This document shows, one piece after another, positions 1 through 64,000 of a DNA stretch of 64,000 nucleotides. The position numbers were made by a program, and so were the translations under genes. Each line of letters opens with the position of its first letter. Within the stretch, counting starts at the first letter, position 1. The DNA is taken from the IMG/VR virus record IMGVR_UViG_3300025133_000044, positions 1 to 64,000 of that record, one strand, 5' to 3'. The notes below the pieces were generated by a model. That model did no database searches. It saw only the letters and a program-made list of their open reading frames with translations, and was not told the origin of the DNA. The stretch comes from a virus.

Positions 1-35
1 TTCCAGTTTCCATTTTCGTCGGTCAGGTAAGCCAT
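1..35 (-). CDS. partial hypothetical protein (start only, runs off left edge)
   Basis: ATG at 35 preceded by GGGAGG SD; reads MAYLTDENGNW... Confidence 0.5.
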   Translation of the reverse strand, partial: MAYLTDENGNW

Positions 36-80
36 CGTTTTCCTCCCGGTTGATGTCTTGCTTTAACTATAGTAACTAGT

Positions 81-314
81 CTAGGTCGGTAAAGATCTTT
101 TTCTTCGATACTTGGTTGTGTCACCAACCAAATGATGCGCGCATGCGCCGGTGTCGACGTGCTTGTACACGTCTTCTTTCTTAAGATCGAAGAAAGCACC
201 GGAATCGTTAGGATTGCTACAAATGAAATATCGAAAAGACGTAGACCTCACCTTCGTCACCACCGCGACCCGGCCATCATATTCGAGGAGATCGCCTACT
301 TTAAGTGTATACAT
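81..314 (-). CDS. small hypothetical protein, KVGDL-type SH3/KOW-like
   Basis: N-terminal LKVGDLL followed by beta-rich VAVVTKV; GGAGG-like SD; abuts upstream stop. Confidence 0.6.
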   Translation of the reverse strand: MYTLKVGDLLEYDGRVAVVTKVRSTSFRYFICSNPNDSGAFFDLKKEDVYKHVDTGACAHHLVGDTTKYRRKRSLPT

Positions 315-508
315 TAACGTCCGCCACCTAGCGCTGCGTTAACGGACATACGCGTAGTTTCTCGCTCCAAACTCTTCATTATAATCCCTCGCAGAAATGC
401 ACTCCTTGAGATGTTAATCCCAACAGACTCAATGAGTTTGTTCCTTGCTGCGTCGATATCTTCAATCTCTGATGCGTCTAACCGCACTGTAATCCACTTC
501 TTTTTCAT
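314..508 (-). CDS. ribbon-helix-helix (CopG/Arc-like) DNA-binding protein
   Basis: ITVRL beta strand, helix, then ISRSAFLRGII helix; AGGAG SD. Confidence 0.7.
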   Translation of the reverse strand: MKKKWITVRLDASEIEDIDAARNKLIESVGINISRSAFLRGIIMKSLERETTRMSVNAALGGGR

Positions 509-533
509 CGCTTGCTCTCCTATATGTAAAGCG

Positions 534-605
534 TAGCCCCGAGGGGAATCGAACCCCTATTACTGGCTTGAAAGGCCGGCGTTCTAACCGTTGAACTACG
601 GGGCC
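534..605 (-). tRNA. tRNA-Glu (UUC)
   Basis: Minus strand GGCCCCG/CGGGGCT acceptor, D-arm TAGTTCAACGGTTAGAAC, anticodon loop CTTTCAA, T-loop GGTTCGATTCC; no encoded CCA; one C-A mismatch in anticodon stem. Confidence 0.93.
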
Positions 606-613
606 ATGCTAGA

Positions 614-641
614 ACTATAGGTACGTGAGCGAGCGAGTAAA
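614..641 (-). promoter_or_regulatory. putative sigma70-like promoter for tRNA-Glu
   Basis: TTTACT-16nt-TATAGT just upstream of the tRNA 5' end. Confidence 0.4.
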
Positions 642-644
642 AAA

Positions 645-3446
645 CTATCCGTATAAAACTGCTTCGATTTCTTCTCGGATGATCTGCTCAAGCTTTGTCT
701 CCTCAAACAACTGGCTCAACTCTTCCACTGTCTCTATCTGATTAACCTTGTCCTTGATGGCCTTAAATCGTGTTTGATATGTAAACCGGAAGTCACTAAT
801 ATATCTTAATATAGTTTGTGGTTTTTTCGATGCAGCAATATCGATGATTAAATCGTCAATGAGGTGTCTTACGTCTTCCCACTTCTGCATGTCTTGAGCG
901 GATCGAGCGGGGCGGTCTGATTGTGATTGTTCCCGTAGTCTATCAATCTCGGCCAAAACTGTAGCGTGCATAACCTTAAGTTGCTCAAACATATTAGCTA
1001 GTTCTTCGTCGGCGGCAACGATTTGACCTGAGACTTTCTGATCTGCGGTCTGTAACACGCCATTTATGGCGTGACGTAACTGTTCAATATCTTTATCTAA
1101 ATACTGCACAAACTTAACTGCTGCCAACATAAGTTCGTCTGCCTGATCGTCGGGGAAACCTTCTGGTGCATCGTCTTCGAGCACAAAACGTAGGACAGTG
1201 ACCCTGGCTTTTCTGGGCTCGCCTACCTTCATCTCGCGTTCTTGATTATTGCCAACTATTGCAGATGTGTAGCGCAATCGCTCAAGTCCGAGCACAAAAC
1301 CATCAGCGATATACTCTCGGATTTCTTCAGGTTTTACAGCAGGATAATTCGCGTGAATCCTCCCTTCTTCCCCTTCTCTCAAGTCCATTTGAAGTTGTTT
1401 GTTTGTTTCCTGTGCGGCGCGAACAAAATATTTCGTTAGTTGATTCAGCACGTCAGTCTTAAACTTCGGGGAATAAAAACTATTGCCCACTCCTCTCAAA
1501 TCGCGAGTGTCACCATATGTAACACCTAGCACACCACGTATATCTCCTGTCGTTGGGCCAATGAGAAAAACTTCGTCTTCCATCGGGTATGTTAAATTAT
1601 AGCCACCCTCGTTGTCATAGGTAATCTCAAAATTATCAAACTCTATTTCTTTTGATTCAATTTGAGCGCGTAACTTATCTATTCTCGATGGCTTTGCAAA
1701 CCCTAGTTCGACTAGTTTAGCACGGAAAGCAGCAACATGTTTTTCATATTCTTCATCGTCGTTCCGCACTCCGTTACAAAACTCTTCAAACCCAGTAGGA
1801 CTTGGATCGATATATCCTATTTCAAACTCAACTCTGAATTCTACTTCACCAACACTATTTTCTTGTATGTCATAGTCAGCAATTTCATTGCTGAAGTTCA
1901 TGTTGCCCATGACGTCTCTTGCGATGGCATGCTTGTCTGACCAGTTCATCGGAAACTCATCTGCGTCGGGACCGTCCAAATCAACTTCTAGAGTCATGCT
2001 ACCATCCATTCTGACCTGTGGTTCGTTCTCTTCGCCCTCGTAAGGATCGGTGTCATTGTCCCACTCTTCCCACTCTCGATTTACAATCTGGTAGCTGACG
2101 TGGGAATGGTCTAGGCTGAGATTCCTTTCAGTGTAATCGCAGCGATATTCATAATCTTCTGCCATTTCGATCAATTCTTGTGGTCGTTGATTTCCACGAA
2201 CCTGCTCTATCTCTTCAGACTCGTCGCCTTCCCAATCTCCACCAGACGCCCATTGGAAAGATTCTTTGCCATCATATTCCGCAAAAAGCCTACCAAACAT
2301 ATCACGAGGTTGGGTATCCCTATAGTGGCCACCTTTCATAACAAAATCACGTAAATAATCTGCGCTGATCTTACCATCTTCACCAATGGCTTCTTCCCAT
2401 TTATCTTTCTGGGTCTCCAAAGCCCACTCTCTTACTTTCTCGTAGAAACCAGGTATATCAGTGCCATAGGTGCTCCGTTCTGGAACTGCTAAATCATACT
2501 GATTGCCAGAAAAACTTTGGTACTTCTTCTTGAATCTGCGGACTCGGACGCGACCAACGGGCTCAATACCAGGCACGCTCCTTTCATCGTCTTCAAAAAT
2601 CTCGTCCTCTTGAAGGTCGTCAACTTCTTGCAGATCTTGCGTCTCAACAATAAAAGCCAGGATTTCACCTTCCTTTGCTGATTTCAGGGCGCAATATTCA
2701 AACTCTCCGCCTTCGCGGCGAGCGCCTTCGAGAGAATGACATGACTCGATGAGGTCAAAATCTGACATACGCAGGATGTCCATTGGACGGCGTGTAATAA
2801 TAATTGAATAGTCTGTCATCATTTTGTCAGGATTTTCGCGATAATACCTTGACTCTTTATTCCAAAACTCTACCCACTCTTCTAGGTAATTACCATAAGC
2901 CTGGTGTCTAAAGTGTTTCTCGTAATCGTCTTTAGCTTTGTTCTCTGCATTCTGTAGCACTTCATATTCTTTGGCCACATCCGGCTCCATCGCCGTGCTG
3001 CCGCGTTCTCTGTACCATTCGTTAGCAAATGTACCTCTTTTATCAGCTAGCTCTCTTATCTTCTTATTCATGCTAGCGGCGCGCTGCAAAACTTTACCAA
3101 TCTTCTGGTGCTTGACACGCATAACCTGTTCCGTTCCAGGTTTGCTGGGATCACCTGTGTAACTCATGAAGCCTTTTGACGCCAGGCCAGTTTTGAAATC
3201 TACTTCATAGCCTTGTTGTCCAAGCCAAGTTATAATCTTTTCAATTTTTGTGCCTTTCGTTATTGATTTGCCAAGGGGGACGATAGTTCGCCATTTACCT
3301 TTGAAGATGTCGTTGAAAGGCACTTCTTCAGGGCTCAAATGATCCGTTGCGTTCTCGATATATTCAGCGCGTTCGTAGGAAGCCATCTCCAAAAGAGCAT
3401 CCTTCCTGAAGTTTCTCCAATTCGCGAAAAGCTTTTGCATCTTCAT
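645..3446 (-). CDS. large hypothetical protein (933 aa), candidate head-packaged protein
   Basis: Long ORF; N-terminal MKMQKLFANWRNF...LLE leader shared with neighbour; C-terminal LEQIIREE motif; no confident catalytic family. Confidence 0.85.
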   Translation of the reverse strand: MKMQKLFANWRNFRKDALLEMASYERAEYIENATDHLSPEEVPFNDIFKGKWRTIVPLGKSITKGTKIEKIITWLGQQGYEVDFKTGLASKGFMSYTGDPSKPGTEQVMRVKHQKIGKVLQRAASMNKKIRELADKRGTFANEWYRERGSTAMEPDVAKEYEVLQNAENKAKDDYEKHFRHQAYGNYLEEWVEFWNKESRYYRENPDKMMTDYSIIITRRPMDILRMSDFDLIESCHSLEGARREGGEFEYCALKSAKEGEILAFIVETQDLQEVDDLQEDEIFEDDERSVPGIEPVGRVRVRRFKKKYQSFSGNQYDLAVPERSTYGTDIPGFYEKVREWALETQKDKWEEAIGEDGKISADYLRDFVMKGGHYRDTQPRDMFGRLFAEYDGKESFQWASGGDWEGDESEEIEQVRGNQRPQELIEMAEDYEYRCDYTERNLSLDHSHVSYQIVNREWEEWDNDTDPYEGEENEPQVRMDGSMTLEVDLDGPDADEFPMNWSDKHAIARDVMGNMNFSNEIADYDIQENSVGEVEFRVEFEIGYIDPSPTGFEEFCNGVRNDDEEYEKHVAAFRAKLVELGFAKPSRIDKLRAQIESKEIEFDNFEITYDNEGGYNLTYPMEDEVFLIGPTTGDIRGVLGVTYGDTRDLRGVGNSFYSPKFKTDVLNQLTKYFVRAAQETNKQLQMDLREGEEGRIHANYPAVKPEEIREYIADGFVLGLERLRYTSAIVGNNQEREMKVGEPRKARVTVLRFVLEDDAPEGFPDDQADELMLAAVKFVQYLDKDIEQLRHAINGVLQTADQKVSGQIVAADEELANMFEQLKVMHATVLAEIDRLREQSQSDRPARSAQDMQKWEDVRHLIDDLIIDIAASKKPQTILRYISDFRFTYQTRFKAIKDKVNQIETVEELSQLFEETKLEQIIREEIEAVLYG

Positions 3447-3985
3447 ACGATTGACTCCGCTAAAGCTTTGGCTGCGCGCCAGTCTTCGATGGTGCGTTTA
3501 ACTAGTTTCTCTTTGAATTGCGCGCCTTCTGGATCATCCCATATTTTTTCTAACGCTTTGCCAAAGTCTGCTATTTCTTTTATGATTTGTTCTTCTATTG
3601 ATCCCAAAACATTCATTGCTGCTTCGTTGGCGGAATCCGGCGGCGCGTCGTGCCACGCGGCATGTATTTTGCTATGTAGAGACTCTGGAAGTTTGCTCTT
3701 GCCGAACAGAAGTTCATCGTGAAGAGCTTCTTTAATTTCTTCTGACGGATCATAAAGAAAACTCGGAAAAGAATCAAGTGTCGGAGAATAGATCTCGTCG
3801 ACCTGCGCAGTCTGGGTGCGCTTGGCGAGCATGCCGATAATGCGCTGGATCGCTGGACGGGCCCAAACCATCCACTCGTCGAACATGTCGACATCTCCGT
3901 CATCATGAGCGTCGGCTAGCTCTTGGCTATAATCAGCCTCAGACAAATATTCTCGCCAGCCTTCAAACAAAAGTTGCATCTTCAT
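3443..3985 (-). CDS. hypothetical protein with MKMQLLFEGWREYLSE leader
   Basis: ORF with ATGA overlap to downstream gene; leader paralogous to 645..3446. Confidence 0.8.
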   Translation of the reverse strand: MKMQLLFEGWREYLSEADYSQELADAHDDGDVDMFDEWMVWARPAIQRIIGMLAKRTQTAQVDEIYSPTLDSFPSFLYDPSEEIKEALHDELLFGKSKLPESLHSKIHAAWHDAPPDSANEAAMNVLGSIEEQIIKEIADFGKALEKIWDDPEGAQFKEKLVKRTIEDWRAAKALAESIV

Positions 3986-4019
3986 AACAATAAATAGTTG
4001 TCTACGCTTATAATGACAG

Positions 4020-4199
4020 CTAAACTATTAAAGCCAGTTGACTTGGGCCGTGTGTTGATTTGAATCCTGTGTCAAACCAATGTACCAAATAAGTTGTATA
4101 GATGTTCTTAGATTTTTTATTGGTCAACGATCTGACTTCAACAATAATGCCCCGTGAGCCAGGCTTTGTTTTATCTGTGACCAAATCTCCAATTTTCAT
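4020..4199 (-). CDS. small hypothetical protein, MKIGDLV-type SH3-like (59 aa, not in ORF track)
   Basis: Hand translation MKIGDLVTDKTKPGSRGIIVEV...YLVHWFD...QLALIV*, same pattern as 4917..5117. Confidence 0.7.
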   Translation of the reverse strand: MKIGDLVTDKTKPGSRGIIVEVRSLTNKKSKNIYTTYLVHWFDTGFKSTHGPSQLALIV

Positions 4200-4202
4200 T
4201 GG

Positions 4203-4502
4203 TCAATCGGAGACGATCTTGTTGATAGCTTCTAAAGTCTTCTCCAAGACTTTAAGTGCCATTATGTCTTTGATCCCTTCGACCATTTGTTCGGCGCCTG
4301 AATTATGTAAACTCAAAAAATCTTCTGTGCTCATGTTACATTTAGAATGATGACTGTTGAATTTCTCACTCGTAACGCTGGCTGCGCTATTTTGAGACTT
4401 TTGGCTATCATCCTGATTGTTAACACTCTGATTCTGTGTTTGCACAGACTGGCTCGGCTGCATTGGCCTCACCATCTGTGATGAAATTGAACCAACTTTC
4501 AT
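4203..4502 (-). CDS. hypothetical Gln/Ser-rich protein
   Basis: Likely start MKVGSISSQ with AGAGG SD (ORF is open to 4556). Confidence 0.65.
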   Translation of the reverse strand: MKVGSISSQMVRPMQPSQSVQTQNQSVNNQDDSQKSQNSAASVTSEKFNSHHSKCNMSTEDFLSLHNSGAEQMVEGIKDIMALKVLEKTLEAINKIVSD

Positions 4503-4595
4503 TTTGGTACCTCTTTTATAATCTCTGCTGTATCCTGTTAGTGGTAAATACATCAATAATAAATAGTACCAAGAAATCGTTAGTTTGTTAACATT

Positions 4596-4826
4596 TTATC
4601 TATTGCGTTCGTAAAAGTCTCTGTCAAACACAGCGTAAGACGCCTTCATGTAAGCCAACACTTGTTCCAAACTAACTTTGTGATCTTGCGCCTTCATAGC
4701 TTCGATAATGTTCTTTGCAATTTGTTTAGGCGGAGTGTAGTTTTTCTCCTGAGCATCGATGAGTTTCTTATAACCCTTGATTCTCTCAGCTTTGTATTTG
4801 GAATATATTTGTTGATTGCCTTTCAT
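4596..4826 (-). CDS. hypothetical protein
   Basis: 76-aa ORF in the coding direction. Confidence 0.55.
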   Translation of the reverse strand: MKGNQQIYSKYKAERIKGYKKLIDAQEKNYTPPKQIAKNIIEAMKAQDHKVSLEQVLAYMKASYAVFDRDFYERNR

Positions 4827-4916
4827 TCTAGTAACACATATGATATATCAATACCATAATAACAATCAGGACCACATCAAATAAAAAAAACCTAAGGGCG
4901 GGATTAAAATCTTTCA

Positions 4917-5117
4917 TTAGTTCTCACTCACAATTACTAAATCTTGTTTCATAAAACTTCTAATCTCATCGGCGAGGGGCGGAAAGAGAACACTGCATAC
5001 ATCGCCTTTTTCTTGTATGATTATGCCTATAGTCTCAAAAGGAATGCCATTAATATCGACGTTACCAGTGGTAAAAGTTGAATGAACATTGAGTTTGACT
5101 AAATCTCCTACTTTCAT
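4917..5117 (-). CDS. small hypothetical protein, MKVGDLV-type SH3-like
   Basis: MKVGDLVKL...GIII...VLF...DLVIVS pattern common in phage accessory genes. Confidence 0.7.
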   Translation of the reverse strand: MKVGDLVKLNVHSTFTTGNVDINGIPFETIGIIIQEKGDVCSVLFPPLADEIRSFMKQDLVIVSEN

Positions 5118-5134
5118 TAAAACATAGTGACACG

Positions 5135-5815
5135 TCAGTCAGAGGAAACAACAAAACTTTGTAAAGACTTACGAGAAGGCGAAACAACAATATGATGAAA
5201 GCTTTTGTTGATTTGTGAAACAAGACCAATGATTTCACCAGAGATGTTAAGAATCGGTGCACCGGATGAGCCTGGATATGCGGGGATGGTAAAAACAGAT
5301 GTCAGGCTATCACCGCCGGCGAAATGTCCAGAAACAACAGGGGTTAGGCCCGGGCCGGACACACCATCGGGAGCCATCATGCTCCACACCACTTTGCCAC
5401 GCGAGGGGTTTCCAAACGCGATTGGTATCGGGTCAGCCAGCAGAGATCGATCAGTTTTCATCAGACAAATATCGCTTGAGGGGTGAATGTTCAATTCAAT
5501 TGCGGCATATGTATTTTCGTTGTCATCATGAATAGTTACAAGCACCTTATCAAGAACCTCAGATTGCGCTGCGTTATCAACCATCGCGCGAACTCCAGCA
5601 CATATGTGCCCAGCAGTTAAAACTTTGTTTGGGCCCACAACAGTTCCAGAGCCAAAACCAGTTTCTAATACGCAAGTAATACAGTTTGCTTTATAGCGTT
5701 TTACTTTAATTTGCACAAAAGAATCAAATGGAATATTTGGCTTTGTATCCACATACACACGGGTACATGAGCAAAAAATTGCTGCGCATAACAAAACCAA
5801 AAGTTTATTTTTCAT
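5135..5815 (-). CDS. trypsin-like (S1) serine protease, probably lipoprotein/secreted
   Basis: GSG..LTAGH (His), DICL (Asp), PGSSGAP (Ser); N-terminal MKNKLLVLLCAAIFCSC signal/lipobox. Confidence 0.88.
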   Translation of the reverse strand: MKNKLLVLLCAAIFCSCTRVYVDTKPNIPFDSFVQIKVKRYKANCITCVLETGFGSGTVVGPNKVLTAGHICAGVRAMVDNAAQSEVLDKVLVTIHDDNENTYAAIELNIHPSSDICLMKTDRSLLADPIPIAFGNPSRGKVVWSMMAPDGVSGPGLTPVVSGHFAGGDSLTSVFTIPAYPGSSGAPILNISGEIIGLVSQINKSFHHIVVSPSRKSLQSFVVSSD

Positions 5816-6107
5816 CAACCTTCTCCAATATGATCCTATCATAAAACGCGCCGCGTTCATGACGCTTTTCTAATGCAACAGACTCCACCCCCACCATGGT
5901 GAGAGAATGTAAATCACAAATTGCGCGTAAAACCTCGTACATATCCGCTGCTTCTTCATAGGAAGGGTCGTCAATAAATTCATCAAGTTCCTCGCGCATC
6001 TTTTCATACAGGCTAGCCAGGTACTCATTGTGGTCAGCAAAATGATATTCGCATGTTTTGCCACTTCTGTTAATGATGCCAGGAATATTATCTCTAACTA
6101 GCTTCAT
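5805..6107 (-). CDS. MazG-like / PRA-PH-like nucleoside triphosphate pyrophosphohydrolase
   Basis: KLVRDNIP start, EELDEF and EEAAD acidic motifs, KRHERGAF end. Confidence 0.85.
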   Translation of the reverse strand: MKLVRDNIPGIINRSGKTCEYHFADHNEYLASLYEKMREELDEFIDDPSYEEAADMYEVLRAICDLHSLTMVGVESVALEKRHERGAFYDRIILEKVDEK

Positions 6108-6477
6108 GTATAATCTTCTCTTTTTGTTTTCGTGTTAGCTGTTTAAATTTATACTCAGCCTTTTGCGCCGTGGATCGATCTTCATAATCCACCCAATAAA
6201 CCAATCTAGCTGGTCGTCGCGGCTTCGTATATTTCGCGCCCTTCGAAGATGTGTTGTGCTCGTTGAGCCGACGAACGACGTCAGTCGTTATACCAGTATA
6301 GTAGCTACCATCGTTACATTGTAAAACATAAAGACACCACTTTTTTTCGTTTATTTCCTTCAAAAATTGATCGTTGCTCACGAGTTTGAGGTGTTTGCGC
6401 ACGTGCACAACGTATGCCAGTATTGACAAATACCAGATACCAAGAGCAATACACCATATCAACCAAAAATCGCGCAC
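6094..6477 (-). CDS. GIY-YIG nuclease (short YazA/UPF0213 type) with N-terminal hydrophobic segment
   Basis: LYVLQCNDGSYYTGITTD..RRL..HN..GAKYT..RRP..A.K.E..FK. Confidence 0.88.
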   Translation of the reverse strand: MRDFWLIWCIALGIWYLSILAYVVHVRKHLKLVSNDQFLKEINEKKWCLYVLQCNDGSYYTGITTDVVRRLNEHNTSSKGAKYTKPRRPARLVYWVDYEDRSTAQKAEYKFKQLTRKQKEKIIHEAS

Positions 6478-6496
6478 GTGCGCACCCTATTGTTAG

Positions 6497-6570
<74 letters not shown>

Positions 6571-6576
6571 ATAAAA

Positions 6577-6675
6577 TTATAGCCCAAATGCTACAAAAAC
6601 TACAGTACCGATAACCAATCCAATCATAATCCTTGTGAACAGCTTCTCGCTGTCTAAATGATGCATATTATCCAT
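6577..6675 (-). CDS. 32-aa single-pass membrane microprotein between tRNAs (not in ORF track)
   Basis: AAGGAG SD then MDNMHHLDSEKLFTRIMIGLVIGTVVFVAFGL*. Confidence 0.55.
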   Translation of the reverse strand: MDNMHHLDSEKLFTRIMIGLVIGTVVFVAFGL

Positions 6676-6699
6676 AATTTTACTCCTTATATAGTATTC

Positions 6700-6787
6700 T
6701 GGTAGCCTCGGCGGGACTCGAACCCGCAAACCCGTATCGGGCGTCAGATTTTAAGTCTGATGTGTATGCCAATTCCACCACAAGGCC
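6700..6787 (-). tRNA. tRNA-Leu (UAA)
   Basis: GGCCTTG/CGAGGCT-A-CCA acceptor, TCAGA-CTTAAAA-TCTGA anticodon arm, long variable arm, GGTTCGAGTCC. Confidence 0.95.
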
Positions 6788-6809
6788 AAAAAAAAGCGCC
6801 CGAAGGCGC
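6788..6809 (-). terminator. intrinsic terminator
   Basis: GCGCC-TTCG-GGCGC hairpin followed by T8 on minus strand. Confidence 0.75.
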
Positions 6810-6828
6810 ACAAAACTTAAGAAAAGCT

Positions 6829-7059
6829 TTAGTTTTCTACGTCTACTTCAACAGTAGGAACGACGTCAGCTGCGTCAAGAGATACCTCTAGATCAGAACT
6901 AACGTCGACAACTTCATTTGCGTCTTCGTTTAACTCTTCAACTAAAATATCGCCGACAACAACATCGTTGTTCACTTGTTCCAACGCTGTTAGATCATCC
7001 GTAGTACAGCCTTGAATGGCTGTAATCATTAACAAAATCATTGCAAATGTGATTTTCAT
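6829..7059 (-). CDS. small acidic lipoprotein
   Basis: MKITFAMILLMITAIQGC signal + lipobox Cys; AAGGAG SD; D/E/V-rich mature part. Confidence 0.7.
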   Translation of the reverse strand: MKITFAMILLMITAIQGCTTDDLTALEQVNNDVVVGDILVEELNEDANEVVDVSSDLEVSLDAADVVPTVEVDVEN

Positions 7060-7132
7060 AATATACTCCTTTGAAATCATGAAACATAAATATACTTACT
7101 ATTTTAAAAAAGTAAAAAATTATTTAACTCTA

Positions 7133-7318
7133 TTATCCTTCAGGATGTTTTTCTACTTCAGTTAGCAATACTTTTAACTTGTCTCTAATGTTGTCAGCCA
7201 TGGCAATTCTGCTGTCAGCAGTGCCAGAGCCATAGTCAATTGCCTTTTTAAGCAGATAAAGATCTTTGAGCACTTCGTTAATTACGCCCTCCTTCTTATC
7301 AGGAACGTATATTCTCAT
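7133..7318 (-). CDS. hypothetical protein
   Basis: 61-aa ORF with AGGAG SD. Confidence 0.65.
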   Translation of the reverse strand: MRIYVPDKKEGVINEVLKDLYLLKKAIDYGSGTADSRIAMADNIRDKLKVLLTEVEKHPEG

Positions 7319-7327
7319 GCTTTTCTC

Positions 7328-7519
7328 CTACAAATCAATTATAATAACTCTTTTTTCCTCGTCAAGAGGATTATCAAGTTTTGAATCGTCTTTTTTTGTT
7401 TTTGGGTTATAATCTTCTGGGCCGTAAGGAAAGGTATAATCTGGCGCAGGTATTTCTAGCCAAGGTCTTTCCAACTGCTCTGTCATCGTCCCTGGCCCCT
7501 GCGGGGCTTTTTTCGGCAA
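7328..7519 (-). CDS. hypothetical protein
   Basis: ERPWLEIP...RVIIIDL; true start may be the ATG at 7486 overlapping the upstream stop. Confidence 0.6.
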   Translation of the reverse strand: MPKKAPQGPGTMTEQLERPWLEIPAPDYTFPYGPEDYNPKTKKDDSKLDNPLDEEKRVIIIDL

Positions 7520-7671
7520 TGAGCCTTCGTTGGCGGTGAACCAGCGCGGGCGCCGGCGTGGAAGGTCTCACCTCCAGAATGTGATCTTTTTGTGTATTTG
7601 CCAGTTCCCTGCGCAGTTTTCTTTTTGCTGCTAGGCAACCTATCCCTGGTTTTACCATAAATACTAGACAT
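7483..7671 (-). CDS. small basic protein ending RGQGR
   Basis: Lys/Arg/Gly-rich, KKTAQG...RRGQGR; AAGGAG SD. Confidence 0.6.
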   Translation of the reverse strand: MSSIYGKTRDRLPSSKKKTAQGTGKYTKRSHSGGETFHAGARAGSPPTKAHCRKKPRRGQGR

Positions 7672-8107
7672 TAAACAACTCCTTTTTTACAGATCGATCA
7701 AACATTGTTATACCATTCAGGTGGTCAACTTCATGTTGAACACACACACACTCCAGTGCGTTTTTGTCGAATGAAAAAAACAAATGATTTTTATGATTAT
7801 CTGTTTTTACAACGATGTCCATCCATCGTTCAGTTATAACATAATCACCAGGAAAAGAAAGACAAGATTCCTGATAAAAGCTTTTTTTAAATTTTCCGAC
7901 TATCTCTGGATTTATCAAAATAATTGGCTCCGTCACTTTTATAACGCAAACAGCGGCATTGATGCCCACCTGATTTGCAGCTAGGCCGACTCCCTCTTTA
8001 ACGTCGGCCAAAATATCCAAAAGCTTTCTTCCGATAAAATGGCCCTCGGCGCCCTTACATCGTTTACATTTTTTTGTAAGCGTTTTTTTATCTTGGACGA
8101 ACTTCAT
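7664..8107 (-). CDS. def: peptide deformylase
   Basis: GVGLAANQVG, ESCLS, QHEVDHLNG motifs. Confidence 0.95.
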   Translation of the reverse strand: MKFVQDKKTLTKKCKRCKGAEGHFIGRKLLDILADVKEGVGLAANQVGINAAVCVIKVTEPIILINPEIVGKFKKSFYQESCLSFPGDYVITERWMDIVVKTDNHKNHLFFSFDKNALECVCVQHEVDHLNGITMFDRSVKKELFNV

Positions 8108-8140
8108 TAACAGGGTCCTGCCTCTTTTTAAAAGCGACGT

Positions 8141-8854
8141 TTAACTTTCGCTGCAGCCACCTCCTTTCTTAATAAATAGATGTGACAAAGCTAGAGAAAC
8201 ATTAAAACGTTCAATAAAATAATAAACTATGAAAGCTAAAAAGCATCCCGAAACAACATCCACTATATAATGTTGTTTTATAACCAGAGTTGACAAGGAG
8301 ATTCCAGATGCCCACAGCATGAACAAAAAGATAAGACCCAATCTTCCTTCTGTCAACTTGCTTTTTAACATGGTTATAAACATTAGCCATGAAAATACAA
8401 CGTGACCTGAGGGAAAAGTATTGTTAGCGCCATCCAGTGTTCTGGTAAAGTCAACTACTTGAGCCGATATACTAGCAAGATCGATTTCGAGCCTAGGATA
8501 AAATGAAGGTAACAACAAATAAAAAACAAGTAATAAAACGCTTGAAAATATACACGCCCAAAACGTTTTAAAAAATAAATGTTCTTCCTTTACAAGGAAT
8601 ACCATAACCAAAAAAATTTGAAAGTACAAGGAATGGTAAACCCATACAAATTCTGGTATAAAGGGGATTGCCTTATCAAGGTCCAAGATCAAGTCAAATT
8701 GACTTTGACTCATAAAGAATTGAACTGCAAAATAGAAACAAAAAAAGACAGCGAACAAACCAGTTGTATACGCTGCCTTTTTAGCAATTGTCATCCTAGT
8801 TAAACCTCTAGATACAGTAAAACATACATGATATGCGAGAGTTAACGCATTCAT
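8141..8854 (-). CDS. PAP2-superfamily membrane phosphoesterase/phosphotransferase
   Basis: Multiple TM helices; FPSGH and QHY..DV..G motifs; start may be 8794. Confidence 0.85.
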   Translation of the reverse strand: MNALTLAYHVCFTVSRGLTRMTIAKKAAYTTGLFAVFFCFYFAVQFFMSQSQFDLILDLDKAIPFIPEFVWVYHSLYFQIFLVMVFLVKEEHLFFKTFWACIFSSVLLLVFYLLLPSFYPRLEIDLASISAQVVDFTRTLDGANNTFPSGHVVFSWLMFITMLKSKLTEGRLGLIFLFMLWASGISLSTLVIKQHYIVDVVSGCFLAFIVYYFIERFNVSLALSHLFIKKGGGCSES

Positions 8855-8910
8855 CTATTTTAAATATGTTAGAATATTCTAAAAAGTTCTTTTTATTAAA
8901 AAAATATTTG

Positions 8911-9399
8911 TTACTTGATTTTAATTTCCAGAGGCTTAGCTTCTTGCTTCACCGGTACGACGAGTCTCAGTAAACCATTCTCAAATTCCGCCGAGGCCGC
9001 ATTAAGGTCCAAATTATTGTCGTAATCCACATACGTCTTAGAAAAGTTTCGCCTTGCGACGCGACGTCGATGGAGGCGGAGGGCGCGATACGTCTCTCTG
9101 AGAGGGTCCGTACCGGTAGCGAGAGGGTCGACCGTGTCTTCGGCAGTGTTGGCACTGACTGTAATACTATTCTTCTCCGGCTTGATCTCGATCAAAAGAT
9201 CCTCCTTAGAAAAGCCTGCCAGGGCAAATTCCATCACGGTTTCACCATTTTCATGATAAATATCTGCAACAGGATATCCTCGTGTTGTTCGGTCCATCAA
9301 CGCTGGGAAGTCCAGCATTGAATCAAGGATGTCATCAAAAACGCCGCGACCTAGTAGGCTCGGGCGAAAATCAGCAAGTGTTAGTTCTGTAGTGTTCAT
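8911..9399 (-). CDS. small heat-shock protein Hsp20 (IbpA-like)
   Basis: YPVADI, EFALAGFSKEDL, R.F.K, AEFENGLL.L.VP, PLEIKIK. Confidence 0.92.
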   Translation of the reverse strand: MNTTELTLADFRPSLLGRGVFDDILDSMLDFPALMDRTTRGYPVADIYHENGETVMEFALAGFSKEDLLIEIKPEKNSITVSANTAEDTVDPLATGTDPLRETYRALRLHRRRVARRNFSKTYVDYDNNLDLNAASAEFENGLLRLVVPVKQEAKPLEIKIK

Positions 9400-9460
9400 A
9401 ATAATTTCTCCTTATTAAGCAAGTTACGCCATGATTTCCTTACCAGCAAAATCGTAGCTG
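9400..9460 (-). promoter_or_regulatory. ROSE-like RNA thermometer in hsp20 5' UTR
   Basis: CUUGCUU-AAU-AAGGAG pairs the UUGCU motif (bulged G) with the SD; second upstream hairpin GCUACGAUUU...AAAUCAUGGC. Confidence 0.6.
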
Positions 9461-9510
9461 TTTATATAATAAACACCGTCTAGAAGTAATCAAGAGAAAA
9501 AATATTTTTT

Positions 9511-9876
9511 TTAATGAAAAGCTACAGAATAAGGTGTTCTACCTAGTTCATTATTAGCATAGTAGTTGCTAACCAACATTGATTGTAAAATTTGCAAAGT
9601 TTCCTTCGTGATCACTAGCTCTATTTCTTTTCCATCTTTTTCTGTATCTGAAAGTAATGTTGCTGTTTCTAGTTCACGATTTATCAAAGTTAATGTCGAG
9701 TAATTTAGCCAAACAAGTTCACATGCTAAAGAATAAACATATTCATTTTTCTTATAAGCATCCTTTTCAGATAAGTGAACGAGAAGCTCTCGGGCGCCAT
9801 GCAGAGCCTCTTCAGCTTGAATAATCAATTCCAGGATATAATTTAACGACAGAGAATGTATTTTATTCTGTTCCAT
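9511..9876 (-). CDS. hypothetical protein
   Basis: Helical ORF overlapping grx stop; GAGG SD. Confidence 0.7.
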   Translation of the reverse strand: MEQNKIHSLSLNYILELIIQAEEALHGARELLVHLSEKDAYKKNEYVYSLACELVWLNYSTLTLINRELETATLLSDTEKDGKEIELVITKETLQILQSMLVSNYYANNELGRTPYSVAFH

Positions 9877-10123
9877 CTTCCTCTTCAAGAAATTGGACTA
9901 GATCAGTATATCCGCCAATAAAAGTGGTAGCTTCTTCGGTCCTCACAAAAGTCATTGGTACCGTTTTCCAGTTGTACTGTTCTTTAATATCGAGTAAAAT
10001 ATACTCTTGGTCTTCTTCAAATTTAGTTATTTTATGGTCATGTCCTTTTTCTTCAAGCAACTTAATAGCATCTTCACAAAAAGTGCACCCGTCAATAACC
10101 AATACAATAAATTTACGCTGCAT
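9863..10123 (-). CDS. glutaredoxin
   Basis: CTFC active site, TVP, FIGGYTDL. Confidence 0.9.
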   Translation of the reverse strand: MQRKFIVLVIDGCTFCEDAIKLLEEKGHDHKITKFEEDQEYILLDIKEQYNWKTVPMTFVRTEEATTFIGGYTDLVQFLEEEDGTE

Positions 10124-10427
10124 TTCCAGCCTCAATAGCTTTTTCTATAATGATAGTTGGGGCACCGACAACATCTATCTTCTTATAACAATTGGCAGTA
10201 GCTGTCAAATAAACACTAGAAAAACGCGTCAGTGGGTTATCTAAACCCGCAATTAACTGATTTTTATGTGCCAGTTCTTTCAAAGCCATATCTTCTTGTA
10301 AATAGACAATATGATTTGTGTTTATATATATTTTACGTAATCCATGCTCGGAAACAACAGCTTTAACTGCAGAGCTATACTCCGAACTTTTAGTGTATAT
10401 TTCTGTCAACTCAATGTAACTATTCAT
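10113..10427 (-). CDS. hypothetical protein
   Basis: IELTE...KIYINTNHIVYLQE (reminiscent of FlbD-like small folds; weak). Confidence 0.7.
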   Translation of the reverse strand: MNSYIELTEIYTKSSEYSSAVKAVVSEHGLRKIYINTNHIVYLQEDMALKELAHKNQLIAGLDNPLTRFSSVYLTATANCYKKIDVVGAPTIIIEKAIEAGNAA

Positions 10428-10644
10428 ATTTTACCTCATAAACTTCATTCTTTTTTACATACCATGTGTCGTTCTCATATAATACTTCATACAGATGTAG
10501 TTGCTCTTTTGTAATTAACAAATGAACTGGTTTCTTTAATTTAAGATAAGAATTGATTGTGGAATTTTCAAAGCCAGATGAGTCTTTTTCAAATTTGCAC
10601 AACATAACCTCCGCAGGAGCATAGACTAATTCACCCTTCTTCAT
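10420..10644 (-). CDS. hypothetical protein
   Basis: MKKGELVY start, overlaps neighbours. Confidence 0.65.
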   Translation of the reverse strand: MKKGELVYAPAEVMLCKFEKDSSGFENSTINSYLKLKKPVHLLITKEQLHLYEVLYENDTWYVKKNEVYEVKYE

Positions 10645-10933
10645 TCTTTATCTCCGTTTCCAAATCTTCCAAAGAATATTCAACATCTTTACCTTCCTCT
10701 TCTTGAACATTGTGATATCCTATCATCATGTTCAAGCTGTCTTCTAGCTGAGAATCTATTAGATCTAGGTCTTCCCTAATCCCCCTTACCTCTTTAGTTA
10801 GCTGTGTTAAATTGCGTGGATTTAAATTCATTTTTGAGAATGTTCGGAACCTGCCTCTGCAATCGTTTAAAATTGAGTTAACCAAGTCTGGCACAGTATG
10901 ATATTCTGTGGTATAAGCAATTTTTACTTTCAT
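10631..10933 (-). CDS. hypothetical coiled-coil protein
   Basis: ATGA overlap with groEL stop. Confidence 0.7.
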   Translation of the reverse strand: MKVKIAYTTEYHTVPDLVNSILNDCRGRFRTFSKMNLNPRNLTQLTKEVRGIREDLDLIDSQLEDSLNMMIGYHNVQEEEGKDVEYSLEDLETEIKNEEG

Positions 10934-12501
10934 TTCTTCTCCTCTATTATAGCATTGCTCGTTGTAAGTAAGGTAGACACCACCGAGACGGCATTTTGTA
11001 GTGCTACTTTCGTAACTTTTGCTGGATCGACTATCCCCTCCTCCATCATGTCTACTATCTTTTCTGTGTTAAAGTCGTAACCATGTGAATGTACTTCATT
11101 CTCCACAAGATTTGCAATCATGTCTTCCGAGGCGCAAGCGTTGCGAGCCATTTGTCGTAACGGTGCCTCTAAAGATTTTCTTAAAATTTCAGCTCCTAAA
11201 CTTTGATCCTCGTTTTCACTATCTATTTCAAATGCTTTACAACGGATCAAAGCCACGCCGCCGCCGGGGACTATTCCCTCTTCTTGGGCCGCTTTAACCG
11301 CGCCTAAAGCATCTTCAATTCTATGTTTTTTTTCTATCATCTCAACTTCAGATGGAGCACCAACGTGGATGATTGATACCCCGCTAACCAATCGCGTGAT
11401 TCTTTCCTGTAGTTGCCGACATTCTTCAATACCTTCTGTTTGTTTGATTTCAGACTTCAAAGAATCGATTCGATTATCTATTTTTTCCCAATCAGCATTG
11501 CCGTCAACAATCGTGGTAAGATTTTTCAGTATCTCAATTTTCTTACAGGTTCCAAAGTCAACTAATTTAACGTCTGATAACTTTTTACCTGATTCTCTAG
11601 TAACAAAAGTCGCGCCGACTGAAAGGCACAAATCCTCCATAATCTTACGTCTTTCTGTCCCATAACGAGGAGCCTTAATCGCAGCAACTCTCATGGTTCC
11701 TCTCACAGCGTTCATGATTAAAGCTGCAAGAGCTTGACCTTCAATTTCTTCAGCCACAATAATAAAAGGTTTAGCCTCTCTAGCTGCTAGTTCGAGCACA
11801 GGAAGCATATCTTGTACAGCGCTGATTTTATGATCAGTAACTAACAAGATTACATCTTCGTATTCCACTACGTTTCTACGTTCGTCCGTAACGAACGCCT
11901 GTGCAAAGTAGCCAGAATCAAAACGGAACCCCTCGACAACATCAAGTCGAGTTTCCATTGACTTTGCCTCCTCAATCGTTATTGCACCGTCGTGGCCAGC
12001 TTGACTCACCGCTGTGGCTATTAGCTCACCAATTGAAGTGTCTCCATTTGCAGAAATAGTCGCAATATGTTGAATATCTTCATGTGAAGTTACTTGTTGA
12101 GCTAGATTAGTTAGATTCTCCACAATCTCCTTACATGCCTTATCCATTCCCCTCTTTAATTCGACCGGAGAACTGCCGGCTGCCAAGTATTTTTGTGCAT
12201 TATTGAAGATATCTCTAGCTAGTACAGTCGAAGTTGTTGTTCCATCGCCAGCTAAATTATTTGTTTCAGATGCCACCTGTTTTAAAATTTGGCAGGCTAT
12301 GTCCTCAAAAGGATCCTCAAGCTCCATGAATTTTGCCACAGTAACTCCGTCTTTGGTAACAACTGGATTACTTCCAAGCTTGGCAAGTATGACGTTTCTG
12401 CCCTTTGGCCCCAACGTTGTTGCCACGTTGTCAGCTAACTTGTTGACACCATTAAAGACTTTTCTCTGAAGTTCACCATCACTAGCATACTTCTTAGACA
12501 T
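10930..12501 (-). CDS. groEL: chaperonin GroEL
   Basis: TLGPKGRNV, TKDGVTVAK, AGDGTTT, KAPRYG, EGIVPGGG, DPAKVT; lacks C-terminal GGM tail. Confidence 0.97.
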   Translation of the reverse strand: MSKKYASDGELQRKVFNGVNKLADNVATTLGPKGRNVILAKLGSNPVVTKDGVTVAKFMELEDPFEDIACQILKQVASETNNLAGDGTTTSTVLARDIFNNAQKYLAAGSSPVELKRGMDKACKEIVENLTNLAQQVTSHEDIQHIATISANGDTSIGELIATAVSQAGHDGAITIEEAKSMETRLDVVEGFRFDSGYFAQAFVTDERRNVVEYEDVILLVTDHKISAVQDMLPVLELAAREAKPFIIVAEEIEGQALAALIMNAVRGTMRVAAIKAPRYGTERRKIMEDLCLSVGATFVTRESGKKLSDVKLVDFGTCKKIEILKNLTTIVDGNADWEKIDNRIDSLKSEIKQTEGIEECRQLQERITRLVSGVSIIHVGAPSEVEMIEKKHRIEDALGAVKAAQEEGIVPGGGVALIRCKAFEIDSENEDQSLGAEILRKSLEAPLRQMARNACASEDMIANLVENEVHSHGYDFNTEKIVDMMEEGIVDPAKVTKVALQNAVSVVSTLLTTSNAIIEEKK

Positions 12502-12522
12502 ATTGTACTCCTTTGTACAAAT

Positions 12523-12550
12523 ACTATAATCACATTATAAATTAAGTCAA
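12523..12550 (-). promoter_or_regulatory. sigma70-like promoter upstream of groEL
   Basis: TTGACT-16nt-TATAGT. Confidence 0.55.
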
Positions 12551-12574
12551 CGCGGACTTTAAATTTATTTTTAA

Positions 12575-14278
12575 TTATTCTAGTTGTCCGCCAAGGCCCA
12601 TGGGCCGGGTTTTCTTTCCAACGCCTAGGCGGCCGCGTGGAGCGGGGGCCTCGTCAGCTGGGACGTAGTCTACTACATCCGAATCTGGAGCAAGCTCGGT
12701 GCCGGCAGTCTTTACATATTCTCTCTGACCTGCTGAAATTTCTTGTGCTGTATCAGCGGCTGCGAGGCCTTTTGTTTTGTCCCCACCAATAAAATAAGCA
12801 TTGATCTGATTTGCCAAAAGTTCAACTTTTTCAAAGAGGTCAAAAATTTGTTGGTTAAGGACATCAACATAGTTCTGAGCTAGATTAGTAACTGCAGCCT
12901 TCCCAACAGGAATTTGACCAATAAATCCCATGCCATCCGCGTTATAACTTTTTCTTTCATAATATTCACGATGAATATCAAATTGGGTTATACCTGAAAC
13001 TCCGCCGGCGTAGCCTAACGTTTTAGCAATTAACCCCCAAAATTTATCAGGGCTTTCTACCAACGCTTCTTCCAGTTTTCTAATAGAAGTTTTCATATCC
13101 AGGTATTTTTCATGATGAATTGCCCCAACCTTCTTAAGATGTTCAGATCCTTTCGGTGGTTCCCATGGAAGTTGCTGTAGAGTTCCAGGTTGAGGTCTAT
13201 TAAAAGTTTTCCCGGTATCTTTCCATACTAAAGCTTTTTTGTTTCCCTTGCTTCCTTCTATGTCAATAATTATCATTTTTGAAAAAAGTGCTCTGGCAAA
13301 ATCAACATCGTATTTATCAGCTATGCGCGCTAACTTCTGTTTGTCGACTGCGTAAAGGAAGTCATAGTCATCGCCAAATACCGTTCGAATAAAATCCGCT
13401 GAATTCATCTCTTCCCCGCCTGAATCTAGATGAGTCGATGCAGGATCATCACTTGGATCATTCTGTAAATCTGAGGGAAGCAATAATAGTTTGGCGTTGT
13501 GTGAATTCGATCTCATCGCATCTAAAAAATTCCTCGCATTAAAATCAAATTGATAAAATCTTATTGTCGCTGCTTCTTCACCAGTCAATGCCGCTTCGGC
13601 TCCTTTTTCTTGAAAAGACTTAAGAACAACAAGATAAGTCATTTTGCCTTCGGCGCCTGCTCCTGCAAGATATTGTTCGCTCTCTGGGTCTTGTTTGAGG
13701 TCACCAGGATCAATGAAGTGGCCACACAAATCTCGGTAGCTGCCTTCAACAGAGGCTGAGCCTGCTTCTGTCAAAAGCTTTAAACTAAATGGAATCTTAT
13801 CGTTATCGATGATATCTTGGATACCTGATTGGGAGCCTGCAGGGATTTGTTGTCCTCCGACAAGAGCGGCCAAGAAGCCTTCAAAGGTAAAGCCGGCCGC
13901 AGAAGCATTAAAATGTAACATAATATTGGTTAATGTATCCAATAAGACAACGTGAGTTAAGATCTCCGATATGTCTGTAGTTTGCGGAGGTGTCGTGACA
14001 AAATTAGCAACTCTGATTATTCTGTCTCTTGGAGTACCACCACCTTCGACAATCTTTTGAAGTAAGTTTTGAATAATAGCACGATCTTCTGTGCCTTCCT
14101 TGCCCCACATCTTCTCTGAGAGTCGGATAATTGGAAGTTTAAGAGTTATGTCTCTTTGTTCATCTTCTGTTAGAAGGCCACTAGCTTTGATTTGGTCTAT
14201 CATCTCAAAGATGAGATTTAAATCGACGTTTTGTTTTAAAAAGTTTTTTTTAATATATTCTAATTCTTGCTTGATCAT
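12575..14278 (-). CDS. hypothetical protein, possible PD-(D/E)xK nuclease-like domain
   Basis: 567 aa; GFTFEGFLA...IQDII...FSLKLL resembles restriction-endonuclease-like core. Confidence 0.75.
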   Translation of the reverse strand: MIKQELEYIKKNFLKQNVDLNLIFEMIDQIKASGLLTEDEQRDITLKLPIIRLSEKMWGKEGTEDRAIIQNLLQKIVEGGGTPRDRIIRVANFVTTPPQTTDISEILTHVVLLDTLTNIMLHFNASAAGFTFEGFLAALVGGQQIPAGSQSGIQDIIDNDKIPFSLKLLTEAGSASVEGSYRDLCGHFIDPGDLKQDPESEQYLAGAGAEGKMTYLVVLKSFQEKGAEAALTGEEAATIRFYQFDFNARNFLDAMRSNSHNAKLLLLPSDLQNDPSDDPASTHLDSGGEEMNSADFIRTVFGDDYDFLYAVDKQKLARIADKYDVDFARALFSKMIIIDIEGSKGNKKALVWKDTGKTFNRPQPGTLQQLPWEPPKGSEHLKKVGAIHHEKYLDMKTSIRKLEEALVESPDKFWGLIAKTLGYAGGVSGITQFDIHREYYERKSYNADGMGFIGQIPVGKAAVTNLAQNYVDVLNQQIFDLFEKVELLANQINAYFIGGDKTKGLAAADTAQEISAGQREYVKTAGTELAPDSDVVDYVPADEAPAPRGRLGVGKKTRPMGLGGQLE

Positions 14279-14296
14279 GTATGCACCTCTAAATAA

Positions 14297-14932
14297 TTAG
14301 AAAACTATATCGGCAATTCCCAATTCAACTGCTTTTTCTGCATCAATATAAACATTTGTTTTCTTATTCATCATTTTTCTAATTTCTTTCTCTGACATGT
14401 TTGTTTCTTTAACCAGTGCCTCAACATAGAGTTTCTGTGTCATTTTGGCTTCTGAAAATTCGTTCTCCACGTCTGCTATATGGCCATGTTGACCTGAAAT
14501 AACGCCATGAATCATGACTCTACAGTTCTTGCCAATTCTCCGTTCGCCTTCGGTGCCGGCAGCGAGTAACAGCACGCCGGCCGACATTACCTTGCCAATA
14601 CCGTAAGTCCTAATGGGTATTTGTCCTTTGATAAGCCGCATCATATCATAAACTGCAAACATTTCAGAAGCTTGGCCGCCATATGTTGAAACATAAAAAT
14701 CGATTGGTTCTATAATTAATTTTAATTCTTCTGAATCATCGGATACGCTGCTAATCCCTGTTTGTTCTAGAGCTAGCAAGCCATAAATTGCTTCCGAACA
14801 CTTTTCTTCTGTAATATCCCCGTATATTCCAGTAACTCTTAATTCTGGCTTGTCGAGTGCCACACTTAACTTAGATACTAAGTCATTAGCATCTTCTGAA
14901 ACCTCTTCTTTATTATTTGAAGCAAATTTCAT
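14297..14932 (-). CDS. clpP: ClpP-family protease subunit
   Basis: STYGG, GKVMSAG (Ser), RVMIH (His), A..A..LGIAD; the catalytic Asp position reads Asn. Confidence 0.9.
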   Translation of the reverse strand: MKFASNNKEEVSEDANDLVSKLSVALDKPELRVTGIYGDITEEKCSEAIYGLLALEQTGISSVSDDSEELKLIIEPIDFYVSTYGGQASEMFAVYDMMRLIKGQIPIRTYGIGKVMSAGVLLLAAGTEGERRIGKNCRVMIHGVISGQHGHIADVENEFSEAKMTQKLYVEALVKETNMSEKEIRKMMNKKTNVYIDAEKAVELGIADIVF

Positions 14933-14958
14933 TGCTCACCTCCTATTTTTCAATATTT

Positions 14959-14990
14959 AAAAAAAAAGGCAGGGGAAGTCCCTGCCTTTT
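14959..14990 (-). terminator. intrinsic terminator (possibly bidirectional)
   Basis: AAGGCAGGG-ACTTC-CCCTGCCTT followed by T-run. Confidence 0.8.
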
Positions 14991-15011
14991 AACGTCATTA
15001 CTCTCTTTAAC

Positions 15012-15665
15012 TTATTTTCTTCTCGTACTTCTTTTTCTGTTGCGGCGGGGTTTCTGAGCTTTCACCAGTCTTTTTGCAACCCGACGGGCAACTTCATTAA
15101 TAATATCAACTTTTCTTAGATCGTTGGCACGGCCAGATGAGACATACAATTCAGATTCTTCTAAGCGTTTAAATACCCCTTCGGCGACTACTTTGTCTTC
15201 TTCGTCCGGCGCCATGGTCGGAGGAGCTTCTACGGGGGCTTCTGGCTCAGTGTCGAGGCCAAGGTCTCCTACTTCTGCCTCAGGCTCTCCAAGTTCATCA
15301 GGCGCTTCCTCTCCTCCGCCGGCTACTTCACGCACTTGGTCTGCGAGGTCTTCTAAAACAGGAGCTACAATTTCAGCTTCTTCCGCAGTGAGATGCCAAG
15401 TCACTTCTTCGCCGGCCTCCTCACCTTCTGGTTCGGCGCCTAACTCGTCGCCTAGCTCGGGCTCTAACTCGGGCTCTGCTTCTGGGGGTGGCTCTTCCGT
15501 GGCGCCTGCTGCATCCATGCCGGGATCAGCGAATTCCGGCTCATCTTGCTCAGTCACCATATCATCTTCTTCTAATTGATCAATAAAAGTTTCTGTGAGG
15601 GGTTGTAAGTTTGCAAATTTCATGAATTTACGAACTTCATTTTCACTTAAAAGCTTCTTTTTCAT
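15012..15665 (-). CDS. very acidic E/P/G-rich protein, scaffold/internal-head-protein-like
   Basis: LLSE..VRKFMKFANL N-terminus, acidic linker, IINEVARRVAKRL C-terminal helix; AAGGAG SD. Confidence 0.8.
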   Translation of the reverse strand: MKKKLLSENEVRKFMKFANLQPLTETFIDQLEEDDMVTEQDEPEFADPGMDAAGATEEPPPEAEPELEPELGDELGAEPEGEEAGEEVTWHLTAEEAEIVAPVLEDLADQVREVAGGGEEAPDELGEPEAEVGDLGLDTEPEAPVEAPPTMAPDEEDKVVAEGVFKRLEESELYVSSGRANDLRKVDIINEVARRVAKRLVKAQKPRRNRKRSTRRK

Positions 15666-15702
15666 TGTAAGTTCTCCTTGGGCGTATTTTTACTAATACA
15701 CT

Positions 15703-15942
15703 TTAAATAGATTCTTTGTCCAACAAATGACTTATTTTTTTTAGCGTTTTATCCTGAATTTGTTTTACTCTGACGAAACTCATTCCCAGACGATCTCCTG
15801 CCTGTCTTAATGTCATTGGCCCGTTAACTCTAACGCTCTCCAATGTACAATTTCTTTCCTGAGAATATTCTATCCAGTATCTGCATTCTTTCACTGGGCA
15901 TTCAACATCTAATTGATGACATATTTCTAGACATTTTCTCAT
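15703..15942 (-). CDS. stand-alone sigma70 region-4-like HTH with Cys-rich N-terminus
   Basis: MTLRQAGDRLGMSFVRVKQIQDKTLKKI matches sigma4.2 (TL.E.G...G.S.ERVRQI...AL.KL); five Cys upstream. Confidence 0.75.
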   Translation of the reverse strand: MRKCLEICHQLDVECPVKECRYWIEYSQERNCTLESVRVNGPMTLRQAGDRLGMSFVRVKQIQDKTLKKISHLLDKESI

Positions 15943-16277
15943 ATTTTACCATCTGCTTCAATGACATCGAATATATTTTCAATCTCGCCTTCGTTCAAGT
16001 TAAACTTTGTTTTAGTTTCCTCCATCTTAGTATAATTTCTGGAAATCTTTCTTCTCTTCTGAATTCCTTGGCCGCCAAATCTCTCCTTACATCTATCGAC
16101 AAACTTAATTATATCAGGATTTTGTTCCAGATAGCCAGTTAACATGTATCGGAAGAATTGTGATTGGTTTATCCCATCATATCGACATCTAATTTTTAAC
16201 CTAGCCTGCCTATCAGATGTGTCGTAAAACATAATTTTTTTTCTATCATTCACATCAGGTATAGTCTTGTCGCTCAT
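15939..16277 (-). CDS. hypothetical protein, possible RHH DNA-binding N-terminus
   Basis: KKIMFY..LKIRC..GINQSQFFRYML. Confidence 0.7.
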   Translation of the reverse strand: MSDKTIPDVNDRKKIMFYDTSDRQARLKIRCRYDGINQSQFFRYMLTGYLEQNPDIIKFVDRCKERFGGQGIQKRRKISRNYTKMEETKTKFNLNEGEIENIFDVIEADGKI

Positions 16278-17296
16278 TTATTTCCCCGTAGGATGTGTGT
16301 AGCGCTCTCCGCTTGGCCGGCTGAAGATTGTAAGATAAATTCATGACGTATCTGAAGTTCCGGTATGGAAGATACTCCAGAATAAGATAAGCCGCTACGT
16401 AAACCACCAGCAACACTTTGGAGTATCTTCTTAACGCCACCTCTAAACGGAATAGTAGTTGAAATTCCTTCTGGTGTGGAAGTTTTTCCCCTCCAAGCAT
16501 TTTGAGCATTAGCTGAGGCCATGCCCCTGTATACCTTATATTTCTTGTTTTTACTACCAAAAAACACCTCGCCCGGTGTTTCTTTGGTCCCGGCCAAAAG
16601 AGAACCAACCATGACAAAGTCTGCGCCGGCGGCAAAAGCCTTAACCATATCGCCCGTTGTTCTTATCCCGCCATCGGCAATAATTTTCACATCATGGCTG
16701 GTTTTTGCACACTCTAAAATGCTTTGAAAAGTTGGGATACCGTGGCCCGTGACTAACCGCGTGGAACATATTGATCCCCCGCCTATCCCTACACGAATTG
16801 AGTCGGCGCCCCAATCTGCTAAAGTGTCAAAGCCCTCTAGAGTTGCAACGTTTCCAGCCATCACATGTACTTTGTTTCCTAAAACGCCGCGAAGAACAGA
16901 CAAAGCATTCTTTACCAAAGAATGGTGTCCGTGTGCTACGTCAATACAAAGGATCCTGGCGCCGGCATCATATAAAGCGCAGGCCCTTTCTTCGTAGTCG
17001 CCAGTTGCACCTATCGCTGCCGCGATTGAGGCAGAGCCGCCGGCGGCGCATTCTTTAACCATTGCCGTTTGTTTTTCAATACTATTATATCGATGAATTA
17101 TTCCAAGGCCGCCGAATTCGGCCATGGCTGTGGCCATCGCACCTTCAGTTACTGTGTCCATTGGGCTGGAAATGACTGGCAACTCCAATCGCAAAAAGGA
17201 ATCTAAATTATTGCTGATATTGATTTGTGCTCTGCTTTTAATATTACTGTATTTAGGTACCAGCAAAACATCATCAAAGGAATAGGCTTGTTTCAT
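16274..17296 (-). CDS. guaB: IMP dehydrogenase / GMP reductase family protein (no CBS domains)
   Basis: [46 protein letters not shown]. Confidence 0.9.
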
Positions 17297-17595
17297 TATA
17301 GTTCCTCCAAGTATCTTTGTAAATACCATATAGCCTTCGCAATATCTTTTTTTGCTTGCCCTTTGTACTTATGCCTGGAGATGTATTTGACAGCATTACC
17401 ACAGTGGAAATCTAACCCCCAATCTTCAATCACATCAATAGTTTCATATTTTCCGTGGTTGTAATGAGGAGGATGGTCAACTAAGTCTAACTTATAATTT
17501 ACAAGAGTTTCTAAGTCTTCTTCTCTTTCGTCCCACCTATCTTCCAGCTGAGATGGGCTAATAAGAATTTTCATTGTTTCATTTTTATCTGACAT
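17296..17595 (-). CDS. DUF3310 protein (T7 gp1.7-like putative nucleotide kinase)
   Basis: VDHPPHY..ETIDVI..GNAVKYI.R...KG..DI.KA.WYL. Confidence 0.85.
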   Translation of the reverse strand: MSDKNETMKILISPSQLEDRWDEREEDLETLVNYKLDLVDHPPHYNHGKYETIDVIEDWGLDFHCGNAVKYISRHKYKGQAKKDIAKAIWYLQRYLEEL

Positions 17596-17604
17596 ATCTT
17601 CTCC

Positions 17605-18096
17605 TTAAAACCCTGATATTTGGCCCAGAGGGTGAGAGCCAGGAGCATCTGTACTACCCAGCGCAGCAGGGCCACGATTGGAAATCGTAATCGGCTCTCG
17701 ATATAAGTGACCATCAACTAGTTTGGCTCGAAAATGGACTACTGGTACCAAAATTAATTGCGCAATCTTTGCGTCGACTTCGACGAACTGTACTTCGCCC
17801 CCAATATTGTGAAGGTCAATAAAAACTTCACCATCATAACCACTATCAATAATATGGGCTCCGACCACCAAGGACCGCTTTACACCCATACTAGATCTGT
17901 TACAAACCTGTAACATGTATCCATGGGGTATACCAAAACTTAATCCCGTTGCAAGCATCTGGTTTTCACCAGGCTTAATTTTGGAAACTGTGACTTTGGG
18001 ATCTTTTGGACAGTAGAAAACGTCCAAACCCGCGTCACTAGGATTTGCCCTCGTCGGTGCCTTCGCTTCTTCTCTCTTTGTGTATTCTAAAATCAT
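17605..18096 (-). CDS. dut: trimeric dUTPase
   Basis: DAGLD, RSS.G, IIDSGYDGE, KIAQL, RG..LGST. Confidence 0.93.
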   Translation of the reverse strand: MILEYTKREEAKAPTRANPSDAGLDVFYCPKDPKVTVSKIKPGENQMLATGLSFGIPHGYMLQVCNRSSMGVKRSLVVGAHIIDSGYDGEVFIDLHNIGGEVQFVEVDAKIAQLILVPVVHFRAKLVDGHLYREPITISNRGPAALGSTDAPGSHPLGQISGF

Positions 18097-18343
18097 TTTT
18101 AACCTCTTCAATAATTTTACGTGCTTTGTCCCAACACTCGGGACAGTATAATCTTACCACTTTTTCTTTCTCTCTTACAACAACACTCCAAGTTGTAACA
18201 TGTTCTTTTAAATTTTTATCAAATTCCTTGGCACAAGCGTAGCACTCATCACTTAATTTGCCGAACATTGTTATCTGTTCTTTTATATTTTTGTTAAGAC
18301 GCTTTGCGGCCTTGCGTGCCAATTTTCTTTTTAAACTTCCCAT
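18038..18343 (-). CDS. zinc-finger hypothetical protein
   Basis: CYAC ... YCPEC. Confidence 0.75.
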   Translation of the reverse strand: MGSLKRKLARKAAKRLNKNIKEQITMFGKLSDECYACAKEFDKNLKEHVTTWSVVVREKEKVVRLYCPECWDKARKIIEEVKNDFRIHKERRSEGTDEGKS

Positions 18344-18344
18344 G

Positions 18345-21300
18345 TTATCCCAACATTTTAAAAGAATGTCTAATCGATCTCGTACTAAATCCCCAATCCT
18401 CATTGTGATCAAGTTTAGCTGCGTACGGCCTGTTTAATTGTACAATTCCCCTATCGTGGTCTTTGACACCCCAACATCGAATTGTTGTCATAGTAGAAGT
18501 ATCGTCAATTACCTTCAAGATCCAATAAGTTTTACCGTTTTTAGTCTTCTTACTAATCTTCTCTCTTGGGATGAACCAGGCGACGCCCAATCTTTTATCC
18601 CATTTTGCGATGGGTGGAACTTTCCACTTGTCTATGGATTCAAGGATGTTATCAGTCATGACCAACTCAAATGGGAAAAGGCCTGTCAGCGAAGATACAT
18701 ATTCAATCTTTTCTTCACGCGTGAAGTCCTTTTCTGGAGAATATAGATCTATATTTTCCCGAAGTCTTTTGAGGTTTTTAGGCCGGTCTTGGATACATGC
18801 CATCCAAAAATGCTTACATCCAGTAAACCTTTCATCAATAATACTGTCAAGGGCGCCGGAGCGACACAACGCGTCCAAGGCCCTTTTGTTCAACTTAGAA
18901 TATACGACATCTTCATTAAATAATAATTCCTCGGGTGTCGTGAACGGTCTATTGTTGATGATCTGTTCAATTGCCTTGTCTCCTAACCCCTTAATAGAGC
19001 TAAAAGGTTGAATGAGAGTTTTCCCATCTTTTGTAAGTTCCCATTGAGCCGTAGAAGTGTTGATATCTATCCCTTGAATATCGAAGCCATGCTTTCGTGC
19101 GAGACTTATAGCTGCTTCTTTGCGGGTTTCAGGTTCCTTATCAAGAAAAGCTGCCATCCAACATTCTGGAAAATAATTTAATAAGTAGGCACACTGGTAA
19201 GATAGAATAGAATAAGAAACTGCATGAGATTTGTTGAAGCCATAGCCGGAAAAATATTCAAAATTCTGCCACATCCTCTCTGCGGTAGAGCGATCGATCT
19301 TCTTTTCCATGCATCCAAGAATAAATCTATGTTGGAGTTTTTCTTTCTCTTCTGAAACTTCTCCCGTTCCTTTCTTGGTTAGTAGTTTTCTTAGTTTGTT
19401 ACCGTCGTCAAGAGAAATGTTCTTTCCAAGCTTATGCGCCAGTATGGCAATTTGCTCTTGGAAAATCAAGAACCCTGCAGTCTCTTCTGTATGTTCTTTA
19501 ACAATTTTATGAGGATACATGATATCCTTAAAATTCTTTTTCCTTGAAACGTATTCTTTAGCGACGCCGGCACTTAAAGGTCCTGGACGGTAAATAGATG
19601 TAATGGCGGAAATATCAATTATGTTATTGGGGCTAGCTTTCTTACAAAAGTTTTGGGCGCCTCCGTTTGTAAACTGAAAAATCCCAACAAACTTGCCCTT
19701 ATGAAAGATATTCTTATACACTTTTTGGTCGTCGAGATCAATAACGTCTGGATGTATATTATTATCATAGTACTCCTTAATATTCTTATAAGAAGGATTC
19801 TCAACACCATGATGTCTTCTTAAGACATGGCCGATCGCTGACTGGATCATTTCTAAAGTAGTGAGGCCAAGCAAATCAAATTTGATAAACCCAAGCGGCT
19901 CCAGATGGCGTACGTTCTGTCCCTCTGACCATGGAGTTTGGATAACTCCCTTGGAGCAGATTAACGGCATATGTTTATCCAAGTCCTCGCCGATTACAAC
20001 ACCTCCTGCGTGTCGACTAGTCGATCTGACTTGGCCTACGAGAGCTTCGGCGTGCGTCTTAATGTGAGGATATTTGTAAAGAAATCTCTGCAAGGAATCT
20101 GAATATTCCATAACTTCCTCGAAGGTAGGAACATATACTCCTGCTTTGATGCCATGTTTTGCTTTCGCCTTCGGTGTGGCTTCGCGAACCATTACATTCG
20201 TCACATTATTGACTTCGGTAAAATCAACACCGTAGAATTTACCGATATCTTTGATAAGCGATCGCAACTGCAACGTATTATAATTAGAAATAGGAACAAC
20301 CGCAGTCTCTCCCCAGGCCTCTGCTAAAATTTCTTTAAGCCCGAAAGCGTCGCTGACGTCATAGTCAATGTCAGGGTAATCTTTGGCGTCAGAGCGTAAA
20401 AATCGGCTAAACAGTAAACCATGTTTGATCGGATCAACCTGCGTGATCCCCAATACGTAAGCGACGAGAGAACCAGCAGCAGATCCGCGGCCCGGGCCGG
20501 AGAGCATATTTTCATTCGCTTTGTCAGCGATCGCCTTCATCGTTAAAAAGTATTTACTAAACCCTCTGTTGTCGATAACTCCCATTTCATGCCGAAGTCT
20601 TTTGATATATTGTTTATCCTCATGTAAGTTTCGGGCACGAAGGCCAGTAATACAAGCTTTGGTCAAAGCTTCTGTAGCTGTGGCGCCGTCCGGAACGACA
20701 AATTCAGGGAGCCTCACTGTATCGTCGGGCATGAAATCGCTAATCCTCTCATTGGCAATCCAGTGAGTTTTTACGAGTGAATCGTAAATTAAATCATCGT
20801 CATACTCGACTTCACACTCCTCAGAATATTTTTTATAAGAAGCCCACATCTGGTCACCATTTTTTGGATACAATTCCATACCAAGTTCATCAACATCAAT
20901 TGGTAATTCTGACGTCAACCATTCTGGCTTGCTCGTTTTGCCTAACCACCCAAGACGCTTGTATAGCTCTCTGTCTTTAAACGCGTCCGGACTTGGGTAG
21001 TGGCTGTCGGCAGTTGAAATTAGCTCGATACCAAACTCTTTTTGCATCTGGATAACGTATTTGTTTAACCTGTGCTGTTCCGGCACATTGTTCCACTGTA
21101 GTTCACCGTACCACCTGTCTCCAAGGGTAGCGACCATCTTCTTCGTTGTCTCGCGCATCGCGTTTAAGATTGCGTCTTCGTCTTCTCCAATCTTCTTGGT
21201 TTTTGTTTTACCATTCTCGTCGACATACTCTTTATAGATACAGTTGTCCCAGTAGTCTCCAGCGTATACACCGCCGAGGCATGCGGAGGAGGCCATGATA

Positions 21301-21833
21301 CCTTCTCCATATTCCTCAAGCATCTTATAGTCTAGGCGTGGATATCGATAGAAATTATCTCCCTGGTGAGAGTCAGAAACAATCTTATATATGTTATTTA
21401 AGCCTTTTTGATTTAATGCAACAAGTACAAGATGCCTTCTAGAATTGATTCTATTTTTTGTCTTCTGCTTTGAGGCTGACTCGTCCTCGGCTGCAACCTT
21501 GTCGGTGTCATTAATAACTTTTTTGGCTTGCTTTTTATCCGTTTTAACCCTTTCATATTCCTCTTTCCACTCTTTGATGGAAGGAATAAAATAGGCTTCA
21601 ACGCCAAAGATTGGTTTAAATTGTTTACCCTCTTTCTTCATTTTTTTTGCATGAAGAACTTGATGTGAAAGCCCATTCATATTTCCGTGGTCGGTTAAAG
21701 CCAGGGCGCCCATGCCATTTTGGTATGCAAAGTCCATGTGCTCCGGCGGGTACCCGAATCCGTCGAATACAGACCCCGCGACACTATGCGCATGAAGGCC
21801 CACAAACGGGATTTTAGATTTAATTCGTTCCAT
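18345..21833 (-). CDS. dnaE: DNA polymerase III alpha subunit (family C)
   Basis: PHP domain (LHAHS, TDHG, ADSHY), GRGSAAGSLVAY, PDIDYD, HAGGVVI, KFDLLGL, YGFNKSH. Confidence 0.97.
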   Translation of the reverse strand: MERIKSKIPFVGLHAHSVAGSVFDGFGYPPEHMDFAYQNGMGALALTDHGNMNGLSHQVLHAKKMKKEGKQFKPIFGVEAYFIPSIKEWKEEYERVKTDKKQAKKVINDTDKVAAEDESASKQKTKNRINSRRHLVLVALNQKGLNNIYKIVSDSHQGDNFYRYPRLDYKMLEEYGEGIMASSACLGGVYAGDYWDNCIYKEYVDENGKTKTKKIGEDEDAILNAMRETTKKMVATLGDRWYGELQWNNVPEQHRLNKYVIQMQKEFGIELISTADSHYPSPDAFKDRELYKRLGWLGKTSKPEWLTSELPIDVDELGMELYPKNGDQMWASYKKYSEECEVEYDDDLIYDSLVKTHWIANERISDFMPDDTVRLPEFVVPDGATATEALTKACITGLRARNLHEDKQYIKRLRHEMGVIDNRGFSKYFLTMKAIADKANENMLSGPGRGSAAGSLVAYVLGITQVDPIKHGLLFSRFLRSDAKDYPDIDYDVSDAFGLKEILAEAWGETAVVPISNYNTLQLRSLIKDIGKFYGVDFTEVNNVTNVMVREATPKAKAKHGIKAGVYVPTFEEVMEYSDSLQRFLYKYPHIKTHAEALVGQVRSTSRHAGGVVIGEDLDKHMPLICSKGVIQTPWSEGQNVRHLEPLGFIKFDLLGLTTLEMIQSAIGHVLRRHHGVENPSYKNIKEYYDNNIHPDVIDLDDQKVYKNIFHKGKFVGIFQFTNGGAQNFCKKASPNNIIDISAITSIYRPGPLSAGVAKEYVSRKKNFKDIMYPHKIVKEHTEETAGFLIFQEQIAILAHKLGKNISLDDGNKLRKLLTKKGTGEVSEEKEKLQHRFILGCMEKKIDRSTAERMWQNFEYFSGYGFNKSHAVSYSILSYQCAYLLNYFPECWMAAFLDKEPETRKEAAISLARKHGFDIQGIDINTSTAQWELTKDGKTLIQPFSSIKGLGDKAIEQIINNRPFTTPEELLFNEDVVYSKLNKRALDALCRSGALDSIIDERFTGCKHFWMACIQDRPKNLKRLRENIDLYSPEKDFTREEKIEYVSSLTGLFPFELVMTDNILESIDKWKVPPIAKWDKRLGVAWFIPREKISKKTKNGKTYWILKVIDDTSTMTTIRCWGVKDHDRGIVQLNRPYAAKLDHNEDWGFSTRSIRHSFKMLG

Positions 21834-21850
21834 TTAACTTCTCCTTTATA

Positions 21851-21879
21851 AGAATATAAAAACATTTAAGATAAGTCAA
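21851..21879 (-). promoter_or_regulatory. sigma70-like promoter upstream of dnaE
   Basis: TTGACT-17nt-TATTCT, then AAAGGAG SD. Confidence 0.6.
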
Positions 21880-22724
21880 TCATCTTTTCCTATTTCATTC
21901 CATTCACCATGGTTTAAAATTAATGGCTTTTTATACTGTATGTCCTGAGACAGGAAATTACAATAGTTTTCCCAATTGCTTATATCGTGATAGTTCTCTA
22001 CATTACAAACTTTGTATTTATTTGTTTCTAAAGTATCAAAAACTTGACTTGGTTTAAAGTTTCTATAAGAAAATCTCTCATCTAGTGGTAGTCTCTTATC
22101 ACGAGTATCAGGATTTGACCACATGCCTGTCGATTTCTCGCGTATTTCAGATCTCAATTCTAAAGCTTGCTCCAGCGTGATGTTGAAGCCAAGGTATTTA
22201 TCGTTTTGTATTGTTTTGTCCTGATGAGCTAACATAAAATTTCGATTTAATATATCTTTTCTATGTTCACGTACAGCATGTGGTAAATAACAACCATATG
22301 GCCAAGCTATATAAAATCTTTTTGGAACCAACCAGCTACTTATTGATTTGATAATTTTATTAGCAACAATAACACCATAAATCGCGCTCCAGCTGAGACA
22401 GTCCCTCTTGTTGATATCTTTGATATCAATTGGAACGTAATAAACACGTATAAACCTTTTAAAATCTTTTTTACTATGCTCGAAATGTCGATGGCGGTAA
22501 ACAGGATCTTCTACTTGCTCTCCTACTTGATATCTAATCAAAGGTTGTACATCGTCACTGCATATCAACCATATTGTTGAACAACCAGCATAGGCACATT
22601 CAGCCACAGCACGTTCAACAGCTAAATAATTAGGAGAAATAGGCATCAAAGAATCATGCCATGGCATGTCATAATCTAATTTTCTACCAGAAATCGGCAC
22701 TATCCCTGCTATTTGTGCTGACAC
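21876..22724 (-). CDS. sugar-phosphate nucleotidyltransferase-like (NTP_transferase fold) protein
   Basis: GIVPISG...P..LMPI...VERAV.E...AGC..I N-terminus; divergent. Confidence 0.6.
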   Translation of the reverse strand: MSAQIAGIVPISGRKLDYDMPWHDSLMPISPNYLAVERAVAECAYAGCSTIWLICSDDVQPLIRYQVGEQVEDPVYRHRHFEHSKKDFKRFIRVYYVPIDIKDINKRDCLSWSAIYGVIVANKIIKSISSWLVPKRFYIAWPYGCYLPHAVREHRKDILNRNFMLAHQDKTIQNDKYLGFNITLEQALELRSEIREKSTGMWSNPDTRDKRLPLDERFSYRNFKPSQVFDTLETNKYKVCNVENYHDISNWENYCNFLSQDIQYKKPLILNHGEWNEIGKDD

Positions 22725-23446
22725 GCAGCCCCCATCAAAAATATATCATTTTGATTCTCACCACAGATCTTTTTTATCGGATATATATCTCGCTTCCACA
22801 GTCGTAAATTAGGTTTCTCGATCCCGATCTGTTTCAATTGCTCAATAATTTTGAATCTTGCTATTGTATCAGTGTAATTTACATCGTTTATTTGTTCCAA
22901 TGTTAAGATTGATTCAGCAACGATGTCTTTATGTGCACGGGATCCATCAATCCTCGTAGAATCAAAAAAGGATATTTTTTTAATGAAATCTGAACTCAGA
23001 TCTTCTAAAGATTCTACATCGACTTTACCGCCAGTAGTATGGACATCAAACCAATCTAACACACGGTAACGTAGAATTTCCTGACTAAATACATCTTCCA
23101 CCCCTAAAACATTTTCCAAATCAAATATATAAAGCTTGTCGTAACCAACAAGAGACCTCATCTCATTTTTGGTGAAAACTTTAACGAGTTTCTCTTTTCT
23201 ATCAATACGAAGCGTTTTAATTGTGTTGGAAAAAGGATTCTTACCTTCTTGATAGAGCCTATAAGAGGTCTTTGCCCAGGTCTCTTCTAACGTAGAATCA
23301 AATTCAGAACATGAAGGTTGATAAGAATGGAAGTGAGGATCACAATTAAACAATATGTGATTCTTGTTTTTAAAGGCAAATCGTACTGCATCTAATTCAC
23401 TCCCCACAACTGTGTGAGCCCAATGAAAATCAGCAACCACACCCAT
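22709..23446 (-). CDS. hypothetical protein, possible degenerate Rossmann N-terminus
   Basis: TVVGSELDAVRFA. Confidence 0.7.
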   Translation of the reverse strand: MGVVADFHWAHTVVGSELDAVRFAFKNKNHILFNCDPHFHSYQPSCSEFDSTLEETWAKTSYRLYQEGKNPFSNTIKTLRIDRKEKLVKVFTKNEMRSLVGYDKLYIFDLENVLGVEDVFSQEILRYRVLDWFDVHTTGGKVDVESLEDLSSDFIKKISFFDSTRIDGSRAHKDIVAESILTLEQINDVNYTDTIARFKIIEQLKQIGIEKPNLRLWKRDIYPIKKICGENQNDIFLMGAACQHK

Positions 23447-24080
23447 TTATCTCACATTCTTTTTTCTGTTTAATGATATTCTTGTGCCACTTCTTAAGCA
23501 GTCGGTAGTGCTTGGGGACTTGACGGCATCTATTATTTTTTGTAGGGTAGCGTATTGCTCTCACCCAAGCAGCAATCCATATTCTCTTGTCGGTGCGATA
23601 CTTGCATGTTCTTTTGATAAATTTAATTTGTTTCGTGATATGGCGCATCCACGCATCTGCAGCCTCAACCGGATTTCTCCTGTCAATGCCATAGCCATGA
23701 GATTTCTTTTCCCACCAAGGCCACATCTGAAAAAGACCCACTGCCATTGGAGTCTTCCCATTTTTACTAAATTTTCTATCGCCCAAAGCATTAGGGTTGT
23801 AACCTGACTCTTGGCATGCGGCAGCAAGTATTAAACCTTTTAGCTCTGCAGGGGGGTTATACTTCTTTTCAACTGCTATCAATTTATCTAGCAGTTCATA
23901 ATCAACCTTATCCGAGTCGGTAAACCTACAATTGAAGACTGCTTCGTTTAGGATATCCTCGTAAGTCATTGAGGCGCTAGCGTCAAGCTTAATAGGTTTA
24001 GTATACTCTTTTTCAGGTGTTGTAGCCTCTGTTAGATTAGCAGTTGGGATTAAAAGTATTAAAGGTAAAATGTAATTCAT
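23430..24080 (-). CDS. lytic transglycosylase (SLT-like) with signal peptide
   Basis: LILAAACQESGYNPNA, AVGLFQM; hydrophobic N-terminus. Confidence 0.8.
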   Translation of the reverse strand: MNYILPLILLIPTANLTEATTPEKEYTKPIKLDASASMTYEDILNEAVFNCRFTDSDKVDYELLDKLIAVEKKYNPPAELKGLILAAACQESGYNPNALGDRKFSKNGKTPMAVGLFQMWPWWEKKSHGYGIDRRNPVEAADAWMRHITKQIKFIKRTCKYRTDKRIWIAAWVRAIRYPTKNNRCRQVPKHYRLLKKWHKNIIKQKKECEINGCGC

Positions 24081-24086
24081 ATTTTT

Positions 24087-24797
24087 TTATTCTCCGTGAA
24101 CATCAATGTAAGCTTCGATAGCCGTTGGCCATAAGTCTTTAGCTATTGTTAGCATTGCTTTAGCCAGTTGTTGTATTTCCCATTGAGAGCCTTCATGAGT
24201 TCTAAGTTGTATAAATTTAAGTAGATTATTTAAATTGCAAGTGCCATAATATTCTGTGTACATGTTTTGTGGCAATGTTCCCCGGGCCTGCTCTCTACAT
24301 ATGCCCGCTGAAAGTAAAGAATTGTATAGTAGCAAGCTGCGTTCGTGGTGGAGCTTGATCATCTGCACCGCGGAACTGGATGCCCCATGGGGTGTTTTAA
24401 CATAACCAATTATTGGGTTTATCAAACTCTCAGAATCGCTAGATTGTCTGTTAGATTCGTGCTGAGTTCTATAACCACGGGGTTCATAAAATTCAAGATT
24501 GAAATCGGTATATCTTCTGCTGATTTCATTGTAGGACCAAGTTCTATGACGATGATGTTGTGATCGTATGAATAAAGGCACCTTAATTCGAAAAGTTAAA
24601 ACATTGTGTTCGAACGTGCTCGTATGCTTATGCTTGACAAGATATTCAATTAACTTTTTATCTTTTTTATCTAGCTTATCCTTCTGCTTCCCAAAAGACA
24701 CACGAGCACTGTTGACAATAGTCAAATCCGTACCCATGTGGTCGACAAGCTCAACGTAACCTAATTCGTCATCGTATAACTCAATTTTTGTTTTCAT
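24087..24797 (-). CDS. thyX: flavin-dependent thymidylate synthase
   Basis: NSARVS, H.S.FEH, RHRTWSYNEISRRY, REQAR..LP, Q.EI. Confidence 0.96.
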   Translation of the reverse strand: MKTKIELYDDELGYVELVDHMGTDLTIVNSARVSFGKQKDKLDKKDKKLIEYLVKHKHTSTFEHNVLTFRIKVPLFIRSQHHRHRTWSYNEISRRYTDFNLEFYEPRGYRTQHESNRQSSDSESLINPIIGYVKTPHGASSSAVQMIKLHHERSLLLYNSLLSAGICREQARGTLPQNMYTEYYGTCNLNNLLKFIQLRTHEGSQWEIQQLAKAMLTIAKDLWPTAIEAYIDVHGE

Positions 24798-25075
24798 GAG
24801 TCCTCAAGTAGAAATCCAATAACGTGATTTTCTAGAATCATATGGTATGTTTTTCCAAAGATGCTTGCTTCCTCAATCATGTGTTTTGGCACTAGTAATT
24901 TTGTACCTTCTTCGAGATGTGAAGAGGCGTGAGGCTTTACTATTTTCACCACGCCATAACGAGAACTATCGATATTAACATTTTCAGGAATCAAGATTGT
25001 TACATCTTGTGATTTCTGTTCTCTAATCGGCTCAACAACCAAATATTTGTTAACGGGAACGAGCATTCTGTTCAA
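24794..25075 (-). CDS. groES: co-chaperonin GroES-like protein
   Basis: LVPVNKYLVVEP..ILIP..G.K.L...Y.MI.E..VIG. Confidence 0.7.
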   Translation of the reverse strand: MNRMLVPVNKYLVVEPIREQKSQDVTILIPENVNIDSSRYGVVKIVKPHASSHLEEGTKLLVPKHMIEEASIFGKTYHMILENHVIGFLLEDS

Positions 25076-25326
25076 GCTCCTGAAATTTTTAAGGTCAGTT
25101 TGTCAAAGTAAGTCTTAAGTTCGTTAATATCGTCCCCCTGCTTAAGCATCCTGTACGCGCGCACGACTTGGCGCATTTCGTTACGAGTTAGCCAGCCGTT
25201 CTGGACATAATTTTTTCTAAGATCTCTCTTGTGTTCCTTGTAAGGTTCCATCTCTTCTTCTACTGCCTTAAACGCCTTGATAAATTCAACCGCATATTCT
25301 TCTTTAGTTGCTTCTTTGTCGCTCAT
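25072..25326 (-). CDS. small helical dsDNA-binding protein (GapR/DUF2312- or T4 DsbA-like)
   Basis: FI...VEEE...KE.KRDL...RQVVRAYR pattern. Confidence 0.55.
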   Translation of the reverse strand: MSDKEATKEEYAVEFIKAFKAVEEEMEPYKEHKRDLRKNYVQNGWLTRNEMRQVVRAYRMLKQGDDINELKTYFDKLTLKISGA

Positions 25327-25388
25327 AGCGACCTCCTTTTATTTTATATTCTAATAATAGCAACGGCATAACAAAAAGTAATTTATAT

Positions 25389-27245
25389 TTAAACTATTTC
25401 GCATGCTCCGCCGCTACAGGCGATTTCTCCGGAAAGATTAGTATTGTCTTCTATTTCAATAATTTTAGACACATCTACCTCCCTCAAAGCCTTATACAGC
25501 TCTTCATATTGTTCTTGTGTACAATCTTCAAATGGAGGTTGTTTATATGTATGTTTTGAATATGGTAAAATAGAAAGCCCGTTATAAATAGACTTATTTT
25601 CCCACATCCATTCTGATACGGCGCGCCATTCGTCTTCTTTTATTGATATGGTCGCAGAAATATTATGAGTATTTTGACCACGCTGGTGGCCAGGTTTAAT
25701 CCATTCCGCAGACATTTTTTTAATTCTTTTTAATAAATCAATTGCTGTTTCTTGTCTGGTGATCGCGCCGGTGGGGGCCTTTTGTGGCACCTCAATAACG
25801 GCCGTGTCGTGAGGTCTAAAAAATTCATCCTTAATCAATTCAGGATGATGTATTACCAAATGAGTATAAATTGGCTCATTCTTACCTACTCTCATTCTTC
25901 GAATATAATATTCATTATGCCAAGCATGAATTCCGCTAGATGTACCTAAAGTCAAAGAAGTCGTCCCAGCTGGTTTTACACAAGTCGTCCGTGCCGACGG
26001 CCTAATGCCTATCTGGCCTGCGACGCGTCGGTTTTCTTTTTTAACCTCTAGAGCAGCAGATTTCATGTCTAAATTTAGTACCGTTCCAGATGCTATACCA
26101 GTCATCGATACACCGATCAAAGCCTCTTTTTCCGTTGTTTTCTTCCAGATATCTCTTAGATAGTGAAAATCAGTATATCCAGCCTGTAAAGTAGCGATAA
26201 AGGTTGCAGCTTTAACTCTATATATTAATTCTTCTTGAGTTTCTATATCCGATGCATTAATTTCTACCAGGTTACAAAACTGGTACGGACGAAGAGCAAT
26301 CTCACAGCAGGGATTAGTACCCCAATCTTTGTCGTTCGAAAAATAAAAACCTGGCTCTCCGCAGCCAGATGCCTTAACTCGTTCCCACAAAGACATGAAG
26401 TAATCATGAGTTATACGGTGACGAAGCAGCACTACAGAATTGTTAGCTCGTCCTCTTTGTGGGTTTGCTTCCCACCAATTGCCTGCTTTTGCGGCCAGCA
26501 TCTCTTCGTCATCAGCTGAAAAAAGTGAAATAAGAGCAGCGCGACGAATCCCCCCGGCAAGAACAGCATCAGCAATATGACAAATGATATCATGAACTTC
26601 GATTGGTTCAAGCTGATCTCCCAAATCTTTTTCATCTAAGATTCCTTTGATTTTTAATAAGCACTCTTTAAGAGGCTGCGGACCGGGTGCTTTGCCTCCA
26701 GAAGTAATTAGTCTGGCGCCCTTCGGGCGGATGTCGCTAAAATCAAAACGTATTTTAGAGCCGCCCTTAAAATAAGAATTTACCAAAACTTTAACTGCGT
26801 CAGCCCATCCTTCGATTGAATCGCCTACAAGAAAACGACGAGTTCTTTTTGTACTAAGGCCTTGAATTTCGGGGAGTTTTTCAACATGATGCTTCTGTAC
26901 TGAATATCCGACACCAGTTCCCCCAAGTAAGAGAAACATGCACTCGCTAAAAGCAGCAGGATGATCGATAGACATGTAAGCACAGTTATATATCCGGTTA
27001 GGAGCCACCTCAATCGGCTTACCCCCGAACTGCATTGATCGCATTGATGGTAGGACTTTCTTTTCATAAACATATTTGTAAACATTTTCAATATCCTCTC
27101 TTAACGAAGGATATTTTTTAATGTGCATTTTTTTATTCCTAGTAACGACTTCTTTCCATGTTTCTCTTCTTTCCTTTTTTGGCAGATATTGTGCATATTT
27201 CATATGTACAGTGATATCAGATAAAATCTTACTAGCTAGTTCCAT
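25389..27245 (-). CDS. nrdJ: class II (B12-dependent) ribonucleotide reductase, monomeric type
   Basis: LPSMR..NC, GGIRRAA, TNPCCEI, TTCVKPAGT, C-terminal CSGGAC. Confidence 0.93.
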   Translation of the reverse strand: MELASKILSDITVHMKYAQYLPKKERRETWKEVVTRNKKMHIKKYPSLREDIENVYKYVYEKKVLPSMRSMQFGGKPIEVAPNRIYNCAYMSIDHPAAFSECMFLLLGGTGVGYSVQKHHVEKLPEIQGLSTKRTRRFLVGDSIEGWADAVKVLVNSYFKGGSKIRFDFSDIRPKGARLITSGGKAPGPQPLKECLLKIKGILDEKDLGDQLEPIEVHDIICHIADAVLAGGIRRAALISLFSADDEEMLAAKAGNWWEANPQRGRANNSVVLLRHRITHDYFMSLWERVKASGCGEPGFYFSNDKDWGTNPCCEIALRPYQFCNLVEINASDIETQEELIYRVKAATFIATLQAGYTDFHYLRDIWKKTTEKEALIGVSMTGIASGTVLNLDMKSAALEVKKENRRVAGQIGIRPSARTTCVKPAGTTSLTLGTSSGIHAWHNEYYIRRMRVGKNEPIYTHLVIHHPELIKDEFFRPHDTAVIEVPQKAPTGAITRQETAIDLLKRIKKMSAEWIKPGHQRGQNTHNISATISIKEDEWRAVSEWMWENKSIYNGLSILPYSKHTYKQPPFEDCTQEQYEELYKALREVDVSKIIEIEDNTNLSGEIACSGGACEIV

Positions 27246-28623
27246 TCGCTGTCTCCCCTCTTCCTTTTCTAAAGTTTTTATATTTTTCTCTCAAATTCTT
27301 GGCCAAATCCTGCGGAGTAGAAGCGCTAACGGCAGCATGCTGCGTATAGTCAACAGCCGTTAAGACCTTCAACTGTACAGTGCTCGTATCAATATACATT
27401 GGGAATACTAGTCCGTCTGGCCCATTGCGATTTTTTGCAATAAACATTCTAGCCGTATTGGCATTTTTATCTCTGATTGTTCGTGAAATAGAACAAATGA
27501 AATCCGCCACAAAACACTTATTGAATGCCTCAGAAATAGATTCCATTGTTACAACCTCCGCGTTTAAGCCCGATCTGTTTGTTTGTGACGCTGTCCAAAC
27601 TGGGCATTTATACTCTTGAGCGAGTGCTCTTAAGTTTTCATAAATAGACTCCAACTCGTTCCTTTTCTCCTTATAATGTGTACATGGTCGGAGCAAATCA
27701 GCGTAATCTACTATAATCATATCGATTTTATGATTTCTTTTTTTTAATTTTTCTATATGCGCCTTTAAAACATTTGGTGTTGCTGTTTTAGTTGGATATT
27801 CCTTGATAATCAACGTTCCGTCTAGGTCGCTAATTGCCTCTAGAACCTCTTCTTTCCTATGAAATAAGGTAGACAATGGAACTTGACTGATGCAGCTGTC
27901 ATAACGCTGGCCTGTGATGCTCTCTGACAATTCTAATGTATAATGTACAACATTTTTGCCAGCCTTGATCGCATGGGCGCCTAAATGTGCGAGAGCCATC
28001 GATTTACCTGCGCCCGTTGGAGCGATTATCACACCAAGTTCGCCTACACCTAATCCATTTCTCGTTAGCTTGTCAATTTTTTCCCATCCAGTGGTGATCG
28101 GATTACGAGCCTTAACTTCATATCTTAGTTCAAAATCTTTTAGAAAGTCATGGCCAAAATTATTGTCTGTTCCTAGTTTTAACGCCTCGTCGATAACCTG
28201 CTTAACTTCATCATATGAAGACATCTGGATTAGATCCACCGACTTCATAAGAGCTTCTTTCAGCTTCTGCTTTTTACAGAAGTCTAGTGAGGTCTCCTTA
28301 ATGTATTGTTCGTCTTGAATCCCCTTAATTGTGATTCTGGCAAAATAATCTCGTACCTGTTTTTGCGTTGCCTCACTTTCGCTGTCAAGCTCTGTTCTAA
28401 AGATTGAAGCAATAATTTTATCAGTTGGATGAACTCCGTACTTTCTTCTGTAACTGTAAATTTGTGAAATGAAAACTCGCAAGTACTGCAGTTCGAAAAA
28501 GTTTGTATTTAATACCTCTTCAAGTTGATCCGCGAAAGGGCGGTCTTGCAAAACCAGTTGAGCCAGAGACTCTTGAAATTGCTTCCCATACTTAGAGAAA
28601 CTAATTTTATCATTTTTAACCAT
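27232..28623 (-). CDS. replicative DnaB-like helicase (T4 gp41-like)
   Basis: APTGAGKS Walker A, LELS, IVDYADL, TASQTNR, KNRNGPDG. Confidence 0.93.
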   Translation of the reverse strand: MVKNDKISFSKYGKQFQESLAQLVLQDRPFADQLEEVLNTNFFELQYLRVFISQIYSYRRKYGVHPTDKIIASIFRTELDSESEATQKQVRDYFARITIKGIQDEQYIKETSLDFCKKQKLKEALMKSVDLIQMSSYDEVKQVIDEALKLGTDNNFGHDFLKDFELRYEVKARNPITTGWEKIDKLTRNGLGVGELGVIIAPTGAGKSMALAHLGAHAIKAGKNVVHYTLELSESITGQRYDSCISQVPLSTLFHRKEEVLEAISDLDGTLIIKEYPTKTATPNVLKAHIEKLKKRNHKIDMIIVDYADLLRPCTHYKEKRNELESIYENLRALAQEYKCPVWTASQTNRSGLNAEVVTMESISEAFNKCFVADFICSISRTIRDKNANTARMFIAKNRNGPDGLVFPMYIDTSTVQLKVLTAVDYTQHAAVSASTPQDLAKNLREKYKNFRKGRGETANGTS

Positions 28624-28660
28624 GTAATAATCCTGTTACTAGAAATTTAAGGACTTCTGC

Positions 28661-29632
28661 TTAATTGTCCAGACAAATTTTATTAAAATGCTGGAACAGT
28701 TCAACAAAATTAATTTCGCCGAAACCATCTTTTAACATCATCTTTATTATTTCAGTTCTGTTAAAAGATAAGTCTGGATTTCTGATCGTTTCTCGAATAG
28801 TGTTTTTAGCTCCGATTGAAAGCATTGGAGAATAAAGTTGCATCATTTGGTAATTTATTTTCAAAAGACCTTCATTCTCGATAACTGATTGGTATACTTT
28901 TATTGAATTTTCTTTTACCATTTCATGACAATGATTTAAAATGTCATCAAAAGTTACCGACTCTTTATTTGTGAAGAATGGGAATCTCTTTGCAACGGTT
29001 TTGAGGCCCACACCAGGAATTCCCTCAATATTATCTGATTTGTCTCCAACCAGAGCCCGGGCCATGGCAAAATTGGCAGGATGGATATCAAACTTCTTTA
29101 AAATAGAGTTTTCATTTAATATTTCACGCTGTATCGGCCTGTATAATACTGTATTATTCTCAAGTAATTGAAAAAAATCTTTGTCACTTGATACAATAAG
29201 TTTTTCCCAATCCAAATATTCTGGCGTTTGGGAAAGATATGCAATAATGTCATCTGCTTCAACACCGGAAAACATAAATTGTATCATTGGGGTGTAATTA
29301 AAATACTCGATTAATCTTGTCTGCTGCCAGATTTTATTTTCTATTTCTTGATGCTCAGTTAAAGATTTAACAGATCGATTAAGTCGAATTGGCTTCCGCC
29401 CTTCTTTATAATCTTTTTTTAACAATTTTCTTTTTTTAGAACCGCCTTCGCCGTCCCAACAGATTACAATCAAATCAGGTTTGGATTCCCTGACGATTTT
29501 TTGAATGCTTTGAAAGCATCCCCGCAAACCACCGATGGGTTGTCCGTTGAGAGAAAGGCTGGGGTTAACAATATAATTTCTAAAAAACAGGTTTAACTGA
29601 TCAATGATCAGTAATCTTTTCTTGCGCTTCAT
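28661..29632 (-). CDS. 5'-3' exonuclease / flap endonuclease (PolI N-terminal, T4 RNase H-like)
   Basis: LIIDQLN, YKEGR, EADDII, SSDKDFFQL, GDKSDNIEGIPGVG.KT. Confidence 0.95.
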   Translation of the reverse strand: MKRKKRLLIIDQLNLFFRNYIVNPSLSLNGQPIGGLRGCFQSIQKIVRESKPDLIVICWDGEGGSKKRKLLKKDYKEGRKPIRLNRSVKSLTEHQEIENKIWQQTRLIEYFNYTPMIQFMFSGVEADDIIAYLSQTPEYLDWEKLIVSSDKDFFQLLENNTVLYRPIQREILNENSILKKFDIHPANFAMARALVGDKSDNIEGIPGVGLKTVAKRFPFFTNKESVTFDDILNHCHEMVKENSIKVYQSVIENEGLLKINYQMMQLYSPMLSIGAKNTIRETIRNPDLSFNRTEIIKMMLKDGFGEINFVELFQHFNKICLDN

Positions 29633-29647
29633 GTTCCTCTTTTATTC

Positions 29648-29980
29648 TTATCTGTAAATTCTACTGAATACTCTTTCGACCTTTGCAACGATAAAAGAAG
29701 AGACCCCGTCAATCTTCCTCGCCGCATTTGACATCTTTATGACAGTTTCTTCCATCGTAGGATCCAGTTTATGAAACTTAATTCTTAGTTCAGTTCTTTC
29801 ATGTGTGCTGGAGACCGGTCGGGCGGCTGCAGCGATTGTGCATACGGTTATCCCACATATGCCACGTATATTGTCCGCTATTATTGTAATATTATAATCA
29901 CGAGAAGAGCGCAAAACAACAGTTGCTTCGTACAAGTTCTTCTTTAGGTGTTCGCGGACAAGAGCTTTGAGACTGTTCAT
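29648..29980 (-). CDS. hypothetical protein
   Basis: GGAGG SD; LKALVREHL..LYE N-terminus. Confidence 0.75.
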   Translation of the reverse strand: MNSLKALVREHLKKNLYEATVVLRSSRDYNITIIADNIRGICGITVCTIAAAARPVSSTHERTELRIKFHKLDPTMEETVIKMSNAARKIDGVSSFIVAKVERVFSRIYR

Positions 29981-30008
29981 TTATAAAACCTCCATTTATA
30001 TAAATAGT

Positions 30009-30458
30009 TTATAATTTATACATCTCAATTACATCTTCATTAGTCGTGTAATAAACTCTTTTTACACCAACATGCTTAAGCGCTTCGTGGCACATAGTGC
30101 AAGGTTTGCTATTACGAAATTCACCTTGTCTGTTAACCCGGCAGACATATATATCCGCCCCAACTGTAACATTTCTAGATAAACCTAGAATACAGCCTAG
30201 TTCGGCATGTACCGTTGGGCGCCCTCGATTTGAATCTCGAAACCGGGCCCCAAAAGAACAAAATTTGTCTTTGTTACAGCACACGTTGAGAACTGAACCT
30301 CCCTTCACTAAAACTGCACCATGCTTAATTTTACCATATGTGCTTTGCCAGGCTATATTCTTGGCAAGGTTCAAGTATCTTTGGGTTCTGTTCGTCTTCT
30401 GTATTATATTTCCCGCAATTCCGTTGCGGGGCTTAAATGATGAAATGCCTCTAGGCAT
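30009..30458 (-). CDS. zinc-dependent cytidine/dCMP deaminase-fold protein
   Basis: HGAVLV, HAE, SKPCTMC, VKRVYYT. Confidence 0.88.
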   Translation of the reverse strand: MPRGISSFKPRNGIAGNIIQKTNRTQRYLNLAKNIAWQSTYGKIKHGAVLVKGGSVLNVCCNKDKFCSFGARFRDSNRGRPTVHAELGCILGLSRNVTVGADIYVCRVNRQGEFRNSKPCTMCHEALKHVGVKRVYYTTNEDVIEMYKL

Positions 30459-30460
30459 AG

Positions 30461-30507
30461 AAAACCCCCTGTACAATCAATATAGGTACAGGGGGCGTGT
30501 AAGTCAA
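30461..30507 (-). promoter_or_regulatory. overlapping terminator hairpin and sigma70-like promoter
   Basis: CCCCCTGTAC/GTACAGGGGG inverted repeat + TTTT; TTGACT(30502-30507)-17nt-TATATT(30479-30484) with the -10 in the loop. Confidence 0.6.
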
Positions 30508-30531
30508 GGTTACCGGTGACGATGCCTCTTC

Positions 30532-31635
30532 TTAATCAATATCATAAAATTCTTCTGCTTTCCCTTCCTTCTTATCAAAACGCATGATAATATCTTCATC
30601 CATGATTTGAAGGACTCGATTGCGGAATTTTTCGTTAGTTAGTTTATCTTTCCACTTAGCCGCTTGAAACTTTTCAGTTGTGCCATTTTCGTAAACTAGG
30701 TTATACCAAGCACCGCTTTGCTCTAGTGAGTCTGATCCCTTAATAGCTTCAAGCCAGCTCTCCTCGTCCTGGATACCGACTTCTCCGCCCCAAAGAATTT
30801 TAAATGTGCATTGTCTACCATCTGTACCAAATCGACTTTTCTTCAGTGTTACTTTAACTTCTGAACCAATTCTGTATCCATTTTCATCTTCGAGAAAAGA
30901 TGCTTTTGCCTTACGTCCTGTTAACCATATACGTAATGAATAGGCATAGTGCATTGCTTTGCCGCCAGGTGTGACGTAAGGTGTCGTCATTGCTTCTGCT
31001 GCAAATCTAGTAATGTTAGTTTTAAGCTGGTTCAGTACTAAAAAAGTAGATTGTGAGCCGGCGATAGGAACTGTCAACTTAGACATGCCTTTTGCTAAAA
31101 TTCTCGCTTTAACCGCCATTGAAGATTGGGGATTAAAATCTCCGTCGACGTCGCTAATAGAGGGCGTGAGAGCGAGAGAATCCCAAATAAATAACATCTT
31201 GTTTTCGTTAGAACCTAGCAACTCTTCAATAGTCTCTAGGACATATTCAACGCTAGGTGGCTGCATATATAATATATTATTTACATCACAGCCGGCGCTG
31301 GCTAAGAATCCAGGGTCAATTGCAGATTCAGCATCGAAGTATACGACATCAATTCCCATCTTTTGAGCATTCGCCGCAACTTGAGCTGCCATATAAGATT
31401 TACCAGAACCTTCTAGGCCGGCAATTTCAATAATTTTGCCCACTGGTATACCAGCTAGTTGGCCTCGACAGATGATACTGTCGAGCCATCGCGAGCCAGT
31501 TGGGATCCACTCTTTAACCTGTGTTGGGTTATCCTTCGTTAGATCGAAGGCAACCTCCATTCCCGCTTTTTTATTGACAAGATTTCTCATCTCATCAATA
31601 TTTAGTCGACCTAGTTTCTTTGCTTTCTTTGCCAC
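30532..31635 (-). CDS. recA: RecA/UvsX recombinase
   Basis: IPTGS..LD, GLEGSGKS, DAESA, WDSL, NQL, TPGGKA; likely GTG start at 31635 with GAGG SD. Confidence 0.95.
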   Translation of the reverse strand: MAKKAKKLGRLNIDEMRNLVNKKAGMEVAFDLTKDNPTQVKEWIPTGSRWLDSIICRGQLAGIPVGKIIEIAGLEGSGKSYMAAQVAANAQKMGIDVVYFDAESAIDPGFLASAGCDVNNILYMQPPSVEYVLETIEELLGSNENKMLFIWDSLALTPSISDVDGDFNPQSSMAVKARILAKGMSKLTVPIAGSQSTFLVLNQLKTNITRFAAEAMTTPYVTPGGKAMHYAYSLRIWLTGRKAKASFLEDENGYRIGSEVKVTLKKSRFGTDGRQCTFKILWGGEVGIQDEESWLEAIKGSDSLEQSGAWYNLVYENGTTEKFQAAKWKDKLTNEKFRNRVLQIMDEDIIMRFDKKEGKAEEFYDID

Positions 31636-31655
31636 GGTACCCTCGTTTTTAAAAA

Positions 31656-31688
31656 TTGAGGCCTCTGTAAACCCAGGCCTCCCTGCGG
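31656..31688 (-). ncRNA. structured RNA element, copy 1
   Basis: CCGCAGG-GAGGCCT-GGGTTTACAG-AGGCCTC-AA; 27/33 identical to copy 2, with compensatory changes. Confidence 0.7.
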
Positions 31689-31695
31689 CTATCAA

Positions 31696-31878
31696 TTAGG
31701 ACTTCGTCTGTACAAATTGATAAAGTTTCTCAGCTTCGCGGATGACATCTTCAGTTGTCGCGCCGCTCCACTGCTTTGTTTGCTCAAAACGCATATGCGC
31801 ATTTTGCTCACAAATGTCCTTAGCTAAGCCAAGTAAACCTTCGCGGATTTCATATCCACTTCTGTTATTTTCACTCAT
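31696..31878 (-). CDS. 60-aa hypothetical protein between the two repeat copies
   Basis: AGGAG SD after a (CA)n leader; GYEIR..LL.LAK...EDVI..AEKLY.FV. Confidence 0.8.
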   Translation of the reverse strand: MSENNRSGYEIREGLLGLAKDICEQNAHMRFEQTKQWSGATTEDVIREAEKLYQFVQTKS

Positions 31879-31903
31879 AATAAGCTCCTGTGTGTGTGAA
31901 AAG

Positions 31904-31936
31904 TTGAGACACCTGTAACCCCGTGCCTCCCTGCGG
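31904..31936 (-). ncRNA. structured RNA element, copy 2
   Basis: CCGCAGG-GAGGCAC-GGGGTTACAG-GTGTCTC-AA. Confidence 0.7.
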
Positions 31937-31943
31937 GGAAGGA

Positions 31944-32687
31944 CTAGTTTCCCAAAAGCTCTTTAAAGGCTTGGTCAACGGAACTCGTGCCTTTATTACT
32001 ATACCTTGACGATTCAGAAGAAACATCCTCAGCATCTTCCTCGCTTAGGAGGAATTCATCAAGCATTCCTTGAACCTGTTCTGGAGTCTTTCGTTCAAAA
32101 ACAGTACTGTAATCAGGCACCTGTTCAAGTAGAGATTGAATATCCTCTTCCTTTTCAACCAAAGGCGAATTGCGGCGCCGGGGAGTGATAGTCGTCTGTG
32201 GGAACTGGGCGCCGGCCGGCTTACCATAATTGATGACCAGATCAACTCCTTCGTTCACATCGGTGATATCACCGTATTCCGGGTTGAGAACAAGATTTAA
32301 TAGTTCTCTATAGGCCATTTTACCAAAGCCCCATAGTCGCACACCCTGATCTTCCTCGCCGCGTACAAGAACGGGACTAAAAAAGCGTTGCCGTGCTGAC
32401 AATGTCTTCGCCATCTTGATGGCGTCATCACTGCCATCCTTATAAAGTTGACGGATAAAGTCATCAAGAGGATCACTTTCTCCAAAGTTTTTCTTTGGGC
32501 TCAAGAATCCAGGGTTCTTACCTAGGTTATAGTGAAACCAGTATTGCTTAAACGGATCTCCGTCCGAAGTTGGCAAAATACGAATTGTTTGTTCACCGTC
32601 CTCTGGACGCCAGAAAACGCTCTTGCCTGCGCCATGATTTTCCAAGGCGTCGCGCTTTGCCTTCATTTTTTCTAAATCAATACCCAT
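31944..32687 (-). CDS. single-stranded DNA-binding protein (T4 gp32-like)
   Basis: FWRP..G...IRILP..PF...FHY, VRLWGFG, DITD..G.DL, acidic tail ending AFKELL. Confidence 0.85.
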   Translation of the reverse strand: MGIDLEKMKAKRDALENHGAGKSVFWRPEDGEQTIRILPTSDGDPFKQYWFHYNLGKNPGFLSPKKNFGESDPLDDFIRQLYKDGSDDAIKMAKTLSARQRFFSPVLVRGEEDQGVRLWGFGKMAYRELLNLVLNPEYGDITDVNEGVDLVINYGKPAGAQFPQTTITPRRRNSPLVEKEEDIQSLLEQVPDYSTVFERKTPEQVQGMLDEFLLSEEDAEDVSSESSRYSNKGTSSVDQAFKELLGN

Positions 32688-32777
32688 AGTCTTTCTCCTT
32701 TTTAGGTAAAGTATGATTAGCTAATATTCCAATCATCTAGTCTAGTATCATAATAACAACGTATAAAGAAAGGTAAA

Positions 32778-33626
32778 CTATAAATTTGAATTTTCTTCTT
32801 GTATCAAAGAAGCGTAATGTACGCTATAGATGTAATTTTGATCGTAACTTGTTGAATATATTGAAAAAGCAACATCAACTTTTTCTTCTTTTTTCTGCGC
32901 CCTTACAAAAGCACGTATATCCTGTAATAGATTTTTATTAGATTCTAATTCAACTGAGTTAATCGCAAAATAATATATTTTTATACGAGGGTATTTTAAA
33001 TCGTAAAACATTTTCTCTTCTTTCGATTCGTAATCAACAAGCCCAAAAGTACCAATTCTCGCTGTTATTGGTATCATGGACGGTGATAAAGTAGTCAACA
33101 AAGGCTCTATATTATTATACACATTCATCATGTGATGTGTTCCCACAATCAGCTCATTTAGACTATCCCAGTATTTTGTAATAGATAATTGTGTGACAAG
33201 TTTTTCAACTAACATATTGTTTACAATATAAATTTTTTCAAAAACAGCAGAACGAGCGTACTGTTGTAACACTTGCAAGGTTAACCTATGTTTTAACTTT
33301 GCCTCCACACCCAATGATATTTCATCTGGCTTTATGTATAAAACGCTAATCTGCTTATCTTTCAACTCTTCTAAAATTCTTAAAACAATACCACTTATAT
33401 TCCCAACTCCTGAAAGGATGAGTATGATGGGGGCATCCTTTAACTCTAGTTTAACAGATGTATAGTTTGCTTCATATTGTTCATGACTTTCCTGTTCTTC
33501 AATTTTTATAAAGGTACCGTCATAATCATTATCTTCTGTATCCATATAAAATATTTTATATTCCGGATATCCTGAAAAAATTTTTGCCATGGCGCAGCCG
33601 GGATGTCCTAGACCAACTATATTCAT
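32778..33626 (-). CDS. FtsZ/tubulin-like GTPase-fold protein (divergent)
   Basis: MNIVGLG..GC..A N-terminal loop, G.G.ISG at the T4-loop position, VLYIKP, IVNN, LN..I. Confidence 0.6.
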   Translation of the reverse strand: MNIVGLGHPGCAMAKIFSGYPEYKIFYMDTEDNDYDGTFIKIEEQESHEQYEANYTSVKLELKDAPIILILSGVGNISGIVLRILEELKDKQISVLYIKPDEISLGVEAKLKHRLTLQVLQQYARSAVFEKIYIVNNMLVEKLVTQLSITKYWDSLNELIVGTHHMMNVYNNIEPLLTTLSPSMIPITARIGTFGLVDYESKEEKMFYDLKYPRIKIYYFAINSVELESNKNLLQDIRAFVRAQKKEEKVDVAFSIYSTSYDQNYIYSVHYASLIQEENSNL

Positions 33627-34801
33627 GCTATTTGTTTCATACTCCCAAAATCTGTACCCATACTCAAATGGCTTGTAAATTTACCATATATAGTATCAGT
33701 AAATATATTGATTACCTCTTGCAAAATGTCCTTTTCTTCTTTGCAAATGTCTATTATCAAGCTGTCATGAATACAAAATGCAATCTTAGATTCGTATTTT
33801 TTTAACAGATTATGTACCCTCAACGCTGATCTTAAAAAAAGATCACTAGCAGTGCTTTGTACTAAATAATTTAGTACTTTGTCTTCTTTTACTTCTATCT
33901 TTCTACCAAAAGGAGTAGTAACAACACCATCATGATAATATTTTTTTATTATCTCATTCTTATCTATGTATTGCCCTAGCTTTTTGTTTCGAGCCTTGGG
34001 GTTATACAACCATGCGAAAACACGTCTCTTGCTCTCTTCTCTATCATATTTTGAATCAAAAACATGCTTATTGATTAAATTATGGATATCTCCCACAGGT
34101 TGTTCACGCCCTAAGAGACCGAATAAAGTACGTATTTCTGCTGCACTAAAATCCAATTCAACGAACAAATCATTATTAGGTCGCAAAATGCTTCGTAGCT
34201 CTTTATTTAAAGTAAGGATTGGGAAGCTTTCCTTTTCAGTTGTTAATCGGCCAGTCACGGTTCCCCAAGGCTTATATTTAATGTAGTTTGCCGAATTTTT
34301 AATTTTATTAAGTGTTTCTCTGTTTTTTATATTAATAAAATCCAAATTTTCAACACGTGTGTTTAACTCTTGCTCACTAATTTCTTTAAGGAATTTTACG
34401 AGTTCTAACATAAAATTATAGTTACTTGGTTTTTTATAATGTTCAAAAACATAATTTGCTATTTTGTTTTTAACTTCACAGTACTTAAGCAGAAACTTTT
34501 TTGGAACCAAGTCATAAAAACAAACATCGTTTAAATTGACTCCGGCTTCTTTAAAAGAAGTTAGAAAAGCCCTCGCCTTGGTTTCGACTTCACTCCACTC
34601 CTCTTTAAGATGTTCAGGACAAGTCTCCGAGAGAGATTTCCCTGCAGCCCAGATCTGAGCATATTCAACAGATCGGTTTTCAAAGTGTGGTGTATGGGCC
34701 CATGTATGTGTTAAACTTAAGTTGTTGGGATAATGGTAAAGATCACCGTCGCTATAAATAGCATAACATTCTTTTTTGTTGTCTAGCGTTTGAAATAGCA
34801 A
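33623..34801 (-). CDS. family A DNA polymerase (short, polymerase domain only)
   Basis: TVTGRL, ELDFSAAEIR (motif A), R..SK..VFAWLY (motif B), TPFGR, NYLVQSTASD, IHDSL (motif C). Confidence 0.88.
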   Translation of the reverse strand: MLFQTLDNKKECYAIYSDGDLYHYPNNLSLTHTWAHTPHFENRSVEYAQIWAAGKSLSETCPEHLKEEWSEVETKARAFLTSFKEAGVNLNDVCFYDLVPKKFLLKYCEVKNKIANYVFEHYKKPSNYNFMLELVKFLKEISEQELNTRVENLDFINIKNRETLNKIKNSANYIKYKPWGTVTGRLTTEKESFPILTLNKELRSILRPNNDLFVELDFSAAEIRTLFGLLGREQPVGDIHNLINKHVFDSKYDREESKRRVFAWLYNPKARNKKLGQYIDKNEIIKKYYHDGVVTTPFGRKIEVKEDKVLNYLVQSTASDLFLRSALRVHNLLKKYESKIAFCIHDSLIIDICKEEKDILQEVINIFTDTIYGKFTSHLSMGTDFGSMKQIA

Positions 34802-34808
34802 ATGTTCC

Positions 34809-36155
34809 TCATTTTTTGTTTAAGACACCAGTCAAAGGCGCGGGCACTCGATCGGGCGAAGCTACTTTGGATTCTGCTTCCCTTTTTCTGCGATCGTAAA
34901 TAGACTTTGGATTACCGTGCCAATATTTGCCTTCTGTATTAAATATAGTTTTCAACATGCCCCTAGTCAAGTCATTTATATAATCTAACGCTGCTCCAGA
35001 TCCAAACATCCTGCTTCGTCTAATTAACTCTTTAGAATAATTAGAAAAATTAACTTTATTATGAGGAGTATTAGACTCTAATAATCTGAGTTTTAAAATA
35101 ATTTTTAGCCAGTATTCGCTGCCGTATACGTTAACGTGTCCCGGCGCATCAGCAAATGGAAGGTGAGCGGAAAGGAACAGTGGTTCTCTAAAATTCTGTT
35201 GTTGTTTCACTTTAATCTTGGAGCATTCTCCACTGGAGTTGGTTTCGTATTTTATTTTTGTGTAAGCCTCAAATTGAGAATAGAAAGTATTATAAAAAGA
35301 AAACATATAGTTTTTAAAATTATCAAGTTCTGCAAGATGGGCTTTTTCATAATAATATTCAAAAACATTTTCAAATTGAATACCGTAATTTCCCATGTAT
35401 TTTTTTGCACCCAGAACTCCAGCATCTTCAGAATTCGGCAATGCGCCGGAGGCGACATTAAAAACCAGGCGCCACGGAGCATTCTTATCTACCATAAAAC
35501 CAAACTTTTTTGCTGTTTTTACGAAAAATACAAAATTAGGATCGCTAACATACTTTAAAACATTTTTATTGTTTGCTACTCCATGCAGTTCTGGTGCGAT
35601 TTCTAACATCAAACCACTAATGTAAGGACTACAATGGTGTGATAAAATATATCCGGTTCTTGTAATCGGAAAATAATAGACTATTCTGCTAATATAAATT
35701 AAAAACTGTTGCATGAAATCATGAAAATTTTTAATTTTTTCAAAACGACGTTCAATCATTAAATATTTTTCAACAAAATCATTATATATTTTGTTCACGT
35801 ATTGATAGTACGACCACTCTAAGTCACCAGCTCTCTGAGCTTTATGAACCTTTATCCTTCTATACAACAAGCTTTTTTTGTTGAGGCCAGGATCCATTTT
35901 TCGTACGTAGCCGCGCATATCATTAAAAGCCTCGGCTACAAAATCGATAGCTAGTTCAGTTCTGTCCCCGCCAGTATAAATTTCTGCCAAGTTTGCAACA
36001 TTAGCCAGATAAATTGCATCTCCTCGCCGGTCTATTCTACCATAAAGAAGTTGTTTTCGTTCTAAGTCGAAATGTTTTACACCATCGAAATTAGGATAAA
36101 AATTATGTAAATTACTTTTGGAATTGAAAATAGCTTCTGTGACTTTATTTGACAT
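34809..36155 (-). CDS. hypothetical protein at the end of the baseplate operon
   Basis: 448-aa ORF; FGFMVDKNAPWRLV; no family recognised. Confidence 0.8.
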   Translation of the reverse strand: MSNKVTEAIFNSKSNLHNFYPNFDGVKHFDLERKQLLYGRIDRRGDAIYLANVANLAEIYTGGDRTELAIDFVAEAFNDMRGYVRKMDPGLNKKSLLYRRIKVHKAQRAGDLEWSYYQYVNKIYNDFVEKYLMIERRFEKIKNFHDFMQQFLIYISRIVYYFPITRTGYILSHHCSPYISGLMLEIAPELHGVANNKNVLKYVSDPNFVFFVKTAKKFGFMVDKNAPWRLVFNVASGALPNSEDAGVLGAKKYMGNYGIQFENVFEYYYEKAHLAELDNFKNYMFSFYNTFYSQFEAYTKIKYETNSSGECSKIKVKQQQNFREPLFLSAHLPFADAPGHVNVYGSEYWLKIILKLRLLESNTPHNKVNFSNYSKELIRRSRMFGSGAALDYINDLTRGMLKTIFNTEGKYWHGNPKSIYDRRKREAESKVASPDRVPAPLTGVLNKK

Positions 36156-36158
36156 AAT

Positions 36159-39080
36159 TTATTTTCCTCTTTTTTTGCCAAACCCTTGCTGTTTCCCTGT
36201 CAAGCGGGTTTCATAATGACCTGAACTTATTTCCATCTCTGTTTCCATGATCGCAAAATATCCACCCAAATTTAACTGATAGGCTAATGATTTAGCATCT
36301 GCGACATCTCCCAGACCAAGAAGACTAGCATTTGCGTAAAAAAGCATACCAGGTGTAAAAAGAGAATTTCCAATTAAAGTTACATCACAATCATATACTT
36401 CTCTCAATTGCGCAAGTTGGTCACCTCCGCCTTCGATCGCATGAAAGCTCCTCATTACGCCGAGGCCTTTTAGAGCGCTTTTTTTAAATTTCATACTTTT
36501 TAGTAAGCCACGATCAGATCCAATGTTGAAGTGGAATAAGCCATCTTTTATATCTTCCTGGGGGCGTCCTGTTCTTTTTGTTATATCTCTTATTGTAGAG
36601 ACTTGAACTAACCAGTAGTCAAAAGAAGTTCTAATCATTGATTCATCAGAAGTAACCTGGCGCGCCTTATCATAGTAATTAACAGTAAACTCATCACTGT
36701 ATATATCAATTTCTGGTTCAAGTGGCAACAGTTCAGTCACTGGAGATGTGGGCCGGCCACAGATGGTTATTTTTGCACCTTTCATTTGTCGTCCTGGAAG
36801 GGACAAACTTATGCTTTCCGTTCGAGTGCCACGAGGTTTAAGTGCTCTTATAAAGTCAGTAGATAAAGCAGGCATCACTAGTTGATTGATAATTTTTGTA
36901 ATGAAAGTACCAATTGGCATTTTAATTTTAGCTTTTCTTACAATTGTTTGAAGAAACCAAGCCTGGAAAAGATCAAAAGAAATTGGGAATTGAGCTAGAT
37001 TAATTCGTTGTAAAGTAGAGCTGCTATCATAATATTCTAAAGGACCTAGTAACAAACGTACTCCATTTAATGGGTAATCTAAAGCAGACTCTTCACCCTC
37101 TATATAGCTTTCTTGTACATAAATATGCGATCCTTGATTAGGCATCGTAGGATTTTTGGTGTCTCTACCCTCAGCAAGAGCAAGAGTCTGTGATGGGAGC
37201 TTTAAAGCTTTTAATCCTGCATTTTTGCAAGCTAACTCAATAATATCTCCTAAAAACAAAAAGTAGTATTTATGAGGACCCTCGGATGGAGATAATACCG
37301 ATACCTTGGCAGGATCTCTTTCAGGTGGCTCATCTGCTTTTTTTCCATCTTTTGATTTTGATTCTTCTTCTACAGCTGCTTTAATAGAGTTGGCAGTCGA
37401 TTGTTTAAGATTTGCCAAAGATTTATCAGACGACATTTTTATTTCACTGCACCGACCGACAGCCAAAGTTTTACTAGCCTCTCCTATAGCGGTGGTACTT
37501 TCCCTTTTTGCTTCTTCTCTTTTTATCTTGCTTTTTTTTGTTGCTTCGTCGCCGGCTGAGTTAATTAATCCCATAGCTTGTTGGACTTTTTCTTTATTAG
37601 CGGAAGCACAAAATAATCGAGTTCCATTCCCGCCCGCAGTTTGAGGGTTTCCATCAATTAACTGAGCCATGAAACCTTCATAAACCTGTTCTCTAAATGC
37701 TGCTCCTTTCTTTTTTAGTGCACTTATTAGTAGGTTAACATTATCAGCCTCTTTAAACCATTCAAATATTTTAGCTAAATCAGGAGTTTTATCTGATGCG
37801 CCGGGAACGTTTTCCGCCTTTATTATGGATACAAATAATTCACTCTCTTTTAGCAATTTTTGTATTAATTTTTTTGCTTCGCAATCAGGTATTTTACATG
37901 CTGGCGAATTCATTCCTCTATGCGCAGATAAAATTTGACTTGAAAGTTTAGCTAACGCACCATAATTATTCTTAATTTCTGCTTTGGGGCTGTACAAGAG
38001 ATTTCCTTCCTTCCCTACAACAAACGTTTCTTGAAAAATGTTAGCGTAACTATTGTTTAAGACTGATTCTATTCGTCCCCAGTAATTGATAGATAAAGTT
38101 ACAGAACCGTCGTCGTCTATATTAAAATCATAATCTCTCAAAGATAATGCTAAAACAATGTTCATTTTTTCCAAGCTTTCAAGTAATTTTACTTGTTTAG
38201 AATTAGAAGGTTCAGAGCCGATATTTTGAATCATATCTTTGGTGGGAGAATGATATCCCAATAAAACTTTAATTTCATAGTGCATGGGATTTATGTGTTC
38301 AGTCTCTCTATCAATTCTAGCGCCTGGATGGATAACCAAATCTACGTATCTCAAACCTCCTTTCTCTGGTGGCGGTTCACCGGGTGGTTGAGCAGTCAAG
38401 TCTTTAAGACTTTTTAATTTTATTTGAAGAGAGCATTCTATATTATGTTCGACTGCACCATGAGAAGTACCTATTTGTCTCACCCTAAACGATTCTAGGC
38501 CAATATTTCTCCACGAGGCTTTCGTTGATTCGCTAGCCAAGTAATCTTCAACAGAAGCAGCATTTTCCCTACCAAAATTATCTGAAAACTTGAACTCCCT
38601 GTAACACGGGGTGTTAAGCGGTATCCTTTGGCCGGTTGCCATAGTTTGGACTTCTGTAAATCCATCTGGAGAAGAGCCCTCCGTGGGTCCTTCTGCGTCG
38701 ATTACAGTTTCTGTGGCGGCTTCAGGGGCCAATTCTTCATAAGTAACACGATATATTTTAATTTTTGGCTGCAACAAAGATAGTGTGGAATTCTTTAATC
38801 CCAAAAAAGGAGATAGGTCTGGCAACCCCCTTAATCTAGTCACAATATCTGGGCTGCTGCCATTAACCTGTCGAAAAGTTCTATAAGCGAAAAGACCTAG
38901 ATGTTCCCTGTAGTAAGAAGAGACTTCATTAATATTTTGACTTAAAATATACTGCTCTACATTACGAAAATTTCTTTCATGTCTTCGAACACGTTTCTCT
39001 TCTTTAAGGCGGCGCTTCTTTTCTTCTGAAACTTCGTCTTTCCCATCTTTGCTAGCTGCATCTTTTTTGGGGTCAGCCAT
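36159..39080 (-). CDS. putative baseplate hub protein
   Basis: Follows the LysM-like gene; C-terminal VTLIGNSLFTPGM...LGGYF.I...YETRL typical of hub proteins. Confidence 0.6.
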   Translation of the reverse strand: MADPKKDAASKDGKDEVSEEKKRRLKEEKRVRRHERNFRNVEQYILSQNINEVSSYYREHLGLFAYRTFRQVNGSSPDIVTRLRGLPDLSPFLGLKNSTLSLLQPKIKIYRVTYEELAPEAATETVIDAEGPTEGSSPDGFTEVQTMATGQRIPLNTPCYREFKFSDNFGRENAASVEDYLASESTKASWRNIGLESFRVRQIGTSHGAVEHNIECSLQIKLKSLKDLTAQPPGEPPPEKGGLRYVDLVIHPGARIDRETEHINPMHYEIKVLLGYHSPTKDMIQNIGSEPSNSKQVKLLESLEKMNIVLALSLRDYDFNIDDDGSVTLSINYWGRIESVLNNSYANIFQETFVVGKEGNLLYSPKAEIKNNYGALAKLSSQILSAHRGMNSPACKIPDCEAKKLIQKLLKESELFVSIIKAENVPGASDKTPDLAKIFEWFKEADNVNLLISALKKKGAAFREQVYEGFMAQLIDGNPQTAGGNGTRLFCASANKEKVQQAMGLINSAGDEATKKSKIKREEAKRESTTAIGEASKTLAVGRCSEIKMSSDKSLANLKQSTANSIKAAVEEESKSKDGKKADEPPERDPAKVSVLSPSEGPHKYYFLFLGDIIELACKNAGLKALKLPSQTLALAEGRDTKNPTMPNQGSHIYVQESYIEGEESALDYPLNGVRLLLGPLEYYDSSSTLQRINLAQFPISFDLFQAWFLQTIVRKAKIKMPIGTFITKIINQLVMPALSTDFIRALKPRGTRTESISLSLPGRQMKGAKITICGRPTSPVTELLPLEPEIDIYSDEFTVNYYDKARQVTSDESMIRTSFDYWLVQVSTIRDITKRTGRPQEDIKDGLFHFNIGSDRGLLKSMKFKKSALKGLGVMRSFHAIEGGGDQLAQLREVYDCDVTLIGNSLFTPGMLFYANASLLGLGDVADAKSLAYQLNLGGYFAIMETEMEISSGHYETRLTGKQQGFGKKRGK

Positions 39081-39092
39081 ATTCTTCTCCGA

Positions 39093-39425
39093 TTAATATC
39101 CCATGTAGTATAACACAGAATCCAAAGGAAGTGGGATATATATTATTTGTCCTGGTCTAACATGAAACTCTGTTGGCTTCTGGTTGTAGAGAGCAATGAC
39201 CCACCATTTTTCTGGATCGTTGTAAAACTCATTAGCCAGTTTAAAGAAACGATCTCCAACGCCCCAAACGTGCTGGGCTCTTTTAAAATTCTTAAGATCT
39301 GCGACAGAAGGATGGCGGAATTGAGGTGTATCATACTGACGTATGAATTTCTTTCCTCTACTCTTTAAATAACGTCTATAGGCAGAGTTATTGTTAATAT
39401 AAATGTTTTGATTAAAATATCTCAT
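39093..39425 (-). CDS. LysM-like baseplate wedge protein (gp53 / tail X-like)
   Basis: H..GDR..KLA..FY.DP..WWVIA.YN...PGQ.IYIP. Confidence 0.85.
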   Translation of the reverse strand: MRYFNQNIYINNNSAYRRYLKSRGKKFIRQYDTPQFRHPSVADLKNFKRAQHVWGVGDRFFKLANEFYNDPEKWWVIALYNQKPTEFHVRPGQIIYIPLPLDSVLYYMGY

Positions 39426-39429
39426 AATA

Positions 39430-40608
39430 TTATCCTTCTCCTCCTAGAGTAAGGTTGCCGACACCGAGCCCCAGGGGACTCGGCTCAAAAAAGCCTTCAG
39501 GTTGGCCACCCTGGCCAGTGAGATCGAAGATGCGGTCTTCTTCAACCGCCTGCTCACGAATCGCTGCTTGGTTTTCTTCCAGGCAACCTTCGAGTTTTCC
39601 ATCGGCGGGGTTGACGTCGCAAAGTCTCTCGGTTGGAGCATCAACGACAGCATCTTCGACGGGGTTGACGTTAACTGCTGCGGCATCTTTATCCTTTGTT
39701 GGATCAGGTAGGTCTTTATCCAATTCTATGCCATATGGAAAAGAGCGCGCAATGTTTGAACCTTCGTTGGACGGTCCGCGCCAGTCTCCAGTATTGTGGT
39801 CCCACCCTAATGAATGTTCATGAATAGCGGTTAAATTAAAACTGAGTTTATATTCTGCTGGAATTACAAAATTAGATGGTCGAGTTGTTCCTTCGCCTAT
39901 CAAAGCGTCATATCGATCTTGGTCGTTAACCCGGCCGGTGGGGGCAACGACCAAGCCCTCCAGATCCCGTAGGGGATCTGGTCCCGCGGGGTCAACACCC
40001 AAATGCTGGTCTACAACAATCGGTATAAAACCAGCTTTCTTATTGTGACTAACTCTTACTCCTGTGATAGTGCATAATAGACCCTCAAAATGATTTGCAG
40101 ACATAATCATATTAGCGTATTTAACTCTGAAAAGAGGTGAGGCGGAAACTGCATTTGTTCCGTGAGAATCCTCCTTGTAAGCAGGGTATAGAGAAGCCAA
40201 GAACCAATTTATATTAGCGAGATTTCTTAATGCCATATTCTTTCCACTAGATGGTACAGTAATAGTTAATGCCAGATTACGCTGTGAAGCTTTCCAAATA
40301 TGATATCTATCGGGACGTCCATAAACATTTACTGAATTAAAGTCTGGACGGAAATTATCTACAAAAGCGTCCAAGAAAGCTATAAATGTAATCCTAGGTG
40401 GATTTTTAATGTGCATTGGTATAATTTCTATTAGAGTTCCTCGGGCGGCGGCGGTGGTGACGACACTATCTTTTTCCTCTCCCGACTTTATTATTTCTGG
40501 AGTGACTTTTGTAAAGCTTTTCTGCATGCCGTTGACATCGTTCTTTGCGATTAAGCTTCTTTCGTACGGGAGAAAGCTTTGTTTTGCCTGAAAAAATTTA
40601 TTTGCCAT
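39430..40608 (-). CDS. putative tail tube initiator / baseplate protein
   Basis: After tape measure; F.AFL..F.D.F..N...YGR.D...R.L.L. Confidence 0.65.
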   Translation of the reverse strand: MANKFFQAKQSFLPYERSLIAKNDVNGMQKSFTKVTPEIIKSGEEKDSVVTTAAARGTLIEIIPMHIKNPPRITFIAFLDAFVDNFRPDFNSVNVYGRPDRYHIWKASQRNLALTITVPSSGKNMALRNLANINWFLASLYPAYKEDSHGTNAVSASPLFRVKYANMIMSANHFEGLLCTITGVRVSHNKKAGFIPIVVDQHLGVDPAGPDPLRDLEGLVVAPTGRVNDQDRYDALIGEGTTRPSNFVIPAEYKLSFNLTAIHEHSLGWDHNTGDWRGPSNEGSNIARSFPYGIELDKDLPDPTKDKDAAAVNVNPVEDAVVDAPTERLCDVNPADGKLEGCLEENQAAIREQAVEEDRIFDLTGQGGQPEGFFEPSPLGLGVGNLTLGGEG

Positions 40609-40610
40609 TA

Positions 40611-42854
40611 TTATCTACCTTTCTGCACCGCTGCTTTAAGTTTACCTTCCATAGTGTGCGGCAGCAGGATCCGGAAAAGTTTCAAGCCGTCGACGTTGAC
40701 AATAAGTTCCTGCTGGCCTGCGCCAGATTGGCCGGTGGCCTGGTCTGCTTCCTCGCGGGGGTGCACCACGATAGTGGGGGCGTTTAAAAGTTGAGTGATC
40801 AGCCCTTTGATCTGATCTACACTCCCGGGATCTGAGATATTTACAGCATTTAACATTACCGCAGCATCCTGGAAAGTTTTGCCGGCAGCTTCGGCAGCGG
40901 CTGTGTCGATATTAACAACCCAATCAAATGGTTTGGAAGCACCTAGGGCCGCGGCGGCAGCTGCAGCGCGCTCCATCCCACCGACAAAAGGAGTAAGTTT
41001 AGTATCCACTTCGGATTGTGAAGGCATACCTGTCCATATAGTTCCAGTTTCATCTGTTATCTCTTTGATCTTGTCCATCGACTCTCTGACTCTTTCTTCA
41101 ATCTTTGTGCCGGCCGTCTCATCGCCGCCGAATATTACACCCCACATGCCAAGTTCTCTTATACTACCCAGGAAGGGTAATTTATCTATTACGTCAGCAG
41201 CCTTAGTTACTTTTTCTATTACTGATTCTATCATAAGTAGACCAGCCGGGCCTGCAATTTTCCTGTCCAGGTTGGCGCCGGCCGGTTCAGCCAGAACGTC
41301 AATAAGGCTTTGAAGGGCTTTGACTGGTTTGACTCCCAACATTTCATTGACTTCTCTAACGATATTAGTATAATCTCTCATTGGACCTGCTAGTTCAGAC
41401 CAGCTTTTCTTCAATAGGTCCGTAGAACTTATTGCTTTTTTAATGCGCTCTTCCATTTCGTCTTGTTTGGTTGCCGCAGTATCCATTCCCTCACCAGCCA
41501 TTTGGAAATCTTCTTGGCTACCAAATAATCTTGCAGCAGATTCAACGTCCATGTCAAGAGCGTTGGCGATGACCAACCTTTGGCGACGATCCATGTCTTC
41601 AAAAGCAACACCCGCATCTGCCACTGCTTCTTTTATCAATTCAAATTTTTCAGCAGGGTCCGCATGGACAAGCTCCATAACAGATAAATGAGTACCACCC
41701 AATATCGCGTTTAGTTTGCCGGCTGCGTTCGCCGCGCCATCGAATGTATCAAATTTTTGTGCAAACTTATCCAAGTTTGCTAAAGATATTCCAGTCGCTT
41801 GAGCTTGAGCTGCCATACCAGCAAAAACGTCAATAGAACGATCACCATACTGAATTAATGTTTTTGCTGAAGTGTTAAAATCGGCTATTGCTTGGTTAAC
41901 ATCAATGCCCAAAGAGACTGCCAAACCATCCAATCTTTTGGTGCTTTCCATGGCCATGGCTGGAGTTTGTTTTAAAGCTCTCATAAACAGATCAATATTT
42001 TTTGTTGAGGCCTCAGTCGTCACGCCATATTTGGCCATACCAGCCACTAAATTAGCAACTCGACTCATTACTTCTCGATCCCCTAAAGAATGCAAACCTG
42101 TGCGGAGGCCAGAAATATGTTTTGTTATGGCCTGCATCGAAAGGCCGAGATCCTTTCCATCCAAGCCAATCTCACGCATAATTCCTCTATATGCCACCAT
42201 TCCTTCGGGGGTCTTAAAAGCTCCCATGGCGGAGACCTGTACTCTCTCAAGCGCTTCAGAATACAAACCAGTGGCAGCGGTATACTTATGAAGGCCAGTG
42301 TCCATTGTTTTCGCGAAGTCATTCATGTTCTCTGTTATTTTGCCAAAAAATTCAGTAACTGGAGTATGGAACCTGGCAATTGCAATTTTTTGATTGCTTA
42401 CATTGTCGGCTATTTTTACACTCGATCTTTTCCAAGCGTCCTCATATTTCTTAAGTTCTTTCATGGCCTCGTCGTCGCCGACGGCCTTGCGCTTGCGGGC
42501 CCAGTCTGCCGTTTCTGCTTCTTTCATGTTTGCAGCTGCAATTTTTTGTTTAGCAGCTGCAAGCTTTAAATTTTCAGCTTTGAGTTTCGCTACCGCGGCG
42601 AGGGCGTCTTTGTACTTCTTTGTTTCCTCGTTGCCGAGGTCAATTATTTCTTGCGCTTTATCAATTAAGCCTTCTCTTTTAGTTATCATGCGTTGATAAC
42701 CGTCAACATTGGCCGTAATCATATCAGCCATGTGTTTCAAGTTCTCTTCTTCGGCGGTGCTTAATTCAGCTGCAGCTTCGCTTTTTGCTTTTCTTAGCTT
42801 TTTATAAAGAGTAATCAGCTTTTCTACATCTTCTGGATTGTCTGGTACCGCCAT
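40611..42854 (-). CDS. tape measure protein
   Basis: Long Ala/Lys-rich helical protein after the chaperone genes; FDTFDGAA..AG.LNA.LG; start at MAVPD with GAGGGG SD. Confidence 0.8.
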   Translation of the reverse strand: MAVPDNPEDVEKLITLYKKLRKAKSEAAAELSTAEEENLKHMADMITANVDGYQRMITKREGLIDKAQEIIDLGNEETKKYKDALAAVAKLKAENLKLAAAKQKIAAANMKEAETADWARKRKAVGDDEAMKELKKYEDAWKRSSVKIADNVSNQKIAIARFHTPVTEFFGKITENMNDFAKTMDTGLHKYTAATGLYSEALERVQVSAMGAFKTPEGMVAYRGIMREIGLDGKDLGLSMQAITKHISGLRTGLHSLGDREVMSRVANLVAGMAKYGVTTEASTKNIDLFMRALKQTPAMAMESTKRLDGLAVSLGIDVNQAIADFNTSAKTLIQYGDRSIDVFAGMAAQAQATGISLANLDKFAQKFDTFDGAANAAGKLNAILGGTHLSVMELVHADPAEKFELIKEAVADAGVAFEDMDRRQRLVIANALDMDVESAARLFGSQEDFQMAGEGMDTAATKQDEMEERIKKAISSTDLLKKSWSELAGPMRDYTNIVREVNEMLGVKPVKALQSLIDVLAEPAGANLDRKIAGPAGLLMIESVIEKVTKAADVIDKLPFLGSIRELGMWGVIFGGDETAGTKIEERVRESMDKIKEITDETGTIWTGMPSQSEVDTKLTPFVGGMERAAAAAAALGASKPFDWVVNIDTAAAEAAGKTFQDAAVMLNAVNISDPGSVDQIKGLITQLLNAPTIVVHPREEADQATGQSGAGQQELIVNVDGLKLFRILLPHTMEGKLKAAVQKGR

Positions 42855-42933
42855 TTCATCCCCCTCACATGGTGCATAGTAAATAGTAGACTTGGGCAAA
42901 ATAAAAAAGCCCAAAAGGATCTTTTATTAACTG

Positions 42934-43098
42934 TTATCCGTTTCGAGCTTCTTCCATGGCTTCTTTCTGTTTTTCAAAATGTTCTGTTAGCTTATTCAGA
43001 AACCACGAACGCAGCCCAACAGGAAGATTATAAGCTTCTATGAAGCTCCAGCCACCATGGAATTTTAGAACAAAAAATTGCTCATAAACTTTTTCCAT
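42934..43098 (-). CDS. small tail/baseplate assembly chaperone (gp51 / gpT-like; not in ORF track)
   Basis: MEKVYEQFFVLKFHGGWSFIEAYNLPVGLRSWFLNKL..., 54 aa. Confidence 0.8.
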   Translation of the reverse strand: MEKVYEQFFVLKFHGGWSFIEAYNLPVGLRSWFLNKLTEHFEKQKEAMEEARNG

Positions 43099-43105
43099 GT
43101 ATTCT

Positions 43106-43960
43106 TCACTCAGGCCAAAAAAACGCCGTGGTAAACGGCACCTCCAGGTCAGCTACAGAATAACATTTTTGGCACACAAACACCCGTTTAAAGTCTATAT
43201 TAGGCACCAATTGTGAATATAATTTTCTCAAGTGTTTTGAATCCATGGCCGGCATGGAATCAACAAAGTTTTTAATTGTATATCTGTCTTCCACTCCATT
43301 GACTGAAGAGATTATTGTAAACAAAAGATCTGTGACATCAGCTTCTTCCACTCTTTCTTTTCTAATCTTTGCCAGCTGTTGTTCATCTTGGCCTGTCATA
43401 AGTTGGACGCCGACCACAACTTTTGATTTGGGAAGTTCAACTTCAAAGTCCCCAGTTTTAGACTGAACCGTGATTTTGTTTTCCTTTAAAAATTCTTTAT
43501 CAAAGCATTTTCCACTATATTCTATTTCATTAAGATCATATTCTTCATCATGTGGAGCGTTACATTCAGGGCAAGTTACTTTTGTACTATAAGAACTGCC
43601 ATAAGCAGACTTGCGTGTGGCAATCATTATCGCATTTCGATCTCCAACAAAAAGATCAGTCGATTTAATTCTTTCATCCAGCACAAGATTGTTAATAAGT
43701 CTTTCCAAGACAACCCCTTTCTTGATAAGGGTCATCGAAGTAAGAATATCTTCCTCCTTCGCGGTCATAAACTTTATTTCAATCGTGTCTTCACCGTGAA
43801 GAGGATGACCTTCTGGATAGAAGGCCCCCTTCGAAGGCAACTCAACAAACTCTGTTGGCACCACAAATGCCAAAGGGGAGCCTTGTTGAGAAGCTCCCGC
43901 TACATCGCTTGGCTGTGGTCCTCCAGGGACCATCCCCAAACGTTTCTCATTATTGCGCAT
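43106..43960 (-). CDS. baseplate hub/tail assembly chaperone (T4 gp26-like)
   Basis: VELPSKG.FY, MTAKEEDIL, GDRNAI..R..YG, CPEC, CQKC, ends FFWP. Confidence 0.85.
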   Translation of the reverse strand: MRNNEKRLGMVPGGPQPSDVAGASQQGSPLAFVVPTEFVELPSKGAFYPEGHPLHGEDTIEIKFMTAKEEDILTSMTLIKKGVVLERLINNLVLDERIKSTDLFVGDRNAIMIATRKSAYGSSYSTKVTCPECNAPHDEEYDLNEIEYSGKCFDKEFLKENKITVQSKTGDFEVELPKSKVVVGVQLMTGQDEQQLAKIRKERVEEADVTDLLFTIISSVNGVEDRYTIKNFVDSMPAMDSKHLRKLYSQLVPNIDFKRVFVCQKCYSVADLEVPFTTAFFWPE

Positions 43961-43982
43961 TTTAACCTCTCGTTAAATTCTA

Positions 43983-44603
43983 TTAAGTGTATTGACCTAG
44001 ACCGTTAGATGAAGTAGAAGTAGCATATTTAGCAAAATCATAAGTCAGACCGACAGTCACTTCGACCAAGCCGGCGTCAGCCGCGTAAGTCATCTCGCCA
44101 GACCAAGCCACGTCTTTAACAAATGCATTTTTCAAGGTCCACTCTTCTCTGATAAAGGGCCCAATAGCGGGTCCAACAATGTTGCCTGGGTCGAGGACAA
44201 TGGGGCCTCCGGCGCCGGCTCTGTGGCCGCCGTCTAATTGTCTTATCACGACATCACCGATTGTGGCCACAGATGCGGTCTTGGTGAGCCCCATTAGAGA
44301 ATTCGTAAAGTTAGTAGGAAGATCGTAACCATTGTTCAAAAGAACATTCCAAAACACACTACCTATATTCGGTTCAAAAGCATCAACAAGCGTTACATTG
44401 ACATCCTGCCATGAAACAATGCCAGGATATTTAAATTCATGATTCATAAATTGATGTTTTGTAGGTGTTGAGGTAAATTTAGGTTTCGAAACACCTTTAG
44501 CCATGAATACTAGATCATTACCAAGATGCTTAAAACTTACAGTCCACCGATGTTTTCTTTTAGGCTCGAATCCGCCTGGTCCTGAATCTGAGTAAAATGG
44601 CAT
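43983..44603 (-). CDS. tail tube protein (gp19-like)
   Basis: EPKRKHRW, KP, YPG...W..V.VTL.D, EEWTL.NAF, L.YDFA; follows sheath. Confidence 0.9.
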   Translation of the reverse strand: MPFYSDSGPGGFEPKRKHRWTVSFKHLGNDLVFMAKGVSKPKFTSTPTKHQFMNHEFKYPGIVSWQDVNVTLVDAFEPNIGSVFWNVLLNNGYDLPTNFTNSLMGLTKTASVATIGDVVIRQLDGGHRAGAGGPIVLDPGNIVGPAIGPFIREEWTLKNAFVKDVAWSGEMTYAADAGLVEVTVGLTYDFAKYATSTSSNGLGQYT

Positions 44604-44628
44604 TATTTTAAGTCTCCCTTATCTCTAA

Positions 44629-44635
44629 TAAATAG
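44629..44635 (-). promoter_or_regulatory. representative copy of the CTATTTA putative late-promoter motif
   Basis: Same heptamer upstream of at least 10 gene starts (see findings). Confidence 0.6.
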
Positions 44636-44657
44636 TGTTTTATTTAAATTTTTATTT

Positions 44658-47600
44658 TTAATCGTCAAATGAAGCGCCGCTTCTGGTAATTATAAAGTCA
44701 AGGGCTATAAATTCAATAGCTCTTGCAGGCTTTAAGAAGATTTTAGCGTATAGAATATTTCTATCAACTAAATCTGGCGTTGTGGTTGTCTCGTCCAGCA
44801 CAACCCTAAAGTCCGTTAAGCCTAATCCAGCTTTGACACCCTCCAAGAAAGGCTCGACCTGACCAGTAAACTTATCCCACGTGGCTACAACATTCTGGTC
44901 GAAAAGAATTCTAGAAGCGATTTGTGAAATTTCTTTCTTAATGAAGATAAGAAGTCTTCTTACGTTGATTCTGTCCAAGGCGGAAGGAGTTACCTGCAGG
45001 GTTTTCTGGCCAAAGATAACGATTCCTTCAGCTGGGAAACTAGCGATTGGGTTAACATTTGCATCGTAAAGTTTATCGCGGAGAGCAGAGGTGAGACGTT
45101 CTCTTACCCCAATTACCGGTAAACCTGCCGAACCTTCGCTTAAGCCGCCGCGAGTAAAGCCAGCTGGTGCGAACCAAACTGCTGATTTTCTCTGTGAGCT
45201 TGAAAAAGTACCAAGAGCGACAACAGAAGGCGGAACATATAATATAGCGTCATTGACGTTATCTTTAATACGCACCCACGGGTAGAAAGCACAGCCATAA
45301 CTCGAATTGAGGGACAGATCTTTTGCTTTATTAACGATATCAGAGACAGTACCCATTCGAGCGGCCTCGTCATCATCATTTTCGTGTCTTGGCTTATAAC
45401 CGCCTTCGACATCGATAATAGCCAAAGCATCAGCACGATCCTCACAAGCGTTAACTAACATAGTATTTAATTTAGAGTTTGTGAGGCCCGGTATAGTAGC
45501 AACATCGAATTCTGCAAATTCGCTATCCGATAAGATATCAATTGCTTTTTTGACCGAGTAATATGCATAATTAGTATTTTCGGAGCCGTTGTCTATATAT
45601 TCATTACGGAAAGGATCGGCTTCTGTTATATCCAATCCATCAAAGCCACCGAACATGGGAGAAGTAAACCTATTCCAATCTCTTTCCAACACTTCTGCAG
45701 AAGAGGTGACCGATGGAGTGCCTGTCTCGCCAGCAGTTATAGAACGGCCGCTAGCTCTGGAGCCACTTACCCATATCGCCTTTGAAGTATCAAACCCGCC
45801 GCTGCCGCTAACTGATTCTACATCATCTAGGGTAAATACCCAAGAATATTTTGTTTCGTTAGCCAAACTACCTGCTAGCACGCCTGCAGGTTGACCTCTT
45901 AGAAGATCAAGGTTGGTTTTATCAAATATTCTAGTGTCTGCTAAAGTTGACTGGTAGCCGAAGTAAGCACGAGTTGCCATAACCATATTGCCCTCAGAAG
46001 CAGAAACTCTAAGTCTTGTAGAGGGCCACTGTAGAGAGGCGGTGAGACCACTAGCATTTGACGGAGTCGTAAGATGGTTGCTTTCTACTGCGGCGCCGGG
46101 GCCAACGCTGATCAGGCCGGCAGCTGCATGGCCAGTAACCAAAGAATCAGCAGGAAGTGATCCAGTACTGGCAATCCATGGATCAATATCGACACCAGCA
46201 TTATCAGTTATATTAGAAACTAGTGAACCGCTTAAAAGCTGAAGTTCTCTTGGGATAACAGGTCCATAGACACCATAAGGCAATAGACCTTCGGCTCCTG
46301 CGTCGTCGACAATACGTTTGGTTTCCACTCGAACATACTTAGATCTGTTGGGATATTCTCCATGCTCAGTAATAGTTTTGGTAGTTTGATTATAAGCGTA
46401 ACTTCTATCACCCACAACTTTCTTTATGTAATCAGCAGAATTTGGATTTAAGTTAAGTCCGCTAAAACGCTCAAGAATAACAGGATTGTTATCTGAATCT
46501 CCAGCTGCTCTAACAGCTAAAGTAAAAGTACCAAACTTATTAAAGTTATCAGTTGGCGCTTTGATATCCTGAAGGGAGATCTTAATATCTCTATTTATGT
46601 GCTCTCCGCTATCGTGAGCTACAAATCTAAACAACTCTTCTGTGTCGACGGTGGGATTAAAGCTAGCTGTAGTAAGACCTCTGGTATCTTGAGAAATATA
46701 CCAACCAGTTCTAGCTGCGACGGCTTTTTGTAAACGGTCTGCCCAATCGACATCCCAGCCATTGCCCTGGAGACCTACAACCGCACCCCAGAACTGGCCT
46801 GTCGAAGTGACTGCTGCTCCGGTGACAGCCATATCATTTAAAACATTAGTTTCAAAAGTTTCACCAAGCCAATAAACTTGTTCAGAGTCAGCTGGAGTTA
46901 TCTGAGTATTTGTTTTGGTTGGGTCCGTATTAAAAAGTTTTCTAATGTACAAATCACTGTCTTTATCAAAATTGAATGTCGCAGCTTTTACAGTTGAGCC
47001 AGATGCATCTTTTACTTTTGCTGTAAACTGTTGATTTGTTGATCTAATTAGTACGCCACAACCTTCTGTTGCTCTTCCATTGGGAGCTGTGCCAGTTATT
47101 TCAACGGTTGAACCCCCATCCTGTACATACCATATAGCAGCTAAAGTTCCCGTAACAGCAGGGCATGTGCCGCCGCCGGCCCATGCCGTCGCCCCGCCGC
47201 CGCTGTTGGCGAGGATCACATTGTCGGTCACCGCGGATCCTTCTGTGGCCGTTATACTATTCCCGACCGTACCATTCACACTTGAAACTAAGCGTACGCC
47301 TGCGGTCGTCACCGGATCAGCCACGGCCTGGACCTTTAAAGTGCCCGCTGTATATGCAGCGTTGACCGCGTCTATGATGTTTGTCGCGAATTGAGCTGCG
47401 TTGCTATTAGCGTTCCCAAAAGCTATAACAGTCGCTGTCGAGGTCGACGTGGTATTATCTATATCAAACTCTACAGACTGACTGTCAGCATCATATATCT
47501 TAAGTTTTCTTGTGTTTGCGGCGCCGGCGGTGCAGGACGTGGCTACAACTATACTATGAGCCCCATTTCCAGAATTAGTAGCTGTATATTGATCTCCGTC

Positions 47601-48041
47601 TGGCGTCACAAACAAACCAAATGCCCCACCACAGGTAGCGCGATCGGTAGTTAATAACTCATCAGTTCTCCAGCCTGGCAATGCTTTGTCGAAGGACTCG
47701 TAACTTGTTTCAGCAGAAGTTGGGTGGTCACCCAAAAGTCGGTAGACAGTACAAGGAGAGTTATTTCGCAACCAAGCTTGAACTGCATATGCAGCATAAG
47801 TTGGAGCAGTTAACGCTCCATTACGCCATACGTCCCCGCTCGGAGTTCCCGCCGAGGGTCGACCAAAGATTTGAACAAACTCTTTAAATGTTTCTACTTT
47901 AATCGGCCTGTTTGCCGGACCTTTTGCAAAACGACCAACGATTACTGGTCCCATGCGCTCCGGAAGTGCCGGTAATGCGGACTCGTCAATCTCATCCATA
48001 AAAATACCGGGTGAAATAAATTTAAATTTATCGACTGCCAT
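44658..48041 (-). CDS. contractile tail sheath protein (gp18-like)
   Basis: SPGIF..EID, GP, FG.P, YPWV, WFAPAG..RG, GQKTLQ, LDRINVRRLL, IEFI.LDF. Confidence 0.95.
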   Translation of the reverse strand: MAVDKFKFISPGIFMDEIDESALPALPERMGPVIVGRFAKGPANRPIKVETFKEFVQIFGRPSAGTPSGDVWRNGALTAPTYAAYAVQAWLRNNSPCTVYRLLGDHPTSAETSYESFDKALPGWRTDELLTTDRATCGGAFGLFVTPDGDQYTATNSGNGAHSIVVATSCTAGAANTRKLKIYDADSQSVEFDIDNTTSTSTATVIAFGNANSNAAQFATNIIDAVNAAYTAGTLKVQAVADPVTTAGVRLVSSVNGTVGNSITATEGSAVTDNVILANSGGGATAWAGGGTCPAVTGTLAAIWYVQDGGSTVEITGTAPNGRATEGCGVLIRSTNQQFTAKVKDASGSTVKAATFNFDKDSDLYIRKLFNTDPTKTNTQITPADSEQVYWLGETFETNVLNDMAVTGAAVTSTGQFWGAVVGLQGNGWDVDWADRLQKAVAARTGWYISQDTRGLTTASFNPTVDTEELFRFVAHDSGEHINRDIKISLQDIKAPTDNFNKFGTFTLAVRAAGDSDNNPVILERFSGLNLNPNSADYIKKVVGDRSYAYNQTTKTITEHGEYPNRSKYVRVETKRIVDDAGAEGLLPYGVYGPVIPRELQLLSGSLVSNITDNAGVDIDPWIASTGSLPADSLVTGHAAAGLISVGPGAAVESNHLTTPSNASGLTASLQWPSTRLRVSASEGNMVMATRAYFGYQSTLADTRIFDKTNLDLLRGQPAGVLAGSLANETKYSWVFTLDDVESVSGSGGFDTSKAIWVSGSRASGRSITAGETGTPSVTSSAEVLERDWNRFTSPMFGGFDGLDITEADPFRNEYIDNGSENTNYAYYSVKKAIDILSDSEFAEFDVATIPGLTNSKLNTMLVNACEDRADALAIIDVEGGYKPRHENDDDEAARMGTVSDIVNKAKDLSLNSSYGCAFYPWVRIKDNVNDAILYVPPSVVALGTFSSSQRKSAVWFAPAGFTRGGLSEGSAGLPVIGVRERLTSALRDKLYDANVNPIASFPAEGIVIFGQKTLQVTPSALDRINVRRLLIFIKKEISQIASRILFDQNVVATWDKFTGQVEPFLEGVKAGLGLTDFRVVLDETTTTPDLVDRNILYAKIFLKPARAIEFIALDFIITRSGASFDD

Positions 48042-48124
48042 GCTTATAACTCCCTTAGTGGTTTCTAGTCAAAACTAGAAATACATTTTCTTAATTAAAT
48101 AGTCTTGGTTGGTTGGAAACTCCT

Positions 48125-48973
48125 TTAAAATCTAAATTCTCCATCTTCGTCACCAATGACAATTCGCTCCCTAGCAAAGCGAATTTGTACAGCATTCTCC
48201 CTTCTTACTGTTCTGCGCTGAACTTGATTTTTTCCATCTCCTATAAGATACCCCAAAACATTGATAGTTAAACTACTTTCATATTTACGTTCTGCCTGTT
48301 CATAAGCAGAAATGTTATTAGCCACATTAAGTTCCCCTTCTATGAAAGCCTCATAATTGTTGTAGTTGTGTTTTATCATAATCCTCTTATGGGCGTGTGC
48401 TCTGCGCATAAAGGGCGCGACAACATCATTCATTTGCTCTTGGTACTCAGTTCTGATAGTAATATTATATCCGAGTTCCACATAGATAGGCAAGGGTATG
48501 GTAATGGTTTCAAAGACTATTTTACCATTTTTCTTGTTCCTATATGTAGGGAAATTAAGCTGTGTTCGTTTTTTATAAGCGTCAGCATTAGCGAAATTAG
48601 AAGTCTTATCTTGCTTAATAACTTTATTAATTGTCAAGTAGCCTCCTTCCAGGTCGCCTCTGGGGTCAACTGCAGCGTATGGAACACCTTTGTTTTCGAA
48701 TTGTTTTGTGACTTTTGTTCTTTCGACAACAATAGCTGGTAAAATGATCATCCCGGTCTTATCGCGCTTTATATCAGTATTTTTTATATTATGTGCCCTC
48801 TCCGAGCCGGCCCAGATTACGGGGATTTTTTGAAAACCTTTATTTGTTTTTGTATGTATATCCATAGAATCATTAATAAATTCATATAAAGCCATATCAA
48901 TATCTTCTAGATCAGATTTATATCTTGGTACATCTCTGGCGACGTCTTCATTTATAGAATCTTTAGGTGCCAT
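48125..48973 (-). CDS. tail terminator / sheath stabiliser (gp15-like)
   Basis: IPVI..ER, LP.I.., P.P.YV.L.Y.I.I.T...QMN; position upstream of sheath. Confidence 0.7.
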   Translation of the reverse strand: MAPKDSINEDVARDVPRYKSDLEDIDMALYEFINDSMDIHTKTNKGFQKIPVIWAGSERAHNIKNTDIKRDKTGMIILPAIVVERTKVTKQFENKGVPYAAVDPRGDLEGGYLTINKVIKQDKTSNFANADAYKKRTQLNFPTYRNKKNGKIVFETITIPLPIYVELGYNITIRTEYQEQMNDVVAPFMRRAHAHKRIMIKHNYNNYEAFIEGELNVANNISAYEQAERKYESSLTINVLGYLIGDGKNQVQRRTVRRENAVQIRFARERIVIGDEDGEFRF

Positions 48974-49457
48974 CAAAAAGGCCCTCTCTAGACTTGATAC
49001 ATTCTGCAGATATTTCAATTCTTCTATCTGCTTGCCCAAATAATTCTTTTGGTTCTTCTAATTTAACTATCTCATAGTAATTCTCGCCATAAGCAAGAAA
49101 ATCACCTTCACGTACAAAAAGATCCTGATCTTCTGTTAATCGTCTTTTATGGAAATGAACAGTTATTTTAACAGTTTTATCTATACCGTATTTATCAGTT
49201 TGAGTTGTTTGGCCTTTAAATTCAACCAAAGCGTAAACCCTAACAGGGGGCAAAAAAGTTTTAACAATTGCTTCGTTGTATAATGAGTGAAAATTTGTAT
49301 GTTCTAAGTCTATTGGATAGTATGCAATTTGTTGTCCAATCACTCTTTCGATTAATTCATCGTTGACCTGCTTAACCAAATCTCGCTCTTTTTCACCAAG
49401 GAAAAGAGGAGGTGGAGGAGCTGCTGGCTGTGTCCATTTATTTTTCTCACTTGCCAT
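48963..49457 (-). CDS. neck/head-closure protein (gp14-like)
   Basis: ELIE.VIGQ..YY, LY.EA..K.F, EGD.L.Y..YYEI. Confidence 0.75.
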   Translation of the reverse strand: MASEKNKWTQPAAPPPPLFLGEKERDLVKQVNDELIERVIGQQIAYYPIDLEHTNFHSLYNEAIVKTFLPPVRVYALVEFKGQTTQTDKYGIDKTVKITVHFHKRRLTEDQDLFVREGDFLAYGENYYEIVKLEEPKELFGQADRRIEISAECIKSREGLFDGT

Positions 49458-49464
49458 TTAAATT

Positions 49465-50760
49465 TTACCCCTGATAGACAGAATATGGGTAGGTACGTAC
49501 AAGCTCCTGAGTTTGTTTCGCCATATTAGTTTGAGTTGTCGTGATTTTCTCGTATGTTAGTTCATCTAACACTTTTTGCAGTTCTTCTCTTAGTTCCTTT
49601 TGTTCTGCTTTGGCCTCTGTGATCATTGCTGTTCCGTTAAGAGTCACTGAAGCGCCGGGAATGGGGATTGTGGCGAACTTACTACGAATCTGCCCAAGAA
49701 CCTCCTTGCACAGGGCTATAGTAAACCTTCTAATCCACTGCTTTCCTATGCTGTTGATATTTTTATAGGATATATTCGCAAAAGGCAAAGTATTCATGTT
49801 GTTGATACCAGCCAAGCCGTCTTTGCGATCGTCTTGCTCCTCCCAAGGGTCTTCGTTGACTGTGAATTCAAACCAAATTGACCGAGGGCTGGTGCTGGTT
49901 GGGATCGGGAATATTCTTAATTTATTATTTTTAATTTCATAAGAATAATGAGAATTTCGTGTATAAATTGCATCTTCATATGTTATTGCTTGCAACTTGT
50001 TTTGCCATGGCGGAATTACTTCAAAAGTAGAATCATCGGCAAACATGCCATAAGTTGACATGTTTCCTACTGCGTTTAAGCCACCATAATAACCATAGAA
50101 TCTCCACATTGCGTGTGGGGTCTTGAAATAGACTCTTCTTATGATGACACGCTTATTGTTGATTTTATTGTAATAATTGTATTCAGGCGACAAAGAATTA
50201 GTTTGAATCTCTTGCTGCAAATCGTAATCTTGCTTAAGTCTGGTCGTGCCAATCGACCCTGAATATACAGTAGCAGTTCCACCAAGTCCCGTTTCCTGGA
50301 TCGTATTGTCCATAATCTTTTTTGAATAACCTAGCTTATATTTAGGATACTTTAGTTCAACGTTGCTTCCACTCAGTGAATCAGTTCTTTGCCCATCTTG
50401 ATCAAAAGTACCAGTTGTGTGGCCAAGAGAACTATGTAAGATATTTTTAGCCTGATGAATATTAACAATATAAGAATATTCTAGTATTGCTTCTTCATAA
50501 GCAGCATACACGTTCTTTTCTGTCAGCTCAATATCAAGTACATCGCCGCCGAGCTTTCTATAAGTAAAGTTTACCTGCTCAATAGCACCAGTGATGAAAT
50601 TAACGTCATAAAGCTCATTTGATGTACCATCAGCCTTCGTCTCGCTGGCGTATAAACCATATGGATAGTTTGTTGAGACACTAGCTACGGAAAACGTGCC
50701 GGTCTGCGGTAATACAACAGTTGAAGTCTGTGAACTGGGTGTGAGTGTCGGCGTCGCCAT
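49465..50760 (-). CDS. neck/head-tail adaptor protein (gp13-like)
   Basis: LG..V.DIELT, WIRRF..AL.KE.LG.IRSKF..IP...LNG. Confidence 0.82.
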   Translation of the reverse strand: MATPTLTPSSQTSTVVLPQTGTFSVASVSTNYPYGLYASETKADGTSNELYDVNFITGAIEQVNFTYRKLGGDVLDIELTEKNVYAAYEEAILEYSYIVNIHQAKNILHSSLGHTTGTFDQDGQRTDSLSGSNVELKYPKYKLGYSKKIMDNTIQETGLGGTATVYSGSIGTTRLKQDYDLQQEIQTNSLSPEYNYYNKINNKRVIIRRVYFKTPHAMWRFYGYYGGLNAVGNMSTYGMFADDSTFEVIPPWQNKLQAITYEDAIYTRNSHYSYEIKNNKLRIFPIPTSTSPRSIWFEFTVNEDPWEEQDDRKDGLAGINNMNTLPFANISYKNINSIGKQWIRRFTIALCKEVLGQIRSKFATIPIPGASVTLNGTAMITEAKAEQKELREELQKVLDELTYEKITTTQTNMAKQTQELVRTYPYSVYQG

Positions 50761-50805
50761 TCATTAGTGCCTCCTATACAATGTAATTAGTTAGGAGAGA
50801 CTTAA

Positions 50806-51219
50806 TTAGCCCTCAGAGGTTTTCTTCGTTGCTTTTTTTGGAGTAGTTTTTCTTTTTGCAAAAACGCTCTTCTTTTTCTTCTTTGTTTTCGCAGGAGCCT
50901 TTGCAGCTTTTTTTACTTCTGGTTTTGGAGCCACAACTTCAGCTGCGGCCTCTGAAGCTTTTTCAGCAACTTCTTTTACTTCCTCTACTACTGTCATAAC
51001 AACTTCTTTTACTTCTTCTGCTGCTATTGTGACAACTGCTTCAACTAATTCTTCTTTTGCCTGTTTGATTTGCACAGCTTCTTGTTCTGTGACCACGCTA
51101 TCGGCTTCTGCTTCCTCGATTACCTCGCGCAATTTAGTTACAGCCTTGGTGTAAGGATGGGAAGCATATTTTTTCCCATATTTTTGAGGATATCTTCTAA
51201 TTCTTGCTTTTTTACCCAT
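50806..51219 (-). CDS. hypothetical protein with acidic core and Lys/Ala-rich tail
   Basis: EEVKE repeats, KKAAKAPAKTKKKKK..PKKATKK. Confidence 0.75.
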   Translation of the reverse strand: MGKKARIRRYPQKYGKKYASHPYTKAVTKLREVIEEAEADSVVTEQEAVQIKQAKEELVEAVVTIAAEEVKEVVMTVVEEVKEVAEKASEAAAEVVAPKPEVKKAAKAPAKTKKKKKSVFAKRKTTPKKATKKTSEG

Positions 51220-51332
51220 TGTGGGCCTCCTTGTTCTACCTAGTAAATAGTTATTTAAAAAATGAAAATCTCAAAAATTGGTCATGCGATTTTTTTGGCA
51301 TATCGACATTCTTAACCTTGAATATATATAGC

Positions 51333-51367
51333 AAAAAACCCCTTGTCTGTAAAAGAGCAAGGGGTTT
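51333..51367 (-). terminator. intrinsic terminator
   Basis: AAACCCCTTG...CAAGGGGTTT + T-run. Confidence 0.7.
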
Positions 51368-51399
51368 AATACTTTTGATTTATGACTTATTAGTCACAT

Positions 51400-51885
51400 C
51401 TATACCGCGGTAGCGTTTGGAGTCACAGCACCAGTGGCTTTGTTGCCCTCAGTGAGTACGCCACTGACATACCAGTCTGTTCCATCAGAGATACACTCAA
51501 GATAATCACCAGCGCTTACTGCGCCTTCTGATGAATCAAGAATGAGTCTAGAAATACTAGTGCCAGCATGTTCAATAGCAGCAGGGAAACCGCCTATCTC
51601 TACTGCACCAGAGTTACCAGTGACAAGAGGTCCTTGAATGTCACATGCAGAATCGTGTGTCGTCAAGGTAAAATCATTTGTAGCTTCTCCATGTGCCGCG
51701 ACAGCAATGATAAATTTAAAATACATTCCTGCCCTAGGGGTTGGCAATGTGACAACAACCGAACTGGATGAAATATCAATGAAGTATACTTCTCCGGTCT
51801 CTGCATCACCAATTGTTTTATCGGCAGAGACGGTTTCGACTCTCATGAGCGATGAATTTCTTGATGCTCTTCCTACTTTAGCCAT
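51400..51885 (-). CDS. putative capsid decoration protein
   Basis: Beta-rich, downstream of major capsid gene; G..YF...V.VTLP...G..F.F, GD.LE..SDGT.WYV.G. Confidence 0.6.
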   Translation of the reverse strand: MAKVGRASRNSSLMRVETVSADKTIGDAETGEVYFIDISSSSVVVTLPTPRAGMYFKFIIAVAAHGEATNDFTLTTHDSACDIQGPLVTGNSGAVEIGGFPAAIEHAGTSISRLILDSSEGAVSAGDYLECISDGTDWYVSGVLTEGNKATGAVTPNATAV

Positions 51886-51964
51886 GTTTGTTTTCTCCTT
51901 TTAAAAAAGGCTTTCTGCCTTATCAATCATTATAAATAGTAATGTGTTTGCTTAAATGTCTAAA

Positions 51965-52165
51965 TTATTCTGATTCTTCTTCGACGGCTTCTTCAACATC
52001 TGTCCCTTCTTCCGGCGGTGGTGCAGGGGGAACGAAATGGTTAACTGCTTGGGATACCAAAGAGGCCTCATTAAGATTAAAGGCTCCTCGCTGTTGAGCC
52101 AATTGAGCAGCCTGAATTAACATATGTACTGCTTGCTGCTGTGTTTCTACAGTTTCTTGTGACAT
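51965..52165 (-). CDS. hypothetical protein
   Basis: AGGAG SD; AQQRGAFNLNEA. Confidence 0.75.
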   Translation of the reverse strand: MSQETVETQQQAVHMLIQAAQLAQQRGAFNLNEASLVSQAVNHFVPPAPPPEEGTDVEEAVEEESE

Positions 52166-52238
52166 GGTAAACTCCTTTTTCTATGTCAGATATTATAATT
52201 ATAACAATCTTAAATTTTAATGTTAAGTTTTATTTAAT

Positions 52239-52273
52239 AAAAAAACCCGCCAAGAGAAAACTCAAGGCGGGTT
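52239..52273 (-). terminator. intrinsic terminator after major capsid gene
   Basis: AACCCGCC...GGCGGGTT + T-run. Confidence 0.8.
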
Positions 52274-52297
52274 GGTTTAGTTACCTAGTAATCAGGC

Positions 52298-54142
52298 TTA
52301 GGAGCCAGATTCACCAAGCAGGCCGCGAACAACGACAAGACCATACATATCAGGTCGAACCATCTGTTTCGCATACCGAGTCATCACGCCCTTACGGGGT
52401 ACGAAGTCTTCGGTACCAAAGATGGTCGGAGTGACCTGTAGCGGTACGTATGGAGCGTAGACATAGCCACTTTCCAAGAAACTTGAACCGTTACGACCGA
52501 CAAGAAGGACGTTACGCGGGAAATAGGGGTCCACGTAGACATCAAACTTGCGGCTGAGGCTGCCAGCGTTAACTGCGCCGATAGTGCCACGATCATCATC
52601 ATGAGTAACGTTCGCACGGAACCCTGAGGTGAACTCAAGGATGTTAGCAACTTCAGGTGAACACACCACGAAGTTAGCTCCGCCACGAAGCGTCTTACGA
52701 TGAATCTGAGCAGACACGTCGTTAATGGTCTCGACAAGAGTCTCGTACCATTCACTTACCGTACCAGTGAAATCAGGAGCAGCTGCAGTAGCACCTAGCT
52801 CTGCACCGGTTTCGCGGTTAACGAAAAGGCCCGGTGAGCGAGCCCAGTAGTAACGAGCAGCAGTGCCACCCTGAACCAGAGCACCTAGGATTTCACGATC
52901 GATTTCAAGGGCGATCTGCTCAGAAAGAATCTGAGTTAGTTCGACCTCTGCATCGAGGTTGTGATAGGCGTTAAGGTCCTGACCGAGTTCCGGAGTCCAC
53001 TTAGCTTTGAGCTTCTTGGTAACCGCAGTAACAGCGATACTGTCAACCCTGATGTCAATTTCAGGAATGGCACCAGTATTCTCCAAGCCCCACGGTGTAC
53101 CCATTGCAACGATACCAATAGCATCCTGTCCAGTGCCCGCATTTGGCGCGGCATTCATGTTATCGACAAGTGGGAACGTGAAGTCCATATCGGCCCCCGT
53201 AGGCATCGTGGTGCCGGCCGCGCCGGCGTTGGCCGGGTCGACCTGATCGTCCTGACCAATCCACGTAAGATACAAGGTATCCTTGACACCATCCCAAGCA
53301 GCTTCAGACGGATGGTTGGCCCAAGAGCCAAGAGTAGTTAAACGTCGAACCATAACAGCATTTACCATGTTGCCACCGCCGGTGTGCTCAATAGTTATAA
53401 GCTTATCTCGATCCAAAATTTGGCCAGATTGGCCGGCCTCCTGATTTTCAAAGTTAGATACCCGAACTCTAGCTACGACGGCTTCGTGACCAGCGCCAAG
53501 ACCGAGAACATCTTCGTCCCAACGAAGAATTCGTTTTTCAGCCTCACTGGGGTTAGTAAGATCGATGATGCCGACGTGCGTAACAAGTTGCGCAGCCGTG
53601 AGGTTCGTTACCGAACCAGTAGTCGAAGAATAACCAGTATTCAAGTTGTAGAAACCTTCATCTGGGCTATCGCCACTTACACCAACAGCGTCACCCATGG
53701 TCGCGGACGATTGGTACCCCAACTCAACACCACCTGTGATCTCATGACCAACTTTGCCACCGCCATAGAGCGATTCATTGTCGCCCATAGTGGGCCCAGT
53801 GACAGATGCAGCAGTAAAGTCCAGGAAGAAGATGAGGCCAGACGGCAAACTCATCGGCTGGACCGAAACGAGATTATTGGCGACGAGACCGCCAAAGACA
53901 CGACGAACGATCGGGAACGCTACGGAAGCGAAACCCTCGACATCGCCTGCACTCATACTCGATGCTTCCTTAAGAAGCTGTGCAGCTTGATTTTCTAATA
54001 GACGGGCCATACCCTGCCTACTGGCATCTCCAGTAAGTCCTTCAAGAAGACCAGTACGTTCCCACTTGTCAAGTAAGGCAGCACCCTCTCTTTGAAGACT
54101 TCGCGAGGCGATACCTTCAGTTAGCTTTTGTAAAACAGACAT
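52298..54142 (-). CDS. major capsid protein (T4 gp23-like)
   Basis: KW..GLLEG, LLENQ, P.VRRVF, VQPM..PSGLIF, KLKA.WT.EL.QDL.A.H..DAE.EL, EIDREI, YAPYVPL, PR.G.MTRY. Confidence 0.97.
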   Translation of the reverse strand: MSVLQKLTEGIASRSLQREGAALLDKWERTGLLEGLTGDASRQGMARLLENQAAQLLKEASSMSAGDVEGFASVAFPIVRRVFGGLVANNLVSVQPMSLPSGLIFFLDFTAASVTGPTMGDNESLYGGGKVGHEITGGVELGYQSSATMGDAVGVSGDSPDEGFYNLNTGYSSTTGSVTNLTAAQLVTHVGIIDLTNPSEAEKRILRWDEDVLGLGAGHEAVVARVRVSNFENQEAGQSGQILDRDKLITIEHTGGGNMVNAVMVRRLTTLGSWANHPSEAAWDGVKDTLYLTWIGQDDQVDPANAGAAGTTMPTGADMDFTFPLVDNMNAAPNAGTGQDAIGIVAMGTPWGLENTGAIPEIDIRVDSIAVTAVTKKLKAKWTPELGQDLNAYHNLDAEVELTQILSEQIALEIDREILGALVQGGTAARYYWARSPGLFVNRETGAELGATAAAPDFTGTVSEWYETLVETINDVSAQIHRKTLRGGANFVVCSPEVANILEFTSGFRANVTHDDDRGTIGAVNAGSLSRKFDVYVDPYFPRNVLLVGRNGSSFLESGYVYAPYVPLQVTPTIFGTEDFVPRKGVMTRYAKQMVRPDMYGLVVVRGLLGESGS

Positions 54143-54167
54143 TTTTTAAACCTCCTATAGTATATTA

Positions 54168-55496
54168 TTAAGTCTTATTAATTCCAGCTAGGAATTTCCA
54201 GCGATCATACACTGGTACTTTTTTCTGTCTTGCAGATTTGTTTTCTCTGCTCGACAGAATCATTGAAGAAGACTTTTCAACTGCCTCGCTCAGTGACTTA
54301 GGCTGCTTAGCATTTCTGCGAGAGGTGCTGCCCACTGTGCTTTGAAGTGTTTCAAAAATAACTTTTGCTTCTTCAATATTGTCGGCACTAGAAATAGCTT
54401 CGGCAAGCTTACGCTTTTGCCGCTCATTCAGGGAGTCGCTGTCCAATGCCTTGTTCGTGTAAAGTAGTTTTGCGTTTGTAAGAGAAGCTGCATCGAGCTT
54501 CTCTTTTAATATTACAACTGCGTCTCGTAATCTTTTAACATAATCATCTGATTTTGATAGAGACTTTGCTAGTTGTTTGTTTTTCTTTCCTAATGATTCG
54601 TTAACTTTTTCAAGTTCGCTAACAGCCTTTCTTATGGCGTCTTTTTCTTCTCGAACTTTCGAATCTTGTTCTAAAGCCAATAATTCTTCATCAGCTAGCT
54701 CTAGTAAGGGCCCGGGCGTCCCAGCCCAGCCGCTCTTTTGGGGGTGAATATCAACTGTCAACTGTTCATAGATCTGACTATAAAGTTCTTCTTCTAGTTC
54801 CTCTTCAGAGAGGGTATCTTCCAAGAATAATTCTTCGTCTAGACCTTCCTCATAAGCATCTTCATCGTAAACAGCTTCCTCATAAAGATCTTCGTCTAAA
54901 TAATCTTCGTCTAAAGATCCTTCACCCAAATAGTCTTCGTCCAGGTAGTCTTCATCTAGACTCTGTTCTCCAAGTGCGGGGGCGCCGACGCTTGAATAAT
55001 CTGCTTCGCCCCAAAGATCTTCTTCGTATAAGTCTTCTGCCATCAAATCTTCCAAAAGGCCTTCAGTAAGTTCAACTTCTTCTTTGTTTTCTGTGTCTTC
55101 ATTCAACTTTTCTATTTGTTCTAGTAAGGCATCAAGAGGAATTTCAATTTCTGCGTCAATTGCGCCAAGTTTCTGAGTTGCTGCCTTGGGGATATGTTCC
55201 ATAACAGAACTTTCTTCTACTTTTTCTCCCATGGCCATATCGTCAGTTGGGGCGCCTATATCCATACCAAGTCCGCCAGCAAGAGGGTCTGCTCCTGCTG
55301 CTCCTGGTGCAGGAGGGGCCCCTGCCATCATTGGATCCGCTGCAAGCGGATCAGGCATGTCTTGTTCTAGTAAAGATTCTACAGCTCCCTTGATCTGCCT
55401 TGAATATTTTTCTAAAACCATTGATTCAGCATTTTTGACTGCAGCTTCACGAAGAGCATCCGCATCAATTATTGCTTGTTCTAACATGTTGGACAT
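54168..55496 (-). CDS. prohead scaffolding/core protein (gp22-like)
   Basis: Upstream of capsid gene; acidic repeats, coiled coil, NAKLLY.N, ends RW..LAGI. Confidence 0.85.
   Translation of the reverse strand: MSNMLEQAIIDADALREAAVKNAESMVLEKYSRQIKGAVESLLEQDMPDPLAADPMMAGAPPAPGAAGADPLAGGLGMDIGAPTDDMAMGEKVEESSVMEHIPKAATQKLGAIDAEIEIPLDALLEQIEKLNEDTENKEEVELTEGLLEDLMAEDLYEEDLWGEADYSSVGAPALGEQSLDEDYLDEDYLGEGSLDEDYLDEDLYEEAVYDEDAYEEGLDEELFLEDTLSEEELEEELYSQIYEQLTVDIHPQKSGWAGTPGPLLELADEELLALEQDSKVREEKDAIRKAVSELEKVNESLGKKNKQLAKSLSKSDDYVKRLRDAVVILKEKLDAASLTNAKLLYTNKALDSDSLNERQKRKLAEAISSADNIEEAKVIFETLQSTVGSTSRRNAKQPKSLSEAVEKSSSMILSSRENKSARQKKVPVYDRWKFLAGINKT
54770..55080 (-). repeat. degenerate ~15-nt (5-aa) acidic tandem repeats in scaffold
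   Basis: EDLYE / LDEDYL / EDAYEE units. Confidence 0.65.
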
Positions 55497-55560
55497 TTAT
55501 TGACTCCTGATAGACTATTTGTCAAAATAAATAGTATGTTGGATATTAAAGTGACTCATT

Positions 55561-58413
55561 TTAAGTTGAACAAACTCCAGTGACATGATACCTGATATCG
55601 TTTAATTGAGCATAGATACATGTAATGTCAACGTAGTCACCGTTAACGGCGCCGGCAATAATAGTTAAAGTTTGATCATCGGTGTGTACAATGTTAGCGG
55701 GTGCGCCTTCATCTGCAACTGAAACAATCCTAGAAATAAAAGTATCATTAGTGCCCGCGCCGGAAGCTGTCTCAATTGTGACTGCCTCATCGGTGACACC
55801 GACGTCGCGGCTGGTGCCTGTCGCGGTTTCATCGTTAACTATTACTCTTATATGCCAACCTTGAAGCGCTTTAAGTGTCGCCGCGTTGGTGGTGGTTGGC
55901 AGCGTAATTGCAAATGCTGCACCGGTGGTGCTAACAAGAATAGTTGCTCCATAATAGCCCTGCCAAGTACTAGTCAAATCGAGAGCAGAAGCAGCTCGGT
56001 GCACTGGTTTCTTGTAACCAAAGCCCCCCTCGCTGTTCCAGTCGTAACTGTATGCCGTAACGATACCGGCGCCTGGACCTCCACCATATGACAGGAAAGC
56101 TAAATCCATATCATCAACATTGGCGCCGAGACCGAGGAGGTCGGGCACTCCATGAGTAGCGGTACCTTGGACGGCCAGGCCGGATGAAAGGGTGAGAGCG
56201 CCGCTGTCGGTGATCCTCATGTGCTCAGTCGAAGTCGTATCATCGTCGTCATCAATGACGGATGTACCGAACACAAGGTCGCCACCTTTATCGCCGTCGC
56301 CATGATCTTCTGCAGCGTACGCAGCAATAAATACGGAAGCTTCTGTAATCGTGCTAGGCACATTGCCGTCTGTTGAATCAAAACCGATGCCGCCGAGCAA
56401 ATTAGTGTCTGCAGTTGAACTATCCGCACGAACGATCATTAAGCCATCGTCGCCGTCGACGCCAGTATGATCAATCTGCAGTTTGTTTGAAGGCGATGTC
56501 GTTCCGATGCCGACGTTATCGCCCAAAATAGCCATCTTGGTGTTTCCGCCAGTTTTAAATAAAAATCTGTCGGAGCCGTGATCGTAGTCGATTTGTCCCT
56601 CATCGTTGTCAGTGGGCGACCCAAAAATAATAGAACCACCATAAGCACCGGGAGATTGAAAATGTATCTTTGGCTTTTCATTGGACTCTAGAGTTAAAAT
56701 AGCGCCGTCCGTGGTGGCGATAGCTCCAGCAGAGCCGTTTTGAAGGTGTAGTGATGTTTCTGGGCTAGCCGTTCCGATACCGACGTTGCCACCGATGCCG
56801 ACGTTGCCAACGGGAGTTAATAGAATATCAGCGCCTGATTCGATTGTGAGATCGGTGCCATCGCCAGAGATTTTTTCACCACTGTCGCCGAACTCAAGCG
56901 ATTTTCCGCTAGCTATGAGGAAGGTCTCGCGGCCTCCATCAATTCTACAAATTTCGTTGCCATCAGAATCCATAAATTTGATATCTTTTTCTGCGGCGCC
57001 GTTGTAAATTTCGCAATCACCACTGTTGTTGGTGAATTTTATGAATTGTGTTCCAGCGTCTTTCAGGATAACATCGTTTGCAGCCGCATCAAGAATAATG
57101 TCACCAGATGCATCAAGTAAAATATCACCGGTGCCATCAAGCGTAATCCCTGCCACAGCAGCGAGGGCTGCGGCGCCGTTGACGTCAACTGTAAGAGTGG
57201 CAAACTTTGATCCATCATATGACCATTTTTGTTGTGTGCTGGTTGATAGCACTTCAAGCTGAGTATCTGGATCTCCCACGCCTAGGCCGACGTTGCCCTC
57301 GACAATTAACCCGTTTGTGGGAGCGGCAGTTGATCCAGCTTGACCGGCGCCGATGGTGACGCCTCCTGCAACATCAAGCTTTGATGCCACGGTGGCTGTT
57401 CCGATGCCGACGTTGCCGGACTCATCAATACGCAATCGCTCCAAATCCGAGGTGCGAAGCGTCAAGTCCCCGGCTGTATCAGATGAGCCTCTGAAACAGC
57501 GTATACCTGTGATGGGTGAGGCGCCCTCATTGTAAAACTGTATGAGGGCAGCAATATCGCCATCGGAGGTTCTGTTGTTATCAAACCTTAGTACTGTTAC
57601 TTCATCAACTTCTGTGGACTCTATCTTTACGGTTGGGTTTGATCCGGCGCTTTTTACGTGAAGAATGGTGTCGGGGGCCGCAGTGCCAATGCCAACACTG
57701 TCACCCAAAATTGTCATTTTGGTGTTCCCGCCTGTTTTAAACAGAAATCTATCTGAACCATGGTCGTAATCAATCTGCCCTTCGTCGTTATCAGTAGGAG
57801 ATCCAAATATAATAGAGCCGCCATAACCACCAGGAGACTGAAAATGTATTTTAGGCTTTTCATTAGACTCCAAGGTTAAAAGTGCGCCATCGGTTGTTGC
57901 GATAGTGCCAGCAGAGCCGTTTTGGATATGAAGTGATGTTTCTGGGCTGGCCGTGCCAACGCCGACCCTATTGTTGCTAGCATCTAAATATAAAGTGTTT
58001 GAATCAAAGTTTAGATTATTTGGGATTGTGACAGCTGATGCGCTAATAATAAGATTGTCGCCACTTGCGTCACCAATAGTTGTAGTGTCAGCTGAAATCT
58101 TGAAATCTTGTACGTGAGCATCAAGAGTTCCAGTAACATATAAGTTACCAGTAATACGAGCGTCACCCGTAACATCAAGTTCGTAAGCTGGATTTAATGT
58201 TTTGATACCAACATTATCCATAAAAGAAACAGCGTTGCCAGAACCAGACTGGAGAAATGATCCTGAAACAATGATGTGGGAACCGCTCAAGGTTAGATAT
58301 GAACCGCTCAAAGTTGCCTTTGCCGCATCAGTTTCACGTGAACCACTCAAGGCTAGATAAGAACCTGATAGCGGTCCGATGTTATTTACGTATAATCTGC
58401 TAGGGTTAGCCAT
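55561..58413 (-). CDS. fibre-like virion protein with GNVGIGT repeats
   Basis: Repeated G.VGIGT..P...LH units; N-terminal SGS repeats; located in the head module. Confidence 0.8.
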   Translation of the reverse strand: MANPSRLYVNNIGPLSGSYLALSGSRETDAAKATLSGSYLTLSGSHIIVSGSFLQSGSGNAVSFMDNVGIKTLNPAYELDVTGDARITGNLYVTGTLDAHVQDFKISADTTTIGDASGDNLIISASAVTIPNNLNFDSNTLYLDASNNRVGVGTASPETSLHIQNGSAGTIATTDGALLTLESNEKPKIHFQSPGGYGGSIIFGSPTDNDEGQIDYDHGSDRFLFKTGGNTKMTILGDSVGIGTAAPDTILHVKSAGSNPTVKIESTEVDEVTVLRFDNNRTSDGDIAALIQFYNEGASPITGIRCFRGSSDTAGDLTLRTSDLERLRIDESGNVGIGTATVASKLDVAGGVTIGAGQAGSTAAPTNGLIVEGNVGLGVGDPDTQLEVLSTSTQQKWSYDGSKFATLTVDVNGAAALAAVAGITLDGTGDILLDASGDIILDAAANDVILKDAGTQFIKFTNNSGDCEIYNGAAEKDIKFMDSDGNEICRIDGGRETFLIASGKSLEFGDSGEKISGDGTDLTIESGADILLTPVGNVGIGGNVGIGTASPETSLHLQNGSAGAIATTDGAILTLESNEKPKIHFQSPGAYGGSIIFGSPTDNDEGQIDYDHGSDRFLFKTGGNTKMAILGDNVGIGTTSPSNKLQIDHTGVDGDDGLMIVRADSSTADTNLLGGIGFDSTDGNVPSTITEASVFIAAYAAEDHGDGDKGGDLVFGTSVIDDDDDTTSTEHMRITDSGALTLSSGLAVQGTATHGVPDLLGLGANVDDMDLAFLSYGGGPGAGIVTAYSYDWNSEGGFGYKKPVHRAASALDLTSTWQGYYGATILVSTTGAAFAITLPTTTNAATLKALQGWHIRVIVNDETATGTSRDVGVTDEAVTIETASGAGTNDTFISRIVSVADEGAPANIVHTDDQTLTIIAGAVNGDYVDITCIYAQLNDIRYHVTGVCST
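56503..57963 (-). repeat. ~280-nt internal duplication (56503-56781 and 57685-57963)
   Basis: Two near-identical ~90-aa modules SPETSLH...SDRFLFKTGGNTKM. Confidence 0.9.
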
Positions 58414-58437
58414 GTTTATTTTTCCTTTTAATCAATT

Positions 58438-58974
58438 TTAGGGGTTCCATGTTTTATCAAATGCAAGCTCGCCCGAGACCAGCACTTGTCCTTGGATCTC
58501 AGTATCAGTAAACATGGAAAGGCGTGTATCGCCAGAGACAATGGACTGTATCCCTGTTGCGATCGAAACCTGGTCGCCCGGGCCTTCATGTATTTGGCCG
58601 GCCGTGCAGGTGTTTCCTATTACTATCGAAGCAATCGTATCTTGAAAAGATAATTTGATCCACTTACGTGGGAGGGTGTCATCAACGCAGCTACCTGAAT
58701 ATATAACCCAATCGTTATTCTGCCAATTTGATATTCCATCAACTGTTGTGGTTCCAGCAGTATTAACCTGCCAGTAATCTGCAACTGATGCTGTGAGATT
58801 GGTTGTAGAGTGATAACCACCAGCAGCAGTGGTTGTAGCAAAAACAGAAGGTGAAACTGAGCCCTGCACAGAACCGTCGATGTCGGCTCCTGCACCAGTA
58901 TTAGCATCAGCGTTCCAAAAACCTTGGAATCTGGCTGCTCCTAGAAAGGATATGCTACCTGTTGCTGTTGGCAT
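58438..58974 (-). CDS. putative virion structural protein
   Basis: FQGFWNA..N, YW.V.TAG.T..DG...W..NDW.IY motif seen in fibre/adaptor domains. Confidence 0.65.
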   Translation of the reverse strand: MPTATGSISFLGAARFQGFWNADANTGAGADIDGSVQGSVSPSVFATTTAAGGYHSTTNLTASVADYWQVNTAGTTTVDGISNWQNNDWVIYSGSCVDDTLPRKWIKLSFQDTIASIVIGNTCTAGQIHEGPGDQVSIATGIQSIVSGDTRLSMFTDTEIQGQVLVSGELAFDKTWNP

Positions 58975-59130
58975 GTTGAAAATTCTCCTGCTACAGATAA
59001 GTAGATAGTTCCAATTAAAATCGTCTTGTTAAACTTTTTTAATCAACGCCTAATATTGCTGTCTACCCTGGTGCCCATCCGAACGGGTTCGTGGCGATGG
59101 TACTGGTGAGGAGAGTATACCATTTTACTC

Positions 59131-59622
59131 TCATTCAGTTATGCCTGAACCAGTTAAGTGAGGCATCCTTTGAGTTGGAATATTTGTTAATTCAGCATAA
59201 ACCATATACCTTAAATTACTAGTATCTCCTGTCAAATTAGAAATATATAATTTTGTGCATTTAACGCTCATGAGGCCAGTGGTTGCAAATTGGACAAGGG
59301 GCATATAATGGAAGCCTGCAATCACATCGGCGGTCGCGGCGATGTCCTGGTGGCCGGTGGGGCCGGGTACTGTAACTGCAGCTGCTGAACCGCTTTGAAA
59401 ATGTACTAAAATCGGTTTATCCGCGGCGCTAACATTAGCTACAGTAATCGTTTTTGTAACATAAGGAAATTCAATCATGTGTACTTTGCCATCATCTAAA
59501 TCCCAAGACCCGGTCACCCACGGCATGCCAGAAACCTGGTATGAACCTACGTTTCTTAATCCAACTCTGGGGGCGCCCCCAAATACTACGTGATCAGTCG
59601 CTACCTTTGGATTTTCAGCCAT
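59131..59622 (-). CDS. putative virion structural protein
   Basis: GL.NVGSYQVSG.PWVTGS, FPYVTK, AELT.I. Confidence 0.7.
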   Translation of the reverse strand: MAENPKVATDHVVFGGAPRVGLRNVGSYQVSGMPWVTGSWDLDDGKVHMIEFPYVTKTITVANVSAADKPILVHFQSGSAAAVTVPGPTGHQDIAATADVIAGFHYMPLVQFATTGLMSVKCTKLYISNLTGDTSNLRYMVYAELTNIPTQRMPHLTGSGITE

Positions 59623-59631
59623 TTTTTTCTC

Positions 59632-59865
59632 CTACCTTATATTTAGTTTTCTATTCCTTTCCTGCTCAGCTTTTCTGGCATTCTGGAATTTTTTAATTTT
59701 TTCTTGTCTGCGTTTTTTTGATGGCTTGACATAGAATCTTCTATCTAAATAGTCTTCAATTATTCTTTCTTTTTTGACCTTTTTAATAAACTTTCTTATT
59801 AAGCGATTTATATCACCGCCTACTTCTCTTATATCAACTGTTACGTTGGCGGGTCTTTTGCTCAT
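59632..59865 (-). CDS. rpsU: ribosomal protein bS21
   Basis: V.V...INRLIRKF.KKV....I.....RRFYVKPS.KRR. Confidence 0.88.
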   Translation of the reverse strand: MSKRPANVTVDIREVGGDINRLIRKFIKKVKKERIIEDYLDRRFYVKPSKKRRQEKIKKFQNARKAEQERNRKLNIR

Positions 59866-60242
59866 ATCATTTGTTTCCACTTTTCATCTACGATATTTAA
59901 TATACCAGAGATATCAACACCAGAATCGTTAGAAGCAACACCAGCAAGTGGAGATCCAGGCTGCGAGTCCGTTATTTCCGGAACATTTTCAAAAACATCC
60001 GCTTTAACTTTTGCTGACTCATTTAAACGTCGAATTCGTTCTTGGCGATCTCGTTCGTATCGTTCTTCCAAATCTTCTTTTTCTGAGTTTTTATTCTTTT
60101 TCGTTTCCATCACGACATTTGAATTTAAACCTTTAACAACTTCAGTAATAATACCTGATAATATTCCTTCTTCTAATATTACTTCTTTAACTGTTTGTTT
60201 AATTAAGGGTTTAAGAATTTTTTTAAAATCTGCTCTTTTCAT
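59862..60242 (-). CDS. hypothetical protein (head module)
   Basis: LKPLIKQTVKEVILEEG; GVDISGI. Confidence 0.8.
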   Translation of the reverse strand: MKRADFKKILKPLIKQTVKEVILEEGILSGIITEVVKGLNSNVVMETKKNKNSEKEDLEERYERDRQERIRRLNESAKVKADVFENVPEITDSQPGSPLAGVASNDSGVDISGILNIVDEKWKQMI

Positions 60243-60243
60243 T

Positions 60244-60861
60244 TTAATCTCTTAATATTGAATCTAATAGTTCATCAATTTTATTATTTTTTGATTCTCT
60301 CAAATATAAATTAACTTCTGGACTGATGTCCGTAGTCGGCGTTAAATATGCACCTGGCGTTGAAGGTTCTGACACCATATCAAAACAAATAAGTTGGAAA
60401 TCATCTTCAACGATTGTTTTTCCATCTTTTTCTTTGACGGAGCCCAAGCCACGAGATGAGATACCAAGTTTGACATTGGCTTTTACAAGATCTTTGAGAA
60501 TTTTGCCTGAAGGGGTATCGAGTACTTCAAATTTTCCCATTACATTCTCGCCATCCCACCACATTTTTATAGCAAGATGAGAAGCGTTCTTAAGATTGAT
60601 CACGCTATCATCCGGATGGTCGAGTTCACCTAGAGATCTCCTTTCTCGAATCGCTTTTTGATAATTTTCAACTTCACGATTAAGAGTCTCTTTGCGATAC
60701 ACCCGTCCATTGCCATTTTTAGTGCCGGCCTTTTGACAGACGCCCACGAGGTATACTGCCCCGTCCATAGCTCTTTTTCTTTCAGCTTCGGTTAAAACAT
60801 TTACTGGGCAACGACCTTCAGGGCACAGCTCAAAGTATTCTTGTAAAAGCTGTTGTGCCAT
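60244..60861 (-). CDS. prohead protease (T4 gp21-like)
   Basis: N.NGRVY, LGELDHP, SH, TPSG.I, GISSRGLGS, D.V..PS. Confidence 0.95.
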   Translation of the reverse strand: MAQQLLQEYFELCPEGRCPVNVLTEAERKRAMDGAVYLVGVCQKAGTKNGNGRVYRKETLNREVENYQKAIRERRSLGELDHPDDSVINLKNASHLAIKMWWDGENVMGKFEVLDTPSGKILKDLVKANVKLGISSRGLGSVKEKDGKTIVEDDFQLICFDMVSEPSTPGAYLTPTTDISPEVNLYLRESKNNKIDELLDSILRD

Positions 60862-60867
60862 TTTTTA

Positions 60868-61023
60868 TTATTTTCTCACTTTTGTTGTCAAGTTCGGGCC
60901 AATTTTACCTTTACCAGCGCCTGGGGGTGCTTGATTTGCAACTTTACCCGGATTTTTAACTCCCCATTTCATTGAATCTGCGTTGCCAGTAGACTGACTA
61001 GTCCCTTTTTCTTTCTCAGACAT
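60868..61023 (-). CDS. 51-aa Gly/Lys-rich hypothetical protein (not in ORF track)
   Basis: AAGGAG SD; MSEKEKGTSQSTGNADSMKWG...TTKVRK*. Confidence 0.6.
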   Translation of the reverse strand: MSEKEKGTSQSTGNADSMKWGVKNPGKVANQAPPGAGKGKIGPNLTTKVRK

Positions 61024-61068
61024 TTTTTTCTCCTTTTAAAAAGTTTATACAATTTGTGAGGCTCCCCC

Positions 61069-61128
61069 TCACGCGATATCGCTACCGTTACAGCAGCGAC
61101 GGACTTGTGGAATATTACGCCGTTTCAT
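61069..61128 (-). CDS. 19-aa micro-ORF MKRRNIPQVRRCCNGSDIA
   Basis: ATGA overlap with upstream stop; GGAGG SD 9 nt before ATG. Confidence 0.4.
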   Translation of the reverse strand: MKRRNIPQVRRCCNGSDIA

Positions 61129-61439
61129 TGTTCATCACCTCCATGTGTATTTCTAAATTTTAAGCCGAAATCATTCAATAACATGCTCAAGAAATAACTT
61201 GTCCCGGCTGATAACCATCCCAAAAGTAATCCGTTTATTAAATTGTATTCAAATGTAAATAGTTCTGTAAAACAGTTGATCCCCCACAAAAAAACACCTA
61301 CCCAAAATCCTAAACAAAGAGGACAATGGAACAATTCACCTAATTTACCTTTAGCTGGTCTAATCCAATCAAAAATTGAGCCGTAAATAAGGATATACGT
61401 TAAGCCGTAAGCACACAAAACAAAATATATTAATTCCAT
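61125..61439 (-). CDS. small membrane protein with CxxC (DUF1360-like)
   Basis: Three hydrophobic segments; LFHCPLCLGFWVG. Confidence 0.7.
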   Translation of the reverse strand: MELIYFVLCAYGLTYILIYGSIFDWIRPAKGKLGELFHCPLCLGFWVGVFLWGINCFTELFTFEYNLINGLLLGWLSAGTSYFLSMLLNDFGLKFRNTHGGDEQ

Positions 61440-61446
61440 GAGTTAC

Positions 61447-61971
61447 CTATATACGATAAATTGACGATATGCCATAGGCCGGCCCATTCGGGCGCATGGA
61501 GCCTTTTCTGTCACTATGATATCTTGCAGGATCAAATTCTGTATATTCATCAACCTCTGGTTCAAGCAAATTCCTCTCCACTTCTTTTTCAAACTCTTTT
61601 TGATCTTTATAAAACGGTAAGTCCTCGTCAAAGTACTTAGATATTGCGTATAAACAGTATTGAACAGCGTCACCTTCTTTTGGGTCAGGATAAGAAGCCT
61701 CCATAGACATAAATAAATTTCCAGCTTGTACAGTATCATAATTTATGACACCATTTAAATTTAAAAACTTAAAAAGTCGAGCTTGTGTTTCATAAATTTC
61801 ATCGTCTAACTCTTCTTTTGGTAAAGCAACTATTTTCTTTTGGGCCGGCAAAATCATAATATCAAGCTCTGGATGGTCAACAATTATTATGTTTCCATCA
61901 ATAGTCTTCTTTGCCTTAAGCTTGATTTTTTCAATCGAAGGCTCTTCTATGATTTTAATAACTATCGGCAT
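61447..61971 (-). CDS. hypothetical protein
   Basis: 174-aa ORF coupled to upstream gene. Confidence 0.8.
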   Translation of the reverse strand: MPIVIKIIEEPSIEKIKLKAKKTIDGNIIIVDHPELDIMILPAQKKIVALPKEELDDEIYETQARLFKFLNLNGVINYDTVQAGNLFMSMEASYPDPKEGDAVQYCLYAISKYFDEDLPFYKDQKEFEKEVERNLLEPEVDEYTEFDPARYHSDRKGSMRPNGPAYGISSIYRI

Positions 61972-62777
61972 TATTTATTCATCTCGCTAGCTAGTGATTG
62001 TATTTGAAAAATTTCAAGTATTAAATCTTTATCTAATTTTCTCTGATTATAATTCGATATACGCTCTAAGAGTTTTTGTACCTTCTCTTTTGTTATATCA
62101 TCTTGAGATATTATTTTTTCTTCTAACGTACTTGAAAGTCTGGAGATCTCTTCGTATAAGAGAGCTTTAAACTCCAAGCCATTATCCATATATGATGTAA
62201 TATATTTGTTTAGAAGGTCTCTTTGTGATTCGTTTAGCTTCGTTGAATATTCTTGATTAAATTTCTCAACGAAATTTTTCATAGCTAAATTATTAATTTT
62301 AGGAAACTTATTTTTATCTTTCTGTTCTACCAAAAAAGTATCTAAAAACTTTTTTTCAAGTAAAACTTGCTTTTTAGGGCTTAAATTCTCTTGTAAAAGT
62401 TGGTTGATGGTAGCTAGTTTTTTAAAAGAAGGAACAAAATTTTTCCAAACACTTCTTGTTAGAGACTTATTCATCTTATTAATCAATTTGGTTTGTTGGT
62501 TGAAAATATCTTTTCTGTCCAGTGAACTAAATTGTTTTTTAGCTTCAATTATTAATTTTTCTAAAGTCTCCCTTGAGAATCCTTCAACTCCTGTAAAAGA
62601 ATCATATATATCTTTTTCTTTACCTAAGCTTTTTCCTTTGCCAAAGGACTCTTTAAGAAGAGAAACAATCATATTTTTTTTAGTAGTGTCTTCTCGTAAA
62701 ACAGCTTTAGTTAACTCTTTGATTAATATTTCATAAATCAAAGCAGTGTTTCTTTTTTTATTATGACTAAGTTTCAT
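61971..62777 (-). CDS. hypothetical protein following portal
   Basis: HNKKRNT..IYE.L, FN..YS..LNE.Q..LL..YI. Confidence 0.8.
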   Translation of the reverse strand: MKLSHNKKRNTALIYEILIKELTKAVLREDTTKKNMIVSLLKESFGKGKSLGKEKDIYDSFTGVEGFSRETLEKLIIEAKKQFSSLDRKDIFNQQTKLINKMNKSLTRSVWKNFVPSFKKLATINQLLQENLSPKKQVLLEKKFLDTFLVEQKDKNKFPKINNLAMKNFVEKFNQEYSTKLNESQRDLLNKYITSYMDNGLEFKALLYEEISRLSSTLEEKIISQDDITKEKVQKLLERISNYNQRKLDKDLILEIFQIQSLASEMNK

Positions 62778-64000
62778 CAATAGTTTTCTCCAAAGAATCA
62801 ATCAGAACTTTAATTTCGTAATTTTCTTTAAATAATTTAGCTTCTTGTTCATCATAATTAGATTCTACTTCTTCCGAAAGATTATAAAGTGATTTTAAAT
62901 CAGCGTATCCTTTTAAAGTATTTCTTGTAGTGCCACTACCCAGTTCTGCGCCGACCATACCAAGCATTGAGCGTCTTCGAGGACCAGACGATTTTCTCTT
63001 ATCGTGGTCGCGCGGTTTATACCAACCATGAGATTTAGACGTAGTGGTCTGTCGTCTACCATATTTGTCTCTTTTAGTATATGGCCAATCGTCGCGATTG
63101 CCGGGTGCTTTGGCGGCGTCGCCTGGGTCTTGGCCGGCGCCGGCAAGAAGTGGACCTCCCTCTTCCTCTGGGCCTTCTGGAGCGCCGGGTGCTTCGGCGC
63201 CTAATTCTTCAGCGCCTTCTAGTTCACCTCCCATCTCGGGGCCTGCTCCTTCAAAATCTTCCATGCCCCCAAGGGCGCCGCCCATGCCTCCGCCGGCTGC
63301 TGCTGCAGCCTCAGCAACTTGTTCTAAAGCAAAATCGTGTTTTCTATCATAATATGCTTCATGCTGCATTCTTTGGAACTCCTGTTCACTAATATTCAAA
63401 ATGTTCTTGGAAACCCAGCGTCGACTGAAATATCCTTCACTTGCGGCGTCTGCAGCCTCAAATCTAGCTTTCCAATGTTCAAGCTCTTGCAGTTCTGATA
63501 TCTTTGAAGGATTATTTAAAGCTAATTTATAAGACAATAAATCGTTTCCACGATAACCCATTGTGAAAAGGTGTACGATCCCTACTTTTTCAAGTTCTGA
63601 TACAAGCGATCTTTGCAATCTTTGAATTGTTCTAGCGAATCTAACATCTTTTTGTGCTAATGTTGCCTTATCTTCTTCAGACCCTTCTCCTCTTGATAAA
63701 TATGAAGCAGGTATTTTTAATGCACTGAAGAGTTTATCCCTTAAATATTTAACATCATCGATAGCGTCAGTATACTTGCCTCCGCCGAGATTTTCTATCT
63801 TTGTGTTTGAAGCTTGGCCTCGGACTGGAATGTAATAATCTTCTTCAATACTCAATGGGTTATAGCGTAAATCAACTCGGCCACTATTAACGTCGACAAT
63901 TTGATTTCTTTTCATCTGAGTCATAACTTTTTGCATATATTGTTCTACATCTTCTGGTGGTATGTTGCCAACATCGATATAAAATGCCCTACGGTCAGGA
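62767..64000 (-). CDS. portal protein (T4 gp20-like), 5' part outside window
   Basis: PDRRAFYIDVGNIP, EDYYIPVRG, I..L.GG, DDV.Y...KLF.ALKIP, D.RFAR.I.RLQ. Confidence 0.95.
   Translation of the reverse strand, partial: PDRRAFYIDVGNIPPEDVEQYMQKVMTQMKRNQIVDVNSGRVDLRYNPLSIEEDYYIPVRGQASNTKIENLGGGKYTDAIDDVKYLRDKLFSALKIPASYLSRGEGSEEDKATLAQKDVRFARTIQRLQRSLVSELEKVGIVHLFTMGYRGNDLLSYKLALNNPSKISELQELEHWKARFEAADAASEGYFSRRWVSKNILNISEQEFQRMQHEAYYDRKHDFALEQVAEAAAAAGGGMGGALGGMEDFEGAGPEMGGELEGAEELGAEAPGAPEGPEEEGGPLLAGAGQDPGDAAKAPGNRDDWPYTKRDKYGRRQTTTSKSHGWYKPRDHDKRKSSGPRRRSMLGMVGAELGSGTTRNTLKGYADLKSLYNLSEEVESNYDEQEAKLFKENYEIKVLIDSLEKTIDET

Follow-up and report, generated by a model that had tools for sequence, protein, structure and literature searches.

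A covarying RNA pseudoknot in the ssb–recA interval of uncultured phages: a candidate gene-end module and cassette joint

Introduction

The gene 32 operator of phages T2, T4 and RB69 is an H-type pseudoknot linked to the gene of a gp32-type SSB and followed by an A/U-rich stretch (PMC3014915, PMC535899). The T4 operator occupies a site within the leader of its own gene, 67 nt ahead of the gene 32 start codon on the 5′ side (PMC3014915). The RNA element described here, found between the genes ssb and recA of a virus from the IMG/VR collection, is similar in fold, in gene partner and apparently in the composition of the following stretch, but is located after the ssb stop codon instead. The lengths of helices and loops of the T2 gene 32 pseudoknot also differ from those of the element.

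PeSLs (promoter-early stem-loops) mediate modular shuffling in T4-type phages; like the element, they are short conserved motifs that border the variable genes interspersed among the core genes in T4-like genomes, and homology breaks there (PMC2839356, PMC4122927). A PeSL comprises a sigma-70 early (or Mot middle) promoter and a simple stem-loop, and many copies are present in hyperplastic regions (PMC2839356, PMC4122927). In contrast, the element is a pseudoknot with invariant loops, occurs in 0–4 copies per genome and is concentrated in the ssb-to-recA interval, and no conserved promoter hexamers were found in or beside the members of its family.

Intrinsic terminators and 3′ stabiliser hairpins resemble the element in having a G+C-rich hairpin 5–9 nt past the stop codon, often with a U-run, in the same slot. 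The family differs from intrinsic terminators in its pseudoknotted 10-nt loop and near-invariant loop sequence, as well as in the U-run, which is short, offset by A-N and absent from about one third of the copies.

A catalogue of candidate structured RNAs, built on the same data source (IMG/VR) and devoted to the same kind of object, reports covarying intergenic motifs, including 12 upstream of GP32, 1241 terminator-like motifs and 8495 unnamed models, while its text names no motif downstream of GP32 (PMC10690425). The pseudoknot may already be among the unnamed models.

Two copies of the element in the window

The window analyzed is a stretch of 64,000 nt, positions 1 to 64,000 of the IMG/VR record IMGVR_UViG_3300025133_000044. 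On its minus strand, the gene ssb ends in TAG and is followed by 7 nt, copy 1 of the element, and the SD and ATG of a 60-aa ORF; the TAA of this ORF is followed by 7 nt, copy 2, and the SD and GTG of recA (Table 1). The preliminary description of this stretch had reported two 33-nt direct repeats, identical at 27 of 33 positions, each located just past a stop codon. Gapless alignment returned the same repeats with the same six differences, namely, repeat 1 (31936..31904, minus strand), CCGCAGG-GAGGCAC-GGGGTTACAG-GTGTCTC-AA, and repeat 2 (31688..31656, minus strand), CCGCAGG-GAGGCCT-GGGTTTACAG-AGGCCTC-AA, and the stop codons were located at 31946..31944 (TAG of ssb) and 31698..31696 (TAA of the 60-aa ORF). 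The next start codon lies 22–27 nt beyond each repeat end, and the likeness of the two copies runs on into a tail of the form AAYTTTT.

Across the full IMG/VR record of 103.5 kb that contains the window, the 12-mer CCGCAGGGAGGC was found at exactly two sites. A search with the covariance model of the family, with filters switched off, assigned about 63 bits (E ~1e-14) to both copies, with the next match in the window at 11 bits. The earlier remark that the element has no U-tract was only partly right: a run of TTTT or TTTTT is present 2–3 nt past each stem. The terminator scan calls neither copy.

Folding of single copies yields a 7-bp hairpin of −12 to −13 kcal/mol with z-scores of −0.1 to −1.0, no better than shuffled sequence; the case for the structure therefore rests on comparison with relatives.

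Table 1. Features of the ssb–recA region, in coordinates of the window
Feature	Position	Strand	Basis or details
Pseudoknot copy 1	31906..31937	minus	model match, 63.0 bits
Copy 1, S1	C31937-C31936-C31935 with G31921-G31920-G31919, plus G31934.G31922	minus	pairing scheme of relatives
Copy 1, L1 (CAGG)	31933..31930	minus	
Copy 1, S2	31929..31923 with 31912..31906	minus	
Copy 1, L3 (TTACAG)	31918..31913	minus	
Tail of copy 1 (AACTTTT)	31899..31905	minus	short U-run, G-poor
Pseudoknot copy 2	31658..31689	minus	model match, 63.2 bits
Copy 2, S1 outer pair	G31689.U31671	minus	
Copy 2, S2 (GAGGCCT with AGGCCTC)		minus	
Tail of copy 2 (AATTTTT)	31651..31657	minus	
gp32-like SSB gene	31944..32687	minus	Pfam PF08804, E 4e-12; phrog_1192
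60-aa accessory ORF	31696..31878	minus	cassette between the two copies; no Pfam or PHROG match
RecA/UvsX-like recombinase gene	30532..31635	minus	GTG start 22 nt past copy 2; Pfam PF00154, E 2e-37
Sigma-70-like promoter, TTTACC-16-TATTAT with TG	32750..32777	minus	consensus scan only

The frame of recA, followed back through the pseudoknot, runs into the stop codon of the 60-aa ORF without another stop codon in between (window 31633–31698, minus strand; ORF 30532..31695). This is probably due to chance, since the corresponding spacers of the family fall in all three frames.

Secondary structure and covariation

The repeats are a 32-nt H-type RNA pseudoknot on the sense strand, as supported by covariation. 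In the preliminary description, a 7-bp stem kept by compensatory changes had been proposed together with a pseudoknot pair, C-G in copy 1 and G.U in copy 2. Both proposals were borne out in 120 and 76 distinct relatives, as well as by a mutual-information scan in which no structure was assumed. Standard pairs were found in 98.7–99.5% of cells, compared with 86–88% in shuffled sequences and 23–58% with the partners slid; in the motif-independent set alone, the corresponding values were 98.7%, 86% and 29–54%.

Double changes were found in six of the ten pairs, including four in the 7-bp helix S2. In the motif-independent set, pair 1 of S2 is represented by G-C or A-U, pair 2 by A-U or G-C, pair 6 by A-U or C-G and pair 7 by C-G or U-A, while the middle pair of S1 is C-G or G-C. 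Helix S1 is formed by N-C-C with G-G-N′, and its outer pair N-N′ takes all six standard types (AU, CG, UG, UA, GC and GU). Pair 4 of S2 is G-C in 63 of 120 sequences and G-U in the other 57; the fold accordingly belongs to the sense RNA, because the G-U pair would be an A-C mismatch on the opposite strand.

The top pairs of the mutual-information scan were exactly those proposed, with the addition of positions 6 and 18, represented by G.G in 87 sequences and by A.A in 12. This combination is likely a non-canonical fourth layer of S1, and the working model of this helix is N-C-C-R with R-G-G-N′. The hairpin loop of 10 nt is tied into the pseudoknot. L1, C-A-G-G, is practically invariant; S2 contains an invariant G-G-C core among its 7 bp, and L3 has the form N-N-A-Y-A-G, where both A and the G are invariant. 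The loop sequences are almost unchanged between phages with a divergence of about 25% in RecA. A looser IMG/VR pattern, in which any S2 was allowed, returned no new types of S2, and its 5′ strand always started with [G/A/T]AGGC.

Distribution of the family

At least 119 loci were found by an exact-pattern scan of IMG/VR, and 80 of more than 599 related loci were taken from a RecA-based search. The covariance model was built on 121 copies. In the gathered loci it produced 236 matches, corresponding to 195 distinct instances, so the total size of the family is at least 195. The preliminary description had proposed a search of phage metagenomes with a covariance model, and homologues with covariation in both helices were obtained. 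All 195 instances are on the coding strand, and in loci oriented by recA all are on the recA strand.

The number of copies per genome is 0–4; five relatives of 147–193 kb contain 0, 1, 1, 1 and 2 copies, and the record studied here contains two. A genome-wide promoter or terminator signal is ruled out by these numbers, with two copies in 103 kb and 0–2 in the relatives of 147–193 kb.

With the models of Rfam 15 at gathering scores, only three tRNAs were matched in the window, and at E values up to 10 no match was found on the element, in agreement with the earlier suggestion that it lies outside known RNA families. None of the GenBank phages searched carries the pseudoknot. A literature search with an 11-mer of the element found it only in unrelated eukaryotic papers. 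Bacterial origin was rejected by a search of 185,579 species genomes, in which most of the 120 matches listed were chance-like; three of these 120 had all seven pairs of S2 and the family loop (two in L239 and one in L286).

Genomic context and cassette boundaries

Between gp32-like ssb and recA lie 165 of the 195 instances (about 85–90% of copies), and of all 195, 103 are right after ssb and 44 right before recA, in a set of loci gathered by the motif or by RecA homology, where other contexts are under-sampled. The interval has the form of an array, ssb-pseudoknot-(accessory gene-pseudoknot)n-recA, represented by 84 single, 40 double, 9 triple and 1 quadruple arrangements. The last inserted gene, where it has no trailing pseudoknot, usually abuts recA within a few nucleotides; the constant partner of the element is therefore the 3′ end of ssb and not the 5′ end of recA. 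The spacer from the stop codon to the pseudoknot has a sharp peak at 6–9 nt and a floor of 5 nt, and the median distance from the end of the stem to the next start codon is 26 nt.

The cargo genes are unrelated to each other and encode FKBP isomerase, an Hc1-like protein, DUF7695, Dam methylase, an RNase H-like protein, lipoproteins and ORFans. In L146 (~3010–3090), a tRNA gene is the 'cassette' between the pseudoknot and recA. Homologues of the 60-aa ORF were found in the same slot of relatives, as the immediate upstream neighbour in 14 instances and as the immediate downstream neighbour in 14; they belong to a family of conserved proteins of 60–72 aa with the N-terminus MSE.N.SGYELR (window 31696–31878, minus strand). 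The 60-aa protein had been suggested as a binding partner of the element, but it cannot be the general one, since its family flanks only 14 of the 195 instances on either side.

Several instances were found in other surroundings. In L344 (6634–6674), the pseudoknot is located between the gene of a 409-aa protein of no assigned function and that of a ClpP-like head-maturation protease. In L203 (1501–1540), a variant with compensated S1 separates the gene of a MoxR-like AAA ATPase from the DUF2201/VWA gene that comes next, and in a complete genome the pseudoknot after the MoxR-like ATPase is 41 kb from ssb. In L164 (~5260–5290), and in the same form in L104, a sigma-54-type −24/−12 box, TGGCAC-N5-TTGCA, is present between the pseudoknot and a small gene, which is unusual in a T4-like phage.

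The stop codons preceding the 188 instances with an upstream ORF are TAA in 97 cases, TAG in 83 and TGA in 8, so that TGA is depleted compared with the long ORFs of this genome (40, 17 and 19, respectively). This depletion partly reflects shared ancestry of the ssb genes; the genes other than ssb upstream of the pseudoknot are also poor in TGA (TAA 37, TAG 27, TGA 6).

In pairs of contigs, 150 nt on one side of the pseudoknot show 97–100% identity and the other side is unrelated, with the switch at the edge of the element. The upstream sequence is the same and the downstream sequence different in L064/L087, L040/L071 and L080/L095, while the reverse was found in L050/L020. The FKBP cassette, flanked by pseudoknots, was found not only downstream of ssb but also, in the case of L148, upstream of this gene. 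A recombinogenic cassette boundary similar to PeSLs, one of the readings offered in the preliminary description, thus has direct support from the arrays, the varied cargo and the homology breakpoints at the pseudoknot.

Replacement by terminators and probable gene-end function

SSB-bearing relatives lacking the pseudoknot contain an ordinary G+C hairpin with a T-tract in the same slot, 5–10 nt from the stop codon. In L104 this terminator is GGGGGGCGAAAGCCCCCC followed by a T-tract, and similar hairpins are present in the slot of L148, L155, L156, L160, L161, L166, L171 and L176. On a quick midpoint-rooted SSB tree, in a sample enriched for carriers of the pseudoknot and with heuristic terminator calls, carriers of the pseudoknot are present to either side of the deepest split. 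Given the well-supported branches, the terminator label must have changed at least 8 times and the pseudoknot label at least 12 times.

A promoter after the pseudoknot is only occasional: in L055 and L148 the pseudoknot is followed by a sigma-70-like promoter and not by a start codon. In L148 (86–2790), the array comprises the gene of a 279-aa protein, pseudoknot, FKBP, pseudoknot, lipoprotein and pseudoknot, all upstream of the ssb promoter, and ssb itself ends in an ordinary terminator. The use of the terminator slot, the swaps on the tree, the copies followed by promoters and the copies away from ssb together point to a gene-end module and not to a leader operator.

On balance, the pseudoknot is somewhat better described than not as such a gene-end module, acting as an attenuator or 3′-end cap and serving in addition as a PeSL-like cassette joint. 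The structure, strand, position, replacement by terminators in relatives and breakpoints are established, and termination or protection of the 3′ end is the function proposed. In the proposed mechanism, the G+C-rich 7-bp hairpin S2, locked in a compact form by S1 and the invariant loops, would attenuate transcription and/or cap the 3′ end of the upstream message, and the cap could arise via partial termination or via cleavage in the U-rich tail. Either way, the outcome would be expression of ssb above that of the promoterless downstream genes. The near-identical sequence of about 40 nt, shared by co-circulating phages, would serve as a homologous crossover point for the gain, loss and swap of cassettes.

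The consensus scan found no promoter-like site between either copy in the window and the next start codon, and ssb, the 60-aa ORF and recA are probably a single transcription unit driven from the sigma-70-like promoter upstream of ssb (32777..32750). In such a unit, without an internal promoter, the pseudoknots could only attenuate transcription and not stop it.

The tail of the family is A in 85% of copies at +1, then N, then T in 55–73% at +3 to +7, and is nearly free of G. Intrinsic termination cannot apply to the whole family, because 60 of 193 copies (31%) lack any T-run of at least three nucleotides in the 12 nt past the stem. At a few loci (L048, L085 and L181/L197/L198), an ordinary terminator immediately precedes the pseudoknot, which would thus be redundant as a terminator there.

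Alternative explanations

A plain terminator would require neither a pseudoknot with a 10-nt loop nor the near-invariant loops, CAGG and A-Y-A-G, which suggests that the element has a specific partner or that its tertiary fold is unusually exacting. This leaves some room for the element to be a sequence-specific RNA device, a possibility that is to be regarded as tentative. It could be a factor-dependent switch of the SSB:RecA ratio, responding to SSB, another phage protein or a metabolite, or a bacterial-world counterpart of exonuclease-resistant RNAs, with a compact fold that would cap highly expressed phage messages at their 3′ ends.

The preliminary description had also proposed a translational operator of the SSB/RecA module. 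Free SSB would nucleate on the pseudoknot, spread along the G-poor A/U-rich leader and block the ribosome-binding site of recA or of the inserted gene. The order of pseudoknot, unstructured A/U-rich tract and SD resembles the T4 gene 32 operator (PMC3014915), the pseudoknot adjoins ssb, its invariant loops hint at a protein partner, and the last cassette without a following pseudoknot is usually tightly coupled to recA. Nevertheless, this reading is not supported by the comparison and appears unlikely: the pseudoknot is located 3′ of ssb and not in its leader, ordinary terminators stand in for it with at least 8 changes on the SSB tree, and, although in the family a G-poor A/U-rich tail and the median of 26 nt lead to the next start codon, some copies precede a promoter or tRNA gene. 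One array is located upstream of ssb, and other copies, after the MoxR-like ATPase and before the head protease, are far from any ssb. In addition, ssb has its own unrelated covarying leader hairpin.

This hairpin, with which the leader of the ssb mRNA begins just past the promoter-like site (window 32710–32738, minus strand), is represented by AGATGATTGG-loop-CTAATCAT, after which ACTNTA is invariant. Compensatory changes were found in eight of its ten pairs among 27 relatives, and it is unlike the pseudoknot. The candidate roles of this hairpin are those of an autoregulatory operator of gp32 type or a 5′ stabiliser, and it would be a more natural autoregulatory site than the pseudoknot; it is possibly among the 12 motifs upstream of GP32 in the IMG/VR catalogue (PMC10690425).

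Endonuclease processing, in which RNase E or a phage nuclease would cut the A-N-U-U-U tail, leaving the upstream message capped by the pseudoknot and releasing the downstream one with a short leader, is a rather improbable explanation. The tail, with A in 85% of copies at +1 and W, U and U at +3 to +5, fits the reported preference of RNase E, R-N-cut-W-U-U. An RNase E site is also present beside the stop codon of T4 gene 32 (PMC3014915). However, about one third of the tails are A/C-rich rather than U-rich, and a weak terminator fits the same tail. Processing overlaps with the gene-end explanation and is compatible with it.

If the element were a conditional terminator or a sensor similar to riboswitches, its invariant loops would form a pocket for a small ligand or for a phage or host factor tuning read-through into recA. 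The element is comparable in size and compactness to the smallest pseudoknot riboswitches, its unpaired positions are invariant, and in most copies a U-tail directly follows S2. Even so, a sensor is very improbable, given that the downstream genes (RecA, FKBP, Hc1-like, methylase, lipoproteins, ORFans) have no common function, that constitutive terminators are interchangeable with the pseudoknot, and that it resembles no Rfam riboswitch model at E values up to 10.

Least credible is an element without any role in the expression of flanking genes, namely, a DNA-level site for site-specific recombination, similar to attC, or a decoy RNA against host defence. The cassette arrays recall the gene-attC arrays of integrons, and pseudoknotted antitoxin RNAs and their phage mimics are known, but the presence of G-U and U-G pairs, like the pseudoknot itself, points to RNA, neither a recombinase nor a toxin gene stood out among the annotated flanking genes, and the copies are dispersed and not tandem, with fixed orientation and spacing from the stop codon. 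Antitoxin RNAs of type III (ToxI-like) are tandem head-to-tail pseudoknots beside the gene of an endoribonuclease toxin, whereas whole genes lie between the copies of the element, and the annotated neighbours showed no toxin family.

Several other candidates were rejected. An internal sigma-70 promoter does not agree with the absence of a −10 box at the right distance, with the next start codon about 26 nt away and with the compensatory changes and G-U pairs; an N4-type single-stranded-DNA hairpin promoter is at odds with the pseudoknot and with the abundance of wobble pairs. The spacer of 5–9 nt would suit a stimulator of read-through or frameshifting, but the spacers fall in all three frames, the in-frame extensions, besides being short, are unrelated to one another, and ordinary terminators of relatives share the spacing. 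Cleavage of RegB type at GGAG, as well as a hidden SD or standby site, was rejected because GGAG is not conserved (GAGGC is replaced by AAGGC or GGGGC, with compensation); a search for homologues of RegA and RegB was silent in the record, which is 57% complete, and equally in control genomes, and is hence uninformative.

Conclusions

The family of pseudoknots has no description in Rfam or in the literature searched and no carrier among the GenBank phages searched. Accordingly, a whole group of uncultured phages appears to use a signal that is missed by current annotation. The interchangeability of the slot with ordinary terminators points to a second way of making gene ends in phages, and a role as crossover joint would show how accessory genes are shuffled beside the core of replication and recombination genes. 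The unusually clean covariation in both helices of the 32-nt pseudoknot makes it well suited to structural and biochemical studies. If the element were a sequence-specific RNA device, in either of the two forms considered, it would represent a phage riboregulator of a new class, brought along by every cassette entering the locus.
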